Source of the DNA: Candidatus Latescibacterota bacterium
GTDB taxonomy: Bacteria > Latescibacterota > UBA2968 > GCA-2709665
Assembly: GCA_965208835.1 (NCBI GenBank)
Contig: OZ242358.1
Coordinates: forward strand, 1,440,001-1,504,000
DNA length: 64,000 bases
Direction: 5' to 3'
Notes under the pieces: model-generated
The model's database searches: none
Seen by the model: the letters and a program-made list of their open reading frames with translations, nothing else
What the model was told of the DNA's origin: nothing
In this document: piece after piece, positions 1 to 64,000 of the stretch
Layout of the letters: each line of letters opens with the position of its first letter
How positions within the stretch are numbered: position 1 is the first letter of the stretch
Made by a program: the position numbers and the translations under genes

Positions 1-320
1 CCGTTTTCTTTCAGAAGCGCCTTGATGCCCTTGAGCGGAAGCTGCAGATTGCGATGGATATCGTTGCTCAGCGCCTTCAGTGGCGATACGTAGACGACCT
101 GGGTCCGGTCCTCCAGGGTACCGTTGAGACGCCGCTCGAACAGGTCGTTCAGGACCGCCAGAAACGCGGCGAGCGTTTTCCCGGATCCGGTGGGCGCTGA
201 CAGGAGCACGTTCCGCCTGTTCGCGATTTCAGGCCAGGCCAGAGACTGAATATGGGACGGGCCGCTGAAATTCTGATCAAACCACTGCCGGACAACGGGA
301 TGGAAGGCATCCAGAGGCAT
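1..320 (-). CDS. lhr: Lhr-like DEAD/DEAH-box helicase, N-terminal part (runs off window)
   Basis: Manual translation from ATG 320: [14 protein letters not shown]...[13 protein letters not shown]...[18 protein letters not shown]. Walker A and motif Ia as in Lhr helicases. Confidence 0.85.
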
Positions 321-485
321 GAGGTTTCCTCATACGGTGTCTGTAGAAGCGGGTGTCAGCCGGGTTTGGCTGCCGCCTACCCATTTCCGTACCCGAATAT
401 AATGATCAGCCACGTCAAATGCAAGGTGCCGGAATCAGAATTCGAATTTTTCGCGTGGACGATATACGGACCATTCATCATTCTC

Positions 486-1208
486 TCAAGGCGGTCTGAA
501 TTCGTCCCAGCGGGTGATCGAATCCACCCATTCTTCCCGTACCGCCATCGGACGATCGAGCGAACGATCGAAGTATATCGCGCTCATGCCCAGCGACCTC
601 GGCCCCAGGACGTCGTTGCGAAGATTGTCTCCGATGTACAGGACGTCGCCGGCCCGGTCGTCCGTGAGACTGGCCTGACGAAGCGCCTCGCGATAGATTT
701 CGGCGCCGGGTTTCCTGAATCCAATCGCCGCGCTGTCGATGACGAACTCGAAATGCTGCAGCAGTCCGTGGTCCGCCAGCAGCTGCTCCGGCCATCCGGG
801 CAGGTAGAAATTCGAGACGACGCCCATTCGAACTCTGCCACGCCACGCCGCCAGCATCGCCTCGACCCCGGGCGTTGGCCGGACCTGCTTCGGATAAGAC
901 CTCTCGAATTCTTCGATCATCTTCCGTACGAGCCGATGAACGGGCTTTCCTCCGGTCTCCCCCGTAGCCGCGAGTACATCCGTCAGGCGGTCCGTTAACA
1001 ACACCTCCCTCGAGCCGCTGCTGGCCAGCCGGTTTTTCCGCCAGCGCGAATACGCATTCACGAAGTCGCGCGTTGTGGCGAAGTATCCTTCCCGGACCGG
1101 TAGATCCAGAATGGAGCTCAAACCGGACTCGTCTCCGGTTTCATCGAAGTCGTCCAGGAGCGTGTTAAAGCAATCGAAAAAGATCCACCTGGGTGGGTGT
1201 TCGGGCAT
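486..1208 (-). CDS. HAD-family hydrolase
   Basis: FFDCFNTL motif I, VVSN, RKP, YIGDNLRND motif IV. Confidence 0.85.
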   Translation of the reverse strand: MPEHPPRWIFFDCFNTLLDDFDETGDESGLSSILDLPVREGYFATTRDFVNAYSRWRKNRLASSGSREVLLTDRLTDVLAATGETGGKPVHRLVRKMIEEFERSYPKQVRPTPGVEAMLAAWRGRVRMGVVSNFYLPGWPEQLLADHGLLQHFEFVIDSAAIGFRKPGAEIYREALRQASLTDDRAGDVLYIGDNLRNDVLGPRSLGMSAIYFDRSLDRPMAVREEWVDSITRWDEFRPP

Positions 1209-1235
1209 GGAGTCGACGAAGGTATTGGCAGGGTG

Positions 1236-1988
1236 TCAGTCACCTCGTCCGGAATTCTCGAGCGTCCAATTCAGGACGGTGTCCAGACCGGCGAGATGCG
1301 CGGCCGTTCGCTGCGCCATCGGCCATTCCGTTGGCGTCTCGAAGATGAGTACGTGGTCGGCATGGTGGTGGAATACGTAAGGGACGATCCCGCCGGTGCC
1401 CCAGGACGGGGCGACTCTGTAGACGCCCCGGGAGATGGGGATGTCGTTCTCATCGTCCTCTCCGTCCGGATCGATGGCGCCGATCCCTTCGACCTCCCGG
1501 ACGATATGCGAACCGGCCCAGTCTTCACCGCGCCGGCCCTCGTACATGTAGAATCCTGTGGCCTCCCAGTCCTCGTGAAAATCCACGTACAGGTCGAACC
1601 GCTTTCCTTTCAATATCCGTCTGGCAATCTCGCCCTCCGGAACGTGGGACTCCGAGAACGAGCGGTTGATATCATCACCGTCCCGGTTTTCCCTCCTGTT
1701 GTGGACGTATCCCCATGGATTGACGCAGGGCAGAACGAGAAACGTAAAGGACCGGAGCAGGTCGGCCGGATTCCGCTCGAGAAAGGCGAGGACCGCTTCC
1801 GGTCCGGCCGGTTCGTCGCCATGGACGCCGCCTGAAAGAAGCACACGTTTCCTGCCGCCCGGGGTGCCGCCCAACTGGATACAATAGATGGGATAACCGT
1901 CCACCAATCCGGCCGTCTCCATCTCCATATCCGCCAGGTCCAGTGCCTCCAGCCGCCGGGTCAATCTGTCGAAGTCGTGTCCGGCCAT
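1236..1988 (-). CDS. M14-family zinc carboxypeptidase / succinylglutamate desuccinylase-like protein
   Basis: GVHGDE, NPWG..NRREN, DINR, DFHED, FETP motifs. Start moved to ATG 1988 (MAGHD), which follows GGAGAG. Confidence 0.85.
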   Translation of the reverse strand: MAGHDFDRLTRRLEALDLADMEMETAGLVDGYPIYCIQLGGTPGGRKRVLLSGGVHGDEPAGPEAVLAFLERNPADLLRSFTFLVLPCVNPWGYVHNRRENRDGDDINRSFSESHVPEGEIARRILKGKRFDLYVDFHEDWEATGFYMYEGRRGEDWAGSHIVREVEGIGAIDPDGEDDENDIPISRGVYRVAPSWGTGGIVPYVFHHHADHVLIFETPTEWPMAQRTAAHLAGLDTVLNWTLENSGRGD

Positions 1989-2084
1989 CTCTCCAACTTC
2001 CGTGTTTGCTTGCGCGGCTTCGCTATGCTCAGCCGCGACCAAATAGGTGGAAATGAACGGGCGAGTACATTTGATGGTTCAATC

Positions 2085-2182
2085 ACTCCCCCCTTGAGGG
2101 GGAGTCGCAGAAGCCGAGCCGGTCCCCTGATCCCTGTCCTGAGCTTGTCGAAGGGGCCGGCGACGGCTGATGCGGAGGGGGG
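2085..2182 (+). repeat. Palindromic miniature repeat family C, copy 1
   Basis: ACTCCCCCCTTGAGGGGGAGTCGCAGAAGCCGAGCCGG...CCGGCGACGGCTGATGCGG is nearly the same as 45983-46080. Confidence 0.8.
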
Positions 2183-2267
2183 ATTTCAATGCGTTACCGG
2201 ACACCGGCAGCCTGATTTGAGATCTTCCCATTTTGCGTTGGAGTCTTACAAGTAAGGTCTAAAATGT

Positions 2268-4583
2268 TCAGATAAGTGTCCGATATCGATCCAATGCCCT
2301 TTGTTTTATCGTCCCAATGAGATGCTTCGACACCATCTTAAAGGCACTATCCAGTCCCCAGGCATATCGAGTGTCCACAATTGCTTCACCGGATGGTTCA
2401 ATCTCCCGACGAATTGGCATCTTAATACAATTGGCAAGCTCGACCAATTCATGAATTCCGTCTCTGTCGGAGATAAGGATCGGCGCGCAACATTCGATGG
2501 TTCTGCCCAGCATCAGCGTCGCTAACCGCGACGAATCCGAAGGAAGCTCTTCCCACACATTCCAGATGATCGGTTTGCAATTTGCCTGTTTAGCTCGATC
2601 TATAATATGAAAACACTCAGCTGCATTTAAAATACGATCCTTTGCCACAATCCCGACGTAAACTGATCCATGAGTTGTTTCCAGAGCACGTCCTGGTGCA
2701 TCCACAGCAACCCATCCTGACCGACTACGGACTGCAGGATGTTCGTCGAACAAACCCACACGGATAGGCTGTCTTGCATTCGTATTTGGGGGTTTCTTCG
2801 GTTTTGGTCTCGACAGGTTATCGGCTTTCGGAACACGTTCCCAATCCAATTCTCCTTCAAGCTGTCCCATATCGAGGTCGACTACGTAGACATTCCCCGG
2901 CTCGGAACATTGCGACAACGGCTGCGAGTCATTAGTACCGGCTCGCCGCGCTGTGAGTTCATTACCATCGGGTGAAAAACCAAATGGATGAGTCCCGGAC
3001 TGCTTCTGCATACTGTCGTGAAGCGTACAGAGGGAGAATACGCGATTTTCTACCGCCCTCAGGCGAAGGATTGATGACCATTTGATGTCAATGACATTGT
3101 CGTAGCTCGGATTTATCCATATACGGGCGCCACTTTGTGCGAGAAAGCGAGGCAACAGACCCAAATATTGGTCGTGGCAAATCGTGGCGCCAGCCCTCAC
3201 ACCGCTCAAGTCGAAGGTTGGTAGCGCATTTTCCGGTTGCCAATCAAGCCGCTCAAATGCGACGGCCTCTTCTGTGGAATGTTTCGTGTAAAATCGTGAA
3301 GCTGTTCCGTCTGGGTCTATGCGAACAAGCACCTGCCAGGTGCGGCCAGTAGAGTCGACATTATTATCGGCTGCGCCGACCAGCAATGGCGCAGCCAGGG
3401 CCACGGCGAGTTTCTTCAGTTGGTTGATACGTTTGGAATCGGTCGCGCTAATATATCCTTCCGGAAAGAGAACAAAGTCTACGTTCTCGCCAGCGAAGGA
3501 CGCGTGGGTGGGTATGACGGGTTTCTGGGCATTGTCTCCGAGAGGTACGATTCCGAGTAGCGTCTTATGGTCTACCTGAGGAAACACGAGCGCCGCTCGC
3601 AGTACAGAAGTCTTTCCAGCAGCGGATTTATGCCTTTTGATCGTCGTTTGGCTTGTTCTTAGGGGCTTCCGCGTTGAACTGCGATTGCCGATAGAATCGG
3701 AGAATCGCTGCCGGTCGATTGTGCTGTCCGGGTCGAGCGAGCACCAGACTATATCGCGGGAGTGCAGTCTGACTGTTGGCTGAAGTCCCTTTGTCGACGG
3801 TAAGAGATCGCGTAGCGCGTCATACCAGGCACGCTGTTCGTCGCGGAATGGGGGATCATTGTCCTTCGCATCGTGTTGCTCACAGTGGGAGATCCATTGC
3901 TTTCCGGAAAAACCCAGTGCCAGGTCGTCCGGGTACGCGTGGAGGGTCAGCTTTCGAGGCATCGTAAAGTGTTGTCGTTCATCAAATTCCAGGATGAAGC
4001 CGGGGTCCGGTACCCAAAAGTCGCAAGCGGCCAGAGTTTCGGATCTCACGAAATCATCCATGGCAAAGCCACGGTATTTCTTTAGAATTGCTGCGAGTTC
4101 CCGCAGTGTCGAGTAGATCGGTGTTCCGGCGTATGAGGAGAGATGAGTTGGCCAGACAAACTTATAGTCCGCGACGCATTCTCCATAGATTCGTTCTAGA
4201 AGCTCGCGAACGCGGACCTTACAGTCAGGACAATGCTCGTAGTGATGTTCATGCTGAATCACGGTCTTCTTCTTCTTGGGTCGACCAGCATGAAACGTGG
4301 ATGGCGAGTGGCGATATTTACCTCCGCAATCGCACTCGACAATTTTGAAGCCACGTTTCCTCAGAAAGCCATTGGACTCACCGCCGCCAGAGAATTCGTA
4401 CGAAGGAAGAAGCCGATCCGTTGCTATCTTGTGAGCCAATGCGACCGTGTACTTGGGTGGGTAATGACAGCCGTCCTTAACCAGGCAGTAATGCCGCCCC
4501 TTCCTGCGCGGCGGAACACCCTCAAGCCTGATGCGACAAATTGCTTTGTGCAGGTGCTCGCTTTTGATGCAAGACGGTATCAC
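2268..4583 (-). CDS. 771-aa multidomain protein: McrA/McrB-type N-terminal domain + PD-(D/E)xK-like nuclease + carbon-nitrogen hydrolase + unknown C-terminus
   Basis: YPPKY...EFSGG..N.FL...GF N-terminal motif; CDFWVP..FILEFDERQH; nitrilase triad FPEGY, YTKH, TICHD plus RAVEN. GTG start follows GGAGAG. Visibly more AT-rich than its neighbours. Confidence 0.75.
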   Translation of the reverse strand: MIPSCIKSEHLHKAICRIRLEGVPPRRKGRHYCLVKDGCHYPPKYTVALAHKIATDRLLPSYEFSGGGESNGFLRKRGFKIVECDCGGKYRHSPSTFHAGRPKKKKTVIQHEHHYEHCPDCKVRVRELLERIYGECVADYKFVWPTHLSSYAGTPIYSTLRELAAILKKYRGFAMDDFVRSETLAACDFWVPDPGFILEFDERQHFTMPRKLTLHAYPDDLALGFSGKQWISHCEQHDAKDNDPPFRDEQRAWYDALRDLLPSTKGLQPTVRLHSRDIVWCSLDPDSTIDRQRFSDSIGNRSSTRKPLRTSQTTIKRHKSAAGKTSVLRAALVFPQVDHKTLLGIVPLGDNAQKPVIPTHASFAGENVDFVLFPEGYISATDSKRINQLKKLAVALAAPLLVGAADNNVDSTGRTWQVLVRIDPDGTASRFYTKHSTEEAVAFERLDWQPENALPTFDLSGVRAGATICHDQYLGLLPRFLAQSGARIWINPSYDNVIDIKWSSILRLRAVENRVFSLCTLHDSMQKQSGTHPFGFSPDGNELTARRAGTNDSQPLSQCSEPGNVYVVDLDMGQLEGELDWERVPKADNLSRPKPKKPPNTNARQPIRVGLFDEHPAVRSRSGWVAVDAPGRALETTHGSVYVGIVAKDRILNAAECFHIIDRAKQANCKPIIWNVWEELPSDSSRLATLMLGRTIECCAPILISDRDGIHELVELANCIKMPIRREIEPSGEAIVDTRYAWGLDSAFKMVSKHLIGTIKQRALDRYRTLI

Positions 4584-4723
4584 CGTTTTTCTCTCCCGAA
4601 TAATTCATGGAAAAACGAAGCTTTCATACTCAAGTCATTGTATTATATTATAGTTACGCAATTTTCATGTGAAAGATACAGTCGCATTGGCCGTGACGCA
4701 AACATCCAACGAACCCTTCACAG

Positions 4724-4867
4724 GGTGGAGCGGACATTCCTGTCTGCTCACGTACATATAACCGATTGCCCGGACGCAGTGGCAAGTCGCAAGCCTGCCA
4801 TGGTCGCTCTATGGCGCCTTCCGGCAGATGGACAGCGAGACGGGCAGACAGGAATGTCCGCTCCACC
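4724..4867. repeat. Inverted REP pair (REPIN-like, family D)
   Basis: GGTGGAGCGGACATTCCTGTCTGCTC (4724-4749) and near-perfect reverse complement GGGCAGACAGGAATGTCCGCTCCACC (4842-4867). Confidence 0.8.
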
Positions 4868-4973
4868 TTCAGACACACTTTCCTATCGGCTGGACTGACC
4901 AATTGGTCAGCCGTCTCTGGCCTCGGAGAACGGAGGCATGTCATGTGCTTCGTTGTAAACCTCCACTTACGTA

Positions 4974-5792
4974 TCACGATTCTTGAGTCGCGTATCGTAT
5001 CGCGTGGTGGTCGTAATCGCTCGTGATGGGCACGGGTTTCCCTTCCAGAAACGCCCATCTCCCCACGTCGCACGCGGATGCGCGGACGAATCCGTTGATG
5101 TAGGATCGCCGGGGATTATGTGTCGTATTGGGCGACGAGCCGTGGATCGTGTATGACGTGAACATAAGCACGTCGCCCGGTTTGGCCTCGCAGGGAACGG
5201 CAGCGGAGACGTCAACCTGCGCTTCAACGCTTCCCTTCGCGTACCGTTTCACTCTCAAGTCGCCCAGTTTGTGGCTCGCGGGAACGACGTGCAGACACCC
5301 GTTGGCGACGTTCGACTCGTCTACCACAACGATGGTCTGTACGTAATTGTTGACTTGATCGCGAAACGCGGGTGTGGGGCGTACGTCCTGGTGCCACGGA
5401 AACTCGATCTTCCCGCCCGGCATCTTGAAGTTGATCTGGTTGATATACTGCTTCAACGTCGTCCCGATCAGCGGCGCCAGGAGTGCCGGGAATCTGGGAC
5501 TGTTTCGGATTTCTTCGAACGCCGGATGGATCAGCGCGGGCCACTGGACTTTGCGTAGATATCGAACCGCGTCGGGTCCGGCCATCGGCCCTGGAGTCTG
5601 CAGGTGAATATGTACGTCATTCCGCCTGCCATTGAGGACTTCCTCCGGCAGATCCGTCCGCGAAGCCAGCTCCAGGATATAGTCGTAACCTTCGCGCAAA
5701 CGCACGATTTCGTCCCGCCCGAATACCCCGCGCGCCACGTGGTATCCCTGTTCCCTGAAGGCTTCGACGTCTTTCTGGCTGAGCGTCTTCAT
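4974..5792 (-). CDS. Phytanoyl-CoA dioxygenase (PhyH) family protein
   Basis: F.EQGY, PWHQD, NGCL.VVPASH, GDVLMF..YTIHGSSPN...RRS. Start MKTLSQ at 5792. Confidence 0.9.
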   Translation of the reverse strand: MKTLSQKDVEAFREQGYHVARGVFGRDEIVRLREGYDYILELASRTDLPEEVLNGRRNDVHIHLQTPGPMAGPDAVRYLRKVQWPALIHPAFEEIRNSPRFPALLAPLIGTTLKQYINQINFKMPGGKIEFPWHQDVRPTPAFRDQVNNYVQTIVVVDESNVANGCLHVVPASHKLGDLRVKRYAKGSVEAQVDVSAAVPCEAKPGDVLMFTSYTIHGSSPNTTHNPRRSYINGFVRASACDVGRWAFLEGKPVPITSDYDHHAIRYATQES

Positions 5793-5952
5793 AGCGTTTC
5801 GTCTTTTGCGCTCCGAGCTACATCTTCGCACGAATTTATGCCGTCATCTCTCGGATCTGTTCGTCGGTCGGATATGCTGTCCGTACGTCGTCGAAGCAGT
5901 TGCCACGGAAAAACACGTACCCGTTTCGTGTAGAAGCTTCGCTGCAAGGTGT

Positions 5953-6098
5953 AACCTTGATTCACAATTCTTCGGGGATCTGAATGTCAAATGTATACAG
6001 AAGAACAAATGCGAATTGACGTCAAAGGTCCCGGATATTTGTGGTCACTGGACGTGAAGGGAAGTTTTATCCATTTGTACGACCTCAATACCCCGTTT
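5953..6098 (+). repeat. AT-rich about 145-bp repeat family E, copy 1
   Basis: Collinear blocks AACCTTGATTC, CTTCGGGGA, GGTCACTGGACGTGAAGG and CCCCGTTT are shared with 42157-42301. Confidence 0.7.
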
Positions 6099-6169
6099 TC
6101 GCACCGTCACCTTCTGTGCCTTTTGTGCTTGTTGTGGTAGATTAGCGGTTGTCTTTTTTCGAATTATGG

Positions 6170-6979
6170 CTAGTCCAGTTCCGGCAGGTTCGACTGGTCG
6201 ATGAGAACCCTGATCGAGCGCGGACGACGCGCAACCCGTGAGATGAAGCCCTGCTCTTCCAATCGCTTGAGCATGCTGTTCACGGACGGCGCCGTAACGC
6301 CGAAGTAGCGCTGGATATCGGCCTGGGCGGGCGGAATGCCATTTATCTTGGTGTAGTAGTGAATGAAGGCCAGATATTGACCTTGTCGATAGGTATAGGA
6401 GGTGTCAACGATGGCATCGTAGAATGCGTCAATATCGAACTCAGCCAGGTATTTATTGACATTATCGATGGGGTAGTACTCGGGGTCGAATTTACCCCCA
6501 ATCCAGTCGACCATCGAGGAATGTTCCGGATGATCGGCGTCCGCCAGGGCCTCGAGAAATTCCGCATATCCCTCGACTCCGCCCACATCTTCCGGCGGAC
6601 AGGATCGCTCGCCCGCCAGAACGACGGTTTTGAATTGCTCGTCTTCAGATTCTTCGATTGCTTCGACTTTCACCTGATGCTCCCAACTGTCACCGAAATC
6701 GTATTCGTAGAGAAATTCGACCCCGACGAAGGGCGCCACCTGCTCCAGCGTGAACATTTCTTCTTCCTGCACGTCTTCACCCAAATCGTCGAATTCCGGG
6801 TCGTACATCCCGTAGCGGGTGTCGCCTATTTGAAACTCGTGGAGGTGGGAGTTGGTCCACCCCATCGCGATCTGAAGGTACAGGTGGAGGTCGTCCAGAG
6901 ACCTCTGCCCGTCAACGAGGACGCGTCTCCAGATAGGCGGCTCGATGTTCAGCATGGTGATCTTGAGTTGGTAGATCAT
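6170..6979 (-). CDS. pRiA4b ORF-3 family protein with C-terminal LexA/MarR-like winged HTH
   Basis: IYQLKI..PPIWRR, GW.NSHLHEF, YDFGDSWEH, CPPEDVGG. C-terminal QGQYLAFI..PPAQADIQRYFGV.APSV..ML..LE..GFI. AAGGAG precedes ATG 6979. Confidence 0.85.
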   Translation of the reverse strand: MIYQLKITMLNIEPPIWRRVLVDGQRSLDDLHLYLQIAMGWTNSHLHEFQIGDTRYGMYDPEFDDLGEDVQEEEMFTLEQVAPFVGVEFLYEYDFGDSWEHQVKVEAIEESEDEQFKTVVLAGERSCPPEDVGGVEGYAEFLEALADADHPEHSSMVDWIGGKFDPEYYPIDNVNKYLAEFDIDAFYDAIVDTSYTYRQGQYLAFIHYYTKINGIPPAQADIQRYFGVTAPSVNSMLKRLEEQGFISRVARRPRSIRVLIDQSNLPELD

Positions 6980-7003
6980 GCACACGCTCCTTGTCAAGCG
7001 AGT

Positions 7004-7813
7004 TCATTTTTGCTTGATGGCCACCAGAAGACCTGTTTGTTTCCGGATGTGTATAGCGCCCCTGCTGGCGATCTCCCGTTCCGCGATTTTCCCCAATTCC
7101 CGTAATTCCCTGGCACTGAGCCGGTTGAACGACTTGAAATAGGCGACCAGTGGTCCGGACTCCGTAATTCGGAGAGCGTCTTCGTACTTTCGTAAACGTG
7201 CGTTGGAGAACCATTCGTCAAGCTCCTTGCGGCCGCTTTCGAGACTGAACCAGTCGGAACTCTCCTCTTTGTCCGGAAATGCATTCGGATTCACCCTGCG
7301 CCCGAGTTCGGTGATGCTTCTCTTGTCGCCCCTGCCATTTGCGGCCGCGTAAAGACGGCCACCCGGTTTCAATACCCGACGAATTTCAGCAAATGCTCTT
7401 TTGCGGTCGGGCACGTGATACAGCATGTGATTCGCGATAACGACGTCGAATTCACGGTCGCCGAAAGGGATTGCCTGGACGTCGCACACGACGAAGTCGA
7501 ACGTTGCTTCGATCCCGGACAGACCCTCTCTCGCGGCCATGACCATTCCAGGCGAGAAGTCGGACAGCGTCACCCGCCAATGCGCAGGTATCCTTTCCGC
7601 ATTGTGGGTCCAGAGATAGGCCGGTCCGCAGCCGACCTCCAGGATCCTCCCGCCTGAATGCGACTTAAGTTGATCGAAGACCCACGGGTGCCAGCCGCGC
7701 TTGTTCGTGCTGAATCGTGCGTGGAGTTCGAACCTCGCATTGAGGTTGGCCGTGTCTCCATACTGTTCGAGACGGAGACGGTCCCGGTCGGAGTGTCGTG
7801 AGGACGTCTGCAT
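7004..7813 (-). CDS. Class I SAM-dependent methyltransferase
   Basis: ILEVGCG, DFSPGM, FDVVIANHMLYH, EIRRVLKPGG. Confidence 0.9.
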   Translation of the reverse strand: MQTSSRHSDRDRLRLEQYGDTANLNARFELHARFSTNKRGWHPWVFDQLKSHSGGRILEVGCGPAYLWTHNAERIPAHWRVTLSDFSPGMVMAAREGLSGIEATFDFVVCDVQAIPFGDREFDVVIANHMLYHVPDRKRAFAEIRRVLKPGGRLYAAANGRGDKRSITELGRRVNPNAFPDKEESSDWFSLESGRKELDEWFSNARLRKYEDALRITESGPLVAYFKSFNRLSARELRELGKIAEREIASRGAIHIRKQTGLLVAIKQK

Positions 7814-7894
7814 GGTGTGTACACCCGACTTGGCTCGAATGCCGGCGGGCGATTCGCGTTAGAGCGGTTGTTCACCGGCGGCGCGTAATCCCAT

Positions 7895-9646
7895 CTATTT
7901 CTCCGCGCCGTATCGCCTGAGCAAAGCGCCGATGTCTGTGATCTTCGTGTCGAGGCGGGCGTATTCTTTGTGGCCCTGCGGATTCTCGCTCCAGGTCAGG
8001 GGCGTCGCCCACGTCGCGCCCGCCAGATTCGGGTCCGCGCCCGCTTCCAGCATGAACCTGGCGAGCCCGGGCCACTCGAAGCGAACCGCCATTGCGAGCG
8101 GCGTGGATTGCCTCTCTCCGCCCAGCACGTCCAGCTCCGCACCACGGTCTATCAGCTTCTCCGCGAACACGATCCGGTCCTGCTCGGTGACGTGCCAGGT
8201 GATTTCCGCGGTCCAGTGAAGGGGTGTGAGACCGCCCTTCCTGTCGCGCGCATTCGGATCGAACCCATGATCCAGAAGGCGTTCGAAGCAGGCGTAGAAG
8301 TGTTCGGGCCGGGCCTTTCCCGGGTTGCGCGGACATCGGAGGCGCCACATCCGCATGGCCAGACACAACACGTCGTGCATTTCGCCCTCGGAAAAGCCCG
8401 GATTCTGTGAGAGACACAGTGCCACGAGATCCGGATGACCGCCGTGGACGGCGCCTTTCAGAACGTCCTTCGCACACGATGGATCGGAGTTTACGAGTGC
8501 GGCATCGACGGCGATGTTGTCGCTGTTCGAGGCGTAGAATCCAGGCGCGACACCGTCGTCGAACCCGGGAAATGCGCCGTGCCGCAACAGCAGTTTTTCC
8601 ATGGCGACGTTCCCGTTCGCGATCGCCCAGTTCAACGCGTTGCCGGACGCGTCCATCACGGTATGCGCCGATGCTCCGTTCTCAAGGAGCAGCGTTGCCA
8701 ACTCCAGATCGTCGTTGAGCGCCGCCGCGTGTAACGGGGCGCCTCGCTCGGCCACGGGGTATCCTTCGTACTTGTCGTAAGGCGTGTCCGGATCCGCGCC
8801 ACGTTCCAGCAGGAGGCGCACGACCTCAAGGTGTCCCCTGTCGGCGGCAATGGAGATCGGATACGCGTCCATGCCGGGGTAATTCCGGGCCCAGTCATTC
8901 ACGGCGTCGGGATCGCCATCCAGAATCCTCCGCGCGCCAAGGACGTCGCCGATGGCGCAGGCAACCCACAGGTCGTATTCCGCGCCGTGTCCCAACAGGA
9001 TGCCCCCGATGACCGGCCAGAGCGGGCTCGGTTGCGGGTCCCACCCGCGTTTTGGCCGGGGACCGAGCGCAAGGTGGATTGGCTTCTTCTCTCGAGCGTT
9101 CGTTCGATTCGGATCGGCGCCGCGATACAGGAGTTCCTGAGTCACGTCGACATGATGATTCTCCACCGCGACGTGAAGCGCCGTATCGCCGCTTCTGTTT
9201 ACACCGTGTATCCCCGCAGGGTCCGCATCGAGCAGTTCATTCAAGCGTTCAAGATCGCCTCTGACCGCGGCCAGGCATAATTCGACTCCGGTCTCTGTCT
9301 CTCCGGACTGCCGCAACCGCCAGGCTTCCATTGCTTCCTCCACGTCGGTATGCCCTTGGTGGCGGGCCATATCGATTGCCGACACGCGCTCCCGGTAGGT
9401 TATCCGCGTGGGGCTGGCGCCGGCAGCCAGGAGCAGCCTGACCACCTCCAGGTGGCCCTCACGCGCAGCGTAGTGAATGGCCTGATAACCCTGTACCCCG
9501 TCCCGGCGAGCGAGATCGGGTTTCCGCTTCAGGATGGCCTGTACCGATTCCACGTCGCCCCGACGCGCCGCCTTGCAGATTTCGGCGACACCGGCGATCT
9601 CGTCATCCCGGGCCGGTCCATTCCTGCGAGACTCTCTCTTTGCCAT
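7895..9646 (-). CDS. Ankyrin-repeat protein
   Basis: Many ankyrin repeats: AIHYAAREGHLEVVRLLL, TALHVAV, PLHAAA, TPLHW, GADPN. Confidence 0.9.
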   Translation of the reverse strand: MAKRESRRNGPARDDEIAGVAEICKAARRGDVESVQAILKRKPDLARRDGVQGYQAIHYAAREGHLEVVRLLLAAGASPTRITYRERVSAIDMARHQGHTDVEEAMEAWRLRQSGETETGVELCLAAVRGDLERLNELLDADPAGIHGVNRSGDTALHVAVENHHVDVTQELLYRGADPNRTNAREKKPIHLALGPRPKRGWDPQPSPLWPVIGGILLGHGAEYDLWVACAIGDVLGARRILDGDPDAVNDWARNYPGMDAYPISIAADRGHLEVVRLLLERGADPDTPYDKYEGYPVAERGAPLHAAALNDDLELATLLLENGASAHTVMDASGNALNWAIANGNVAMEKLLLRHGAFPGFDDGVAPGFYASNSDNIAVDAALVNSDPSCAKDVLKGAVHGGHPDLVALCLSQNPGFSEGEMHDVLCLAMRMWRLRCPRNPGKARPEHFYACFERLLDHGFDPNARDRKGGLTPLHWTAEITWHVTEQDRIVFAEKLIDRGAELDVLGGERQSTPLAMAVRFEWPGLARFMLEAGADPNLAGATWATPLTWSENPQGHKEYARLDTKITDIGALLRRYGAEK

Positions 9647-9767
9647 CGCCAGTAATCCCTTTGTCGTCCTGTTCGCTTCCAGGCGCCGTGCTCGCCGTAT
9701 CGCGCGAATTACCTTTCAGTTCGAAGAAAAACGGGGTGTCTGCCTGAACTATTCGGAATCGAGGCCG

Positions 9768-11099
9768 TTACTTCAGACGGACCGTGATCCGGGAACCGTG
9801 TTCTTCCAGAGTCGCTCTGTCGAAACGCGCCGAGAGACCATTGCCGGAAACTTCGACCGTCGTTTTGTCTGTCCTGGTAACCAGTTTGTCGTAACCGACG
9901 ACCTGAAGCCTTCGTATGCCACTCGAGGTAGGATGAGAACCTGCGGCTTCCGTCAATGCGCTGACACCATCCCCGATTGAATACATCATCTCGAATCGCC
10001 CACTGCTTCCGGCGAGTGCGATGTATCTCGTGTGGAGGACGCCGCCATCGACAATTGTCACGTTGGTGGGGTCCATCCCCGTCACTCGCAGCGGCCGTTT
10101 GACTGGCGCTATGACCGTCAGGCTGTTCGCCGTCCGGGAATCGAATGCCTCTCTCTGTCTGACTCGCCGTTCACGCAGGGTCTTTGTATCATATTCAGCG
10201 CCGGCTTCGAAATCATCGATTTCGGATTCGGTGAATTCGACGGTCGCGCTCGACCCCGCCGCATCGTCGAGAGCGCGTGCAAGATGATGATCCAGTGACT
10301 GAAAATCATCTTTCTCCAGATTACTCTTCCAGTCGGGAGCAAACGTGTCAAGCAAAACCGCGAGTGCATGTCCGATCTTGTAAGCGCGGCCCCTGACGTC
10401 ATCCGCAGGAAAGCCTTTTTCAGGCAGATCGACGTTTGTTCTTCCGACTGCACGAGCCTCCACGTATGCGGCCAAGCCTTCCAGAAGTTCCTCCCGTTTT
10501 TCGTACGAGGAGAATCCTGCATCCATCATGCTGAATCGATCTTTACGAGCCTCGAGGGCCCGGCGCGTCCAGGAAGATTTCTCCTGCCGATCGTCCGTAG
10601 CCAGCGCTCGGCGAAGCGATTCGGTCTCGATACGCCGGAGTTGCAATAACGCTCTTTCGGTCATGGGGTAAAGAAACAGCGTGCGGATGTCTGGTGCCCA
10701 TGCGGGATGATGCTGAGACTGAAAAACGTGAAACGCCTCGTGAATGGCCATCGAGGCAATATCCACGGGCGTTTGACGTGGAATCGCAGCGTCTGTCAGC
10801 AGGCTCGCAACCGGCGCACCATCAAGGTCGATTGTACTATTCCCCACCACCGCAGGATGTCTTCCATTGAACAAGAGCGCGGGATAACCACATGCGTTGA
10901 CTTCCGCAAAACCTTCCGGCACGCCGGGATAGCGAAAGAGATAGGTGTTTCTACCGTCATAGTAGGCAACGGGGACCGAAAGAGGATCAAAATTAGGCCA
11001 TAGCTCTCGTTTCGCAGCCAGGTGCGCGATCTCTCTGGACAATTCTGCCGCTCGCGACAGCTCTTCGGGTTCTGGCGCCATAAGAGATGGACGGGACAA
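9768..11099 (-). CDS. Hypothetical protein with HExxH zinc-metallopeptidase-like motif
   Basis: 443-aa ORF with AIHEAFHVFQ and downstream EGLAAYVE, a gluzincin-like third ligand. Confidence 0.65.
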   Translation of the reverse strand: MSRPSLMAPEPEELSRAAELSREIAHLAAKRELWPNFDPLSVPVAYYDGRNTYLFRYPGVPEGFAEVNACGYPALLFNGRHPAVVGNSTIDLDGAPVASLLTDAAIPRQTPVDIASMAIHEAFHVFQSQHHPAWAPDIRTLFLYPMTERALLQLRRIETESLRRALATDDRQEKSSWTRRALEARKDRFSMMDAGFSSYEKREELLEGLAAYVEARAVGRTNVDLPEKGFPADDVRGRAYKIGHALAVLLDTFAPDWKSNLEKDDFQSLDHHLARALDDAAGSSATVEFTESEIDDFEAGAEYDTKTLRERRVRQREAFDSRTANSLTVIAPVKRPLRVTGMDPTNVTIVDGGVLHTRYIALAGSSGRFEMMYSIGDGVSALTEAAGSHPTSSGIRRLQVVGYDKLVTRTDKTTVEVSGNGLSARFDRATLEEHGSRITVRLK

Positions 11100-11126
11100 T
11101 TGAATACGACCCTTCCTGAATGATGC

Positions 11127-13451
11127 TTAAATCAGATCCGAGGTCTCCACCAGTTTCCACGTATCTCCCCGGTCCGGGGACATCATCAGCGAGCGGCGGC
11201 TGTCCGGGTGGTCATTCCGGTAAAACCAGTACGTCGAAAAGTAGTCGTACGAGAGGAACAGCCGCCCGATACGGTCAATGGTGAGGCGGTGGTAGAAGAC
11301 GCTGTATTCGGAGAACGGTGGCACGACGAGGACACGGGGTTCCTGCCATGCGCCGCCCTGGGGGCGCTGCTGATGGGCGAGCGTCGCATAGTTGCCGGCC
11401 GGGAAGAAGCTTGTGCCGTTCCACCAGAGTCTGAAGGCCGAATGCAGCGTGTCTTCCGGGTCGCAAACGAAGCCGATGTAGGTCTGCCGCGCGTCCGGCC
11501 AGGCTTCCCGGGGTTCCGACCAGCCGGCGTCAGCCGTGTTCGAGCCCAGCGATCGGGCGTACGGAAAAGGGCATCCGTGGGTGCCGGACAGCGCATGCAG
11601 ATAGCCCTGCCCGTCCATGGTGATGCTGGGAGAGTTGTGGATATCGTTCGCGGGGGGTCCGTAGCCGACCAGCGCGGGCGCGCCCATCTCCCGCGTTTCC
11701 CTGTCGATTGTGGCGACGTACGTCGGCACACCGGGAACGTCTTCGTCCGGGTCGGTCGCTTCGGCCCAGATGACGTGTACCTTGCCTTCCCTCGAGACCA
11801 CCGAAGCCGGAATCCCGGAGTGCTGGGAGAGACCGATGCACCGATCGGAGACGAGAATCGGTTCGCCCAGCGACAGCCCGTGAGATGTCTTCTCGGGCAG
11901 AAAAACCTCCAGGTCATTGACTTTCCGCCAGAAAAGGCGTACATCTTCCCCGGTAAGGGAGTAGCGGAGGATGGGTGGCGGGCCGTCACTGGAATTATGG
12001 CCGGTGAACCATTCGATATCGAACGTCCGCGGACAATCCTCCCTGCCGGGGATCGCGCACGCGGAAAACGAGTGGCCCTGGTCCGCGGAATACAGCAGGT
12101 TGGGTTGACCGTTGACATTGACCACATTATATAGTAGATTCTCGCCATCGAAGGCAATCTTGGTGGACGCGGTCCCAAGCACCCCGTTCTCCATGCCCCG
12201 GACGGCATTCCGGAAGTCGGTCTCGGTCCAGCGACCGTCCCGCAATGCGCTGATCCCTCTTTCGGTACGAACGAATGGCCGGTTGTCGAGATCGAAATAG
12301 ACCTGGTTCTCTACCGGACAGTCGGGCACGAAACCGAATTGTGCGTTCTCATGTTCGTAGGGCTTAAGAACCAGGGGCAGGCGGATGGGTTGTCGAACAG
12401 GCGAACTTCCGGTCCTGAGCGTTAACGTGGAATACGTGGATACTTCGGGGTAGGTTTCGGACGTGGCCCTCAGCCGGCACGTAAAGGGTTCATCTTCGCC
12501 TGTGGAATCGGGCATCTGGTAATGGGCAGTGACGTGCGCGCGCTCCATCGCGCCAAGATTGACGGTGTCCGCGGAGAGTTTCACGGGAAGGGCGGCCGCC
12601 CCATCGCATTCGGGCGTCAGACGCACGGTCTGCGGGCTGTTGGAACTGTTCCTCACCTGGAAGTCGATCGCACCGGACGCTCCTGGGCGGACGTTCAGGT
12701 TTCGGTTGTAGGGTGTGAGCAACCAGCGACAGGCGTGGAGGGGGAAGAAAGTCTCCAGGTGCGGGGTCCAGTAGGACATATTCGCGTGCGGGTCGTCGTC
12801 TGTCCAGCGCGTGCCGCCGTCGATGTGTATAACGGCTTGCTGGGCGGGCAGGTGGAGGCGCCAGGGCGTGGGACGGTGAGCGCGTGCCGGGAACGTATGC
12901 GTGACGCGTCCGCTCCGAACCCTAAGGGTATCTACGGTGCTGCCGGAAGCATCGAATACGGACAGCGCTTTCACAGAACGGGGCAGGTCTTCGATCTCCA
13001 CGGCGAACGCATCGCGGGGAGGAAGAAAGCAGACGTCGCCGGAATGCTCCGGCGCGAGCAGGACGATGGGTTCCTCGTGTCTGGCGTCCTTGTGCCCTCG
13101 GGAAGTCTCGATGAGGTAATGCCTGCAGTTGGTGCGGAAAGCCCAGACGATTTCCTCGCCGTACCTGTCATTGGAAATCGTGATGTTGAGCTTGTAGATA
13201 CCTTTGTGGTTGACAAGCGTCGACAACCGTGTATGTTGAAGTGGACCGATGCCATTGCATGGGCCGGTGTCGGGGAGCGTCACCTCCTGTACGACCTTTC
13301 GGTCGGGCGTTACCAACAGCGCGCGCAGGTCCGTGCGGCGGTTGTGGACGTTGCGGTCGCGTTTCTGCAGGTCAATGGCAAGCTCGCCGGGTGTGGCCAG
13401 AAAATACGCGCCTCCGGTGCCGCCTGTACCCCATCGAATCGTCGAATCCAT
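11127..13451 (-). CDS. BNR/Asp-box repeat (BNR-4-like) beta-propeller protein
   Basis: Asp-boxes YSADQGHSF and SPDRGDTW; DIHNSPSITMDGQGYLH; YSVFYHRLTIDR. Confidence 0.75.
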   Translation of the reverse strand: MDSTIRWGTGGTGGAYFLATPGELAIDLQKRDRNVHNRRTDLRALLVTPDRKVVQEVTLPDTGPCNGIGPLQHTRLSTLVNHKGIYKLNITISNDRYGEEIVWAFRTNCRHYLIETSRGHKDARHEEPIVLLAPEHSGDVCFLPPRDAFAVEIEDLPRSVKALSVFDASGSTVDTLRVRSGRVTHTFPARAHRPTPWRLHLPAQQAVIHIDGGTRWTDDDPHANMSYWTPHLETFFPLHACRWLLTPYNRNLNVRPGASGAIDFQVRNSSNSPQTVRLTPECDGAAALPVKLSADTVNLGAMERAHVTAHYQMPDSTGEDEPFTCRLRATSETYPEVSTYSTLTLRTGSSPVRQPIRLPLVLKPYEHENAQFGFVPDCPVENQVYFDLDNRPFVRTERGISALRDGRWTETDFRNAVRGMENGVLGTASTKIAFDGENLLYNVVNVNGQPNLLYSADQGHSFSACAIPGREDCPRTFDIEWFTGHNSSDGPPPILRYSLTGEDVRLFWRKVNDLEVFLPEKTSHGLSLGEPILVSDRCIGLSQHSGIPASVVSREGKVHVIWAEATDPDEDVPGVPTYVATIDRETREMGAPALVGYGPPANDIHNSPSITMDGQGYLHALSGTHGCPFPYARSLGSNTADAGWSEPREAWPDARQTYIGFVCDPEDTLHSAFRLWWNGTSFFPAGNYATLAHQQRPQGGAWQEPRVLVVPPFSEYSVFYHRLTIDRIGRLFLSYDYFSTYWFYRNDHPDSRRSLMMSPDRGDTWKLVETSDLI

Positions 13452-13804
13452 GGTCGTCGCCTCCGGTTTGCTGTCGATGTCCAGTACGTGTACAAGTATA
13501 AGGTTGGGTGGCGCTAATTAAAACGAAAATAAGCCGGGGGCGGGGTCTGCGGAACTGCTTTTCTTCGGGTCGCGTCCGGTGCGTTTCGCCTTGGTACCGC
13601 GAGACACGAAGCTGGAATTTTGGAACGAAGACGCGAATTATGAAGTCGAAAGGCTAATGAAGAGACCATGCCTCGACGTCGTTTCGACTTGGGGGTTATG
13701 TATTCACAACCTTCACGTAACCGGCCCGTAACATTGAGGACATACATTATAAAGTTGATGGTTTATTGTCGCGGTTTGTTTCATATACCGTGAGGGGGGG
13801 CAAG

Positions 13805-14575
13805 ATGAAGTTCGTGCTGCATCGGTTTGAAGGATCCATCCTGTCGACTCTGGCCGCCCAGCGGGATAAACGCAAGCGTTTTCAGCTGCTTCTTGCGGAT
13901 CAGCGGACCGGCGTCCAGGTGGAAAAACGGGACAAGGACCCGGAGGCGGACCTGAAGCGGCGGTACGGACAGGTTCTCGGCCTTTCCTTCGCGCTTTCCG
14001 TCGCGTTGCATGCCGGAATCGCCGTTCTGTATCCAACCCTGGATATTCAGGCCACAACTTCGAAAGCGGAACAGATTATCATTCATGTCGAGGACCTTCC
14101 CGAGACCCGGCAGATCACACGTCCGCCACCGCCGCCCCGTCCGGCCATTCCCATCGAAACCGAAGACGAGAACATCCCGGACGACATGACGATCGAGACC
14201 ACCGATCTCGAACTGGAAGACGTGCCGCTGGATCTGCCGCCGCCTCCGACGGCAGAAAGCGAAGCCGTTCTTATCGAAGAGGAGGAAATCCTGGAGGTGT
14301 GGAAGGTGGAGCAGAAGCCGAGGTTGATCAGGCGGGCGCTTCCGGTGTATCCCCAGTTTGCGCTTCGGGCCGGCCTGCAAGGATCCGTGATGCTGAAAGT
14401 GCTTCTTGGCCGGCACGGCAAGGCGGAACAGATCCAGGTGTTGAAGGGCGAGGAGATCTTCCGGGCATCGGCCAAAGATGCCGTGAGCAAGTTTCTGTTC
14501 GAGCCGGCCCGTCAAAGTGACCGGCCCGTTAAAGTGTGGCTGGTGATCCCGATCCATTTCAAGCTGCAGGACTGA
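13805..14575 (+). CDS. tonB: TonB energy transducer
   Basis: TM helix with S..LH motif, Pro-rich linker, C-terminal YPQFALRAGLQGSV...F.PARQ...VKV..VIPIHF. Confidence 0.8.
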   Translation: MKFVLHRFEGSILSTLAAQRDKRKRFQLLLADQRTGVQVEKRDKDPEADLKRRYGQVLGLSFALSVALHAGIAVLYPTLDIQATTSKAEQIIIHVEDLPETRQITRPPPPPRPAIPIETEDENIPDDMTIETTDLELEDVPLDLPPPPTAESEAVLIEEEEILEVWKVEQKPRLIRRALPVYPQFALRAGLQGSVMLKVLLGRHGKAEQIQVLKGEEIFRASAKDAVSKFLFEPARQSDRPVKVWLVIPIHFKLQD

Positions 14576-14712
14576 GTCTGCGCGAAATCCGAATCATTGC
14601 AATATGGCGGAAAATCCGTTACATTCATTTAATTGAGTGTGGCATCCCGAGACGGTGTTTCAGTCATTCGTGGACGGCCAGGACCTGAAATTCACAATTG
14701 CAAACGTAACCC

Positions 14713-15849
14713 ATGGGGTCAGCCTTGTTTACCAAGATTCGCAGTCTGTTCGTTTTCTCGCTCGTCGCTGCCGTGAGCTGGGGCTGCGCTGCAGATGGTC
14801 TGCCCGAAAAGATCGAGATCGGCGTCGCACTCCCGCTGACCGGTCCGCAGATCTTATACGGCGCGCCGGCGTGGGAAGGCATCCAGTTCGCCCTTGAAGA
14901 AATCAACGGTTCATCTATACTCGGGGGCTCGAGCATCGAGTTCATCAGGGAGGATTCCCGAGGCACGGTTGATGCCGCCACGAAAGCGTTCAATAAACTC
15001 ATCAAAGAGGACGGTGTGTCCGTCATCCTGGGTCCCGGTATCTCCACCGTGGCGAAGGAAGTGTTTCCGATCGCTCAACAGAGCGGGGTTCTGGCCTTAA
15101 GTCCGACGTCGACCGCCGTCGGCCTGAGCGCGATCGGCGACTATATCTTCCGCACAGGTCTCAACGTTGGCACGCTCGCTCCAGGCGCCGTCAAGGGTAC
15201 TAAGGAGAAACTGAGGTATCGAAGCGTGGCGATTATGGTCGATTCGACCGACGTGTATTCCCTCAGCCTGGACGAGGAATTGCGCAACGCCCTGGCCGAG
15301 AACGATGTCCGGATTCTGACACGGGAGACTTTTGCAACGGGCGACACCTCGTTTGACGACCAGCTGAGCAGAATAATGGCTTTGAAGCCACATGCCGTGT
15401 TTGTCTCGTGTCTGGCGGCGGAGATGATTCAAGTACTGGTCAACGCCCGTGAGGCTGGCATCCCTTCAACGATTCCTGTGATCATACCTGAACTGTCCCT
15501 GGCCGAAGTCAAGAAAGCGGGCGACGCCGCCGAAGGCGCGATTTCCGTATTGAGTTGGGCAAGCAACGCTTCCACTCCCGGGAACCAGGCCTTCGTCGAA
15601 AATTACATCGCCAGGTACGGCTATGAACCGCATCCATGGGGCGCGATTTCTTACGTCTCGCTGCTTGTTCTCGCCGAAGCAATAGCGGAAACCGGATCGA
15701 TGAACGCGAGTGCGATCAAACGCGCGATGATCAATACCCGGGAGGTCGATACGATTCTGGGGCGTTTCTCGTTCAATCCCGATGGCGACGCGGTTTACAA
15801 TCCCATTGTGCTGAAGGTGCGGAACGGTGCCTTTGAAGTCTTCAAGTAA
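14713..15849 (+). CDS. Branched-chain amino acid-type ABC transporter substrate-binding lipoprotein
   Basis: Lipobox-like SWGC, IGVALPLTG, EINGS, YIFRT, GRFSFNPDGD. Confidence 0.85.
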   Translation: MGSALFTKIRSLFVFSLVAAVSWGCAADGLPEKIEIGVALPLTGPQILYGAPAWEGIQFALEEINGSSILGGSSIEFIREDSRGTVDAATKAFNKLIKEDGVSVILGPGISTVAKEVFPIAQQSGVLALSPTSTAVGLSAIGDYIFRTGLNVGTLAPGAVKGTKEKLRYRSVAIMVDSTDVYSLSLDEELRNALAENDVRILTRETFATGDTSFDDQLSRIMALKPHAVFVSCLAAEMIQVLVNAREAGIPSTIPVIIPELSLAEVKKAGDAAEGAISVLSWASNASTPGNQAFVENYIARYGYEPHPWGAISYVSLLVLAEAIAETGSMNASAIKRAMINTREVDTILGRFSFNPDGDAVYNPIVLKVRNGAFEVFK

Positions 15850-15871
15850 GCCAATCTATGGCCCCGGCTGA

Positions 15872-16057
15872 GAAGCTGTCTTAAAATTCCCAGCGGTCTT
15901 CGCACGGCTGCAAAAGCGCCGGTCGGCGTTGGTCAAACCCACCCATCTTACGAGATCGAGGCTGCGCTTGCTCGCCTCTCATAGCCGGATTTTCCCGCCT
16001 TGACCGCCGCATTTTCGCTCGCGCTCGGGAACTCACCGGTAATTTTAAAACAGCTTC
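15872..16057. mobile_element. 186-bp non-autonomous MITE with IS5-family-like ends
   Basis: Terminal IRs GAAGCTGTCTTAAAATT and AATTTTAAAACAGCTTC (16/17 match). TGA on both flanks (15869-15871, 16058-16060). Confidence 0.75.
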
Positions 16058-16131
16058 TGAGATCTTGGGCACTCAGGTCCTTTTTTCCGGATATCCTTAA
16101 AAACCCGCTTAATTTGAGACTCGTACATGCG

Positions 16132-16160
16132 AAGGGCCCCGGTATATCCGGGGCCCTTTT
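16132..16160. terminator. Intrinsic terminator-like hairpin between convergent genes
   Basis: Perfect 11-bp stem AAGGGCCCCGG-TATAT-CCGGGGCCCTT followed by Ts. Confidence 0.6.
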
Positions 16161-16256
16161 CGTGACGCCTCCCTGGACCGGGGCATCTTGCCCACGCTGC
16201 GCCACTTCCGGTCCTGCCACATTACGGCGCTGACGTCAATTGATTGGGTCTTTGAT

Positions 16257-17354
16257 TCAAGCTGACTGCTTACAGCTGATAGCCGACAGCTTGTTTTCCA
16301 GAAACGCGTACCCGATTTCGCGGTGCGCGCCGGCGAAGCCGTGGCCTTCTTCGTGCAGGACCTGGCGGAAGCTTTCCCTGGCGCCATATAGCGAAAAGAC
16401 GCGCGTGACGGATTCACCCATGCGTTCCAGAACCGGGCGCGTGAGACGGGTTTCCTCCAGGCTGTACTGAAAGTCGTTGAGCGCCGTGATGTGCATGATG
16501 GCGCGGGGCGCGGCCAGGGCCAGGTATTCGTGGAGTTCGATCGGGAAAGGTTTGCCGGTCTGACAGTACGGCCTCAGTAAGGGGCGCCCCACCCACCAGC
16601 CGGTGCGCGCACTGTTGAACGGGTTTTTGGAAAACCGGGCGGGCCAGTCGCCGCAACTTGCCACGCCGGCAGAGATGCGCGGTTCAAGCGCCATCGCATG
16701 AATGGTGATCCCGCCCCCCTGCGAATGGCCGATGGATCCGATGCGTCCATCGTCCGCCTCGGGAATGGTTTCGAGCAGATCGACCGCGCGGCTGAGGTCC
16801 CACAGGTCCTTGCCGCGGACGGACCATTCGGGGAATTTTTCATAGAAGGGCGCGGTGTCGAAGTCGCGCAGCCCCTCGTACTTCCGTTCGTTGGCGCTTA
16901 ACAGGTCGTACGCCAGCGTGACGAAGCCACGACGGACCAGATGAAGCGCGTACGCGCGGTCCCGGCCCTTCTCGGACGGATCGTTGCCGATAACCTGCTC
17001 TCTCCCGTACGGCGTGGTGGGGTGGATGCAGAGTACGGCCGGCGCTGTACCGTTGAGTCCCGCGGGGATGAGCGCGTCGGCGACAATCCGTTCATCCGGC
17101 GCCACGTTGTACGCGATGCTTCGCTTGACGTGGTCGCCGTGATCGGTCTCCGAGACGATCTCAGCGTCCAGCGGAGGGACTTCCGTGGGACCTCGACCCA
17201 GGGTCTGACGGAAGATGGCCCGAAGCGCCTCCGCCTTCGTTTCCCATTCTTCCACGGTGTCGATTCTACCGATATGCGACGCCCCGCCGCCCATCGTGAG
17301 GCCGTCTCCGCCTCTTCGGATTTCCAGCAGATCGTCGAATGAGATGTCGGTCAT
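16257..17354 (-). CDS. Alpha/beta hydrolase (dienelactone hydrolase / Abhydrolase_7-like)
   Basis: GHSQGG nucleophile elbow, ALAAPR, HEEGHGF. Start MTDISF at 17354 follows GGAG; the upstream extension runs through a repeat. Confidence 0.85.
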   Translation of the reverse strand: MTDISFDDLLEIRRGGDGLTMGGGASHIGRIDTVEEWETKAEALRAIFRQTLGRGPTEVPPLDAEIVSETDHGDHVKRSIAYNVAPDERIVADALIPAGLNGTAPAVLCIHPTTPYGREQVIGNDPSEKGRDRAYALHLVRRGFVTLAYDLLSANERKYEGLRDFDTAPFYEKFPEWSVRGKDLWDLSRAVDLLETIPEADDGRIGSIGHSQGGGITIHAMALEPRISAGVASCGDWPARFSKNPFNSARTGWWVGRPLLRPYCQTGKPFPIELHEYLALAAPRAIMHITALNDFQYSLEETRLTRPVLERMGESVTRVFSLYGARESFRQVLHEEGHGFAGAHREIGYAFLENKLSAISCKQSA

Positions 17355-17519
17355 GTTTGTCTCCGTTTGCGTGAGCATGCGCGATGGGGAATTATGCAAC
17401 ATGGTTGAACAGGATAGACAGGATGAAAGGTACCCGGCGGGTGTATGCCTGCGCATCGTTGCCTGCAATATAAACAATCGACTGTCAGGCAAAAAGCAGC
17501 TATCAGTCGTCAGCCAGAA

Positions 17520-17650
17520 GCGGGTAGACGTAAGCCGGTAGACGGTAGAGATTACCTGCCTTGTGAGATGTATTTTCATGCCGGAGGCAAGTAGGAATGA
17601 AATATCGGGCAAGGATCTCTTCTGCCTTCGTCCCTCTACCCTCTCACCGC
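17520..17650 (+). repeat. Family A hairpin repeat, copy 1
   Basis: Heptamer arms (GTAGACG-like), AGAGATTACCTGCCTTGTGAG, TGCC-GGA-GGCA, CGGGCAAGGAT and complementary CTCTACC arms. Confidence 0.85.
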
Positions 17651-17799
17651 CTCTTGGCGACCTCTCTCCCCGGCCCTCTCTCCTAAAGGAATGAGTGAGA
17701 AAGGCTGGATGTAATCTTGACGGTCTGTTATATATACTATGATTGATTGGAGATTGCCATCCCGCCACGGTTGCAAGCCCCATACATCATCCCATCACC

Positions 17800-18074
17800 A
17801 TTCCCCCTTCCGTTAGGTACGGAGGTTAGGCGGTAGGTCCCGCGGTCGCGGGGGATCCAGATTCGGATCGCGTCCGCGCTGTCGTGGCGGAACCGACGCG
17901 CGAGGATGCACAACCGATGCCTCCATCTCAATGAAACCATGGGGGCGGGTACTGGCCTGGCGGCAAACGAAGCCACCACGGCAAGCTCAGGGAGCGGCTC
18001 ATGTGGCGGGTGTCGGTTTCTGTACCCGTATAGCGGTAGCCGGGCGAATGAGATGGTGAACGGAAGGAGGTAGG
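17800..18074 (+). promoter_or_regulatory. Putative structured 5' leader of the ABC-F gene
   Basis: CCTTCCGTT (17806-17814) is complementary to AACGGAAGG (18059-18067), which overlaps SD AGGAGG. Nested pair CCATCTCA/TGAGATGG. Confidence 0.4.
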
Positions 18075-19634
18075 TTGGTGCTGCAGGTGAACGATCTACG
18101 CGTTTCCTACGGCGCTGTAACCGTGCTGGACGGTATTTCATTCAGCCTGCACGGCGGCGAGGCGGTTGCGGTGGTGGGCGCAAACGGAAGCGGCAAGACC
18201 ACGCTGATGAAATGCCTTGTCGGTGAAATCACGGATTACGCAGGCGGGGTCGCCCTGGACAGGTTCGTTACGTCAGTCTGCATGCCCCAGGAGAGCCCCG
18301 TGGACTTCGACGGTTCTGCGATGGAGCGCGCGCTTTCGTTCGACGCGGAGCTGGTGCGGGTATACAGGGGGATTCAGGCCGGACGCCACGAATTCTATCA
18401 GGACTACTACGAGTCGGGCGGATTCGTGCAGGAAGACAGAATTCGGGCCTATGCCGCGAATTTCGGCGTGGAACTCGAGCAGCGTTACAGGAGTATGTCA
18501 CGCGGGCAGCAGCGGAAAGTCGACATCGCCGGGGTGCTGGCCATGGACGCGGACCTGATGTTGTTCGACGAACCGCTGAACTATCTGGACATCAGGGGCA
18601 TTACGGCGTTCGAGGAGGCCATCGGTTTCGCAAAACGCCGTGGAAGGGCCGTATTGATCGTGAGTCACGACAGGGAGCTGATCGACAACGTCGCCGATCG
18701 GACAATTCACCTGGAACGGGGAAGCATGTTCTCGGTCCAGGGCGGCTATTCCACTGCGCTGGAACACAAGGAGCGGGACTTTCACGACCGGTTGGAACGA
18801 GCCAGGGCGCTCGGGAAGAAGATCTCCAGCCTCCAGGAGGCCATGCGCCGGCGCATGGCATGGGGGGAGAGCCGTGAGAACGAGACCAGGGATTCGTCGA
18901 GCCGTCGTCTGGCCGCGAAGGTGACGAAGGGCGGGAAGGTGATGGAACGTCGCCTGGAGCGACACAGAGCCGCATTGGAGGAGGAGAAGCCCTGGATCGA
19001 AAAGAAGATCAGGTTGAATTTCCCGCCCTACGAGGTGGACCGGCGGCTCGTGGCGAGGATGGAGTCGGTGGGCAAGCGGTTGGGCGGCAACCCGGTGCTC
19101 GAGGCGCTGGATCTTGTGGTGGAGACCAGAGACCGGATCGCACTGTTGGGGCCTAACGGGGCCGGAAAGACAACGCTTCTGAATGTGATGACGGGGAAGC
19201 TGCCGCCCGATTCCGGCGCAGTCTACTTCAATTCAAATGTGAGGGTCGGGTATCTGACGCAGGGTCTGGCCGGATTTTACGACCGGGAGATTTTCCTCGA
19301 CAATTTCGTTGATGACGACTACAGGGAAAGCGAGGTGCGTCAGTACCTCGGCGCGGCCAGACTGAAGGCCGAAAAGGTGGTCCGGCCGGTCCGAACGCTG
19401 AGTTACGGCGAGCGGATGCGCGGCGCCATCGTGAAGATGATCCTGAAACAGATGGAGTTTCTGGTGCTGGACGAGCCTACGACCCACCTGGACATCGAGT
19501 CCGTGGAGGTGCTGGAGGGTCTGCTGGAGTCGTTTCCCGGAGGCTTTGCGGTTGTCAGCCATGACCGGCGATTGATTACCCGCGTCGCGGATGAGATTTT
19601 TAGTTTAGAGGAAGGTCGCATGGAAAGGTTGTAG
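18075..19634 (+). CDS. ABC-F family ATPase (ribosome-associated, ARE-like)
   Basis: Two ABC domains (GANGSGKT, DEPLNYLD, VSHDR; GPNGAGKT, LSYGE, DEPTTHLD), a long helical linker and no TM segment. Confidence 0.9.
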   Translation: MVLQVNDLRVSYGAVTVLDGISFSLHGGEAVAVVGANGSGKTTLMKCLVGEITDYAGGVALDRFVTSVCMPQESPVDFDGSAMERALSFDAELVRVYRGIQAGRHEFYQDYYESGGFVQEDRIRAYAANFGVELEQRYRSMSRGQQRKVDIAGVLAMDADLMLFDEPLNYLDIRGITAFEEAIGFAKRRGRAVLIVSHDRELIDNVADRTIHLERGSMFSVQGGYSTALEHKERDFHDRLERARALGKKISSLQEAMRRRMAWGESRENETRDSSSRRLAAKVTKGGKVMERRLERHRAALEEEKPWIEKKIRLNFPPYEVDRRLVARMESVGKRLGGNPVLEALDLVVETRDRIALLGPNGAGKTTLLNVMTGKLPPDSGAVYFNSNVRVGYLTQGLAGFYDREIFLDNFVDDDYRESEVRQYLGAARLKAEKVVRPVRTLSYGERMRGAIVKMILKQMEFLVLDEPTTHLDIESVEVLEGLLESFPGGFAVVSHDRRLITRVADEIFSLEEGRMERL

Positions 19635-19652
19635 AGGTTGGTGTGCAGACAC

Positions 19653-20798
19653 CTATTGAGAACCGGTTTTCCAGAGATAGATCGGTCTGCCCGTTATGTC
19701 AATATAACCACATTTCCGATCTCCCATTACCGGCGCAACGCCGTTGTTGAACGGCCAGCAGGTGTTGAATTGGGGTTCGGCAATGTAGTCGCCCTTTCGA
19801 TTGATGTATCCCCATTTGCCGTCGTCCATGACGGCGGCGATGCCTCCGGAAAAGTGCTCGACCTGTTCGTAACGAGGCGGCACCGCAAACGCGCCGGATT
19901 TGTCGATAAAACCGAATCGTTCCCCGATTCGTGCGCCCGCGAGTCCTTCACTGAAGGGGTGGGCTTCGTCGAATTTGAGGGGAATGACGAACTTCCCGGT
20001 TTCGTCGATATATCCCTGCTTGTCGCCAATACCCACGCGTCCAAGACCCTCGACAAAACCCTGGGCCCTCTCGAATTGGGGCGGGATGATCATTTCCCCA
20101 CTTTTGTCGATGTAGCCGAACTTGCCGTCTTTTTTCGCGGCATACGGCGCAGTGAATTCAAAGGGCGTATGAGACACGGCGGGTTCTCCTTTTTGCGGCT
20201 GTTTTGACGTTGGGTCAGGAATGGCTGCAGACGATATGGCATCTTCGTCGGACGTGTACTGGAATTCGGTGAGGGTCTTTTCGAGTTGAATCCTAACCTT
20301 GCGTTTGGCTCTGAGTATGCGCATCGTCAGCGCCTTGTATGAAAGGCCGTGGATTTTTTGCAGATCCGCATAGGGAATCTCGTCCAGATAGCGGGATTTG
20401 AGCAGGTCGCGTTCCATTGCGGGAAGTCTGTCAATCGCGGAAATGGTTCTACCGATCGTCTCATCTCGAATCAGCCGTGCTTCAGCCGAATGTTCGATCG
20501 CGGGTTCTTCAAGGGTGAGGGGCCGTGTACCGGGCTGTCTGTGGCGCAGCCGGTTCTGGCATTCGTTGCGGGCGATTTGACGCAGCCACGCTTCGAAACG
20601 CTCGGGTCGTCTCAGTGAAGCCAGGTTCTGATACGCCTTGAGGAAGACGTCCTGAACGACTTCCCGGGCATCTTCGGGATTTCTCATCCAATAGAGCGAT
20701 TGGGAGTAAACAGACGCCTGGTGCTTCCGAATCAGCTGCTCGAGCGCTCGCGAATCACCCGTCAGAATCTGTTGGACCAGGTGCGCGTCATTGTTCAT
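19653..20798 (-). CDS. ECF sigma-70 factor fused to WG (KWG) repeat domain
   Basis: DAREVVQDVFLKAY, FEAWLRQIARN and a region 4 HTH, followed by repeated K.GYID..G...I...F......F.EG units. Confidence 0.85.
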   Translation of the reverse strand: MNNDAHLVQQILTGDSRALEQLIRKHQASVYSQSLYWMRNPEDAREVVQDVFLKAYQNLASLRRPERFEAWLRQIARNECQNRLRHRQPGTRPLTLEEPAIEHSAEARLIRDETIGRTISAIDRLPAMERDLLKSRYLDEIPYADLQKIHGLSYKALTMRILRAKRKVRIQLEKTLTEFQYTSDEDAISSAAIPDPTSKQPQKGEPAVSHTPFEFTAPYAAKKDGKFGYIDKSGEMIIPPQFERAQGFVEGLGRVGIGDKQGYIDETGKFVIPLKFDEAHPFSEGLAGARIGERFGFIDKSGAFAVPPRYEQVEHFSGGIAAVMDDGKWGYINRKGDYIAEPQFNTCWPFNNGVAPVMGDRKCGYIDITGRPIYLWKTGSQ

Positions 20799-20965
20799 GA
20801 TGAGTCCTCTTTATAGATTAAGACACTCGAACGGGTTGTTTTCCTCGCTCATTTTGCTGGAAATATAACGAAATACCCGATAAGAGTTCATACCAGGCCA
20901 GCGCATCCCCGATCGATTCAGACGAAACCATCCAAAGGGCGATTGGCTAACCATTGCGGATTTGA

Positions 20966-21982
20966 ATGAAAGTCATCTATTCACCGAACCACAGCCGCCA
21001 CGCGCCGCGCTATCAGTTCATCGGTGGCGGGCTGAGACCGAATCCGGAAGTCCCGGCGCGGGCGGAGGCGATTCTTGGCGCGATTCGAGGCACACACGAC
21101 GTGCTGCCGCCGAGAGCATTCTCGATGGACGCCATCCGGGCCGTGCACGACCCGGGATATCTGCGCTTCCTGGAGTGCGTCCACGCTGCGTGGGTGGATC
21201 GGGGCGGAGGCGGCGAAACCGGGCTGATCCCAGACACGTTCGCGACGCGCGCATCAACCCGCGTGCCCCGCGATCCGGTGCATCAGACAGGTCACTACGG
21301 CTTCGAGACGCAGACACCGATACTCGAGCACACCTTCGTGGCGGCGCGCGAGGCCACGTACTGCGCGCTGACCGGCGCGGCGATGCTGCTGGAGGGAGAA
21401 CCGTCGGTTTACGCGCTCTGCCGGCCGCCCGGGCATCACGCGGCGGGCGACCTGTACGGCGGCTACTGTTACCTGAACCATGCGGCGGCCGCGGCAAAAT
21501 ACCTCAGTGCTGCCGGTCGCGTGGCCGTGCTGGACGTGGACTATCACCACGGGAACGGGACGCAGTCGATCTTCTACGGGTCGGATGCGGTTCTTTTCGT
21601 TTCCATCCACGCGGACCCGGATTCTGAGTATCCGTATTTCAGCGGATACGCGGATGAGTCCGGTAAGGGCACAGGGCACGGGCTGAACGTGAATCTGCCG
21701 CTTGCCATCGGCACGGGCGAAACCCGGTACCTGGAGACACTGGAACGGGTGCTGATCGAGGTGGACCGGTTCGCCCCCGCGTTTCTGGTGGTTTCTCTGG
21801 GCGTGGACATCTGCCGGGAAGACCCGCTTGGCAAGTTCGATCTGCAGGTCTCTACATTCGAGACAATCGGACGTCGAATCGCGCGGGCGGACCTTCCGAC
21901 GCTTCTGGTGCAGGAGGGCGGGTACGACCTGGACAGTATTGGCGCGTGTGTGCAGAATGTGCTTGATGCATTTGGGCGTTAG
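20966..21982 (+). CDS. Histone deacetylase-family amidohydrolase (acetylpolyamine amidohydrolase-like)
   Basis: RPPGHHA, GGYCYLN, LDVDYHHGNGTQ, SLGVD, QEGGY. Confidence 0.92.
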   Translation: MKVIYSPNHSRHAPRYQFIGGGLRPNPEVPARAEAILGAIRGTHDVLPPRAFSMDAIRAVHDPGYLRFLECVHAAWVDRGGGGETGLIPDTFATRASTRVPRDPVHQTGHYGFETQTPILEHTFVAAREATYCALTGAAMLLEGEPSVYALCRPPGHHAAGDLYGGYCYLNHAAAAAKYLSAAGRVAVLDVDYHHGNGTQSIFYGSDAVLFVSIHADPDSEYPYFSGYADESGKGTGHGLNVNLPLAIGTGETRYLETLERVLIEVDRFAPAFLVVSLGVDICREDPLGKFDLQVSTFETIGRRIARADLPTLLVQEGGYDLDSIGACVQNVLDAFGR

Positions 21983-22058
21983 GCGTTTATTGTCCGTCCG
22001 GACATTCAGGTGTCGTCGGGTTGTTGACGTCCGCGTTGGCTGGTGAAAGGAATGAGAC

Positions 22059-22805
22059 ATGATTCTCGCTGAAATGACGTCCCCGGAGATCGACGCCCTG
22101 CCGCGGGATATCGTGGTACTGATGCCCGTGGCCTCGTGCGAACAGCACAGCCTGCATCTGCCCGTGTTTACCGACAGTCTGATCGGCGGCGAGGTCGCCA
22201 GGCGGGTGCACAAACGCTGCCCGGATGACGTCCTCGTGCTGCCGGTGCAGTGGCTGGGATACTCCCAGCATCACATTCGCTATCCCGGCACGGTGAGCGC
22301 CGTTTCCGAGACGCACCTTCTACTGATGATGGATATCGTGGCATCGATGGTGGGGCACGGCTTCCGGAAGATTCTGATACAGAACAGCCACGGCGGCAAC
22401 GGCGCGAATGTCTCCGTGCTGCTGCAGCGGTTGATGGAACGGTATCCGGACGACGACGTGGAGTTCTACTCACGCTGGGCGTGGGCATCCGGCGACGCGC
22501 TGGACAGGATACGCCGCCTGGGCTCCGGAGGGTCCGGGCACGCCGGCGAAACGGAGACGTCGATGATCCTGGCGATCCGTCCTGAACTCGTACGCACGGA
22601 CAGCCTGGACGCCGATGGCGAACGCGACGGGATGCGGGTGCCGGGCGTGGCTTCCTACTACCGGTTCGATCAGCGTACGCGGCACGGCGGCGTTGGCGAT
22701 CCCACGGTCGCGAGCGCCGAGAACGGCGAGCGTCTGCTGGACGCTTCCGCTGATGAGGTGGCCGGACACGTTAGACAGATTCGCGCCCTGAAGCCATTCG
22801 GTTAA
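22059..22805 (+). CDS. Creatininase family protein
   Basis: EQHSLHLP..TD, S.HH..YPGT, NSHGGN, HAGETETS, GVGDP. Confidence 0.9.
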   Translation: MILAEMTSPEIDALPRDIVVLMPVASCEQHSLHLPVFTDSLIGGEVARRVHKRCPDDVLVLPVQWLGYSQHHIRYPGTVSAVSETHLLLMMDIVASMVGHGFRKILIQNSHGGNGANVSVLLQRLMERYPDDDVEFYSRWAWASGDALDRIRRLGSGGSGHAGETETSMILAIRPELVRTDSLDADGERDGMRVPGVASYYRFDQRTRHGGVGDPTVASAENGERLLDASADEVAGHVRQIRALKPFG

Positions 22806-22944
22806 CAGTCCGTTGAATCGGCGTCGAGTTCCGTCACGGAGGATGCTGCCGCTGGCTTTTTGTTGATGGTAGGGCGCTCGCGCCAATGACCGATGCACAC
22901 GATCATCCGACATCATACGACGCAGGAACACCGGAGGAGACGGG

Positions 22945-23736
22945 ATGCGCAGAAACAGACTGAGTGAGTTATTGAAGGCGGACAAACCCAGCCTGGGGAC
23001 CCACGTACACAGTCCCTGGCCGACGGTAATGGAGCTGGTGGGGCTTACCGGAATGTACGACTACGTGGAATACGTGTCGGAATACGCGCCGTACGACCTG
23101 CATACGTTTGAGAACCTTGCCAGGGCGATCGAGCTCTACGATATGTCGTCCATGATCAAGGTGGAGCAGGAACCCAGATCGCACCTGGCGTCGCGGGCGA
23201 TCGGCGCGGGCATCCAGAATGTGCTGTTCGCCGACGTGCGGAACGTCTCCGACGCCCGCGAGTGCGTGAACGCGGTGCGCGCCGAGACACCGAAGACAGG
23301 CGGCCAGCACGGGGCGAGCATGCGCCGGAACATGGGGTTCGGGATGGCCGGCGGCCTGCCGGAGTTCGTCGAAGCCATGGAAGATGTCGTCATTGCCGTC
23401 ATGATCGAAAAAGCGCCGGCGGTGGAGAATCTGGAGGCGATCCTGGCCGTGGGCGGCCTGGACATGGTACAGTTCGGCCCCGGAGACTTCTCTATGAGTA
23501 TCGGCCATCCGGGCGAATACGGAAACGAGAAAGTAAAAGAGGCGGAGAAATTCGTCGTCGAAACGTCGTTGAAAATGGGCGTCGCGCCGCGGGCAGAGAT
23601 CAGTACGCCGGACCAGGCGAAGCGCTATCTGGATATGGGCGTGAAACACTTCTGCATCGGTACGGATGTCAGCATTCTGATGGACTGGTTCCGGACCCGG
23701 GGCGAGGAAATGCGGCGTGTGCTGGAAGGCGCATGA
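22945..23736 (+). CDS. HpcH/HpaI aldolase family protein
   Basis: VMIEK..AVENLEAILAV.GLD...FGPGDFSMSIG. Confidence 0.85.
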   Translation: MRRNRLSELLKADKPSLGTHVHSPWPTVMELVGLTGMYDYVEYVSEYAPYDLHTFENLARAIELYDMSSMIKVEQEPRSHLASRAIGAGIQNVLFADVRNVSDARECVNAVRAETPKTGGQHGASMRRNMGFGMAGGLPEFVEAMEDVVIAVMIEKAPAVENLEAILAVGGLDMVQFGPGDFSMSIGHPGEYGNEKVKEAEKFVVETSLKMGVAPRAEISTPDQAKRYLDMGVKHFCIGTDVSILMDWFRTRGEEMRRVLEGA

Positions 23737-23830
23737 AGTTGCCGACGGATCCCGGGCGACAACATCAGGCAGTACGGGTTCAACAGGTCTGCAGCGGGTG
23801 TGACGCGGGCCGGAGGGAGGCGAATTTTTC

Positions 23831-24886
23831 ATGGTGACGGAATCAACCGATAACGGCAGGTCGGATCCCCACGGTCTCTGGGATACGGGCGATCCCCGCA
23901 TGCACGTGGGTACGCAGCGGTTCGACACAACGGACGAGCACCTGGGGTTTCTCGCGCGCCACGGCGTGAACAGTATGGCCGCCAACGATATCACCTTCCA
24001 CCGGGACCGGGGCTGGGATGCCGAGGAACTCGCGGCGAAACGCGAGAAGTGCGCGGGTTACGGCGTGGACCTGGAAATGGTGGCGCTGCCGCTCCATCAG
24101 TTCAACGAAGACGGCGGGTCGGTGCCCAACTATATGCTCGGGAATTGGAAAAAGGGAGAGAAGGAGATCGAACGGGTTTGCAGGATGGTGCGGGCCACGG
24201 GCGAGGCCGGCATTCCTGCCATCAAGTATTTCCTGTGCGAGATGGAGAACCAGCGAACGGAGAGTGTGCCGCCGGGCCGCGGCGGCGTCCGGTATTCCAC
24301 CTGGGACCTCTCGAAGGCCGACGCCGAAACACCGCGATACGACGAGCCCGTCACCGCCGAAGAGAACTGGGAACGGGTGACCTTCTTCCTGGAGCGGGTG
24401 ATTCCCGTCGCGGAGGAATGCAAGGTCCGCATGGCGTGCCACCCCTGCGACCCGTGGCTGCCGCCGGGGTACAAGGGCGTGGACCGCGTCCTGGGCGGGG
24501 CGGAGGGGTTCAAGCGGTTTATCGAAATCTGTCCCAGTCCCTATCACGGCCTGAATCTCTGCCTGGGCTGCATGGCCGAGAGCGTGGAGGATCCCGCCAC
24601 GGAGGTGCCGGATATCATCCGCTATTTCGGGGAACGGAAGAAGATCCACCTGATCCACTATAGGAATATCTTCGGCGGCCGCAACAAGTTCCAGGAAGTC
24701 TGGCCCGACGAAGGCGACATGAATATGTACACGCTGATGCAGGCGCTGAAAGACGTCGGATATCCGCACATGGTGGTGCCGGACCACGCCCCCGGCCACA
24801 GCGCGCCGGGAAGCTTCGAGCAGGCGTTTGCCTTCCAGTTCGGTTATATCAAGGCGATGATGCAGGCGGTGCTTTCCACCGCGTGA
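23831..24886 (+). CDS. uxuA: Mannonate dehydratase family protein
   Basis: FLERVIPVAEE..VRMACHPCDP, GLNLCLG, HYRN, DEGDMNM, PDH, GYIKAM. Confidence 0.8.
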   Translation: MVTESTDNGRSDPHGLWDTGDPRMHVGTQRFDTTDEHLGFLARHGVNSMAANDITFHRDRGWDAEELAAKREKCAGYGVDLEMVALPLHQFNEDGGSVPNYMLGNWKKGEKEIERVCRMVRATGEAGIPAIKYFLCEMENQRTESVPPGRGGVRYSTWDLSKADAETPRYDEPVTAEENWERVTFFLERVIPVAEECKVRMACHPCDPWLPPGYKGVDRVLGGAEGFKRFIEICPSPYHGLNLCLGCMAESVEDPATEVPDIIRYFGERKKIHLIHYRNIFGGRNKFQEVWPDEGDMNMYTLMQALKDVGYPHMVVPDHAPGHSAPGSFEQAFAFQFGYIKAMMQAVLSTA

Positions 24887-24990
24887 ACGCTAACGTATTG
24901 TATCGGCGAATCCAGCCGCGAACTCCGAAACTCCCTTCCAAAACGAACGTCGGGAAGACGGTCGTCGTTCCCCGAAAACCGGGCGGCTAA

Positions 24991-25136
24991 CAGTCCGTTG
25001 ATAAAGTCGCTCTGCAGGCGAGGTCGAAGACAAGGCGCGCAACCGAGTCCCATCCTGCGATTCGGCGAGGGCGCGCAACGCAGTATTTCGACCGCAAGGG
25101 CCGGCCGTAGCCCGGATGGGCTTTTTCAACGGGCTT
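24991..25136. mobile_element. MITE family B, copy 1
   Basis: TIRs CAGTCCGTTGATAAAG and CTTTTTCAACGGGCTT, with CTAA on both sides. Homologous to 40660-40819. Confidence 0.8.
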
Positions 25137-25146
25137 CTAAGGAGTC

Positions 25147-25491
25147 GTGATGAAGTTTGATACGAGCCTGTTCGATCGTGCACTCAAGAAACGAAAAGAG
25201 AAGCGAAGCCGCGAGAGAAAGGATTGCCTGGATACGGTAACGGCGTCCCTCATCCGTGTCCGGAGTCAATACGACATCCGCGAGGCGTACATAACGGGTT
25301 CGCTTATTGTTGAGCATCGATGGACTGAGACGTCCGACGTCGATGTGGCTGTTGGTGGATGTTCCGGATCAGTCCTCGACGTCATGAAAGCGCTGGAAGA
25401 TACCACCGGAAAGGTTGTGGATGTCATCGATCTGGACACGCATCCACATCCGGACACGGTCAGGGACAGGGGATTGACTGTATATAATTGA
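25147..25491 (+). CDS. Minimal nucleotidyltransferase (MNT/MntA-type antitoxin)
   Basis: YITGSL....SDVDVAV..VDVIDL; 114 aa. Confidence 0.85.
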   Translation: MMKFDTSLFDRALKKRKEKRSRERKDCLDTVTASLIRVRSQYDIREAYITGSLIVEHRWTETSDVDVAVGGCSGSVLDVMKALEDTTGKVVDVIDLDTHPHPDTVRDRGLTVYN

Positions 25492-25595
25492 AGCCGGGAT
25501 GTGGCGGAATTCCTGGGCCGGATAACGCCATAGCCGGCGGCGTTCAGCGACACGTGCGCACTGGCGGCAGTCAAGAGTAATCGGGGAAAGGTTAC

Positions 25596-26399
25596 ATGGA
25601 GGACGCGGCCAAACTGTTTTCCCTCGAAGGGCGCGTCGCGCTGGTGACGGGCGCGGGGAGGGGGATCGGGCAGGGCATCGCGAAGGGCCTCGCGGCCCAC
25701 GGCGCCAGGTGCGTATGCGCGGCCAGGACTCGCCCCCAACTGGACGAAACGGTGGCGGCGATACGGGCGGCGGGAGGCGACGCGTTGGCCGTGGAAATGG
25801 ATGTGGCCGATCTGGACGCCGTCAGACGGGGGGTGGAAACGACCCTTGCTCAATATGGACAACTCGACATTCTGGTGAACAATGCGGGGATGAATATCCG
25901 GGAACCGCTGCAGGAGGTTGCGGAGGCGCATTACGACCGGATCATGGACGTGAATCTAAAGGGTCTCTTTTTTCTGTCCCAAATGGCCGCCAAAGACATG
26001 ATCCCGCGCAAGCAGGGCAAGATCATCAATATCGGCTCCCTGACCACCGGAATCGCCCTGCACGGCGTGTCGGTCTATACGTCAACCAAGGGCGCCGTCG
26101 GTCAGTTGACGAAGGCGCAGGCCCTGGAACTCGGCCCGCACAATATCCAGGTGAACGCGATCTGCCCCGGTTTCATTCTGACGCCACTCACGGAAGAGTT
26201 ATGGTCCGATCCGACAATGCGGGCCTGGGGCGAAGGCCGGACACCCGCGGGGCGCCTGGGCAACCCGGAAGACCTGGTGGGAACCGCCGTGTTCCTGGCA
26301 TCCGCGGCTTCCGACTTCGTAACCGGCCAGCACATCTACGTGGACGGCGGGTTCATGGCCGGCGAGAAGTGGCCGCTGCCGCCGAAGGCGAGTCAATAG
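25596..26399 (+). CDS. Short-chain dehydrogenase (gluconate 5-dehydrogenase/KduD-like)
   Basis: TGAGRGIG, NNAG, YTSTK, VNAICPG, VDGG. Confidence 0.92.
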   Translation: MEDAAKLFSLEGRVALVTGAGRGIGQGIAKGLAAHGARCVCAARTRPQLDETVAAIRAAGGDALAVEMDVADLDAVRRGVETTLAQYGQLDILVNNAGMNIREPLQEVAEAHYDRIMDVNLKGLFFLSQMAAKDMIPRKQGKIINIGSLTTGIALHGVSVYTSTKGAVGQLTKAQALELGPHNIQVNAICPGFILTPLTEELWSDPTMRAWGEGRTPAGRLGNPEDLVGTAVFLASAASDFVTGQHIYVDGGFMAGEKWPLPPKASQ

Positions 26400-26410
26400 G
26401 GCGCATTTCG

Positions 26411-27007
26411 ATGGATGCCGACAGACTCGAACGACAGATCGACTTTATCGTCGAAATCGACAAACTCAAGCACGTGCTCCGGCGGACGTACCTGGTCGAC
26501 GGGAAACGCCGGGAGAACAGTGCGGAGCATTCGTGGCATCTCGCCGCGATGGCCGTACTGCTTGTGGAATACGCGCGGGAAGAACTCGATCTCGCGCGGG
26601 TTGTGAAAATGCTGCTGCTTCACGACGTCGTTGAGATCGACGCCGGAGATACATTTGCCTACGACGAGGCGGCCCACGCCGACAAGAACGAGCGGGAGCG
26701 GCTGGCCGCCGAGCGAATTTTCAACCTGCTTCCCGACGACTTGGCCGGGGAGGTGTTCGCGTTGTGGGAGGAATTCGAGGAGGGTGAGACTCCCGAGGCG
26801 AAATACGCGGAAGCGCTCGACCGGTTTCAGCCGATCCTGCTGAACTACGGATCAGGTGGGATCGCGTGGCAGGAGCACGGGATCAGTTCGGAGCAGGTGA
26901 TTGCGCGAAATCGACATATCGAAGCGGGAGCGCCTGTTCTGTGGACGTACGTCCGTGGATTGATCGACCGCGCTGTGAGCAGTGGGCGTCTGGCGTCTGG
27001 AGCGTGA
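26411..27007 (+). CDS. HD-domain protein (HD_3/YfbR-like)
   Basis: EIDKLK..RR, ENSAEHSW, LLHDVVEIDAGD, ALDRFQP. ATG 26411; the 432-aa track ORF is an upstream read-through artefact. Confidence 0.88.
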   Translation: MDADRLERQIDFIVEIDKLKHVLRRTYLVDGKRRENSAEHSWHLAAMAVLLVEYAREELDLARVVKMLLLHDVVEIDAGDTFAYDEAAHADKNERERLAAERIFNLLPDDLAGEVFALWEEFEEGETPEAKYAEALDRFQPILLNYGSGGIAWQEHGISSEQVIARNRHIEAGAPVLWTYVRGLIDRAVSSGRLASGA

Positions 27008-27076
27008 TCGAGGGGCAGAAAGCAGCCCGTTAAACCGCCGGACCTGGCGGGACAGAACTGACAGGAGGATCGGGTT

Positions 27077-28138
27077 ATGGCACAACAGCATGGGGAATCG
27101 ATGTGGTTTTATGTGGGAGGGGCCGGTATTTCGGTCTACCGTCTGGACCTTTCCACCGGGGCCCTGGCGCACCGGAGTACGGTCTCGGAGGTGAAGAATC
27201 CTTCATTCCAGGCCATCCATCCGTCGAATCGGTTCCTTTACTCTGTCGCGGAAGTCGATGATGGCGGGGCGTTGCACGCGTTCGCGGTCGATCCGGCCAC
27301 GGGTGCCCTGCGTTCGCTGAACCATCAGTCATGTATGGGCGCCGGTCCCTGCCACGTGAGCGTGGACGCAACCGGTCGGGTGGTGCTGGTGGCCAATTAT
27401 TCCAGCGGCGGCGTGGCGGCGCTGCCCATTTTGGACGACGGCAGTCTGGGCGAGGCCACTTCCGTTTTTCAGCATGAGGGTTCCAGCGTGAATCCGGGCA
27501 GACAGCAGGGGCCGCATGCGCATTCCATAACCATCGATCCGGGCAATCGATTCGCTGTCTCAGCGGACCTTGGAATCGACAAAGTGCTCGTCTACCGGCT
27601 GGATGCGGAGAAGCAGACGATAGCGCCCAACGATCCCCCTGGGGTGGATGTTCAGGCGGGCGCCGGACCCAGGCACTTCGCGTTTCATTCCAACCGGAAA
27701 AGCGCATACCTGATCAATGAGCTGGACAATACGGCCGTGACGTACGCGTACGATGAAGATCGAGGGGTCCTGGAGACGGTCCAGGTAATCTCCACGTTGC
27801 CCCCGGACTTCACCGATACCAGCTATTGTGCGGATATCCACGTGTCGCCGGACGGGCGCTTCGTGTACGGCTCGAACCGGGGGCACGACAGTATCGTCAT
27901 ATTTGAAGTCGATTCAGGCACAGGGAAGCTATCGGTCGTGGACTACGAGTCGACCCGTGGCGAGTTTCCGCGTAATTTCGCGCTGGATCCCTCCGGACGG
28001 TTTCTGTTTGCCGCCAATCAGAATACAGACAACATCGTCGCGTATCGAATCGACGGACAGACGGGAAGACTTGCCGCGACCGGCCATCAGGTGGAGACCC
28101 CTCAGCCGGTCTGCATCACCATGATCCACGCGGCATAA
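27077..28138 (+). CDS. pgl: 6-phosphogluconolactonase / lactonase family beta-propeller
   Basis: NPSF, GPCHV, ANY, PHAH, DLGID, GPRH, NEL, SNRGHDSI, PRNF. Confidence 0.88.
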   Translation: MAQQHGESMWFYVGGAGISVYRLDLSTGALAHRSTVSEVKNPSFQAIHPSNRFLYSVAEVDDGGALHAFAVDPATGALRSLNHQSCMGAGPCHVSVDATGRVVLVANYSSGGVAALPILDDGSLGEATSVFQHEGSSVNPGRQQGPHAHSITIDPGNRFAVSADLGIDKVLVYRLDAEKQTIAPNDPPGVDVQAGAGPRHFAFHSNRKSAYLINELDNTAVTYAYDEDRGVLETVQVISTLPPDFTDTSYCADIHVSPDGRFVYGSNRGHDSIVIFEVDSGTGKLSVVDYESTRGEFPRNFALDPSGRFLFAANQNTDNIVAYRIDGQTGRLAATGHQVETPQPVCITMIHAA

Positions 28139-28253
28139 GTCCGACGCAAATCACGTACGCGCGGAAACCGCCCCGATCCCGATCGCCAGGCGTCCTCTTC
28201 AATGGCGTCTGGCAGGCTGCTTCGCCGGTTTTCGCTCACGGGACAACAGAAGG

Positions 28254-28297
28254 CGCCCGCAGTGCCGATCGTAAGAACGCGGCGGCGGGCTTTTTTT
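28254..28297 (+). terminator. Intrinsic terminator just upstream of the acyl-CoA synthetase
   Basis: GCCCGC..GCCG..CGGC.GCGGGC followed by T7. Confidence 0.55.
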
Positions 28298-28317
28298 CTG
28301 AGAAGCGACGGCCGGCC

Positions 28318-29883
28318 ATGAACATCGGCACGCTGCTGACGAAATCCGCGCGCACGTATCCTCAGAATCTGGCCGTGGCGTGCGGTCCCGGGCGGTGGAC
28401 CTACGCCCTGTTCAACGAGCGCGTGAACCGGCTGGCGCACGCATTTGGCAGGCTGGGCGTCCGCCGCGGCGACCACGTCGCCATACTGATGCAGAATCTC
28501 CCGGAAATGCTTGAATCCATGTTCGCGTGTTTCAAGGTCGGCGCTGCGGCCGTGCCGATCAATTTCCGCCTGCATCCCAATGAATACGCGTTTGTCATCG
28601 ACCATTCGGAATCTGAACTGGTTATCATCTCTTCCGAATTCAATGCGCCGGTCTCGCAGATCAGGGAGCGCCTGCCCCGCGTTCGGAACGTCGTCACCAT
28701 CGCGGATGCACACGAGGGAATACTGGACTATGAGACGTTGATTCGCGCCGAGAGCGCCGGGTTTGACGATGCGGGCGTAGATCCCGACGACGTGGCGTGG
28801 GTGTTCTACACGTCCGGAACCACGGCTCAGCCAAAGGGGGCGCTCCTGACGCACCGCAATCTGCTGGCGATGACGATGAACTTCTATTCGGACATCTGCC
28901 AGGGTTTCGGTCCGGATGACGTGGCACTGCACGCGGCGCCGCTGTCCCACGGGAGCGGCCTGTACGCCCTGCCCAACGTCGGCAAGGCCGCGGCCAACGT
29001 CATTCCGGAGACTGTTTCGTTTGACGTCGAGAACGTCCTGGAGGCGATCGAAAGGTATCGTGTAACGAACATGTTCGCGGCGCCGACGATGGTCAAACGT
29101 ATGGCCGAAAGCCCTGCGCTGCACCGGTACGATATTCGATCGCTGAAGATCCTCAACTACGGTGGCGGACCGATGCTGGCCGATGACCTACGGGTTGCCA
29201 TCGAAAAGCTGGGGCCGTGCCTGGTGCAGCTGTACGGTCAGGGCGAATCCCCAATGACGATCACCTGTCTGCCCCACCGCGACCACGTTCTGAACGGCAC
29301 CCCGCAACAGATGAAGAGACTCAGTTCTGTGGGTTTTGCGCGCACCGACGTCGAAATCAGGATCCTGGACAAAGAGGACTTTGAACTCCCGCCGGGCGCC
29401 ATCGGCGAGATCGTTACGCGCTCGGACCTGGTCATGAAGGGTTACTGGCGCAATCCGGGCGCCACCGCGGCCGCTCTGAAGGACGGCTGGCTCCATACAG
29501 GCGACGTGGGGTACATGGACGAAGACGGATACGTTTTTCTGCTCGATCGCTCCAGGGACCTGATCATCAGCGGCGGCGAGAACATCTACCCCCGCGAGAT
29601 CGAAGAGGTACTCATCCGGCATCCGGCCGTTTTCGAGGTCGCGGTCATCGGCGTGCCTCATCCCGAGTGGGGCGAGGCGGTCAAGGCAGTCGTGGTCAGG
29701 GCGCCCGGGCGCGACGTGTCAAGTGAGGAACTGATCGACTTCTGCAAGGGCCGAATCGCCAGCTTCAAGAAGCCGGGATCGGTGGATTTCGTCGGGGAAC
29801 TGCCAAAGAACAACTACGGCAAGGTCGTCAAGAACCTCATAAGGGCGCCGTATTGGGGCGGCAGGGAGAGCCGGGTGATCTGA
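28318..29883 (+). CDS. Acyl-CoA synthetase (AMP-binding)
   Basis: YTSGTT.QPKG, YGQGE, HTGD, ISGGENIYP, LPKNNYGK. Confidence 0.92.
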   Translation: MNIGTLLTKSARTYPQNLAVACGPGRWTYALFNERVNRLAHAFGRLGVRRGDHVAILMQNLPEMLESMFACFKVGAAAVPINFRLHPNEYAFVIDHSESELVIISSEFNAPVSQIRERLPRVRNVVTIADAHEGILDYETLIRAESAGFDDAGVDPDDVAWVFYTSGTTAQPKGALLTHRNLLAMTMNFYSDICQGFGPDDVALHAAPLSHGSGLYALPNVGKAAANVIPETVSFDVENVLEAIERYRVTNMFAAPTMVKRMAESPALHRYDIRSLKILNYGGGPMLADDLRVAIEKLGPCLVQLYGQGESPMTITCLPHRDHVLNGTPQQMKRLSSVGFARTDVEIRILDKEDFELPPGAIGEIVTRSDLVMKGYWRNPGATAAALKDGWLHTGDVGYMDEDGYVFLLDRSRDLIISGGENIYPREIEEVLIRHPAVFEVAVIGVPHPEWGEAVKAVVVRAPGRDVSSEELIDFCKGRIASFKKPGSVDFVGELPKNNYGKVVKNLIRAPYWGGRESRVI

Positions 29884-29905
29884 AGTCACACCCGGCCCAC
29901 CACCT

Positions 29906-30034
29906 GGTGAGAAGGGAGACGTTAGACGGGAGAGATTGCCTGCCTTGTGAGGGTTCTTTTCGTGCCAAAGGCAAGGAGGAAGAACATACCGGGCAAGGAT
30001 TTCATCTACCGTCTACCCTCTTACCTCTACCCGC
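29906..30034 (+). repeat. Family A hairpin repeat, copy 2
   Basis: AGAGATTGCCTGCCTTGTGAG...TGCC-AAA-GGCA...CGGGCAAGGAT with heptamer arms. Confidence 0.85.
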
Positions 30035-30131
30035 CTTTCTTCTACCCTCTACCCGCACTCAGGCTCTTTGTGGCCGATTTGACTGTTGTCTCTCTTCGAA
30101 TTGAGGTTAACAGGTGTCGAGGCGATCTGCT

Positions 30132-31397
30132 ATGATCAAGAAACGAAGACTGGGGCGCGGCGTCGCAATCGTGGGCGCCGGGATGTCGCCGTTCGGCATG
30201 TTCCGGGAACGGGATTCCAGGGACCTGTTCGTGGACGGCTTTCGCGCCATGGTCGACTCGGTGGACAACGGCGTGGATCCCGGAGATATTGATGCGCTCT
30301 ATATCGGCAATTTCACGAACGATTTCTTCGTGCATCAGTCCCACTGGGGAGCCATCCTCGTCGACGCGCTGGGCCTGGTTCCCAAACCTGCGACCCGCAC
30401 GGAGGGCGCATGCGCCTCCAGCGCAATCGCCTTCCGCGAAGGCGTCTTCGCCATCGCGTCGGGATTCTACGATATGGTTCTGGTCGGCGGCGTGGAGGAT
30501 ATGTCAAAACGGTCCACGGCCGACGTGGCGGAGGGCCTGGCGTCGGCGGCGGTGCCCTATGAGCGGAAGTCAGGCTTTACCTTTCCGGGCGTATTCGGCG
30601 CGATCGCGACGGCATACTTCCACAAGTACGGAGCGACGCGCGAGCACCTGATGGACGTGACCATCAAAAGCCATGACAATGCGCCGTTGAATCCGAAAGC
30701 GCAGTTCCGGGCTTCAATCGCCGAGATAATGGAATCGAAGGCGGCGCGCGCGAAAGCGATCGGCAATCCGGCGCCGCGATGGGAGGACGAAAAGGATTTC
30801 CTGCGCGACCCCGGTGTCAACCCGCAGGTCGCCTGGCCCATGCATCTGTTCGATTGCTGTCCCATCAGCGACGGCGCCGGGTGTATTCTGCTGGTCGGCG
30901 AGGAGATGGCCAGGGAGTTTACCGACGATCCCCTTTACGTGGCGGGCCTTGGCCAGGGCAGCGGCAGGGGGCTCCACGCCGCGCCGGACCTGACGAGCTT
31001 CGAGGCCACCCGCCGGGCCGCCCGGGAAGCCTATGCCATGGCGGACCTCGGTCCCGATGACGTACAGTTCGCCGAGGTGCACGACTGTTTTTCCATCGCG
31101 GAGATCCTGCACATCGAGGATCTCGGCTTCTTCGGCCCGGGGGAGGGATGCAGGGCCGCCGGTGAGGGTGCGACCCGGCTGGACGGGCCGAAGCCGATCA
31201 ACACCTCAGGCGGGCTGAAATGCAAGGGTCATCCCGTGGGAGCGACCGGTATCGCGCAGTTGATCGAGGTATGGGAACAGCTGAGGCAACAGGCCGGCGC
31301 GCGACAGGTGCCGAACGGGAACCTGCGCCTGGGTGCGGCACATAACCTCGGCGGCACCGGCGGCACAAGCACGTTTACGATCCTTGAAAGGCGATAG
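30132..31397 (+). CDS. SCP2-type thiolase-family protein
   Basis: EGACASS, CCPISDGA, AEVHDCF, INTSGGL..GHPVGATG. Confidence 0.9.
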   Translation: MIKKRRLGRGVAIVGAGMSPFGMFRERDSRDLFVDGFRAMVDSVDNGVDPGDIDALYIGNFTNDFFVHQSHWGAILVDALGLVPKPATRTEGACASSAIAFREGVFAIASGFYDMVLVGGVEDMSKRSTADVAEGLASAAVPYERKSGFTFPGVFGAIATAYFHKYGATREHLMDVTIKSHDNAPLNPKAQFRASIAEIMESKAARAKAIGNPAPRWEDEKDFLRDPGVNPQVAWPMHLFDCCPISDGAGCILLVGEEMAREFTDDPLYVAGLGQGSGRGLHAAPDLTSFEATRRAAREAYAMADLGPDDVQFAEVHDCFSIAEILHIEDLGFFGPGEGCRAAGEGATRLDGPKPINTSGGLKCKGHPVGATGIAQLIEVWEQLRQQAGARQVPNGNLRLGAAHNLGGTGGTSTFTILERR

Positions 31398-31400
31398 AAA

Positions 31401-31835
31401 TTGGCGACGCAACCGATCAGCGATTACGGGTTCGAAGCGTTCCTCCGGGAAGAGAAACTGATGGGGTCGACGTGCTGCCGATGCGGGGCCACGTTCGTTC
31501 CGCCGCGTCCAATGTGCGCGGAATGTCATCACACGGAAATGCGGTGGACGCGGACGAGGGGCGCCGGCAGGCTCGTGGCACTGACAAGCATCTCCATCGG
31601 TCCGCCCGCAATGCAGGAGGAAGGCTTCAATCGAGAAAACCCGTATTGCACCGGCGTCGTCAAACTGGACGAGGGCCCCAGAGTCGTCGCACGGATAGAA
31701 GGCGTTGACTCGCGGAACCCGGAATCCATCGAAATCGGCGTACCGGTAACCGCGATTTACCTGCATCGCGGCGCGGGTGAAGGCCGCAAAACGCAGCTGG
31801 CCTTTCGGCCTGTGTCCGATGACGTTACCAAATGA
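31401..31835 (+). CDS. DUF35 Zn-ribbon/OB-fold protein
   Basis: C..CG...PPR..C..C zinc ribbon; PY..GVVKLDEGPRV. Starts 3 bp after the thiolase. Confidence 0.9.
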   Translation: MATQPISDYGFEAFLREEKLMGSTCCRCGATFVPPRPMCAECHHTEMRWTRTRGAGRLVALTSISIGPPAMQEEGFNRENPYCTGVVKLDEGPRVVARIEGVDSRNPESIEIGVPVTAIYLHRGAGEGRKTQLAFRPVSDDVTK

Positions 31836-32028
31836 AGCAAACAATTGCGGCGGTTGACGTGCGTGGTTATATTTACGCGCTTGCCTGCCCACGCCGCGAA
31901 TATGTCGACCGTTTTCATTACAGAGACGCGTCATGAGGCGGCTCCGGGAGTGACAGTCAGATCGGCTGACGCCCGCGCTCCAGCGGGAGGATCCAACACC
32001 GGAGCTGGAAAAAAGGAGACATACGGAA

Positions 32029-33882
32029 ATGAGCCGGACACTCAAAGACCTGATGAACGAGAGCTTCGCGGAACACGCGGATCGGACCGCCGTGCGCGTT
32101 CTGAGGCAGTCCGATCAGCAGGGCGAACGGGGCTTGCGATACGTCCCGATGACCTATTCGCAGCTCCGGGAGCAGCGGGATCGTCTGGCGTCCGGACTGG
32201 CCCGCGCCGGTTACGCAAAGGGCGACCGCGTGGGGATACTGACGGACGGCGGCCTCGAGCCTGTGCTGATTTTCCTGGCGGCGGATATGCTGGGGTTGTC
32301 TTCCGTGCCGCTTTGCAACAAGCTGCCGGACGATATTCTCAAGTACATGATCGAGCATTCCGGCCTCGAGGTGCTCTTCCTGGACAGCAGGAGCCGCGAG
32401 CAGGTGGATCGGATACTGCCGGATCTGGCCAAGTCCCCGAAACTGATCCTGACGGAAGGCCAGTCCGACGATATCCGGTCGTTTTTCGCCCTGGTTCAGG
32501 ACGGAGGCGAGGCACCTCCTCCCGACGTGGAAATTTACCCGGACGACGAGTCGAAGGTGGTCTACACATCGGGTTCTTCCGGTCTGCCCAAGGGCGTCGT
32601 GCAGACCCATCGCAACCTGGTGGACAACGTCAGGTCGGTATGGGACGGGATATCCAGCCGCGAACAGCCCGTTCTTTTCAAGTCAGCGCCGGACTACCAT
32701 ACCATGGGCATCCTGAACATCTATTATCCCCTCCTGAAGGGATGGACGCTGGATCTCGCGCGTTCGCCGGACCGGGTGCTGGTGGACATTCGCTATTCCG
32801 AGCCGCACGGCTTCCTGACCGTGCCGCTGATACTGGACAAGGTATATGGAAACGTGAGGAAGGAAATCGACGCGGGAGGCGTAAAGGGCCGGCTCGTGGA
32901 GCGCGCGGTACGGGCCAAGCGGAACATCTCCAGAGGCACGTCGACGTTCGGGGACCGGGCCGTTTATGGCCTGATCGGGAAGAAGGTGGTCGCGGCGATA
33001 AAGGAAAAGCTTTCCCAGCGCGTGGGCGGACGGCTGGAACTTCTGATCGTGGGTTCAGCCAAGGCGGACCCCGAGGCGCTGGATTTCTTCCAGGACGTTT
33101 TGGATATTACTTCGCTCGAAGGGTACGGCACCACAGAGTGCTGTCCCCTCATCTCGGTCAATACGCTGGACGCGCAGAAGACGGGTACCGTGGGAAGGCC
33201 GCTGCAGGAGGTGAAGCTGGTGACCGAAGAGGGTGAGGAGATCGGGTCCGGCGATCCCGCCACGCACACGTACCGGGACACCAACGGGGAAGAGGGAGAA
33301 CTCTGGGTGCACGGGTCCCACGTGATGCGCAAATACCTGAACGATCCCGATCGTACCGCGGAAACGCTGGTGAAGGACGAAGCCGGCAAGACGTGGTATC
33401 GTACGGGGGACCTCTTCAGCATGGACGGTGACGGATACCTGACGTTTCGTGGTCGCCTGGGGCGGCAGTTCAAACTCAGCAACGGAGAGTTCGTGAATCC
33501 CGAAATGCTCGAACGACTGTACGCACGCGTATCGCTTGTGGAACACGTGATTATCTACGGCGATCAGAGCGGGTCCTTTCCCATGCCCGTTGTCACGGTA
33601 AACGTCGAGGAGGCGAGGACGTTATCCGATATCCAGGACCTGCCGGAGGACGATGACGCCGTGCGCAGGCATTCGGGCGTGGCGGATCGACTGCGGGAAC
33701 TCCTGCTGAACGAGGCGACGGCCGCCGGCTTGCCCGGACACGAGCGTCCCCAGAGGATTCTGGTGCTGCCCGACGCGCTCAGCGAGGAGGCGGGTACGCT
33801 GACGCGGGGCCTGAAGAAGGTGGTTCCGGGGGCGATTCTGGAACAGTACCGAGACAGTGTCGAGGCGGCGTATTCCAGTTGA
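32029..33882 (+). CDS. Long-chain acyl-CoA synthetase (FadD15-like)
   Basis: YTSGSSGLPKG, EGYGTTE, YRTGD, LSNGEFVNP, LTRGLK. Confidence 0.9.
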   Translation: MSRTLKDLMNESFAEHADRTAVRVLRQSDQQGERGLRYVPMTYSQLREQRDRLASGLARAGYAKGDRVGILTDGGLEPVLIFLAADMLGLSSVPLCNKLPDDILKYMIEHSGLEVLFLDSRSREQVDRILPDLAKSPKLILTEGQSDDIRSFFALVQDGGEAPPPDVEIYPDDESKVVYTSGSSGLPKGVVQTHRNLVDNVRSVWDGISSREQPVLFKSAPDYHTMGILNIYYPLLKGWTLDLARSPDRVLVDIRYSEPHGFLTVPLILDKVYGNVRKEIDAGGVKGRLVERAVRAKRNISRGTSTFGDRAVYGLIGKKVVAAIKEKLSQRVGGRLELLIVGSAKADPEALDFFQDVLDITSLEGYGTTECCPLISVNTLDAQKTGTVGRPLQEVKLVTEEGEEIGSGDPATHTYRDTNGEEGELWVHGSHVMRKYLNDPDRTAETLVKDEAGKTWYRTGDLFSMDGDGYLTFRGRLGRQFKLSNGEFVNPEMLERLYARVSLVEHVIIYGDQSGSFPMPVVTVNVEEARTLSDIQDLPEDDDAVRRHSGVADRLRELLLNEATAAGLPGHERPQRILVLPDALSEEAGTLTRGLKKVVPGAILEQYRDSVEAAYSS

Positions 33883-33939
33883 AGATGCTCGACAGAAGAG
33901 GCCTTCCGGTCAGTTAATGTCGTATTGAGGGATACAGGT

Positions 33940-34983
33940 ATGCCAGTTTTTTCCGCAGCCGAACTCCGTCGAATCGGGCGGGAGATCTACGAGCGCGCGG
34001 GCGCCACGCCCGAGGAAGCGGAAACGGTCGCGGGGCAGCTGGTGGAGTCCAGCCTGTCCGGCCACGACTCGCACGGTATACAGCGTCTGCCGCAGTACGT
34101 CGCGGGGGTGGAATCCGGACAGATCGTCCCCGGCGCCGTGGTCGAGGTGGAAAGGGAGTCGCCCGCAACGGCCGTGTTGAACGGGAACTGGGGGTTCGGT
34201 CACGTAACCGCCGTCGCCGCAATGGAGGCGGCCATCCGCAAGGCGCGCGAGGCCTCGCTGGGGCTGGTCACGGTCCACCGGTGCAACCACGTGGGCCGGC
34301 TGGGCGCTTTTTCGCCTCTGGCCGCCGAAGCGGACATGATCGGCATGCTGGCGAACAACGGTCACGGGGCCGATCTTGCGATGCCCCCGTCGGGCGGGAT
34401 CGGGAGAATACTCCCCGCGAACTGCCTCGCGGTGGCGTGTCCCTCCGCGGGGGAATTCCCGATCGCTCTGGATTTTACGACAGCGGTGGCGGCCGGAGGC
34501 AAGGTTCGTGTGACGCTGGCAAAGGGCGAACGGATGCCGGACGGATGGATGATCGACCACAAGGGTTATCCCACGAACGATCCGCGGGTGTATATGACGG
34601 AGCCGAAGGGTGCGCTGCTTCCATTCGGCGGCCCAGTGGCCCACAAGGGATACGGGCTGGCCTTCGTGATCGATATTCTCTCGGGCGCCCTGTCTCCGGC
34701 CGGGTGTTCGCGGGAGAATTCGAAGGAAACCGGCAACGCGCTTTTTGTGCAGGCAATAGACATCGAAGCGTTTCAGCCGCTTGAGGATTTCAAGGCCGAG
34801 GTAAAGCGGTTCGTCGACTACGTGAAGTCGGCCGAACCGGCGCCGGGGGCGGACGAGGTGCTGGTGCCTGGAGAGCGTTCGTGGCGCACCAGAAAGGAGC
34901 GATCGCAGTCCGGCATTCCCGTGCCCGACGCCACCTGGGCGCAAATTGTGGAAACGGGGCGAAAGGTGGGCCTCGAACTGTAG
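33940..34983 (+). CDS. Ldh_2 (malate/L-lactate dehydrogenase type 2) oxidoreductase
   Basis: GHDSHG, NHVG, LLPFGG..HKGYGL, VLVPGE. Confidence 0.9.
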   Translation: MPVFSAAELRRIGREIYERAGATPEEAETVAGQLVESSLSGHDSHGIQRLPQYVAGVESGQIVPGAVVEVERESPATAVLNGNWGFGHVTAVAAMEAAIRKAREASLGLVTVHRCNHVGRLGAFSPLAAEADMIGMLANNGHGADLAMPPSGGIGRILPANCLAVACPSAGEFPIALDFTTAVAAGGKVRVTLAKGERMPDGWMIDHKGYPTNDPRVYMTEPKGALLPFGGPVAHKGYGLAFVIDILSGALSPAGCSRENSKETGNALFVQAIDIEAFQPLEDFKAEVKRFVDYVKSAEPAPGADEVLVPGERSWRTRKERSQSGIPVPDATWAQIVETGRKVGLEL

Positions 34984-35025
34984 GGGGCTCGGACTGTCGA
35001 ATCTGTCAGCCGGTAACGAAGGAGG

Positions 35026-36369
35026 ATGTTGGAAGTGTCAGACGAAATTCGATCAAGAGCCGAGGGCGCCCGGGCCGCTGCGCTGCAGTTGAGCCACGCG
35101 TCCGAGGGAGACCGTAACGCTGCCCTGGAAGCCATCGCACGGGGCCTTGAAGCCAATGCGGGCGCCATACTGGAGGCAAACCGGAGGGATCTGGAAGCCG
35201 CGGACGTCCTGCTGGCCGAAGGCAGGCTGACGGGCGCGCTGGTGGGGCGGCTGAAGGTGGATGAGGTCAAGCTGCGCAACGAAATCATCCCGGGCGTGCG
35301 TAGCGTGAAAGCACAGGAGGACCCCATTGGCCGGACGCTGGCAGCGACCGAGATGGACCAGGGTTTGAAAATGTACAAAGTATCTGTACCGATCGGTGTC
35401 CTGGGGATCGTTTTCGAATCGCGGCCTGACGCGCTCGTGCAGATCGCCACGCTTTGCCTGAAGTCGGGCAATGCTGTACTGCTCAAGGGCGGCAGCGAGG
35501 CGTTTCATACCAACCGCGCGCTGGCGAGCGTCCTCATCGGTTCCACGCGCGGCCTGCCCGGCATTCCTGACGGCTGGATGCATCTGATGGAGGCGCGTGA
35601 GGACGTGCAGGCAATTCTGGACCTGCACCATCTGATCGATCTCATCATCCCAAGGGGCGGCAACGAATTGGTTCAGTACATTATGCGGAATACCCGGATT
35701 CCGGTGATGGGGCACGCCGACGGCATCTGCCACGTGTACGTGCATGCGGCGGCGGACCTCGAGAAGGCGAAGCGGATCTGTCTGGATGCCAAAACCCAGA
35801 ATCCCTCGGGCTGCAACGCGGCTGAAACCCTGCTTGTTGACAGAGATATCGCGGGTGAATTCCTGCCGGAGATGGTCGGGATCTACCAGCGGAACGGCGT
35901 CGATGTGCGGGGCGACGATCTGACGCGAACGCTGGCGGGAGATGATCTACCACGGGCGACGGAAGAGGACTGGGGAACGGAATATCTCGACATGGTGATT
36001 TCCGTTAAAGTGGTGAACGGCGTTCGGGAAGCGGTCGATCATATCAACCGCTACAGCAGCAATCACACCGATACGATCGTCACGGAGGACAGGGCTGCGG
36101 CGGCCCGGTTTCTGCGCGAGGTGGATTCCGCGTCCACGCTGCACAACGCGTCGACCCGGTTTGCCGACGGTTACCGCTACGGCCTCGGCGCAGAGGTCGG
36201 GATCAGCACCAACAGGCTGCACAGCCGGGGGCCCGTAGGGCTTGAGGGCCTCGTAATCTATAAATACATCATTGAGGGGAACGGGCAGATTGCGGGCGAC
36301 TATATCGGAGAGGACGCGAGGGCGTTCACCCATCGACCCCTGTCCGAGACCTGGACTCCCGAAAGCTGA
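35026..36369 (+). CDS. proA: Gamma-glutamyl phosphate reductase
   Basis: VPIGV..IVFESRP, IPRGG, GICH.YV, CNAAETLLV, NASTRFADG, GAEVGIST, RGPVGL. Confidence 0.95.
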   Translation: MLEVSDEIRSRAEGARAAALQLSHASEGDRNAALEAIARGLEANAGAILEANRRDLEAADVLLAEGRLTGALVGRLKVDEVKLRNEIIPGVRSVKAQEDPIGRTLAATEMDQGLKMYKVSVPIGVLGIVFESRPDALVQIATLCLKSGNAVLLKGGSEAFHTNRALASVLIGSTRGLPGIPDGWMHLMEAREDVQAILDLHHLIDLIIPRGGNELVQYIMRNTRIPVMGHADGICHVYVHAAADLEKAKRICLDAKTQNPSGCNAAETLLVDRDIAGEFLPEMVGIYQRNGVDVRGDDLTRTLAGDDLPRATEEDWGTEYLDMVISVKVVNGVREAVDHINRYSSNHTDTIVTEDRAAAARFLREVDSASTLHNASTRFADGYRYGLGAEVGISTNRLHSRGPVGLEGLVIYKYIIEGNGQIAGDYIGEDARAFTHRPLSETWTPES

Positions 36370-36378
36370 GGTCTTGAA

Positions 36379-39267
36379 ATGAAGTGTCTGCTGCGACTTT
36401 CCGTTCTGTCTTGTCTAATCCTGATCGGCGCGTGTGCGACGCCGCAAAAGGCCGCCCCTCCTCAGGCGCCAGAGCCGCCGCCTCCCCCGCCGAAGCTGCC
36501 GGTGGATCCCAATCTGAGGACCGGCGAATTGCAGAACGGCATCCGGTACATTATCCGAGAAAACAAACGGCCCGAGAACCGCGCCGAGCTGCGGCTGGTG
36601 GTGAATGCAGGTTCGATTCTGGAAGACGAGGACCAGCAGGGGCTGGCTCACTTCGTGGAGCACATGGCGTTCAACGGGACCCGGAATTTCCCAAAGCTGG
36701 ACCTGGTGAATTACCTGGAATCGATCGGCATGCGTTTCGGTCCCGACCTGAATGCGTACACGAGCTTCGACGAGACCGTGTACATGCTCCAGGTGCCCAC
36801 GGACAGCGCGCTGATTGTGACGCAGGCGTTCCAGATTCTGGAAGACTGGGCGTCGGGCATTTTGTTTGAAGCGGAGGAGATTGACAAGGAGCGAGGCGTG
36901 GTGATCGAGGAATGGCGATTGGGCCAGGGCGCGGGCGCCCGGTTGCGGGACAAGCAGTTCCCGATTCTGCTCAAGGGCTCCCGATACGCGGATAGGCTGC
37001 CGATAGGTAAAAAAGCCGTTCTCGATACATTCAGGCACGAGGCCGCGAAGCGGTTCTATCGGGACTGGTACCGCCCGGACCTGATGTCCGTCATTGCGGT
37101 GGGCGATTTCGAAACGGACTGGATCGAGGGGTTGGTTCAGACCCATTTCGGGCGGATTCCCGCGGCGAGCCGGCCCAGAGAGCGGACATTGCATCCGGTT
37201 CCCGGGCACGAGGAAACCCTGTTCGCGATCGCCACCGATACGGAGGCGACGCGGACGAACGTAAACATCTACTATAAGCAGCCCGTCCGGGAGCAGGACT
37301 CCGCAGAGGCGTATCGCCAGAACATCGTCGAGTCCCTGTACAACCGGATGCTGAACGCGCGGCTGCGGGAACTGACGAAAAAGCCCGATGCGCCTTTTCT
37401 GTTCGCGTACTCGAACCAGGGGCGCTTTATCAGGTCAAGCGAGTTTTACCTGCAGGGCGCCGTCGTCAGAGAAGGCGGGATTCAGAGGGGACTGGAGGCC
37501 GTACTCACGGAAGCCAGGCGGGTGCGCCTGCACGGGTTTACGGAGTCGGAACTCGAACGCGAGAAAACTGAGGCGCTCCGGGGGATGGAGCGTGCCTTCG
37601 CGGAGCGGGACAAGGTCCGGTCCCGCAGATATGCGTCCGAGTATATCCGTCATTTTCTGTCTGGCGAGCCGATTCCGGGGATAGAGCTTGAATACAGGAT
37701 GTTCCAGGAGATGGTTCCGGGGATCCGGCTTGCCGAGGTGAACCGCCTCGCCGGGGAATGGATCACCGAGCATAACCGCGTGGTTCTGGTCGATGGCCCG
37801 GAGAAGCAGGGCGTGACAATGCCAACGAGCGACGAGCTGGCCGCGGTTATCGCCGGTGTGAAACAGAAACAGATTGAGCCCTACGAAGACGCGGCCCTGG
37901 CCCGGCCGCTCGTCGAGTCTTCGCCAACGCCCGGCGAAATCGTCGCGGAGAAGAAGATAGCCGAACTGAACGTGACCGAATGGACGCTGTCGAACGGTGT
38001 GCGCGTTGTGCTGAAGCCGACCGATTTCAAGAACGACGAGGTAATGTTTTCGGCATTCAGCCCGGGCGGACACGGGCTGGTTTCGGACCAGGACTATCTC
38101 GCGGCCGCAACCGCGTCGGCCGTCGTCCAGGAAGGGGGCCTGGGGACCTTCAACGCGATCGGACTGGAGAAGAAACTGGCCGGAAAGGTGGTGAGCGTAT
38201 CCCCGTGGATCCAGGAACTGAGGGAGGGCATGAGCGGCAGCGCTTCCCTGAAGGACCTGGAAACGATGTTCCAGTTGATCTACCTGAGGTTTACGGCGCC
38301 CCGGAAAGATCCGGAAGCGTATCAGGCCTATGTGCAGCGCATCCGCGGATCGCTGGAAAACCGCAGCGCCAGCCCGGGGGCGGCGTTCGGCGATACAATC
38401 CAGGTAACGATGGCGCAGTACCATCACCGCGCGCGCGTCTGGACGGAAACGCTTCTCGATGAAATGAACCTGGAGCGTTCGTTCGAGATTTACAAGGACC
38501 GGTTCGCCGACGCGAGCGATTTCACGTTCTTCTTTGTCGGCAACATCGATCTGGAAGGCATCCGTCACCACGTAAAGACCTACCTGGGCGGGCTCCCCGC
38601 AACGCGGCGAAGCGAAACCTGGCGCGACGTGGGCGTACGGCCTCCCCGGGGCGTCATCGAAAAGACGATCCATAAGGGGCTCGAGCCGAAGAGCAGCAAC
38701 CGGATCGTCTTCACCGGGCCATTCGAATGGAGCCGGAAAAACAGCTACAACCTGGGGTCGGCAATCGACGTTCTCCGAATCAGGCTTCGCGAGGTCCTGC
38801 GGGAGGAGATGGGCGGGACCTACGGCGTGGGCGTGGGCGTTTCCACGTCTCGCTATCCCGAACAGCGGTACCGTATCCGGATCAGCTTCGGCTGCGCGCC
38901 CGACAGCGTCGAACAGCTGACGCGGGCGGTTTTCGCCCAGATCGACAGTCTCAAGCAGTTCGGCGCATCGGAAGCGAATATCGAGAAGGTACAGGAGGCG
39001 GACCGGCGCGCACGTGAAGCGGCGCTGAAGGAGAACGGGTTCTGGCGGAGGAGGCTTTCGTCCAGCTACTGGCTGGGACAGGACCCCGCCAACATCCTCA
39101 AGTACGACGATCTGGTCGACGGTCTGACGTCTGACATTGTCCGGGACGCCGCGCGGAAGCATTTCGATATGGAGAACTATGCGCGCTTCGTACTCTACCC
39201 TGAAAAGACGGAGGACGGTCCGACTGACGGAGACGGAAGTCCTCCGGAAAAAACCGACGGGTCCTGA
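36379..39267 (+). CDS. M16 (insulinase/PqqL-like) zinc peptidase lipoprotein
   Basis: Lipobox LIGAC; GLAHFVEHMAFNG (HxxEH); NAYTSFDETVY; LREEMGGTY. Confidence 0.92.
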   Translation: MKCLLRLSVLSCLILIGACATPQKAAPPQAPEPPPPPPKLPVDPNLRTGELQNGIRYIIRENKRPENRAELRLVVNAGSILEDEDQQGLAHFVEHMAFNGTRNFPKLDLVNYLESIGMRFGPDLNAYTSFDETVYMLQVPTDSALIVTQAFQILEDWASGILFEAEEIDKERGVVIEEWRLGQGAGARLRDKQFPILLKGSRYADRLPIGKKAVLDTFRHEAAKRFYRDWYRPDLMSVIAVGDFETDWIEGLVQTHFGRIPAASRPRERTLHPVPGHEETLFAIATDTEATRTNVNIYYKQPVREQDSAEAYRQNIVESLYNRMLNARLRELTKKPDAPFLFAYSNQGRFIRSSEFYLQGAVVREGGIQRGLEAVLTEARRVRLHGFTESELEREKTEALRGMERAFAERDKVRSRRYASEYIRHFLSGEPIPGIELEYRMFQEMVPGIRLAEVNRLAGEWITEHNRVVLVDGPEKQGVTMPTSDELAAVIAGVKQKQIEPYEDAALARPLVESSPTPGEIVAEKKIAELNVTEWTLSNGVRVVLKPTDFKNDEVMFSAFSPGGHGLVSDQDYLAAATASAVVQEGGLGTFNAIGLEKKLAGKVVSVSPWIQELREGMSGSASLKDLETMFQLIYLRFTAPRKDPEAYQAYVQRIRGSLENRSASPGAAFGDTIQVTMAQYHHRARVWTETLLDEMNLERSFEIYKDRFADASDFTFFFVGNIDLEGIRHHVKTYLGGLPATRRSETWRDVGVRPPRGVIEKTIHKGLEPKSSNRIVFTGPFEWSRKNSYNLGSAIDVLRIRLREVLREEMGGTYGVGVGVSTSRYPEQRYRIRISFGCAPDSVEQLTRAVFAQIDSLKQFGASEANIEKVQEADRRAREAALKENGFWRRRLSSSYWLGQDPANILKYDDLVDGLTSDIVRDAARKHFDMENYARFVLYPEKTEDGPTDGDGSPPEKTDGS

Positions 39268-39336
39268 CGGCCTTCGGGACCTCTCCCACGGCCCCTTAAA
39301 AGCGGGGAGACGCAAGACGGAAGAGGGGGAGAAAAC

Positions 39337-39466
39337 CGGGTAGACGGTAGACGGGAGACGGGAGAAGTTATCCTTGCCCGCTAGTGTATCCCTCCTTGCC
39401 TCCGGCAGGAAAAGAAGCCTCACAAGGCAGGTAATCTCTACCCTCTACCGGCTCCCGTCTCACCGC
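39337..39466 (-). repeat. Family A hairpin repeat, copy 3 (core inverted)
   Basis: The reverse complement reads AGAGATTACCTGCCTTGTGAGG...TGCC-GGA-GGCA...CGGGCAAGGAT. Confidence 0.85.
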
Positions 39467-39623
39467 TTTTGGTCTTCCCGCTACCCGCATTCAGGCTTTT
39501 AGTGGCCAATTTGCCTTGTTTCTTTTTTCCAATTGAGTTTTAAGTGCAGCGAAGTCCCGGCGTGTCCAGATGCCGGGACTCATCTTTGATGTCAGACCGG
39601 GTTTCCCGATTGAAAGGTAATCG

Positions 39624-40658
39624 ATGGCGAGATTCGCACGGGCCTCGGACGTGAGGACAGGGGTGGTCGGATACGGCGCGGCCTTCGATATGGGTCGGAG
39701 GCATCTGACCGATACGCGGAAAGCGGGCATGACGCCCTGCGCGGTCGCCGAGAAGGATCCGGAGCGTCTGGACGCGGCGGGACAGGATTTCCCCGGTGTC
39801 GAATTGTACCCCACCGTCGATGAGATGCTACGAGAGTCGGACGTGAATCTGGTGGTGCTGATTACGCCGCACAACACCCACGCGGAGCTGGCCCTGCAGT
39901 GCCTTCGTGCGGGACGTCACGTGATCAGCGAGAAGCCGTTTGCCATAACCACGGAAGAATGCGACGCCATGATTCGCGAGGCCGGGGAGCGGGACCTGCT
40001 GGTCACCGCGTACCACAACCGGCACTGGGACGGCTGCGTCCTGGAAGCGCTCAAGCATCTGCATGAAGAAAGGGCAATCGGCGAGATCTACCGCGTCGAC
40101 GCCAGGATTGGAGAATACGGTCACCCCGGAGACTGGTGGCGGAGCTGCCGGTCGATCTCCGGGGGGATCATGTACGACTGGGGGGTACACCTGCTGGAGT
40201 ACGGGCTCCAGATCATACCCTCGGACATTGTCGAGGTCTCCGGGTTCGCAAAGACGGGCTTCTGGGCCGGCGACACGCCGTGGAAGGACGATACGAACGA
40301 GGACGTGGCGTGCGCGGTGGTCAGGTTCGAAACCGGCGCATGGCTGAGTCTGACGGTGTCTTCTCTCGAGACGAATCCCAGGCCGGGACAACTGGAGATC
40401 TCGGGAACGGGCGGGAGCTATGTTTTCGACGGTCGCAAGTACGAGATGATACGCCGGGAAGGAAAGCGGCGGGTGGTGACGAAGGGCGCCAATATGCCCA
40501 GCCGGTGGGAAGCGTTCTACGGTAATATTTCCCGTCACCTGACCGAAGGCCAGACCCTGGTGATCACGCCCGAGTGGGCCAGGAGGCCCATTCACATTCT
40601 GGACCTCGCCGCGAAGAGCGCGAAGCAGGGCAGGGCGATAAAGGCCCTGTACAAGTAG
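39624..40658 (+). CDS. Gfo/Idh/MocA oxidoreductase
   Basis: GVVGYG, TPH..H, HVISEKP, HNRHWD, GG.MYDWGVH. Confidence 0.92.
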   Translation: MARFARASDVRTGVVGYGAAFDMGRRHLTDTRKAGMTPCAVAEKDPERLDAAGQDFPGVELYPTVDEMLRESDVNLVVLITPHNTHAELALQCLRAGRHVISEKPFAITTEECDAMIREAGERDLLVTAYHNRHWDGCVLEALKHLHEERAIGEIYRVDARIGEYGHPGDWWRSCRSISGGIMYDWGVHLLEYGLQIIPSDIVEVSGFAKTGFWAGDTPWKDDTNEDVACAVVRFETGAWLSLTVSSLETNPRPGQLEISGTGGSYVFDGRKYEMIRREGKRRVVTKGANMPSRWEAFYGNISRHLTEGQTLVITPEWARRPIHILDLAAKSAKQGRAIKALYK

Positions 40659-40659
40659 A

Positions 40660-40819
40660 CAGTCCGCTGGAAAAGTCGCTCTGTAGGCGAGGGCGAGCAA
40701 TCGTGACCGAAGACAAGGCGCGCGACCGAGTCCCATCCTTCGATTCGGCGAGGGAGCGCAACGCAGTCCTTCGGCCGCGAGAGCCGGCCGCAGCCCGGAT
40801 GGGCTTTTTCAGCGGGCTG
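40660..40819. mobile_element. MITE family B, copy 2
   Basis: TIRs CAGTCCGCTGGAAAAG and CTTTTTCAGCGGGCTG; the interior matches copy 1. Confidence 0.8.
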
Positions 40820-40834
40820 TTAAGGGGAACCGTG

Positions 40835-42157
40835 ATGAAGAAGGATGTGCGGAATTCGTACTGCACCGTTCCATCGGTGCATCCGCCTCCCGACGTGACC
40901 CGGATGCAGGGTTATGCCTCCCGACTGAGCGCGTCGCCGGACGACAACATTGCGTTTCGGATGACCACCGTAGCACGGAAATACGACGTGTCGTTCAGGC
41001 GTGTGGGCAAGACCGCCGCGGAGATCGGCGAGTTGAAGGGGATGCACGGGCGGCTGCAGGCCTGTCCCGACAGGGCCTGGGAGAACGGCTGCGACTGGGA
41101 GTCCGACTTCTTCTGGATTGTACCGGAAGAAACCCGCTCCTGGATCTACACGGCCGAATTCACGGACGGGAAAGGCGTGACGTTTCACGTTCCATTTGTC
41201 GTCAAACCCTATTTTCACCGGAAGGGTGACGTGGCGGTGCTGGCCTCCACCAATACGTGGAATGCATACAACGGGTGGGGGGGCAAGTCGGCCTATAGCG
41301 AGCCCCTGCCCAAAACGCTGAGCCTGGATCGGCCCATGCCCACGGAAGCGCCCGAAGGCACGGGCCGAAGCCACCTGCTGAGGGGCGAGATGTGGGTCCT
41401 GGACTGGATGGAGGAATGCGGTTACGCCGTGGACGTCTATTCGGACACGGATTTACATCGGGGATGGGACTGGTTGGCCGATTACAGGGTTCTGGTGATC
41501 AATACGCACAGCGAATACTGGTCCGAACCCATGCGGGATCATCTCGATGCGTGGCTGGATGCGGGCGGCTGTCTGCTGTATCTCTCCGGGAACGGGGTCT
41601 ACTGGAAAGTGACGTGGGACTCGACCTGCCGCACCATGGAGGTCCGGAAGGACGGCAAGCCGCATTACCAGAACGGCGAAGAGGGCGGGCTGTGGCGAAA
41701 CCTGGGCCGGTGCGAGCATGCGGCGCTGGGTGTGGGGTATGTGCGTCCGGGATATATGACGTTTGCGCCCTATAAGGTCGAAACAGCCTCACATTGGGTA
41801 TTCGAGGGCCTGGAGCTCACGAACGGCGATCTGATCGGCGAAAAAGGCATCTACGGCGGTGCGGCGAGCGGCTGGGAGGTGGACCAGGTTCGGGAAGAAT
41901 GGTCTCCCGGGAACGTCACCGTGCTGGCGCGGGGAATCAACCCGCTGGATTTCATGCCGCCAGGAGCATCGGCGGTCTACCCGGACGACGAGTACGATTG
42001 GGACGGGTCGGGAGGCGGCCACATGACGTATTACGACCATCCCGGCGGGGGCGGCGTCTTTTCGGTGGGGTCGATCGCCTTTGGGGGCAGCCTGGTCGTC
42101 GACCCGGTTCTGCAGAAAACCGTGAGAAACGTTCTCGACCGGTTTCTACGCCAATAA
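40835..42157 (+). CDS. N,N-dimethylformamidase beta-subunit family protein
   Basis: TWNAYNGWGG, SLDRP, HSEYWS, LSGNG.YW, GWEVD, GGGVFSVGSI. Confidence 0.8.
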   Translation: MKKDVRNSYCTVPSVHPPPDVTRMQGYASRLSASPDDNIAFRMTTVARKYDVSFRRVGKTAAEIGELKGMHGRLQACPDRAWENGCDWESDFFWIVPEETRSWIYTAEFTDGKGVTFHVPFVVKPYFHRKGDVAVLASTNTWNAYNGWGGKSAYSEPLPKTLSLDRPMPTEAPEGTGRSHLLRGEMWVLDWMEECGYAVDVYSDTDLHRGWDWLADYRVLVINTHSEYWSEPMRDHLDAWLDAGGCLLYLSGNGVYWKVTWDSTCRTMEVRKDGKPHYQNGEEGGLWRNLGRCEHAALGVGYVRPGYMTFAPYKVETASHWVFEGLELTNGDLIGEKGIYGGAASGWEVDQVREEWSPGNVTVLARGINPLDFMPPGASAVYPDDEYDWDGSGGGHMTYYDHPGGGGVFSVGSIAFGGSLVVDPVLQKTVRNVLDRFLRQ

Positions 42158-42301
42158 ACCTTGATTCGTAAGTCTTCGGGGACGTTAATTCGAATCTATA
42201 CTTGTAAATAAAGGCGATTAGACGGCTGATTACCAGGATACACCAGGTCACTGGACGTGAAGGAAGAAAACGTCCTTCTTAACGTCGATAACGCCCCGTT
42301 T
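42157..42301 (+). repeat. Repeat family E, copy 2
   Basis: Collinear with 5953-6098. Confidence 0.7.
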
Positions 42302-42377
42302 CGGAGGGTTTTATCGCGTCGCCGCGTTGCTGTTTTTTCGGATTGAGGTAAATGGCGGGTCAATGGAGGATACAAAG

Positions 42378-43250
42378 ATGACGGCGCGATACGATCTTCA
42401 TCTGCACACGTACTGGAGCTACGATGCGCTCGCGCAGCCCGAGAGCCATTTCAGGCGCGCAAGGGAACTCGGGGTCGAGTGCTTCACCATTACGGACCAC
42501 CACGTTCTGGATTCGCTGCCGGAGGTGCTGGAGATTGCTTCGGGCTATCCGGACATACGGGTCGTACCCTCGGCTGAACTGACCATGACCACGTCGATCG
42601 GATCGGTCGACCTGCTGTGCTATGGCTTTCCGCCGGTCCTGCCCGCGGCGATGGTACAGGTACTCGAGGCGTATCACGACTGGCAGCGGGACTACGGCGC
42701 GGCGATTTCGGCGGGTTTGCAGGGGATCGGATTGGATTTCCCGGATGCGGATCGTCTCGAACTGTTGAAGTCGTATCGACCGTCGAAGACGATCGAGTTG
42801 CAGGGAAACACACACGTCAAGGGCGGTGTCATCCAGCGGTACTGCGTGGAGCGGGGGTTCATCGATCGGGTTGAAGACTACGCGGACCTGATGGCGCGAG
42901 CGGGCGCGGCGACCCGGTTTCCGCCGTATCCCCACGTACGGGATGCGATGCCGGCCGTCAAGGAGGCGGGCGCGCTGGTGGCGATCGCGCATCCGTTCGG
43001 CTATTTCAGAGAAGACGACGTGGAACGCATGGATGCGCTGCGTGTGGAATGTTCGCTGGACGGGATCGAGTGCGCGCACCCGAGCGTACCGCCCGGGTTC
43101 ACGGTGAAATACAGGGAATATTGCGAACGCCACGGGCTGTTCTCCACGGGCGGGTCCGATTGTCATACCGATGAGGACGTGGAGACCGGATTCGCCGGGC
43201 ACGGAGGCCCGGACGAATGGATGGACGAATTTCTGAATCGGCTGGATTGA
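42378..43250 (+). CDS. PHP-domain phosphoesterase
   Basis: DLHLHT..S.D, ITDH, AHP, DGIE, TGGSDCH. GGAGG precedes ATG 42378. Confidence 0.9.
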   Translation: MTARYDLHLHTYWSYDALAQPESHFRRARELGVECFTITDHHVLDSLPEVLEIASGYPDIRVVPSAELTMTTSIGSVDLLCYGFPPVLPAAMVQVLEAYHDWQRDYGAAISAGLQGIGLDFPDADRLELLKSYRPSKTIELQGNTHVKGGVIQRYCVERGFIDRVEDYADLMARAGAATRFPPYPHVRDAMPAVKEAGALVAIAHPFGYFREDDVERMDALRVECSLDGIECAHPSVPPGFTVKYREYCERHGLFSTGGSDCHTDEDVETGFAGHGGPDEWMDEFLNRLD

Positions 43251-43547
43251 CGTTCGGCGATATACGTCCGGTTAAATGGCTCACCTGAGGTTTCTCTCCT
43301 CTGGGACGGAGGGCATCCTGCCCTCGAAAGCGCCTGTTGAAACGCGCGCATCTTGCCCTTTTTGCGCCTTCATTGCATTTGTAGGGGCGACCGGCCGGTC
43401 GCCCTCCGGCGGCGCGGATATCGCTGATCCACATCGCGTGTTCATGTCGTTAACGGTCTGGTGCACGCGGAGAGGTTCTCTCCGGTCACCTCTTCCACTC
43501 ATCGGATTACTGGCAGCGAAAAGACTAAAGCAAACTGAAGAACTACC

Positions 43548-45194
43548 GTGAGCAATAAGACGATGAAAGCCTCGGATCTCTTCGCAAAAGCCCTCGAGGC
43601 CGAGGGCGTGGAGTACATATTCGCCATCCCCGGCGAAGAGAACCTGGATCTGCTCGAGTCGTTGCGCGATTCGAGTATCCGCGTCATTCTCAACCGGCAC
43701 GAACAGGCGGCGGGTTTCATGGCTGCCACGTACGGGCGCCTGACCGGCAAGACCGGGGTGTGCATGTCCACGCTCGGGCCCGGTGCGACGAATTTCGTCA
43801 CCGCGGCGGCGTACGCGCAGCTGGGCGGAATGCCGCTGCTGATGATCACGGGACAGAAGCCCATCAAGTCGAGCAAACAGGGCCACTTCCAGATCGTGGA
43901 CGTGGTAGAGATGATGCGGCCGCTGACCAAATACACCACCCGTATCGTCAGCGGCGCGACCATTCCGCCGCGCGTGCGGGAGGCGTTCCGCATTGCCGAG
44001 GAGGAGCGGCCGGGAGCCGTACACCTGGAGCTGCCCGAGGATATCGCGGCGGAAGAGGCGGCGGCGCACCTCTATCCGAGGGACCGCGTGCGGCGGCCAG
44101 TGGCGGAGGAAAAGGCGGTCGCGCGGGCCGTGTCGATGATCCAGGACGCTCGCCGGCCCCTGCTGCTGGTGGGCGCGGGGGCCAATCGCAAGCGTACGTC
44201 GAATATGCTGGTCCGGTTCATCGACAAGACGGGCATCCCCTGGTTCAACACGCAGATGGGCAAGGGCGTTGTGGACGAGCGCCACCCGTTGTACCTGGGG
44301 AACGCGGCCCTGTCATCCGGCGACGCCATCCACTGTGCCATCGAACGGGCCGACCTGATCATCAACGTGGGCCATGACGTGGTTGAAAAGCCGCCCTTCG
44401 TGATGCAGGACGGCGGCCTTCACGTCATCCACGTCAACTTTTCCTCGGCCGAGGTGGATCCGGTGTATTTCCCGCAGCTCGAGGTGATCGGCGACATCGG
44501 CAACAGTCTCTGGCAGATTTACCGGAAGATCGAGCCCCAGTCTCACTGGTCGTTTGAATATTTCCTCAGGGTGAAGGAATGGGCAGATGCGAAGCTTGCC
44601 GCCGGCGATGACGACGACCGCTTTCCGGTGCTGCCGCAGCGGCTCGTGGCGGACGTGAGGCGCGTGCTTCCGGACGACGGCCTGATTGCCCTCGACAACG
44701 GCGTCTACAAGATCTGGTTCGCGCTGAATTACCGGGCCCACCAGCCGAACACCGTGTTGCTGGACAACGCTCTGGCAACCATGGGCGCCGGTCTGCCTTC
44801 CGCAATGACGGCGAGCCTGCTCCACCCGGACCGCCACGTGGTGGCGATCTGCGGCGACGGCGGGTTTATGATGAACTCCCAGGAGCTGGAGACCGCGGTG
44901 CGGCTGGGCCTGAATCTTGTCACGCTGGTTCTGCGGGATAACGCCTACGGCATGATCAAATGGAAGCAGGCCGATATGGGACTGCCCGATTTCGGGCTGG
45001 ACTACGGGAATCCCGATTTCGTGCGCTATGCCGAGAGCTACGGCGCAACAGGGCACCGGCTGGAACGGACGGACGCGCTGGCTGGATTGTTGAAAGGCTG
45101 CCTCGGAGAAGGCGGCGTGCACCTGATCGACGTGCCCGTGGACTATTCCGGAAACCACAAGCTGCTGGACGGACAATTGGTTTGTCCGTTGTAA
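43548..45194 (+). CDS. Acetolactate synthase large subunit (ThDP-dependent)
   Basis: IPGEEN, RHEQAAGFMA, TLGPGATN, GDGGFMMN..N.AYGMI. Confidence 0.9.
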   Translation: MSNKTMKASDLFAKALEAEGVEYIFAIPGEENLDLLESLRDSSIRVILNRHEQAAGFMAATYGRLTGKTGVCMSTLGPGATNFVTAAAYAQLGGMPLLMITGQKPIKSSKQGHFQIVDVVEMMRPLTKYTTRIVSGATIPPRVREAFRIAEEERPGAVHLELPEDIAAEEAAAHLYPRDRVRRPVAEEKAVARAVSMIQDARRPLLLVGAGANRKRTSNMLVRFIDKTGIPWFNTQMGKGVVDERHPLYLGNAALSSGDAIHCAIERADLIINVGHDVVEKPPFVMQDGGLHVIHVNFSSAEVDPVYFPQLEVIGDIGNSLWQIYRKIEPQSHWSFEYFLRVKEWADAKLAAGDDDDRFPVLPQRLVADVRRVLPDDGLIALDNGVYKIWFALNYRAHQPNTVLLDNALATMGAGLPSAMTASLLHPDRHVVAICGDGGFMMNSQELETAVRLGLNLVTLVLRDNAYGMIKWKQADMGLPDFGLDYGNPDFVRYAESYGATGHRLERTDALAGLLKGCLGEGGVHLIDVPVDYSGNHKLLDGQLVCPL

Positions 45195-45199
45195 TCAGA

Positions 45200-46130
45200 G
45201 CGAGGGCATCCTGCCCTAGAAGGCTGTCTCGCGACCGCGTTGCGTTTCAGAAATGCGGGCGACCACAAGAGTCGCCCCTACATATGAAATCAAACCTGTC
45301 CTAAAACGGGTTTGAGTCACTACGAGAGTCGCGAAAATACGCGAAATAAACGGATGGTAAAAACGTCCGCTGCCACTGGCGAAACGTGTCGGTCAGGAGT
45401 CGGCGAAAATTGTCAACCAGAGGAGGCCTGGATGCAACGTCGACGAAATGCATCGGTTTCACATGACACCAGACTGTCATCCAGGGGACTTGCCCTGAGC
45501 CTGTCGAAGGGGCACCCAGGCCGACGAAGGATCTACTGCAGCATGAAATCATCCCCGTGCGACTCTCACATTACGATACCTGAGAGGCAGCACGTCCGCC
45601 CCCAACGCGGCACGGAAGCGGCGGGAGATGCTTCGACTCCGCTCAATATGACATGCGTTACAACAAACACGAACCGTTGGCAACCTGGTTTCCGTAATCC
45701 GGGTCAGGCCCGTATAAATTCGCCAATTGAAGCCGCTTTTCGAACATCATCTACAAGAATTTCACGGTTCCTGGACACCAGTGATACGAAACATGGCCGC
45801 GAGGTTTTGGGGATGGCTGGGTGGACTTCTCGATCTACCAGGAGCGAGGGCATCCTTCCCTCGATGGCCGTTTCACGACCCCGTTGCGCTGCCGACAGGC
45901 GGGCGACCACAAGGGTCGCCACTACAAAAGACAGCAACAGATATGTGGAAGTGCACGCGCGAGCCCGTTTAACGGTCCGATTACTCCCCACTCGAGGTGG
46001 AGTCGCAGAAGCCAAGCCGGTCCCCTCAGCACTCGCCGATAGTTTGTCGAAGGGCCGGCGAAGGCTGATGCGGTGGGGGGTATATAGCGCCTGCCGTCCT
46101 CCGAGTCGCTGGAGACCCTTGATAGCCGTT
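45200..46130. repeat. Cluster of nested REP-like palindromes from several families, including family C copy 2 (45983-46080)
   Basis: GAGGGCATCCTGCCCT, GGGCGACCACAAG(A/G)GTCGCC twice, CCCTGAGCCTGTCGAAGG, GATGCTTCGACTCCGCTCA. No credible CDS. Confidence 0.7.
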
Positions 46131-46148
46131 CTGGTCCCACGTTCTGCC

Positions 46149-46275
46149 GTGACAGCAGAAGAACCGTTCGACATGCCCGACGGCGGCGGACGTTGTGAGC
46201 TTGTAAAAGGGGAGATCATTCGCCAGACGCCAAACGGAGCGGTACACGGCGTCGTCACGGCTCGCATAGGGTACC
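46149..46275 (+). pseudogene. Uma2-family endonuclease 5' fragment
   Basis: MTAEE..DMPD...RCELVKGEI....P.G..HG resembles a Uma2 N-terminus and stops at an IS-like end. Confidence 0.65.
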
Positions 46276-46325
46276 TGTCAACACCGGTTCTGTTTTCACA
46301 AAAGCACCGGTTTAAATTTGGACAC
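46276..46325. mobile_element. IS21-family-like terminal sequence
   Basis: TGTCAACACCGGTT...CACCGGTTTAAATTTGGACA: TG start with an internal repeated motif. Confidence 0.5.
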
Positions 46326-46415
46326 TATAGACTGGATGGAGCGTGGATCAGGGATGGGATGAGAATGTCCTCCTACTAAAAATAGCTACTTGGATTTTTC
46401 AATATGATGACTACC

Positions 46416-47046
46416 CTACGTGCCAATATATAGTGAGACAACTCCCCCTCCGAGTTTAATGTCGTATAATGGGCGGAGAGGAGAGCACGAGATGAGGTCA
46501 AGAATCGATGTTGGAGACAACGGCAGCACCAGGCCGGATCCGGAGGTGCCGGCGCGTGCGAAGCGTCGCCGGTTCACCGCACGGTACAAGCTTCGCATTC
46601 TGGAAGAGGCGGATGCTTGTCGGGCCCCTGGTGAAGTTGGTGCGCTACTGCGTCGCGAGGGGTTGTATTCCTCGCAGTTGACCCAGTGGCGTCGTGCGCG
46701 TCGTGACGGGACACTCAAGGCGCTATCCAAGCCACGGGGTCCCAAGGGGCGTCGTCGCGACGAGGTCGCCGCCGAGAACGAGCAGCTGCGCAAGGAGTAC
46801 GCAAAGTTGCGGCGACGACTGGAACAGGCGCAGACCCTCCTCGAGATACAAAAAAAAGCCTCGGAGATCCTGGGCATTCCCCTGAACCGGCCGCCGGCCG
46901 ACGACGACGTATGATACGTGCAGCCGAACACCTCGCCCCGAGTGTGGGGTTGGCTGCCGAGTGCCGGGCCTGGGGTGTGGACCGATCCGCTGTATACCGT
47001 CGTCGCAAGCCACATCCAACGAGTCCGGGTCGATCGCACCGTGTCC
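46416..47046 (+). mobile_element. IS3-family remnant (orfA 46492-46914, truncated orfB from 46911)
   Basis: End CGTGCCAATATATAGTGAGACA. orfA RRRFTARYKLRILEEAD..GEVGALLRREGLYSSQL..WR. orfB starts by ATGA overlap and is cut off. Confidence 0.8.
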
Positions 47047-47123
47047 TGTCAATGACCTTCCTAATGCGGCCACTTCAGGATCGCCTGAATCAGGCCAGTT
47101 GAAGATCGTCCCAATCAGGCCAC
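47047..47123. mobile_element. IS21-family-like end with three about 25-bp spaced repeats
   Basis: TGTCAATGA, then AATGCGGCCAC, AATCAGGCCAG and AATCAGGCCAC. Confidence 0.6.
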
Positions 47124-47360
47124 GCGCTATGTGGTTGAGATTTCGGACCTTCCGGCAGCGTTTCTGCCTTCAGAGTGTCTCGCCAACAGTGTTGGACTTC
47201 GATCCAGGCGACGTGGGGCAGGTCGACATTGGGTGGGGCCAACGATAAAGGATGTCTTTACAGAACAGACCAATGCGACGTGGATCTTCGTGGCGGTGCT
47301 GCCAGTGCTTTAGTGTCGCACCCAGGGTCTGCCCGTGGGCAATTTTCAAGGAGGATAGTG

Positions 47361-47513
47361 ATGGAAGGTATTGCCGTAACACATGGTGTGGTTGAAATAA
47401 TTGCTTCACTGATCATACCCGCAGCCGCGATTTATTTTCTTCTGTTGATGTGGCGGCTGGTCAGCGCGGTGGAGAAGATTGCTCGTTCAGATCGCAAGGT
47501 GATCAAAACTTAA
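47361..47513 (+). CDS. Small single-TM membrane protein (50 aa)
   Basis: AAGGAGGA RBS; MEGIAVTHGVVEIIASLIIPAAAIYFLLLMWRLVSAVEKIA... Confidence 0.6.
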   Translation: MEGIAVTHGVVEIIASLIIPAAAIYFLLLMWRLVSAVEKIARSDRKVIKT

Positions 47514-48510
47514 ATCCATCATCGTGGAGTGCCCTTCTGGCCTCGTCCTTTTGTGATTTGGGAAGATAGGCGATCACATTCTCCCGTTTATGCCACTGAC
47601 AGCGTTGAATGGCCACACATCCGTATAGGGCCTTGGTCAGCGCGGCGCGCAATCCCTTGGAGCCGTCGATGAGGCACAGCAACCCCTGGTGATACTGCAA
47701 TCCACGATCGATGAGGGCATCCACGAACTGGCGGCACACGCGCTCATTTTCGCTGACGGCTTGCACGAAGCCCAGCGGGACCTTGTGCCCATCGATTGTC
47801 ACGCCGAGGGCGATGATCATCTCCTGATCGGCAAAGGTCTTGCCATCCATAAACAGACCCACCAGGTCATAGTCCGAAAGCGACCGTTCCTGAAACTGTC
47901 TCAGCTTGGCCGCCGATGCCTTAATGACCCGCCTGGAGATGGTCGAAGAAGACAAGCCAAATGCCTCGGGTACGGCTTCCGCGCAACTTTCGTAGGAACG
48001 CGTGGCAATGCCGCCCACGCCGCGCAGCAGCAACCCTTCGTCCAGGTGTCTGGGGCGCTGCAAGTGGTGATACGCCTGTAGAGGGACTTCCTCATTGGCT
48101 TCTACGTCACGCACCCTGGGCACCGTAACAGGCACTTTATAGTCCGACAGATACACCGATCCCGGTTGCGCGCCCCAACGGCGATTCGAGGTCTTGCCCT
48201 CTTTGCGACTGTATCTCTGGCCCGTCAAAGCGGCGACCTCATCCTGCAAGATCTCTTCCACGGCGTCCAGACCCAGCGGGATCAGCGACTGGATCAAGGC
48301 CACACGGACGTCAAATTCCTCCAGCGAACCTGGGGGGACCGCCTTGGACGTCATTCCACCTTCCGCGCTCAACTTGACTTCACGGGACTTCGATGTTACT
48401 TTGCACATAACAGGCTCCTTTCGTATGAGGATACAGTAATTCTTCGCGGGACTACCGTATCCAATTTACATCGGAGCCTCTTCTATTTCAACTAAGGTAG
48501 GCACATTCCC
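47503..48510 (-). pseudogene. IS256-family transposase, 3'-truncated, with left end
   Basis: VPRVRD, GLSSSTISR, LFMDGK, ALGVT.DG.K, LIDGSKGL, IQRCQWHK. IR GGGAATGTGCCTACCTTAGTTGAAAT at about 48485-48510. The C-terminal catalytic region is missing. Confidence 0.8.
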
Positions 48511-48845
48511 GTTAGAAAACATCAATATCGATAAACTTATGGAAGCTCTCGATACCTGAAATTGTCCGACGATAGGGGGTCATATACAAATGCATAGTTT
48601 TAGGAGCGGAAAATAAAGGGAGACACACGGGAGTTTGATTGAACTTCTCACAATTTGAAGGTCACAAAGAATCTTAGTCATGACTCCTTCGGAGATGATG
48701 TGACTTTAGGTCAGGTGCCACTATTTTGCGGAGAACCCGGAATTTGGGGTTGAAACCCCCGCTCGATCTTACGAAACCATCGGCGAGCGCGATTGTTTCC
48801 GCGGTTCGGTTGTTTACGCTGTATATGCCGGAAAATTAACCCTCA

Positions 48846-51350
48846 ATGCCTTCAATGTATCGCGCGAATGTTTCAAGAATCCACCGGATTTTGCGATTTC
48901 CAACCACGCAACGGGGCGCTTCTCCGGCGGCCAGGGCGTGGCTCCCGGCAATTCGCGTCATCTTTCCGGTTCTCTTACTTGCTACAACCTCCGATGCCCA
49001 CGCCGAACCCCCGTCGGAATACACGATCAGCGGTTACGTCACGGATGCCTCGAACGGCGAGAAGCTGATCGGCGCCTCATTGTATGAACCCACCCTGCGA
49101 CTGGGCGCCACGACGAATCGCTACGGCTTCTTCAGCCTTACGCTGCCTGCGGACTCGCTTCGGATCGTCGTGTCCTTCATCGGGTTTCGCAGCGACACCC
49201 TGTCAATCCGCCTGGAACGCGACATCCACGTGGGCTTCGCCCTAAAGCCACTTCCCCTGGAGATGCAGGCTATAGAAGTGGAGGCCGCGCCGGTGGATCC
49301 GATCCAGGAACAGACACGGATGGGTGTTGTGGATGTGCCCGTCAGCCAGATCGAGAATGCTCCCGCCCTGATGGGTGAAGTCGACCTGATGAAGACGGTG
49401 CAGCTTCTTCCAGGAGTCCAGTCCGGCGCCGAGGGGATGAGCGGCCTTTACGTTCGCGGCGGCGGTCCGGATCAGAACCTGATCCTGCTCGACGACGCAC
49501 CGGTGTACAACGCGTCGCACCTCTTCGGCTTTTTCTCGGTCTTCAACGCCAGCGCCGTCAAGAACGTACAGCTCACAAAAGCCGGGTTTCCGGCGCGCTT
49601 CGGCGGCCGCCTCTCATCTGTTCTGGAGGTTGCCATGAAGGACGGCAACATGCAGGCGTTCGAAGTCGAAGGCAGCATCGGTCTTGTTGCTTCTCAGGTG
49701 ACGTTGCAGGGGCCTATACGCAAGGACCGGACGTCCTTCATCGTTTCGGCGCGACGGACGTATATCGATCTGCTGATCCGTCCATTTCTGAATCCCGACG
49801 AGCGGGGCGGCTATTTTTTCTATGATATCAATGCCAAGGTGAACCACATCCTGTCGCCCCGAAACCGTGTTTTTCTGAGCCTGTACGGCGGTGACGACCG
49901 ATTCTGGAGTGACATACAGGACGAGTACGCCTCCGGCACCTATCGTAGCGAAGAGTCGACGTCGGCGGATTTCGGCTGGGGCAATTTCACCTCGACACTG
50001 CGCTGGAACATCCTCTTCAGCAACCGGCTCTTCAGCAATCTCACCGCGATCTTCAGCCGCTATAAACTTACCTCGAACATCGACGATCACTCCGCGACGA
50101 GTGACAAAGACGCCCACGAGACCGAGACGCTCAGTCTTCGCTACCATTCTGGCATCCGCGACTTCGGCCTCAAGCTGGATCTCGACTACATTCCCAATCC
50201 GGCCCACTATATCCGATTCGGCGGCAGCGGTACCTACCACACCTATAGCCCCGGAGCGACGCAGTACAGATTCAACCCGGCCAGTGGCGCACCGGAAGAT
50301 ACGACTCTTGGCGCTGCCCAGGCGACGGACGCTCTGGAGTTCGGACTATACCTGGAGGACGAAGTCCGCCTGTCAAAGCGGCTGAGCGCCAACGTCGGGC
50401 TGCACGCTTCCGGATTCTCTGTGGGCAACTCGCATTTCGGATCCCTACAACCCAGAGTATCGACGCGTTATCTACTAAATCCGCGTTGGGCCGTCAAAGC
50501 GTCCTACGCCCGTATGCGCCAGTATATTCATCTTCTTTCCAACAGCACCATTGGGCTTCCGACGGACCTGTGGCTCCCGGCCACCGACCGTGCGCGGCCG
50601 GAGGGGTCGCGCCAGTTCGGCCTCGGCCTGGCGGGCACGCTGAAACAGGGACAGTACGAGTTCAACCTTGAGGCCTATCACAAGACGATGACCGGCCTGA
50701 TCGAGTACCGGGAAGGCGCGACGTTTCTGGCGGGGTTCGGGGAACACCAGGACTGGCAGGACAAGGTGGAAACGGGGCGTGGTTGGTCCTACGGCGTCGA
50801 AGCGTTTGTGCAGAAGAAACGTGGCCGCACCACAGGCTGGATCGGGTACACCCTTTCCTGGACGAGACGCCGCTTCTCCCAACTGAATGAGGGGCGGGTT
50901 TTTCCCTTTCGGTACGACCGCCGGCACGACTTCGCGCTGGTTCTAAACCATCGGCTGACGCGGATAACGAGCGCTTCGCTAAACTGGGTGTACGGGACCG
51001 GAAACGCGATTACCATCCCCGTCGCACGTTACTACGATGAGTACGTCCGAGGATCGATTGGCGGGCACGAATTGTGGACGCCGCGCGTGCTGCCCGACGA
51101 AACAAGGATATTCGAAGAACGCAACGCCTTCCGGATGGCCGCCTACCATCGCGTTGATTTGGGGTTCAACTTCGACTGGGGCCGGCACGGATTCCGCGTG
51201 GGCGCCTACAATGCCTACAACCGCAAGAACCCATTTTTCATCTATTTCGACGATTACTATGACGCCGTGACGGGTGACAGGGAGTACCGGGCGAAACAGG
51301 TGACCCTGTTTCCGGTTCTGCCGTGGCTCAGTTACCGGTTCAAATTTTAA
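48846..51350 (+). CDS. TonB-dependent receptor with N-terminal carboxypeptidase-regulatory-like domain
   Basis: ISGYVTD..NGE.LIGA, TN.YGFFSL, LLPGVQ, VRGG.PDQN..LLD, C-terminal YRFKF. Confidence 0.92.
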   Translation: MPSMYRANVSRIHRILRFPTTQRGASPAARAWLPAIRVIFPVLLLATTSDAHAEPPSEYTISGYVTDASNGEKLIGASLYEPTLRLGATTNRYGFFSLTLPADSLRIVVSFIGFRSDTLSIRLERDIHVGFALKPLPLEMQAIEVEAAPVDPIQEQTRMGVVDVPVSQIENAPALMGEVDLMKTVQLLPGVQSGAEGMSGLYVRGGGPDQNLILLDDAPVYNASHLFGFFSVFNASAVKNVQLTKAGFPARFGGRLSSVLEVAMKDGNMQAFEVEGSIGLVASQVTLQGPIRKDRTSFIVSARRTYIDLLIRPFLNPDERGGYFFYDINAKVNHILSPRNRVFLSLYGGDDRFWSDIQDEYASGTYRSEESTSADFGWGNFTSTLRWNILFSNRLFSNLTAIFSRYKLTSNIDDHSATSDKDAHETETLSLRYHSGIRDFGLKLDLDYIPNPAHYIRFGGSGTYHTYSPGATQYRFNPASGAPEDTTLGAAQATDALEFGLYLEDEVRLSKRLSANVGLHASGFSVGNSHFGSLQPRVSTRYLLNPRWAVKASYARMRQYIHLLSNSTIGLPTDLWLPATDRARPEGSRQFGLGLAGTLKQGQYEFNLEAYHKTMTGLIEYREGATFLAGFGEHQDWQDKVETGRGWSYGVEAFVQKKRGRTTGWIGYTLSWTRRRFSQLNEGRVFPFRYDRRHDFALVLNHRLTRITSASLNWVYGTGNAITIPVARYYDEYVRGSIGGHELWTPRVLPDETRIFEERNAFRMAAYHRVDLGFNFDWGRHGFRVGAYNAYNRKNPFFIYFDDYYDAVTGDREYRAKQVTLFPVLPWLSYRFKF

Positions 51351-51366
51351 ACATCGGCGCGCCTCG

Positions 51367-52281
51367 ATGAAAAAACTACGCATCACGGTTACGATCTTCG
51401 TTCTCGCTTTCACCGCGTGCGAGTTGATCATTGAACCGGACCTACCACAACACACGCCCCGACTGGTGATAAAGGCCTTCTTCACGCCGGACGGAGGATG
51501 GGGGGCATCCGTCAGTCGGTCCGTAGGCATTCTGGACCCCGCGCCCGGGCCCGAGCGACTGGTTACCGCTGCAAGTGTGGAACTGCTTTCAGGCGGCCTC
51601 ATCATCGACCGCCTGCCTTTTCTCCAGCGAGAAAGGGTATATGCAAGCGAAATACCCCTGCAAGCCGGCAAGTCCTACTCGTTGCGGGTGTCAGCGCCGG
51701 GATTCGAGACCGTTCATGCAACGGACAGCGCACCCCCACCCGTACCGACGTCCATCGAATCGTATCGCATAGAAACCTCCGACCCTGCTCCCGAAGACCA
51801 GGAGTTTATGAAGATCACGGACTTACGGATCACCCTTAAGATTCAGGATCCGCCCGGCCAGGAAAACCGATATCAAATTCGCGTGTTTGCCCCGGAACGG
51901 TCGGAAACGTACGATATGCATTTTTCCACAAGGGATCCTTCCATCATCTCCGCCAACAGAATCGAGGATCCCGTCCTCGACGACGGAGTAGAGCCGTTTG
52001 TCGGTTCCGAGCCGTTTTTCAGCGATGCCCTTTTTGACGGCGAAACCCATGAGATCGAGCTGACGTCCTCTAACCTTTACGTGGAGGCAGGTCCGGAGCG
52101 GATATTCTGTCAGGTTCGCTACGTGAGCGAGACCTATTTCAGGCATCTCGAAAGCGCTCTCCTCCATGAACACACGCGGGACAACCCGTTTGCCGAACCG
52201 GCGAGTGTCTATAGCAATGTCCAGAACGGGTACGGTATATTCGCCGGGTACAGCTCAATGACGTTTGAGCTCAAGTTTTAG
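51367..52281 (+). CDS. DUF4249-type lipoprotein
   Basis: Lipobox FTAC; FSD.LFDG; NPFAEP..VYSNV.NG.GIFAG. Typical partner of this receptor class. Confidence 0.8.
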   Translation: MKKLRITVTIFVLAFTACELIIEPDLPQHTPRLVIKAFFTPDGGWGASVSRSVGILDPAPGPERLVTAASVELLSGGLIIDRLPFLQRERVYASEIPLQAGKSYSLRVSAPGFETVHATDSAPPPVPTSIESYRIETSDPAPEDQEFMKITDLRITLKIQDPPGQENRYQIRVFAPERSETYDMHFSTRDPSIISANRIEDPVLDDGVEPFVGSEPFFSDALFDGETHEIELTSSNLYVEAGPERIFCQVRYVSETYFRHLESALLHEHTRDNPFAEPASVYSNVQNGYGIFAGYSSMTFELKF

Positions 52282-52291
52282 AGAGCCCCAT

Positions 52292-52548
52292 CTACGTGCC
52301 GATATAGAGTGAGACAACTCCCCCTCCGAGTTTAATGTCATATATTGGGCTGTGAGGAGAGTACGAGAAGAATTCAAGATTCGATGCCGGATCCGGAGGT
52401 GCCGGTGCGGGCGTCGGTATACCGTCAACGCACGCCAAATCCAACGTGTCCGGGTCGGTCGGGCCGTTTCCTTTCAATGATCGCCCTGATGCGACCACAG
52501 CAAGATCGGCACAATCAGGCCACTGCAGGGTCGCCTTAATCGGGCCAG
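52292..52548 (+). mobile_element. Internally deleted second copy of the IS3/IS21 remnant
   Basis: Same left end CTACGTGCC.ATATA.AGTGAGACAACTCCCCCTCCGAG, CCGGATCCGGAGGTGCCGG and AATCAGGCCAC-type repeats as 46416-47123. Confidence 0.75.
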
Positions 52549-52624
52549 CGGACCTTATTGGCAAGACTCCATGCCCACGCTCTTAAAAATCACCTGAATA
52601 AACGCCCTGAAGCCCTGACGTTGA

Positions 52625-52708
52625 AAACGCCCAGGAAGGTGAAATCCTCCTGGGCGTTTATACATAAAGCTCATGGGAACTGCCGGAGCCGATTACGTTT
52701 GGAGGCAT
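52625..52708 (+). repeat. Hairpin-containing direct repeat, copy 1
   Basis: AAACGCCCAGGAAGG-TGAAAT-CCTCCTGGGCGTTT plus tail. About 69/84 identical to 54001-54083 by manual alignment. Confidence 0.85.
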
Positions 52709-52768
52709 TGACGAGGAGGGGAACGAACCCAGCCGCCAGAACTCACGAACCATTAAACGGGAACCGGT

Positions 52769-53182
52769 TCAATCCTTCGTCTCAGTTGACTCTCTATACA
52801 AATCCAGAACTTCAGGAGGCGTATGAGGAGATTCTTCCAGACCCTTTAAAACACGTTCAAATACATCTGGCCTGAGTTTCTCCGCCCTCGCATTCGTTGC
52901 AAACAGCTTTTCGACATCTCTCATTCTAACGAGCGTTGCATTCTCATAATAGACAATCGAAGGTTCTTTTATTCGAGAGTGCTCTCCCTTTTTCAAAACA
53001 GTCGTCGAATCTTGCCAACGCTTCCGATAAGTGATCACATTTACCAAAATCACCTTGTCATCCAACCCGACAGGTTCGCAAAGCACAATGTTAAGGTGAC
53101 CTCCACTCTTCGATCCATCTGGCAAAATCGCAGTATCGCCAGGACCTACAGGCCCAACAACCGCTCCCTGTACCCCGTGCAT
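52769..53182 (-). CDS. Putative PemK/MazF-like toxin
   Basis: PGD...HL.IVL...VILVNV.T...DSTTVL..GEH..IKEPS.V.Y. Overlaps the upstream antitoxin stop. Confidence 0.6.
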   Translation of the reverse strand: MHGVQGAVVGPVGPGDTAILPDGSKSGGHLNIVLCEPVGLDDKVILVNVITYRKRWQDSTTVLKKGEHSRIKEPSIVYYENATLVRMRDVEKLFATNARAEKLRPDVFERVLKGLEESPHTPPEVLDLYRESTETKD

Positions 53183-53697
53183 CGAATGTCCTCAAGAATT
53201 ACCTCGATATCCTCCGGACAGTAATCCACAGCCTTCAAAATGTCTCTAAGATTGATAGGTACCCTACCCTTCTTTATTTCCGAATACTCAGGAAATTCAT
53301 GCGTATAATCCTTCAATTTTTGAAATGACCAACTCCCAAACCCCCCGTAAAGTCCATCCATGATCTCCCTATCCGACCGAGAAAGACGACCATAATACGG
53401 CAGCTCCCCAGATAAAGAGACACCATATCCATGAGTCACAAAATAAGAATCCCACTCTCTTTCTCTCTTTTTCCCATTTATCAAATCTAACGTATTGCTC
53501 AATATAGGCCCATTCGCCATTGAAAAGTAGCTGTCATACGTAACAGCATAACCACGCTGACGAAGTGACTCCCGATCCAACATGTACAAAAACTTCATAA
53601 GCCTGAACTTATCCCAAACACCCCCTGCTAAATTGAGATAATACGCTGTAGCCTGGACCGTTCTGTCTAAACGAAATTTCGGCGGCGTCCAGTTCAT
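53146..53697 (-). CDS. Panacea (DUF4065/SocA-like) antitoxin
   Basis: RLMKFLYMLDRESL...G..VTYD.Y.SM.NGP..S, L.DYTH.FPEY. GGAGG precedes ATG 53697. Confidence 0.8.
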   Translation of the reverse strand: MNWTPPKFRLDRTVQATAYYLNLAGGVWDKFRLMKFLYMLDRESLRQRGYAVTYDSYFSMANGPILSNTLDLINGKKREREWDSYFVTHGYGVSLSGELPYYGRLSRSDREIMDGLYGGFGSWSFQKLKDYTHEFPEYSEIKKGRVPINLRDILKAVDYCPEDIEVILEDIRCTGYRERLLGL

Positions 53698-54000
53698 GTC
53701 GGTTATCCTCCACAGCCGGCTCTTCTGCATCCCTGCCGTCGATCACTTCCTGAATCATCTCGCTTGCAATTTTGTGCCGCATAACCTGCCTACAGAAAAA
53801 GAAGAAGTAAATCTCGCTTCTTGTCAACTACAAATATACCATTCTACTGTTCACGTTTTTTCTGCACATTGTATGTCGGACGGCCTGCCCAATACAGTAG
53901 CCACGAGCCAGAGAATTTCGATAGCTCCCCGACCCTCGGCGAATGAGCAGGCACCATCCCGCATCTGTTGCGCGAACGTACATACCAGACCTGAAATCGT

Positions 54001-54083
54001 AAACGCCCAGGGGGTGAAATCCTCCTGGGCTCTTGTACATAGGGCTTGTGGGAACAGACGAAGCCGATTACCTTTGAAGACAT
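54001..54083 (+). repeat. Hairpin-containing direct repeat, copy 2
   Basis: AAACGCCCAGGGGG-TGAAAT-CCTCCTGGGC plus the same tail. Confidence 0.85.
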
Positions 54084-54139
54084 GAAACGCACCGTTGCTG
54101 TGCCCTTTAACCAGGTAAATTCAACCTTGGAGTCCACGA

Positions 54140-56008
54140 ATGAAACCCTTCTCTGAAGATCTGCTCGCGAAGCTGGCGAATGCGACGGTGGCCCCGTACG
54201 AGACGCGGCCGAGAGTGCTGCTGGGTGCTGACGAGGTGAACGGGGTCCGGGAACGGGCGAGGGGGATACCGGGGTTTGTCGACAAGCATGCGGAGGCGGC
54301 GCGAGAGGCGTCGGCAAGCGAGGACCTGTTCGGCGCCGATCCGGAGCTTCCATATTTCTGCCAGACACCGCTCCGCGCCTTGGCGAACGCCGCTTTCATC
54401 CTGGAGGACGAGGCGTTCGCCACCAGAGCGCTCCAGGGCGTGGAGGTGATGTTCTCGTTTCCGCCGGAGGAGTGGGTGGCGCGCCCACACCGGCCCATGC
54501 GATGCGATCACGCCATGCTGAACGTGGCGTCGGCGATCGGTATTTCGACGGACCTGTGCGCTTCGCTCTGGCCGGCTGATGCGGCCGCGTCGATTTCAGG
54601 ACGGATCAATGCTTACACGGTCGCACGGTTTCTCGAAACCTGGGAAAAACAGGATGCGCACTGGTCGAGCCCGAGCTACCATTGGAACTGGAAGATCATG
54701 TGCTGTGGCGAGATGGGAACGGCGGCGATTTCGTGCGCGGAGGCGATTTCGGATCTCGACGCGGTGCTGGGGGCGGCGCTCGAAGGGTGTCTGGACATCC
54801 TTGATTTCGTTCCGCCGGAGGGAGATTGGGCGGAGGGCCCGGGATACTGGCTTGGCACACTGGGGCACGGCGTGAAATTCGGAGTGGGATTACGCCGGGC
54901 GACGGGCGGAGCGGTGGACCTGTTCGAGCATCCGGCGTTGCGGAAAACCGGCGACTATATCGTACACGTGACCGAGCCGGACGGACAGGTCTACAACTTC
55001 AACGATAACGGCATTGCCCTCGGTCCCAGTCTCGACTATCTGTTGCTGCTGGCCAGGCTGCGCCGCCGGGGAGACTGGGCCAGAACCGCGCGCGCAAGCG
55101 ACCACGCGACCGTGGAACGCCTGATCTGGGACGATCCGTCGCTGGTGGATGCGATCCCCGAAGAGAACTCGGGAAGTTATCCGACGACCGGCGTGGTGAC
55201 GATGCGCAGCGGGTGGGATGACCAGGCCACGTTCGTGGGCCTGAAGTCCGGTTCAAGCGCCGTCGGCCATTCGCAGCTGGACGCGAACTCATTCGTCGTC
55301 TCCTCGCGCGGAGAACGGCTGCTGATCGACGAGGGGATCTGGCCCTACGGCCACGACCTGGGATTCTTCGACAGCGGTGGTGGGAAGCGGTGGAATTTCG
55401 ACGGTAACGGAACGATCGGTCACAATACGCTGATGGTGGACGGCGAGGGCCAGCGCTACGGCGCCGAATATCCCGGAAGGATCGTCTCTTTCGACGGGGG
55501 GGAGGAGGTGGACCTGGCGGCCGGTGACGCCACCGCGGCATACGGCGGCAGGTTGAAACGGTATCTGCGGACCCTGGCCTTCTTGAAGCCCGACGTGCTC
55601 CTGGTTTACGACCGGGTCTCGTCGGAGGAGCCCCGGCTCTTCGAGTGGCTGTTTCATCACCGGGCGGACGTGTCAGGTGACGAGCGGCTGACCCGGTTCA
55701 CGCGAAACGGCGTGACGTTGTCTCTGTCCAGAGTGATTCCGGAACACATGGAGTGCTGGCGGATGAGCGACGTAAGGCGCACCAGTACATATACCGAGTC
55801 CAACCAGTTTCGACCGAAGCGGGTCAGCGTCGAATACCGGAGTTACGGGCCGTTTCATCCGTGCCGGGAAATCGAGGTGTTGTGGGCGATCCATGTGGGA
55901 GACGCATCTGATCGGCCGGAAGTCGAGGCATCGGTGGGGGATGGAGCGGCGACGGTCCGGGTGGCATTCCGTAACGGGAACGAGCGAATTGTGACGCTGG
56001 CGAGATAA
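54140..56008 (+). CDS. Heparinase II/III-family polysaccharide lyase
   Basis: NW, GDWAEGPGYW, NFND, MRSGW, GHSQLDANSF, HNTLMVDG.GQ. Confidence 0.85.
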   Translation: MKPFSEDLLAKLANATVAPYETRPRVLLGADEVNGVRERARGIPGFVDKHAEAAREASASEDLFGADPELPYFCQTPLRALANAAFILEDEAFATRALQGVEVMFSFPPEEWVARPHRPMRCDHAMLNVASAIGISTDLCASLWPADAAASISGRINAYTVARFLETWEKQDAHWSSPSYHWNWKIMCCGEMGTAAISCAEAISDLDAVLGAALEGCLDILDFVPPEGDWAEGPGYWLGTLGHGVKFGVGLRRATGGAVDLFEHPALRKTGDYIVHVTEPDGQVYNFNDNGIALGPSLDYLLLLARLRRRGDWARTARASDHATVERLIWDDPSLVDAIPEENSGSYPTTGVVTMRSGWDDQATFVGLKSGSSAVGHSQLDANSFVVSSRGERLLIDEGIWPYGHDLGFFDSGGGKRWNFDGNGTIGHNTLMVDGEGQRYGAEYPGRIVSFDGGEEVDLAAGDATAAYGGRLKRYLRTLAFLKPDVLLVYDRVSSEEPRLFEWLFHHRADVSGDERLTRFTRNGVTLSLSRVIPEHMECWRMSDVRRTSTYTESNQFRPKRVSVEYRSYGPFHPCREIEVLWAIHVGDASDRPEVEASVGDGAATVRVAFRNGNERIVTLAR

Positions 56009-56023
56009 ACCGCCGAGTCGCGT

Positions 56024-58237
56024 TCAGTTCGACAGCTGCCGCGCACCCTGCGTCGACTGTCTCTCTCTTTCGCGCCGGGCGCTCCGTTCCGCTCGCGTCT
56101 TCTCGTGCATCAGCCAGCCGTACCTCTGGAGCGTCGTGTCTTGCATCTTTTTCGCCGCTGTAAGTTTTCTATATCTGGCCAGATACTGCGCACCCTGCGT
56201 CGTCAGGCCCGCGTGCATCAGACCCACGTAGATCCCCGCCGTAACCCCGGAATCGACGAGTTTGCGAAGTTCCCTCTTCGCGTCGGCGATCCTGCCCTCA
56301 GCAAGATATACTTCTCGCAGCAGGAGACGTCCCAGCGCGAATTCCGGCTTTACGTCCAGGCTGCGCTTGAACGCATTCTCGGCCTGCCTCCAGGCCCTGC
56401 GATGGTAGGCATTCACGCCCTCACTGACGTACCTGTCAGGTAGCGCAGGATCACTTCGGATTTCTGCTATCCACTTTTCCAGGATGTCTTCCACATACTC
56501 ATTTGTCCGCCGATAGACCGTGACCGTGGGGTGATCGAACGCGGTCGTGGTCGGTTCGGCATCCGCTTCGGTATAGGTAAATCCCAGGATTTCCGGGGCC
56601 AGGTTGAACCGCGCGACCCGCTCGAATCCCAGGCTTTCCTCGGCCAGGCGTCGGTAGTAGGTGTGAGCGATCGGGAATCGTCGCGGCACCTTCATGAACG
56701 GCCGCATCCGATTCTCCTCGATCAGGACGATCCAATTGACGTCTGCCAGCCGGTTCTGGATAAACTCGACGTGCGCCTCGAAGGGCAGGTTGCCCTTGGC
56801 ATGCAAGAACCAGGCCGCTTCGTCCTGCTTTCGCCTGTATCGGTCGGCGGGCGCCATCCAGGACGTGGGATATCCGCCTCGCTCCGTCAGCACACCAGCC
56901 CCTTCGGGGATATGCCGCTTAATCCATTCTGCGGCCTCGAAGCGGCTGCTGGAACGGTAGACCCGGGACGTGGCGATGCCGTAGGCGGCCGTCGGAACGA
57001 CCACAAGCGCCACGGGCAACACGTAAACCCAGGCCCTGTTCACGCGCGAGCGGATCCATCCCGCGGCCTCCATGCAGGCCCACGCGCCCATCACCGACAT
57101 AAGGGGTTGCATGGGCGTGGTATACCTCAGGGGTTTGGTGTGTAATCCGCCGACCATAATGAAATGGGGGACCAGCCACGCCAGCAGAATCCACCAGCCT
57201 CTTTCCCTTCTCCAGATTGCAAGCGCGACCCCGGCCAGGGCTGCAATTTCCAGGGGCGTTCCGAATGCATAGCGGAACAAATGCGTGATGAAGAACAGAT
57301 AGGGTGTTGTGGAAAAATCGTATAGCCCCCAGATGCGGATCGTCTCTCCCCTCGCAACCTTCATGCTGGGCAGGAAATTCCGCATGTCTTTCGAGCTCAG
57401 GAATTCGCCGGGCTTCAGAAGGAGGGGTTCGCAGATCACCGCGACCCCGACCACGACCCCGGCGCAAAGCAGCGCTCTCAATGTAAACCCCTGCTTCAAA
57501 CGATTCCAGACCCAGAGGACCCCAGCCGCCATCCAATGCGACCTGCGCTTCCGTTTCCCGCGATGATCTTTGGCGGACTCCATCGGCGCCTCGGGTTTCC
57601 ACACGTGCGCCAGCAGAAAAGGCAGGCACAGCATTCCCGCCATCAGCCGTGTGCCTGCCGCCATTCCGCAGACCAGCCCGCACACCAGGTAGGGACGGGT
57701 GCGGTCCGAAGGCAGTTTCAGGATCATGTAGACGCCCAGCGCGGTCCAGAACGCCAGCGTAACGTCCACGGTATAGAAATGGCACTGCTGAATGTGCCCG
57801 GCGCAAAAGGCCAGAAAGGCCGCGCTCAGGACCCCGGTCCAGATCCCCGCCAGATGCCGGCCGATTGCAAATGCAACCCATACGGTAAGTGTCCCCAGCG
57901 TTGCGGAGATACCCCGGCCGACCAGGTGGGTGAATTTCACCGACCGATTGTCGCTCTTGTCGAACGGTTCGATGTCCGCAACGAAACCGGCGCCCCAGGC
58001 CAGGGCCCACAGAAGATAGGCCGGGCCCTTGGCATAGGCCGTTACCGCTCTCGTTACCTCCTCGCCCACCAACCCGGCGCTCTCGACAACCGTGCGTTCG
58101 TCCGGATGAAAGGCGTGAAACCTGCCGGTTTCGGGATCGGTTCCCCAGCCTATTCCGTAGAACCTCAGAAGCGCCGATGCGGCCAGTACCAGCACAAGGA
58201 GTGCGTATGCGTTCCGGTTTTTTTTAATGATGGACAT
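56024..58237 (-). CDS. GT-C fold (PMT_2/GT39-like) membrane glycosyltransferase with C-terminal TPR
   Basis: LRFYGI.WG..HPDE, multiple TM helices, HFYTVD, DHP.V.VY, TPR-like AENAFKRSLDVKP. Confidence 0.8.
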   Translation of the reverse strand: MSIIKKNRNAYALLVLVLAASALLRFYGIGWGTDPETGRFHAFHPDERTVVESAGLVGEEVTRAVTAYAKGPAYLLWALAWGAGFVADIEPFDKSDNRSVKFTHLVGRGISATLGTLTVWVAFAIGRHLAGIWTGVLSAAFLAFCAGHIQQCHFYTVDVTLAFWTALGVYMILKLPSDRTRPYLVCGLVCGMAAGTRLMAGMLCLPFLLAHVWKPEAPMESAKDHRGKRKRRSHWMAAGVLWVWNRLKQGFTLRALLCAGVVVGVAVICEPLLLKPGEFLSSKDMRNFLPSMKVARGETIRIWGLYDFSTTPYLFFITHLFRYAFGTPLEIAALAGVALAIWRRERGWWILLAWLVPHFIMVGGLHTKPLRYTTPMQPLMSVMGAWACMEAAGWIRSRVNRAWVYVLPVALVVVPTAAYGIATSRVYRSSSRFEAAEWIKRHIPEGAGVLTERGGYPTSWMAPADRYRRKQDEAAWFLHAKGNLPFEAHVEFIQNRLADVNWIVLIEENRMRPFMKVPRRFPIAHTYYRRLAEESLGFERVARFNLAPEILGFTYTEADAEPTTTAFDHPTVTVYRRTNEYVEDILEKWIAEIRSDPALPDRYVSEGVNAYHRRAWRQAENAFKRSLDVKPEFALGRLLLREVYLAEGRIADAKRELRKLVDSGVTAGIYVGLMHAGLTTQGAQYLARYRKLTAAKKMQDTTLQRYGWLMHEKTRAERSARRERERQSTQGARQLSN

Positions 58238-58259
58238 ACTCTCAGTATAAATTATGTAA

Positions 58260-59003
58260 TTATCGATATTTACGGACAATATCAACCATGCCGAAGGTGG
58301 CGATGACGAAATCGCGAATTCTTATTTTGGACCCCGCCTCGTCCCTCCATTCCGAGAGCGGGACTTCGTACACAATGTCCCGCACCTGCGGTCGCTCGGT
58401 GCCCGTTCTGGCGCGCATCAGTCTCGCGATGATTTCAACGTCGAAAATCCATCGGTTGGCGAAGGGTTCCCGAAAGAGGACGGGCAGGTCCGGCGTTACC
58501 CTGAAGAGTTTCGCGCCGCATTGCGTGTCGTAGACATCCACGCGGAGAAACAGGGAAGCCGTAATTGCGAACAGCCTCCCCAGCAGGTGCCTCAGCCGAT
58601 TGCGCCGGATTGCCCTGCCCAGGAGGCGCACCCTCGCGCCGAAGGCCATTTCGATTTCCGGCCTGCCGTCCAGGACGCCGCGGAACTCCCGGATGGCTTC
58701 CAGGGGTGTGGCGAGATCGGCGTCCCAGAAACCGACGTAATCGGGATCGGAATCGAGTGCTGCGAGGAAGCCGTGCCTTACCGCTTCGCCCTTGCCCGAG
58801 TTCACCGCAAGCGAATGTACGCCGAAGGACTCGGGGTCCGACGCGCTCAAGCCACGCAGGACGTCCCCCGTGGCGTCCGTGCTTCCGTCATCGACGAACA
58901 GAAACCTGATGCCGTGCGTCTGCCCGACGAACCCCTTGAACGACTCGACGGGAAGACGCTCTGCTTCGTTAAAGCACGGGACGACGATGACGGTTTCCGA
59001 CAT
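58260..59003 (-). CDS. GT2 glycosyltransferase (polyprenol-phosphate glycosyltransferase-like)
   Basis: VVPCFNEA, VDDGSTD, NSGKG.A, DADLATP, DTQCGAK, FDVE. Confidence 0.92.
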   Translation of the reverse strand: MSETVIVVPCFNEAERLPVESFKGFVGQTHGIRFLFVDDGSTDATGDVLRGLSASDPESFGVHSLAVNSGKGEAVRHGFLAALDSDPDYVGFWDADLATPLEAIREFRGVLDGRPEIEMAFGARVRLLGRAIRRNRLRHLLGRLFAITASLFLRVDVYDTQCGAKLFRVTPDLPVLFREPFANRWIFDVEIIARLMRARTGTERPQVRDIVYEVPLSEWRDEAGSKIRIRDFVIATFGMVDIVRKYR

Positions 59004-59106
59004 GCGATTTCACACGTGACGACGAAATGAGGACAGCAGAAAATACAACGCTTAACTCACACAGAGACACAAAGACACAAAGGGAAAAACAAGCGATCAG
59101 CAAAAA

Positions 59107-59236
59107 GCGGGTAGACGTAAGACGTTAGACGGGAGAGATTTCTTGCCTTGTAAGGTCTCTTCTCGTGCCGGAGGCAAGAAGGAAAAAAATCCGGGCAAGG
59201 ACTTCCTCTACCGGCTCACCTCTACCGTCTACCCGC
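59107..59236 (+). repeat. Family A hairpin repeat, copy 4
   Basis: GCGGGTAGACG arms, TGCC-GGA-GGCA, CGGGCAAGG, ends CGTCTACCCGC. Confidence 0.85.
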
Positions 59237-59432
59237 ATTTTGGCGACCTCTCCCCCCAGCCCCCTCTCCTGTGAGGAGAGGGGGAGCAAAGGCCGGCGTT
59301 GCTTGCCGGTCATCCAGAAGGACTCTGTTCGATGGTACAACGCTGTTCCGGCAACATTGCATACCCTGTACATCCACCCATCACCGTTCCCCCTTCCTCT
59401 CAGGAACGGGGTAAGGGGGAAGGTCTCGTGAC

Positions 59433-59559
59433 GCGAGAAGGAAGACGGGAGAGGGAAGAGACTGCCTGTCTTGTGAGGTTTCTTCTCATGCCGCAGGCAA
59501 GTCGGAGGAACAAATCGGCAAGGGCTTCTTCTCCCGTCTCACCTCTACGGTCTAACCGC
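59433..59559 (+). repeat. Family A hairpin repeat, copy 5
   Basis: AGAGACTGCCTGTCTTGTGAG, TGCC-GCA-GGCA, CGGCAAGG. Confidence 0.8.
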
Positions 59560-59976
59560 TTTTCGGCGACCGGCCGGTCGCCCCTGCTCGTTGCGGACCC
59601 CTCCCTTGTCCATTTGGGGCGCGGGGGTCTGTTCGCGGCAAGAAAATTAAAAACGTGAGTAAGGGACGGGACCTGACAGGCAAGGATCAATGTCTCGTCG
59701 GCATCCTGTCCCCTTGTACGGGCAATATAGCGTAACCAAATTAGCGTGTCAATGCAATCACCTGACGCGAAAGCCAATCGACGTAAGTCCGCCCACCCGC
59801 TTCAGCGGGCAGGATTCGACCCGCCCGGCATGCCCTCAACCGGTATGTGCGCGCCGCCGCCGTCCGGGGTTCAGGACCGCCTGCCGGGCTTGACAAAGGT
59901 TTGTGGAGGACGTAGATTTCGCGGCGACGTGAGGCGCCAGGCGAAGGACCTGGAGCCTTCGGATCCGGAGGTCACG

Positions 59977-61254
59977 ATGGTAACGGATGAACATCGGGTC
60001 GACGTGGCGTTCGGCCACGGCAGCGTATCCGTCTATGCCGATCCGGAACTGGCGGATTGGGAGGTGATCCGGCCTGCCTTCGAGGCGGCCCTGCCGGACC
60101 CGAAGCGTCGCTTCATGCATGCGATTGATGAACCGGTGGAATGCGATCCGCTTCACGAGATCGTCTCGCCCGGTGACAGGGTGGTCATCGTAACCTCGGA
60201 CGGTACGCGCGCGGTGCCCAACCGGCAGTTGATACCGTGGATTGTCAAGGCCCTGCCGGTCCCCGAAGCAAACGTCACGGTGTTGCTGGGAAACGGAACG
60301 CATCGGGCAAATACGGATGAAGAAATCGCCGGAATGTTCGGCGCTGAGGTTGCCGGCCGGTTGAGGATACAGAATCACGACGCATACGACAGATCGGAAA
60401 ACGTGTACCTGGGAAAATCCGGCTGTGGCACGGACGTGTGGCTGGACAGGGCGTATGTGGAAGCGGACATACGGATTGTGGTCGGATTCATAGAGCCCCA
60501 TTTCTTCGCGGGTTTCTCGGGCGGTCCGAAGGGCGTGGCGCCGGGTGTTGCGGGAATCGAGACGATCTATCGGCTGCATCGGTCCCAACTGATCGCGGAC
60601 CCGATGAGCACGTGGGGTGTGCTCGACGGGAACCCCCTGCAGCGGGAGGTGCGCGAAGCCGTGGCGCTTTGCCCGCCCGATTTCCTGGTGAACGTGACGC
60701 TGAACGGGGAAAAGGAGATTTCGGGGCTTTACGTCGGAGACTGTCTGGAAGCGCATCGACGGGGGTGCGGCGCGGCGCGGGCGGCCTCGATGGCCCCTGT
60801 TGAGAAGCCGTTCCAGGTCGTGCTGACGTCGAATAGCGGATATCCGCTGGATCAGAACCTCTACCAGGCCGTCAAGGGCATGTCGGCGGCCGCCCGCATC
60901 GCTGAAGACGGCGGAAACGTGCTCGTCGCCAGCGAGTGCAGCGATGGCGTTCCGGATCACGGCAACTTCGCCGAGTTGATGCGGGCCGGTGAGGGTCCGG
61001 AGGACGTCCTGCAGGCGGTGCACGACCGGGAGCCCATACTCGACCAGTGGCAGGCGCAGACGCTGGCCGCCATCCTGGAGCGGGTTGAAGTCGGGGTTTA
61101 TTCCAACATGGCGCGAGCCGATATAGAGGCGTGCAAGCTGGCCGCCGTGGACGACCTGAATGCAGCCCTACGCGAGAGGGTTCTTGCGATCGGCCGCGGC
61201 GCGCGGGTGGCGGTGCTGCCGGACGGCCCGCTGACCATCCCGTATCTGGCGTAA
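59977..61254 (+). CDS. larA: Nickel-pincer-dependent lactate racemase family protein
   Basis: SDGTR, GTH, EPHFFAGFSGGPK, YPLDQNLYQAVKG, SECSDG. GGAGG precedes ATG 59977. Confidence 0.88.
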   Translation: MVTDEHRVDVAFGHGSVSVYADPELADWEVIRPAFEAALPDPKRRFMHAIDEPVECDPLHEIVSPGDRVVIVTSDGTRAVPNRQLIPWIVKALPVPEANVTVLLGNGTHRANTDEEIAGMFGAEVAGRLRIQNHDAYDRSENVYLGKSGCGTDVWLDRAYVEADIRIVVGFIEPHFFAGFSGGPKGVAPGVAGIETIYRLHRSQLIADPMSTWGVLDGNPLQREVREAVALCPPDFLVNVTLNGEKEISGLYVGDCLEAHRRGCGAARAASMAPVEKPFQVVLTSNSGYPLDQNLYQAVKGMSAAARIAEDGGNVLVASECSDGVPDHGNFAELMRAGEGPEDVLQAVHDREPILDQWQAQTLAAILERVEVGVYSNMARADIEACKLAAVDDLNAALRERVLAIGRGARVAVLPDGPLTIPYLA

Positions 61255-61337
61255 ACACATAAAGATCAGCGGGATCAGGGGCTGTATACGTCAGGTCACT
61301 GTACGTGAACGGGACCTCTCCCTGTGGCCCTTCAGTA

Positions 61338-61461
61338 GCGGGTAGACGGGAGACGTGAGAGATTGCCTGCCTTGTGACGACTCTTTTCGTGCCGAAGGCA
61401 AGGAGTAAGAATAGATCGGGCAAGGATTTCTTCTAACGTCTTACCTCTTCCCTCTACCCGC
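61338..61461 (+). repeat. Family A hairpin repeat, copy 6
   Basis: GCGGGTAGACG, AGAGATTGCCTGCCTTGTGA, TGCC-GAA-GGCA, CGGGCAAGGAT, CTCTACCCGC. Confidence 0.85.
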
Positions 61462-61553
61462 ATTCAGGTTCTTTGTGGCCAATTAAACGTCCTTCTCGCG
61501 TTTATCGATAAATCTTGGTTCAAGCAGAAAATTCAAGGAGCAAGGATTTAAAC

Positions 61554-64000
61554 ATGCAGGATCCGATGGAAATCAGGCTGCAGGTGGTGGAATCCGCGGG
61601 CGTCGCGAGGCGCGGTTGGCCCGTGACGAGAGGAGTCCCGCTTCCCGCGGGCACGATCTCTGATTCGTCCCTGCTGGGGGTGAAAGATGCGGACGGCCGC
61701 GCTGTAACCGCACAGTTCCGCGTGTTGAGTCGATGGCCTGACGGGAGTCTGAAGTGGGTCCTGACGGATTTTCGGGCGGATGTGCCGGCTGGCGGCGAGT
61801 CGACTTATACGGTGTGTCAGAACAACGTCGGGGCCAGGCAAGGCGACCAGGTCCATGTTCGCGAAGATGACGATAGATTTGTCGTATCGACGGGTCCCCT
61901 CCGGTTCGCCGTGAATCGCAGGAGGTTCTCTCTTGTGGAAACGGCGGCGCTGGGGCGGACAGAACCGGACGGGACATTTGTGCCGGAAGTGGAAGTCGCA
62001 GGCCCGGGCGGCGACGCCTGGGTGCGTATCCGCGAGTCGTTTCTGGGCGATGAAGGAAAGCGATACATCTACGGGATGGGCGGCGACTGCCTGGCATCCC
62101 TCGCGGAGGCCGTGTACGACGTGAGCGTGGAGGAGGCCGGTCCGCTCAGGGCCGTGATCCGGTGTGAGGGCGCATTCGAGGCCGATCTGCCGATGCACCA
62201 TTACGCGGGGTATCGGCCGTTTCGTTTCGTGACGCGCATCTACGCCTACGCGGGCCGGACTGAACTGCGCGTGCTGCTCACCGTGATTGCGGCATGCAAT
62301 CCGAGAGAGACAGAAATCGAGGAAATCGGCCTGCGCGTGCCCGCCGTACTGTCCGGTTCCGTGAATTACCGGGTCGCGGCGAGTCGGGAGATCGCCGGTA
62401 CGGCTGCCGCCGGTGAATCGCTGCTGCTTTCCCAGCGGCTTCACAATCACTTTCGTCTGGACCGTCGTCAGGACCGGCACAGTGTTACGCTCGCCGAAGG
62501 AGACCGGACGGAGGGCTGGATTGCCTGCGACGACGGCCGGGTGGGCGTTGGCGTTGGCCTGCGCTATATGCCGGAGGAATATCCGAAAGCGCTCGGGCTC
62601 TCCGGATCGGGCGGCGGGATCGACGTGTATTGCTGGAAGGATCCCGACGGTAAATGCCTTTCGCTGAAGCGGTATTCGGAGGCCGTGGCGTGGGATGAGG
62701 GCGAAGGCGTCTATTCGGATGGCACGGGTACATCCAAGACCACGGAGTTCTTCCTCAGTTTCTACCGGGCATCCCACAGCGCCGGCGTCCGGGAACGCCT
62801 GAGAGGCTGGCTGCGGGCGCCGCACGTATCCGTGGATCCGGCGTGGATGGCGGCCTGCGAGGCGACGGGAGGTTTTCAACCCGTCGACGAGGCACGTTTT
62901 CCGAAATCAGAGCGGATGATGTCGGGCTTTATCGACTGGCTGCGTCGCAATATCGAGATAGGCGCATGGTACGGTTATCACGACTGGGGCGACGCGCTGG
63001 TGGCCTGGGACCAGGGCACGGACGACTGGCGATTCTACGGCCGATGGGGCTGGTGCAACAGCGAATGGGATCCGAGGCACGGCGTATGGGTGCAGTATAT
63101 GCGTACCGGTCGCGCGGGTGACTTCCTGCTCGGCGAAGCGATGACCCGTCATTCGACGGACGTGGATACCTGCCATTATCACCCGTTCAGGCCCTATATG
63201 GTGGGTGGGTGTTTCCGGCACAGCGTGGACCATTTCGGTGATGAGAGTTGCGCGTCACACACGTTTCTTGACGGATGGATGGACCATTTCTACCTGACCG
63301 GGGACCTGCGGACGCTGGAGGTGATCCGCGAGGCCGGCGAGTTTCTGCTGCGTTACCGGTGGACCGAAGACCCGGCATACAGTTTCAGCCTGCGCAGCAT
63401 TGCGAATGCGCTGCGAGGCCTGCTCTACGTATATGAAGCCACGGGCGAGGAGCGGTTCAAGACGCGTGCGCTTGCCGTGTACGAGGTGATTGCGCGAGGT
63501 CAGAACGACGATGGAAGCTGGCACAAGCGGTTCCAGGTCTCCACGGCGGAACGGCTGTCGGACCAGAGGCCGTATGGCATGGCCACCGAGGGCACGACGC
63601 TGGCCGTGGAAATGGGTACGGCGGCGCCGTTTACCGACGCCGAGTTTCGCAAGTTGAGAGGCGAAGCAAAGACCACGCATCGGGTCTTGCCGGTCTCGGA
63701 GCAGAAGGGTTACCAGACGCATTACCTGATGGTCGGGCTGGAATTGCTTCACCGCCTCACGAACCGGGAAGACGTGGCGAAAGTCTACCTTCGGGCAGTC
63801 GACTGGTTCTGCGGCCGTCCGGACGGGCCGGATGCGCAGAAGGCCATCCAGGAGCGATACGGCGGCGTTCTGTGCCGGCACCTTGGCTATGCGTACCGGA
63901 TGACGGGGGACCGGAATTACCTGGTGATCGGTCAGGCGGTCTTGAAGGCCCTGATCGAGAGCCAGGACTGGGGAGACGATCCGAAACGCCGCGGGGCGGT
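61554..64000 (+). CDS. YetA/PL26-like exo-rhamnogalacturonan lyase-family protein (runs off window)
   Basis: Manual translation: MQDPMEIRL..WPVTRGVPLP..LSRWPDGSLKW; later WYGYHDWGD, W.NSEWD, MTRHSTDVD, SHTF. AAGGAG upstream. Confidence 0.7.
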   Translation, partial: MQDPMEIRLQVVESAGVARRGWPVTRGVPLPAGTISDSSLLGVKDADGRAVTAQFRVLSRWPDGSLKWVLTDFRADVPAGGESTYTVCQNNVGARQGDQVHVREDDDRFVVSTGPLRFAVNRRRFSLVETAALGRTEPDGTFVPEVEVAGPGGDAWVRIRESFLGDEGKRYIYGMGGDCLASLAEAVYDVSVEEAGPLRAVIRCEGAFEADLPMHHYAGYRPFRFVTRIYAYAGRTELRVLLTVIAACNPRETEIEEIGLRVPAVLSGSVNYRVAASREIAGTAAAGESLLLSQRLHNHFRLDRRQDRHSVTLAEGDRTEGWIACDDGRVGVGVGLRYMPEEYPKALGLSGSGGGIDVYCWKDPDGKCLSLKRYSEAVAWDEGEGVYSDGTGTSKTTEFFLSFYRASHSAGVRERLRGWLRAPHVSVDPAWMAACEATGGFQPVDEARFPKSERMMSGFIDWLRRNIEIGAWYGYHDWGDALVAWDQGTDDWRFYGRWGWCNSEWDPRHGVWVQYMRTGRAGDFLLGEAMTRHSTDVDTCHYHPFRPYMVGGCFRHSVDHFGDESCASHTFLDGWMDHFYLTGDLRTLEVIREAGEFLLRYRWTEDPAYSFSLRSIANALRGLLYVYEATGEERFKTRALAVYEVIARGQNDDGSWHKRFQVSTAERLSDQRPYGMATEGTTLAVEMGTAAPFTDAEFRKLRGEAKTTHRVLPVSEQKGYQTHYLMVGLELLHRLTNREDVAKVYLRAVDWFCGRPDGPDAQKAIQERYGGVLCRHLGYAYRMTGDRNYLVIGQAVLKALIESQDWGDDPKRRGA

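Follow-up and report, generated by a model that had tools for sequence, protein, structure and literature searches.

ScoMcrA of Streptomyces coelicolor (PDB 5ZMM) is a type IV, phosphorothioate-dependent restriction endonuclease in which, according to its structural description, sensing and cutting are carried out by SBD, SRA and HNH domains that lie downstream of a flexibly attached head, whose function its authors give as unknown (PMC6224610). That immunity can depend on a nitrilase-superfamily domain as effector is a recent finding, made for DRT1 and for the UG5 system DRT11; the substrate of these domains is still described as unknown (PMC13275509; PMC13436386). Literature searches covering main texts turned up carbon-nitrogen (CN) hydrolases linked to reverse transcriptase (RT), NACHT or ParA only (preprints consulted: 10.64898/2026.10.19.760177; 10.1101/2022.07.19.500537). 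Like DRT1/UG1 and DRT11/UG5, the protein analysed here is a single large chain with a nitrilase-superfamily domain; unlike them, it carries no RT, has a head and a nuclease-like domain as partners, and continues after the nitrilase domain into a private C-terminal domain.

The gene lies in a 64,000-nucleotide stretch of a Candidatus Latescibacterota genome (contig OZ242358.1; hereafter the window, to whose numbering all coordinates refer). The initial annotation had proposed a single open reading frame of 771 residues joining several recognizable motifs, and this frame was confirmed on the minus strand with all motifs in place. Its GTG start is correct, since homologues begin at the same residue (M-I-P...). 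The gene and its parts are as follows:

2268..4583, minus strand: whole gene, 771 aa, GTG start, coordinates including the stop codon
4314..4583, minus strand: ScoMcrA_N-type head domain, aa 1-90, assigned by profile, Foldseek and Pfam label
4221..4334, minus strand: Cys-rich stretch C84-x-C86 ... C118-x-x-C121, aa 84-121, surrounding a low-confidence linker
3684..4247, minus strand: middle domain, aa 113-300, highly conserved, DUF7255-like, possibly of Vsr/DUF559-type PD-(D/E)xK fold
2850..3596, minus strand: carbon-nitrogen hydrolase domain, aa 330-578 (PF00795; catalytic E375, K434 and C469)
2271..2756, minus strand: C-terminal domain, aa 610-771, a family without clear relatives, always found together with the nitrilase domain
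4645..4673, minus strand: promoter-like site TTCACA-17-TAATAT, lying some 60 nt before the GTG, a weak lead

In the protein, YPPKY occupies aa 41-45 and EFSGG aa 63-67; CxC corresponds to C84/C86 and CxxC to C118/C121; the middle-domain motif reads D188-F189 ... E199-F-D201-E202-x-Q204-H205; and about 190 residues (579-771) follow the nitrilase domain. When 15 diverse full-length homologues were compared, YPPKY, EFSGG, D-F..E-F-D-E-x-Q-H and the nitrilase triad were invariant in all 15, while C84/C86 were kept in 13 and C118/C121 in 14. The fusion protein is one polypeptide made of four conserved, separately folding modules.

The first ~90 residues are homologous to the head of ScoMcrA. A profile of 63 homologues, searched against the PDB, matched residues 4-97 of 5zmm_A (E 6.4e-6), the best Foldseek match was 5zmm_B (probability 0.98, E 2.5e-2), and the head was modelled with pLDDT >90. 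PF26345 (ScoMcrA_N) is the precomputed Pfam label on nearly all homologues of the fusion protein; our local Pfam search gave no PF26345 match to the protein itself, perhaps because the model is absent there. A word search with the head alone recovered 15 proteins among 36 candidates, all of them close relatives. The similarity to McrA/McrB-type enzymes proposed initially thus holds for the ScoMcrA N-terminus, while similarity of the McrB type was not seen. The PDB profile match ends at ScoMcrA residue 97, and the fusion protein has no Pfam domains corresponding to SBD, SRA or HNH. Since ScoMcrA senses through SBD and SRA, both missing here, and its head has no function assigned to it (PMC6224610), the earlier description of this module as a sensor is an assumption.

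The head is followed by a linker (aa 95-105, pLDDT <50) and by the middle domain, in which 20 columns are invariant across 63 sequences, including D188, E199, D201, E202, Q204, H205, R247, D248 and E249, as well as R251, D255, R258, D259 and R272. In the same number of sequences, conservation reaches 90% or more at C118, C121, C234 and C281, and we infer that the conserved Cys residues of the protein may bind Zn. The hydrophobic-D-F ... h-h-h-E-h-D-x-x-Q/H-H core motif is shared with Vsr/DUF559 (PF04480) and DUF7255, as is the later YD..RD...G..h-R, recognized by eye and by greedy hhalign. In the predicted model, D188 lies just before strand 189-191, and E199 and D201 are on strand 196-201, which would place the putative acidic catalytic motif on adjacent strands as in Vsr/DUF559 nucleases. 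The domain differs from DUF559 by an insertion of ~35 residues, a second invariant acidic/basic cluster (D241-R272) and the four conserved Cys.

Profile comparisons of the middle domain remained below threshold. Pfam DUF7255 (PF23913) scored 21.4 bits, under its 27-bit cut-off, over aa 194-239 (46/156 profile positions), and PF04480 did not match the fusion protein even at E<=10. Against an alignment of 20 DUF559 sequences taken from relatives, hhalign aligned 20 columns (probability 26.6%, E 6.9e-4; 0.5% in global mode). The nearest ESM Atlas clusters, stand-alone proteins of ~190 aa, carry DUF7255 in 14-26% of their members. Fold matches were to Vsr, DUF559 and viral 'restriction endonuclease' models: Foldseek matches to endonucleases appeared only at E 0.07-6 (1vsr, E 6.1), and in a BFVD structure search 11 of the 13 named matches in the top 23 were endonucleases, all at E 0.07-1.6. 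The resemblance to Vsr/DUF559 nucleases first noted for this domain therefore stands for the core motif, with every profile and fold match sub-threshold. Weak, concordant hints from sequence and modelling point to a possible Vsr/DUF559-type nuclease fold.

The nitrilase domain was assigned by PF00795 at 47.6 bits (cut-off 23.2; E 1.8e-12; aa 370-537). This match and the invariance of E375, K434 and C469 bear out the intact Glu-Lys-Cys triad originally described. A further residue, E444, is kept in 13/15 homologues, and we take it to be the probable second Glu of the CN-hydrolase domain, by the pattern of the family and the Nit2 alignment. The superfamily fold signature and the triad are common to Nit/Nit2-type and archaeal CN-hydrolases (PDB 2w1v, 1f89, 1j31), and sequence similarity to Nit2 and Nit3 in the PDB is very low (E 2.5e-4 at best). 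The best NCBIfam matches were Lnt (26.1 bits against a cut-off of 132.9) and archaeal nitrilase (21.3 against 500); because every NCBIfam equivalog falls far below its cut-off, the domain matches none of the characterised CN-hydrolase branches. The protein had also been likened to the RT-nitrilase (DRT1-type) antiphage systems as an RT-free form. It does contain a nitrilase domain, and a Pfam search found no RT domain; on the other hand, no PADLOC (2023) model, those for DRT included, matched it at E<=1.

The only firmly assigned domain of the protein is a hydrolase of small C-N compounds, which is what would be expected of a niche-specific metabolic or detoxifying amidase or nitrilase that acts on a compound of the habitat, is regulated or localised by its N-terminal modules, and has spread by its usefulness. 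We regard this explanation as unlikely, although several observations below count in its favour. One would hardly expect a metabolic enzyme to be regulated by a restriction-enzyme head and a domain with a nuclease-like acidic motif, and the named amidase and nitrilase equivalogs of NCBIfam all scored far too low for an assignment.

The C-terminal domain was modelled with confidence (AlphaFold, aa 576-771: pLDDT 91.1, pTM 0.87). Its invariant residues are W674, N675, W677, G693, R694, S705, D706, E715 and K721. The best Foldseek matches were nitrilase-superfamily amidases, at weak values (E 2e-3 to 5e-2, TM 0.3-0.4), and ESM Atlas scores reached only 0.87-0.89, with one CN-hydrolase cluster at 0.87. 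A duplicated nitrilase half was considered and rejected, hhalign of the domain against the protein's own nitrilase domain being negative (probability 0.4%).

The full architecture recurs in many genomes, so that the fusion is not confined to this assembly and is not an assembly artefact. The homologue search recovered 639 proteins at E<=1e-3 among 8000 candidates scored; the best 120 of these 639 had 96-100% query coverage at 55-100% identity, and more than 120 clusters of full-length homologues were found at 55-78% identity. A word-free search at the same threshold gave 1447 representatives. Many bacterial phyla contain full-length copies, at 53-78% identity; copies at 40% were seen in one Aenigmatarchaeota and one Dehalococcoidia record, and a shorter copy at 53% in Nitrosopumilus. 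We compared 76 loci, from Latescibacterota, Gemmatimonadota, Nitrospirota, Acidobacteriota, Alpha- and Gammaproteobacteria, Dadabacteria/Thermodesulfobacteriota, Nitrosopumilus and Aenigmatarchaeota. Identity to distant copies is 48-56% per domain, as compared to 15-30% in the linkers, which indicates clear purifying selection on all four domains across phyla.

Some branches of the homologue tree cross phyla: Azotimanducaceae group with Nitrospirota (support 97), and a Palauibacter lies inside Acidobacteriota (99). The phylum labels are otherwise mostly clustered (11 changes versus 21.4 in shuffles), and therefore much of the history was vertical within lineages. This clustering counts in favour of an amidase acting on a habitat compound, as do the names of many related records, which we take to be those of marine-invertebrate symbiont lineages.

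The N- and C-terminal halves of the protein also occur apart. In 54 representatives the head and middle domains are followed by other tails, which fall into four groups (T1-T4) and a further one of only two members. Four or more additional, unrelated C-terminal modules share this N-terminal module; such reuse argues against a role confined to regulating an amidase. The presence of the N-terminal module on several other tails means that a defence role, if real, would point to further effector domains. Conversely, the nitrilase and C-terminal domains exist without the N-terminal modules (P0130, P0147, P0148, P0160), as a metabolic enzyme might. Two tails looked nitrilase-like by eye, those of P0250 ('CHD') and P0138 ('CYD'), and hhalign supports only the P0138 group T1 (probability 59.6%, E 8.9e-5, 106 columns); T2, T3 and T4 were rejected as nitrilases (probability <=1.7%). 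PADLOC models compared to 10 relatives of alternative architecture gave no match, except for one head match to a type IV model at E 2e-3. We note that the existence of the nitrilase and C-terminal domains alone would be awkward for an unregulated defence toxin.

Within the genus the gene is present or absent as part of a discrete segment:

2043..4973, no strand assigned: presence/absence segment of 2.9 kb, the gene plus two repeat-bearing spacers, between the M14/AstE-like and PhyH genes
2043..2267, no strand assigned: downstream spacer, a dispersed-repeat copy with a GC-rich palindrome near 2085-2105
4724..4867, no strand assigned: upstream spacer element, a perfect 24-nt inverted repeat with arms at 4724-4747 and 4844-4867, 96 nt apart

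A strong match was found in 9/14 genus-mates and none in 5/14; in the sister family f2, only 1 of 19 genomes gave any match. The gene lies between the same M14/AstE-like and PhyH genes in 8/8 copy-bearing genus-mates, and in 5/5 genus-mates without it PhyH and M14 are ~20-35 nt apart. One copy is interrupted by a DDE-transposase IS, while the middle domain is missing from two others and the entire N-terminal half from one; every shortened, uninterrupted variant retains the nitrilase and C-terminal domains, a pattern that would also suit a metabolic amidase. Faster evolution than that of the neighbours was not found, the gene being 71-77% identical within the genus versus 74-84% for HAD and 69-91% for PRiA4; since this falls in the neighbours' range (69-91%), the gene does not stand out by its rate of change.

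These features could suggest a selfish, addiction-type toxin module, or a decaying and functionless remnant, carried along with the flanking dispersed repeats. The presence/absence segment takes in two repeat elements, an IS-disrupted copy exists, and the gene is, as initially remarked, more AT-rich than its flanks (in 500-nt windows, GC 0.47-0.55 from 2251 to 4750, versus 0.60-0.62 from 501 to 2250 and 0.58-0.59 from 4751 to 5750). We nevertheless consider this origin highly improbable, given the purifying selection on all four domains, the lack of a partner antitoxin gene at 76 loci, and the lack of copies on phages or mobilisable plasmids: 50,697 phage records held none, and among 72,556 plasmid records there were only two partial matches. 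The flanking repeats are, in addition, generic, with 48 BLAST matches in the 5.18-Mb genome for the downstream-spacer repeat and 63 for the upstream inverted-repeat element (own matches counted in both). Two different palindromic repeats do flank the gene, as reported at the outset; because both families occur genome-wide, they are not boundaries specific to it, and we rejected them as element ends.

The neighbourhoods of the 76 loci share no conserved gene, the largest neighbour cluster comprising 9/76. It follows that the fusion gene works alone, in agreement with its first description as stand-alone. For 34 loci we took the four ORFs closest to the gene (136 in all); they matched 151 PADLOC families, DruA, ThsA/ThsB, Dsr1, LmuA, UzuA and type I/IIG R-M among them. 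A set of 136 distal ORFs, at a distance of 8-10 kb, gave matches to 128 families, such as Cas8c/Cas5c, DpdF, BilD and PsyrT. A control of 120 random ORFs from the gene's own genome matched 53, so that homologue neighbourhoods are about threefold richer in a comparison that counts models and not genes (one protein may match dozens) and uses a single-genome control with crude ORF calls. Checked protein by protein, the immediate neighbours of homologues included Dsr1, a SIR2/STALD protein and a type IIG R-M enzyme. Against this one-genome control, the matches at other loci hint at the defence-island enrichment that had been proposed as a test; the locus in the window has no defence neighbours.

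The neighbours in the window are ordinary (HAD hydrolase, M14/AstE-like, PhyH, PRiA4_ORF3-HTH, methyltransferase and ankyrin genes). We note that these neighbours and the synteny of the gene within the genus speak against a defence reading, as do its divergence, which is about that of some neighbours, the lack of a PADLOC model matching the protein, the sub-threshold values of the nuclease matches and the outcome of the phage and plasmid searches. Metabolic genes at the gene's own locus are what an amidase for a habitat compound would predict, whereas the defence and mobile-element genes that are frequent neighbours elsewhere are not.

A DNA-type module and a C-N hydrolase in one chain could also indicate DNA-modification processing or repair, the N-terminal half binding modified or damaged DNA and the CN-hydrolase removing or converting a base modification, or an adduct, that carries an amide or nitrile group. 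DpdF, of the 7-deazaguanine DNA-modification system, is indeed among the distal neighbours of one locus. We judge this very unlikely: none of our findings points to a DNA-borne substrate, no modification gene shows conserved linkage at the 76 loci, and the gene persists in forms that have lost the middle domain or the N-terminal half altogether. In ScoMcrA, moreover, the head is not the modification reader (PMC6224610). The proposal that the protein acts on amide- or nitrile-modified bases of phage DNA is left without support.

Accessory or defence-like behaviour of the gene in populations is supported by these observations, and a defence role, as a single-gene candidate against phages or plasmids, is plausible from the sequence comparisons. 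The reading that we tentatively favour, at a little under an even chance, is that of a stand-alone, horizontally spread accessory enzyme, most likely at work in the conflict between cells and phages or other mobile DNA. Its lower GC, its wide and patchy distribution, the occurrence of the head in a type IV restriction enzyme and the nitrilase effectors of DRT1 and DRT11 count for this reading. Slightly less probable is a more specific form, a new RT-free, single-protein immune family. Here a ScoMcrA-type head and a PD-(D/E)xK-like domain would make up a DNA module, and a divergent nitrilase would be the effector, regulated by a C-terminal domain of its own. The DNA module would also be the interchangeable N-terminal part of proteins with at least four other effector domains, and the family would pass among bacteria and archaea living in the same habitat.

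In such an immune protein, the head and middle domains would form a nucleic-acid-binding, probably Mg-dependent nuclease-like unit that recognises, and perhaps cuts, foreign DNA. The CN-hydrolase and C-terminal domains would be the indispensable catalytic effector, cleaving C-N bonds of a non-peptide type in a nucleotide or other small molecule that the cell cannot do without; this parallels the effector proposal for the DRT1 nitrilase, whose substrate is also unknown. A recognition module coupled to exchangeable effectors would fit both the occurrence of head and middle on at least four other tails and the constant retention of the nitrilase and C-terminal domains in the genus.

With no RT and a much simpler make-up, the fusion family would be an independent system for learning what nitrilase effectors hydrolyse. 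If the defence role is real, two orphan modules, the ScoMcrA head and DUF7255, would for the first time be placed in a functional setting; literature searches for DUF7255, ScoMcrA_N, PF26345 and PF23913 found no paper, and a search joining nitrilases with defence and symbiosis yielded nothing relevant. If the protein is instead a habitat-specific amidase, its spread over many bacterial phyla and archaeal bins would be a clear case of niche-driven gene sharing. As a minor observation, promoter-like sites in the region examined numbered 4, as compared to 2.0 +/- 1.6 in shuffles.

The target gene, on the minus strand at 2268..4583 in the window, encodes 771 residues from a GTG start that is sound, since homologues open with M-I-P at the same position. 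All motifs named in the initial annotation were located in the ORF, namely YPPKY (aa 41-45), EFSGG (aa 63-67), the cysteine motifs C84-x-C86 and C118-x-x-C121, the acidic motif D188-F ... E199-F-D201-E202-x-Q204-H205 of the middle domain, and the nitrilase residues E375, K434 and C469. The long C-terminal extension proposed there is likewise present, with approximately 190 residues past the nitrilase domain, and the gene is indeed richer in AT than its flanks (GC 0.47-0.55 versus 0.60-0.62 and 0.58-0.59 for the flanking genes). Four domains can be delineated, with similar identities to distant copies (48-56%, versus 15-30% for the linkers):

Head domain, aa 1-90: ScoMcrA-like by profile, Foldseek and PF26345 label
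Middle domain, aa 113-300: 20 invariant columns; sub-threshold DUF7255 match
CN-hydrolase (nitrilase-type) domain, aa 330-578: above the Pfam CN_hydrolase cut-off; triad invariant
C-terminal domain, aa 610-771: confident fold, without clear relatives

This fusion is real and recurrent, with full-length copies in many lineages beyond this assembly. The best 120 homologue clusters listed display 96-100% query coverage at 55-100% identity, and many lie on contigs of megabase size; a further search yielded 1447 representatives at E<=1e-3, and 76 loci carrying homologues were retrieved. Full-length copies with 53-78% identity come from records titled Latescibacterota, Gemmatimonadota, Nitrospira, Vicinamibacterales, Bryobacterales, Alpha- and Gammaproteobacteria, Dadabacteria and Thermodesulfobacteriota; copies at 40% occur in Aenigmatarchaeota and Dehalococcoidia records, and a shorter one (53%) in a Nitrosopumilus record.

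We judge the homology of aa 1-90 to the head domain of ScoMcrA to be real. A profile of 63 homologues matched residues 4-97 of ScoMcrA (PDB 5ZMM; E 6.4e-6), Foldseek ranked 5zmm_B first (prob 0.98, E 2.5e-2) for an AlphaFold model spanning aa 1-330 (pLDDT 88.3), and PF26345 (ScoMcrA_N) is the protein-database label on nearly all homologues. The ScoMcrA structure report (PMC6224610) describes this 'head domain' as small, flexibly attached and of unknown function, with the SBD reading phosphorothioate and the HNH domain cutting. Of the N-terminal restriction-type sensor put forward initially, the homology stands and the sensor role is putative; the processing of modified bases, also proposed at that stage, is improbable as an explanation of the protein.

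The middle domain is the most striking part of the protein. Across 63 sequences, 20 of its columns are invariant (K122, D188, E199, D201, E202, Q204, H205, F206, R210, L214, D241, P244, R247, D248, E249, R251, D255, R258, D259 and R272) and Cys 118, 121, 234 and 281 are at least 90% conserved; these four cysteines may bind Zn. The model confidence of the domain is ~96-98. Pfam DUF7255 matched it below threshold (21.4 bits, 27-bit cut-off), and the closest ESM Atlas clusters are stand-alone proteins of ~190 aa, with DUF7255 in 14-26% of members. By eye, we take its core motif to look like DUF559/Vsr. When aligned by hhalign with 20 DUF559 domains taken from relatives, a 20-column core alone was matched (prob 26.6%, E 6.9e-4; CDFxVPxPGFIVEFDESQH versus vDFxCxxxxLvIEvDGxxH), and greedy extension paired YDxLRD...G..PTVRL with yDxxRD...G..vlRi, without confidence. 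Foldseek searches of this region against the PDB returned Vsr, Exo5 and PA-N endonucleases, all at E >1, and the top 23 BFVD matches include 13 with names, 11 of them nuclease-type ('restriction endonuclease', Vsr, mismatch endonuclease, exonuclease or DUF559; E 0.07-1.6). Motif, profile and fold hints are thus concordant with the Vsr/DUF559-like nuclease suggested initially, but every score is sub-threshold, and the assignment to a PD-(D/E)xK fold of this type, with an insertion, is to be read as such; the domain would bind or cleave DNA.

The nitrilase domain scores 47.6 bits with Pfam CN_hydrolase (cut-off 23.2), and the triad reported as intact, E375/K434/C469, is invariant in 15/15 homologues. 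The domain could be assigned to no characterised branch, and PADLOC models, DRT included, gave 0 matches to it. With this hydrolase domain, and with several homologue record names that are presumably those of marine-invertebrate symbiont lineages, a niche-specific amidase can also be considered, and we hold it to be unlikely. An ordinary second CN-hydrolase paralogue lies outside the window in the same genome (2309541-2309888) and matches the target domain weakly (E 4.2e-4, 30% identity). The C-terminal domain is modelled with a pLDDT of 91.1, and no clear relatives were found by Foldseek, in the ESM Atlas or by hhalign against the protein's own nitrilase domain.

The family is modular. Variants comprise a head-nitrilase-C-terminal arrangement in which the middle domain is missing (P0129, P0149), head-less copies (L055, L057, L080), the nitrilase and C-terminal domain by themselves (P0130, P0147, P0148, P0160), and head plus middle by themselves (~300 aa). 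Head plus middle is the part that recurs with different tails, of at least four kinds, in 54 representatives grouped as T1-T4 plus one two-member group (representatives P0138, P0250, P0202, P0178, P0165 and P0243). None of these tails has a Pfam or PADLOC match, and T1 is the sole group remotely similar to the nitrilase domain (hhalign prob 59.6%, E 8.9e-5); such tails are candidate effector domains. The nitrilase and C-terminal domain are retained in every shortened variant of the genus. This pattern of one retained and one recurring part suggests a putative DNA-directed front end with exchangeable effectors, in which the nitrilase would act as effector upon some form of activation. The recently characterised DRT1 and DRT11 (PMC13275509; PMC13436386) show that abortive infection can require a nitrilase domain as its effector, and the DRT1 authors, who describe the substrate as unknown, expect it to be an essential molecule that bears an amine or amide. 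The target resembles such immune proteins with a nitrilase effector, or modular nucleases of a type IV-like kind, and its function is putative. Within the literature searched, no paper on this family or its orphan domains was found, and the models of PADLOC 2023 cover neither the protein nor its relatives of other architecture.

No conserved neighbour gene was found across the 76 loci, which argues that the target works alone: its own cluster is present in 74, and the next largest neighbour cluster in 9, with representative ORFs from same-genus loci. Among the four ORFs closest to the gene at each of 34 loci from other genera are integrases, resolvases, DDE transposases and a TrwC relaxase, defence-type genes (DruA, SIR2 proteins, a type ISP enzyme) and housekeeping genes (PGK, LytB, MTHFR).

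PADLOC families matched at E<=1e-5 (models tallied, not genes; control from a single genome)
Nearest ORFs: 136 scanned, 151 families matched
ORFs 8-10 kb away: 136 scanned, 128 families matched
Random ORFs drawn from the window's genome: 120 scanned, 53 families matched

The random-control matches were mainly generic models (mad2, mad3, mad8, HEAT, AriA), with one type IIG enzyme besides. The excess near homologues is suggestive of a defence context but no proof of it. Per-protein scans of nine proteins, chosen by size and hence not representative, confirmed immediately beside homologues a 1703-aa type IIG/ISP R-M enzyme, Dsr1, a SIR2/STALD protein and a protein of HNH type. Our leading, if still tentative, explanation of the target is a role in defence or against mobile elements. 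The window's own locus holds no defence genes; a 275-aa protein joining a PRiA4_ORF3 domain to a LexA/MarR-type HTH (6170-6997) and a 583-aa ankyrin-repeat protein (7895-9646) are both kept beside it across the genus.

Phylum labels on a FastTree phylogeny of 39 full-length rows cluster beyond chance (11 changes versus 21.4 in shuffles), with the window's own genus as a separate clade (100) and well-supported cross-phylum placements of Azotimanducaceae with Nitrospirota (97) and of Palauibacter within Acidobacteriota (99). Any match was found in only 1/19 genomes of the sister family. This rarity, the archaeal-bin copies and the GC below that of the flanks together point to repeated horizontal transfer. 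The protein was absent from the phage collection, and the plasmid collection gave fragment matches only.

Gain and loss are also visible within the genus, where 9/14 genus-mates have a strong match and 5/14 lack the gene. At all 8 genus loci retrieved it is flanked by the same two genes, M14/AstE-like and PhyH, which directly adjoin in the 5 genomes without it; the whole 2043-4973 segment is thus a presence/absence polymorphism, and one old acquisition followed by losses is the simplest history. Four copies are full-length, two lack aa ~97-300, one is reduced to aa 305-770, and one (L017 8902-10383) is split at ~codon 273 by an IS whose product is a DDE transposase of 493 aa (Pfam DDE_Tnp_1_4, E 2.6e-33). 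Alongside these broken copies, a selfish or decaying module may be envisaged, and we find it very improbable. Within-genus identity (71-77%) lies inside the 69-91% range of the neighbours, with no accelerated evolution seen relative to them.

The two palindromic repeats said to bound the gene are both present, but belong to families dispersed genome-wide: that at 2043-2267 belongs to elements of ~100-200 nt that contain a GC-rich palindrome (48 genome matches), and that at 4700-4900 has perfect 24-nt inverted arms at its ends (63 matches). Both families look like REP/MITE-type repeats of intergenic spacers; a further dispersed-repeat copy lies at approximately 45941-46080 (genome 1485941-1486080).

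A head-like N-terminus, 44% identical to aa 2-81 of the target, is also carried by a 416-aa hypothetical protein of the Thermococcus barophilus plasmid pTBMP1 (NC_015471.1 25618-26868), in a same-strand run with genes for an NYN-domain protein, a type I restriction endonuclease, RNase J, a class II glutamine amidotransferase, a gamma-glutamylcyclotransferase and an ADP-ribosylglycohydrolase.
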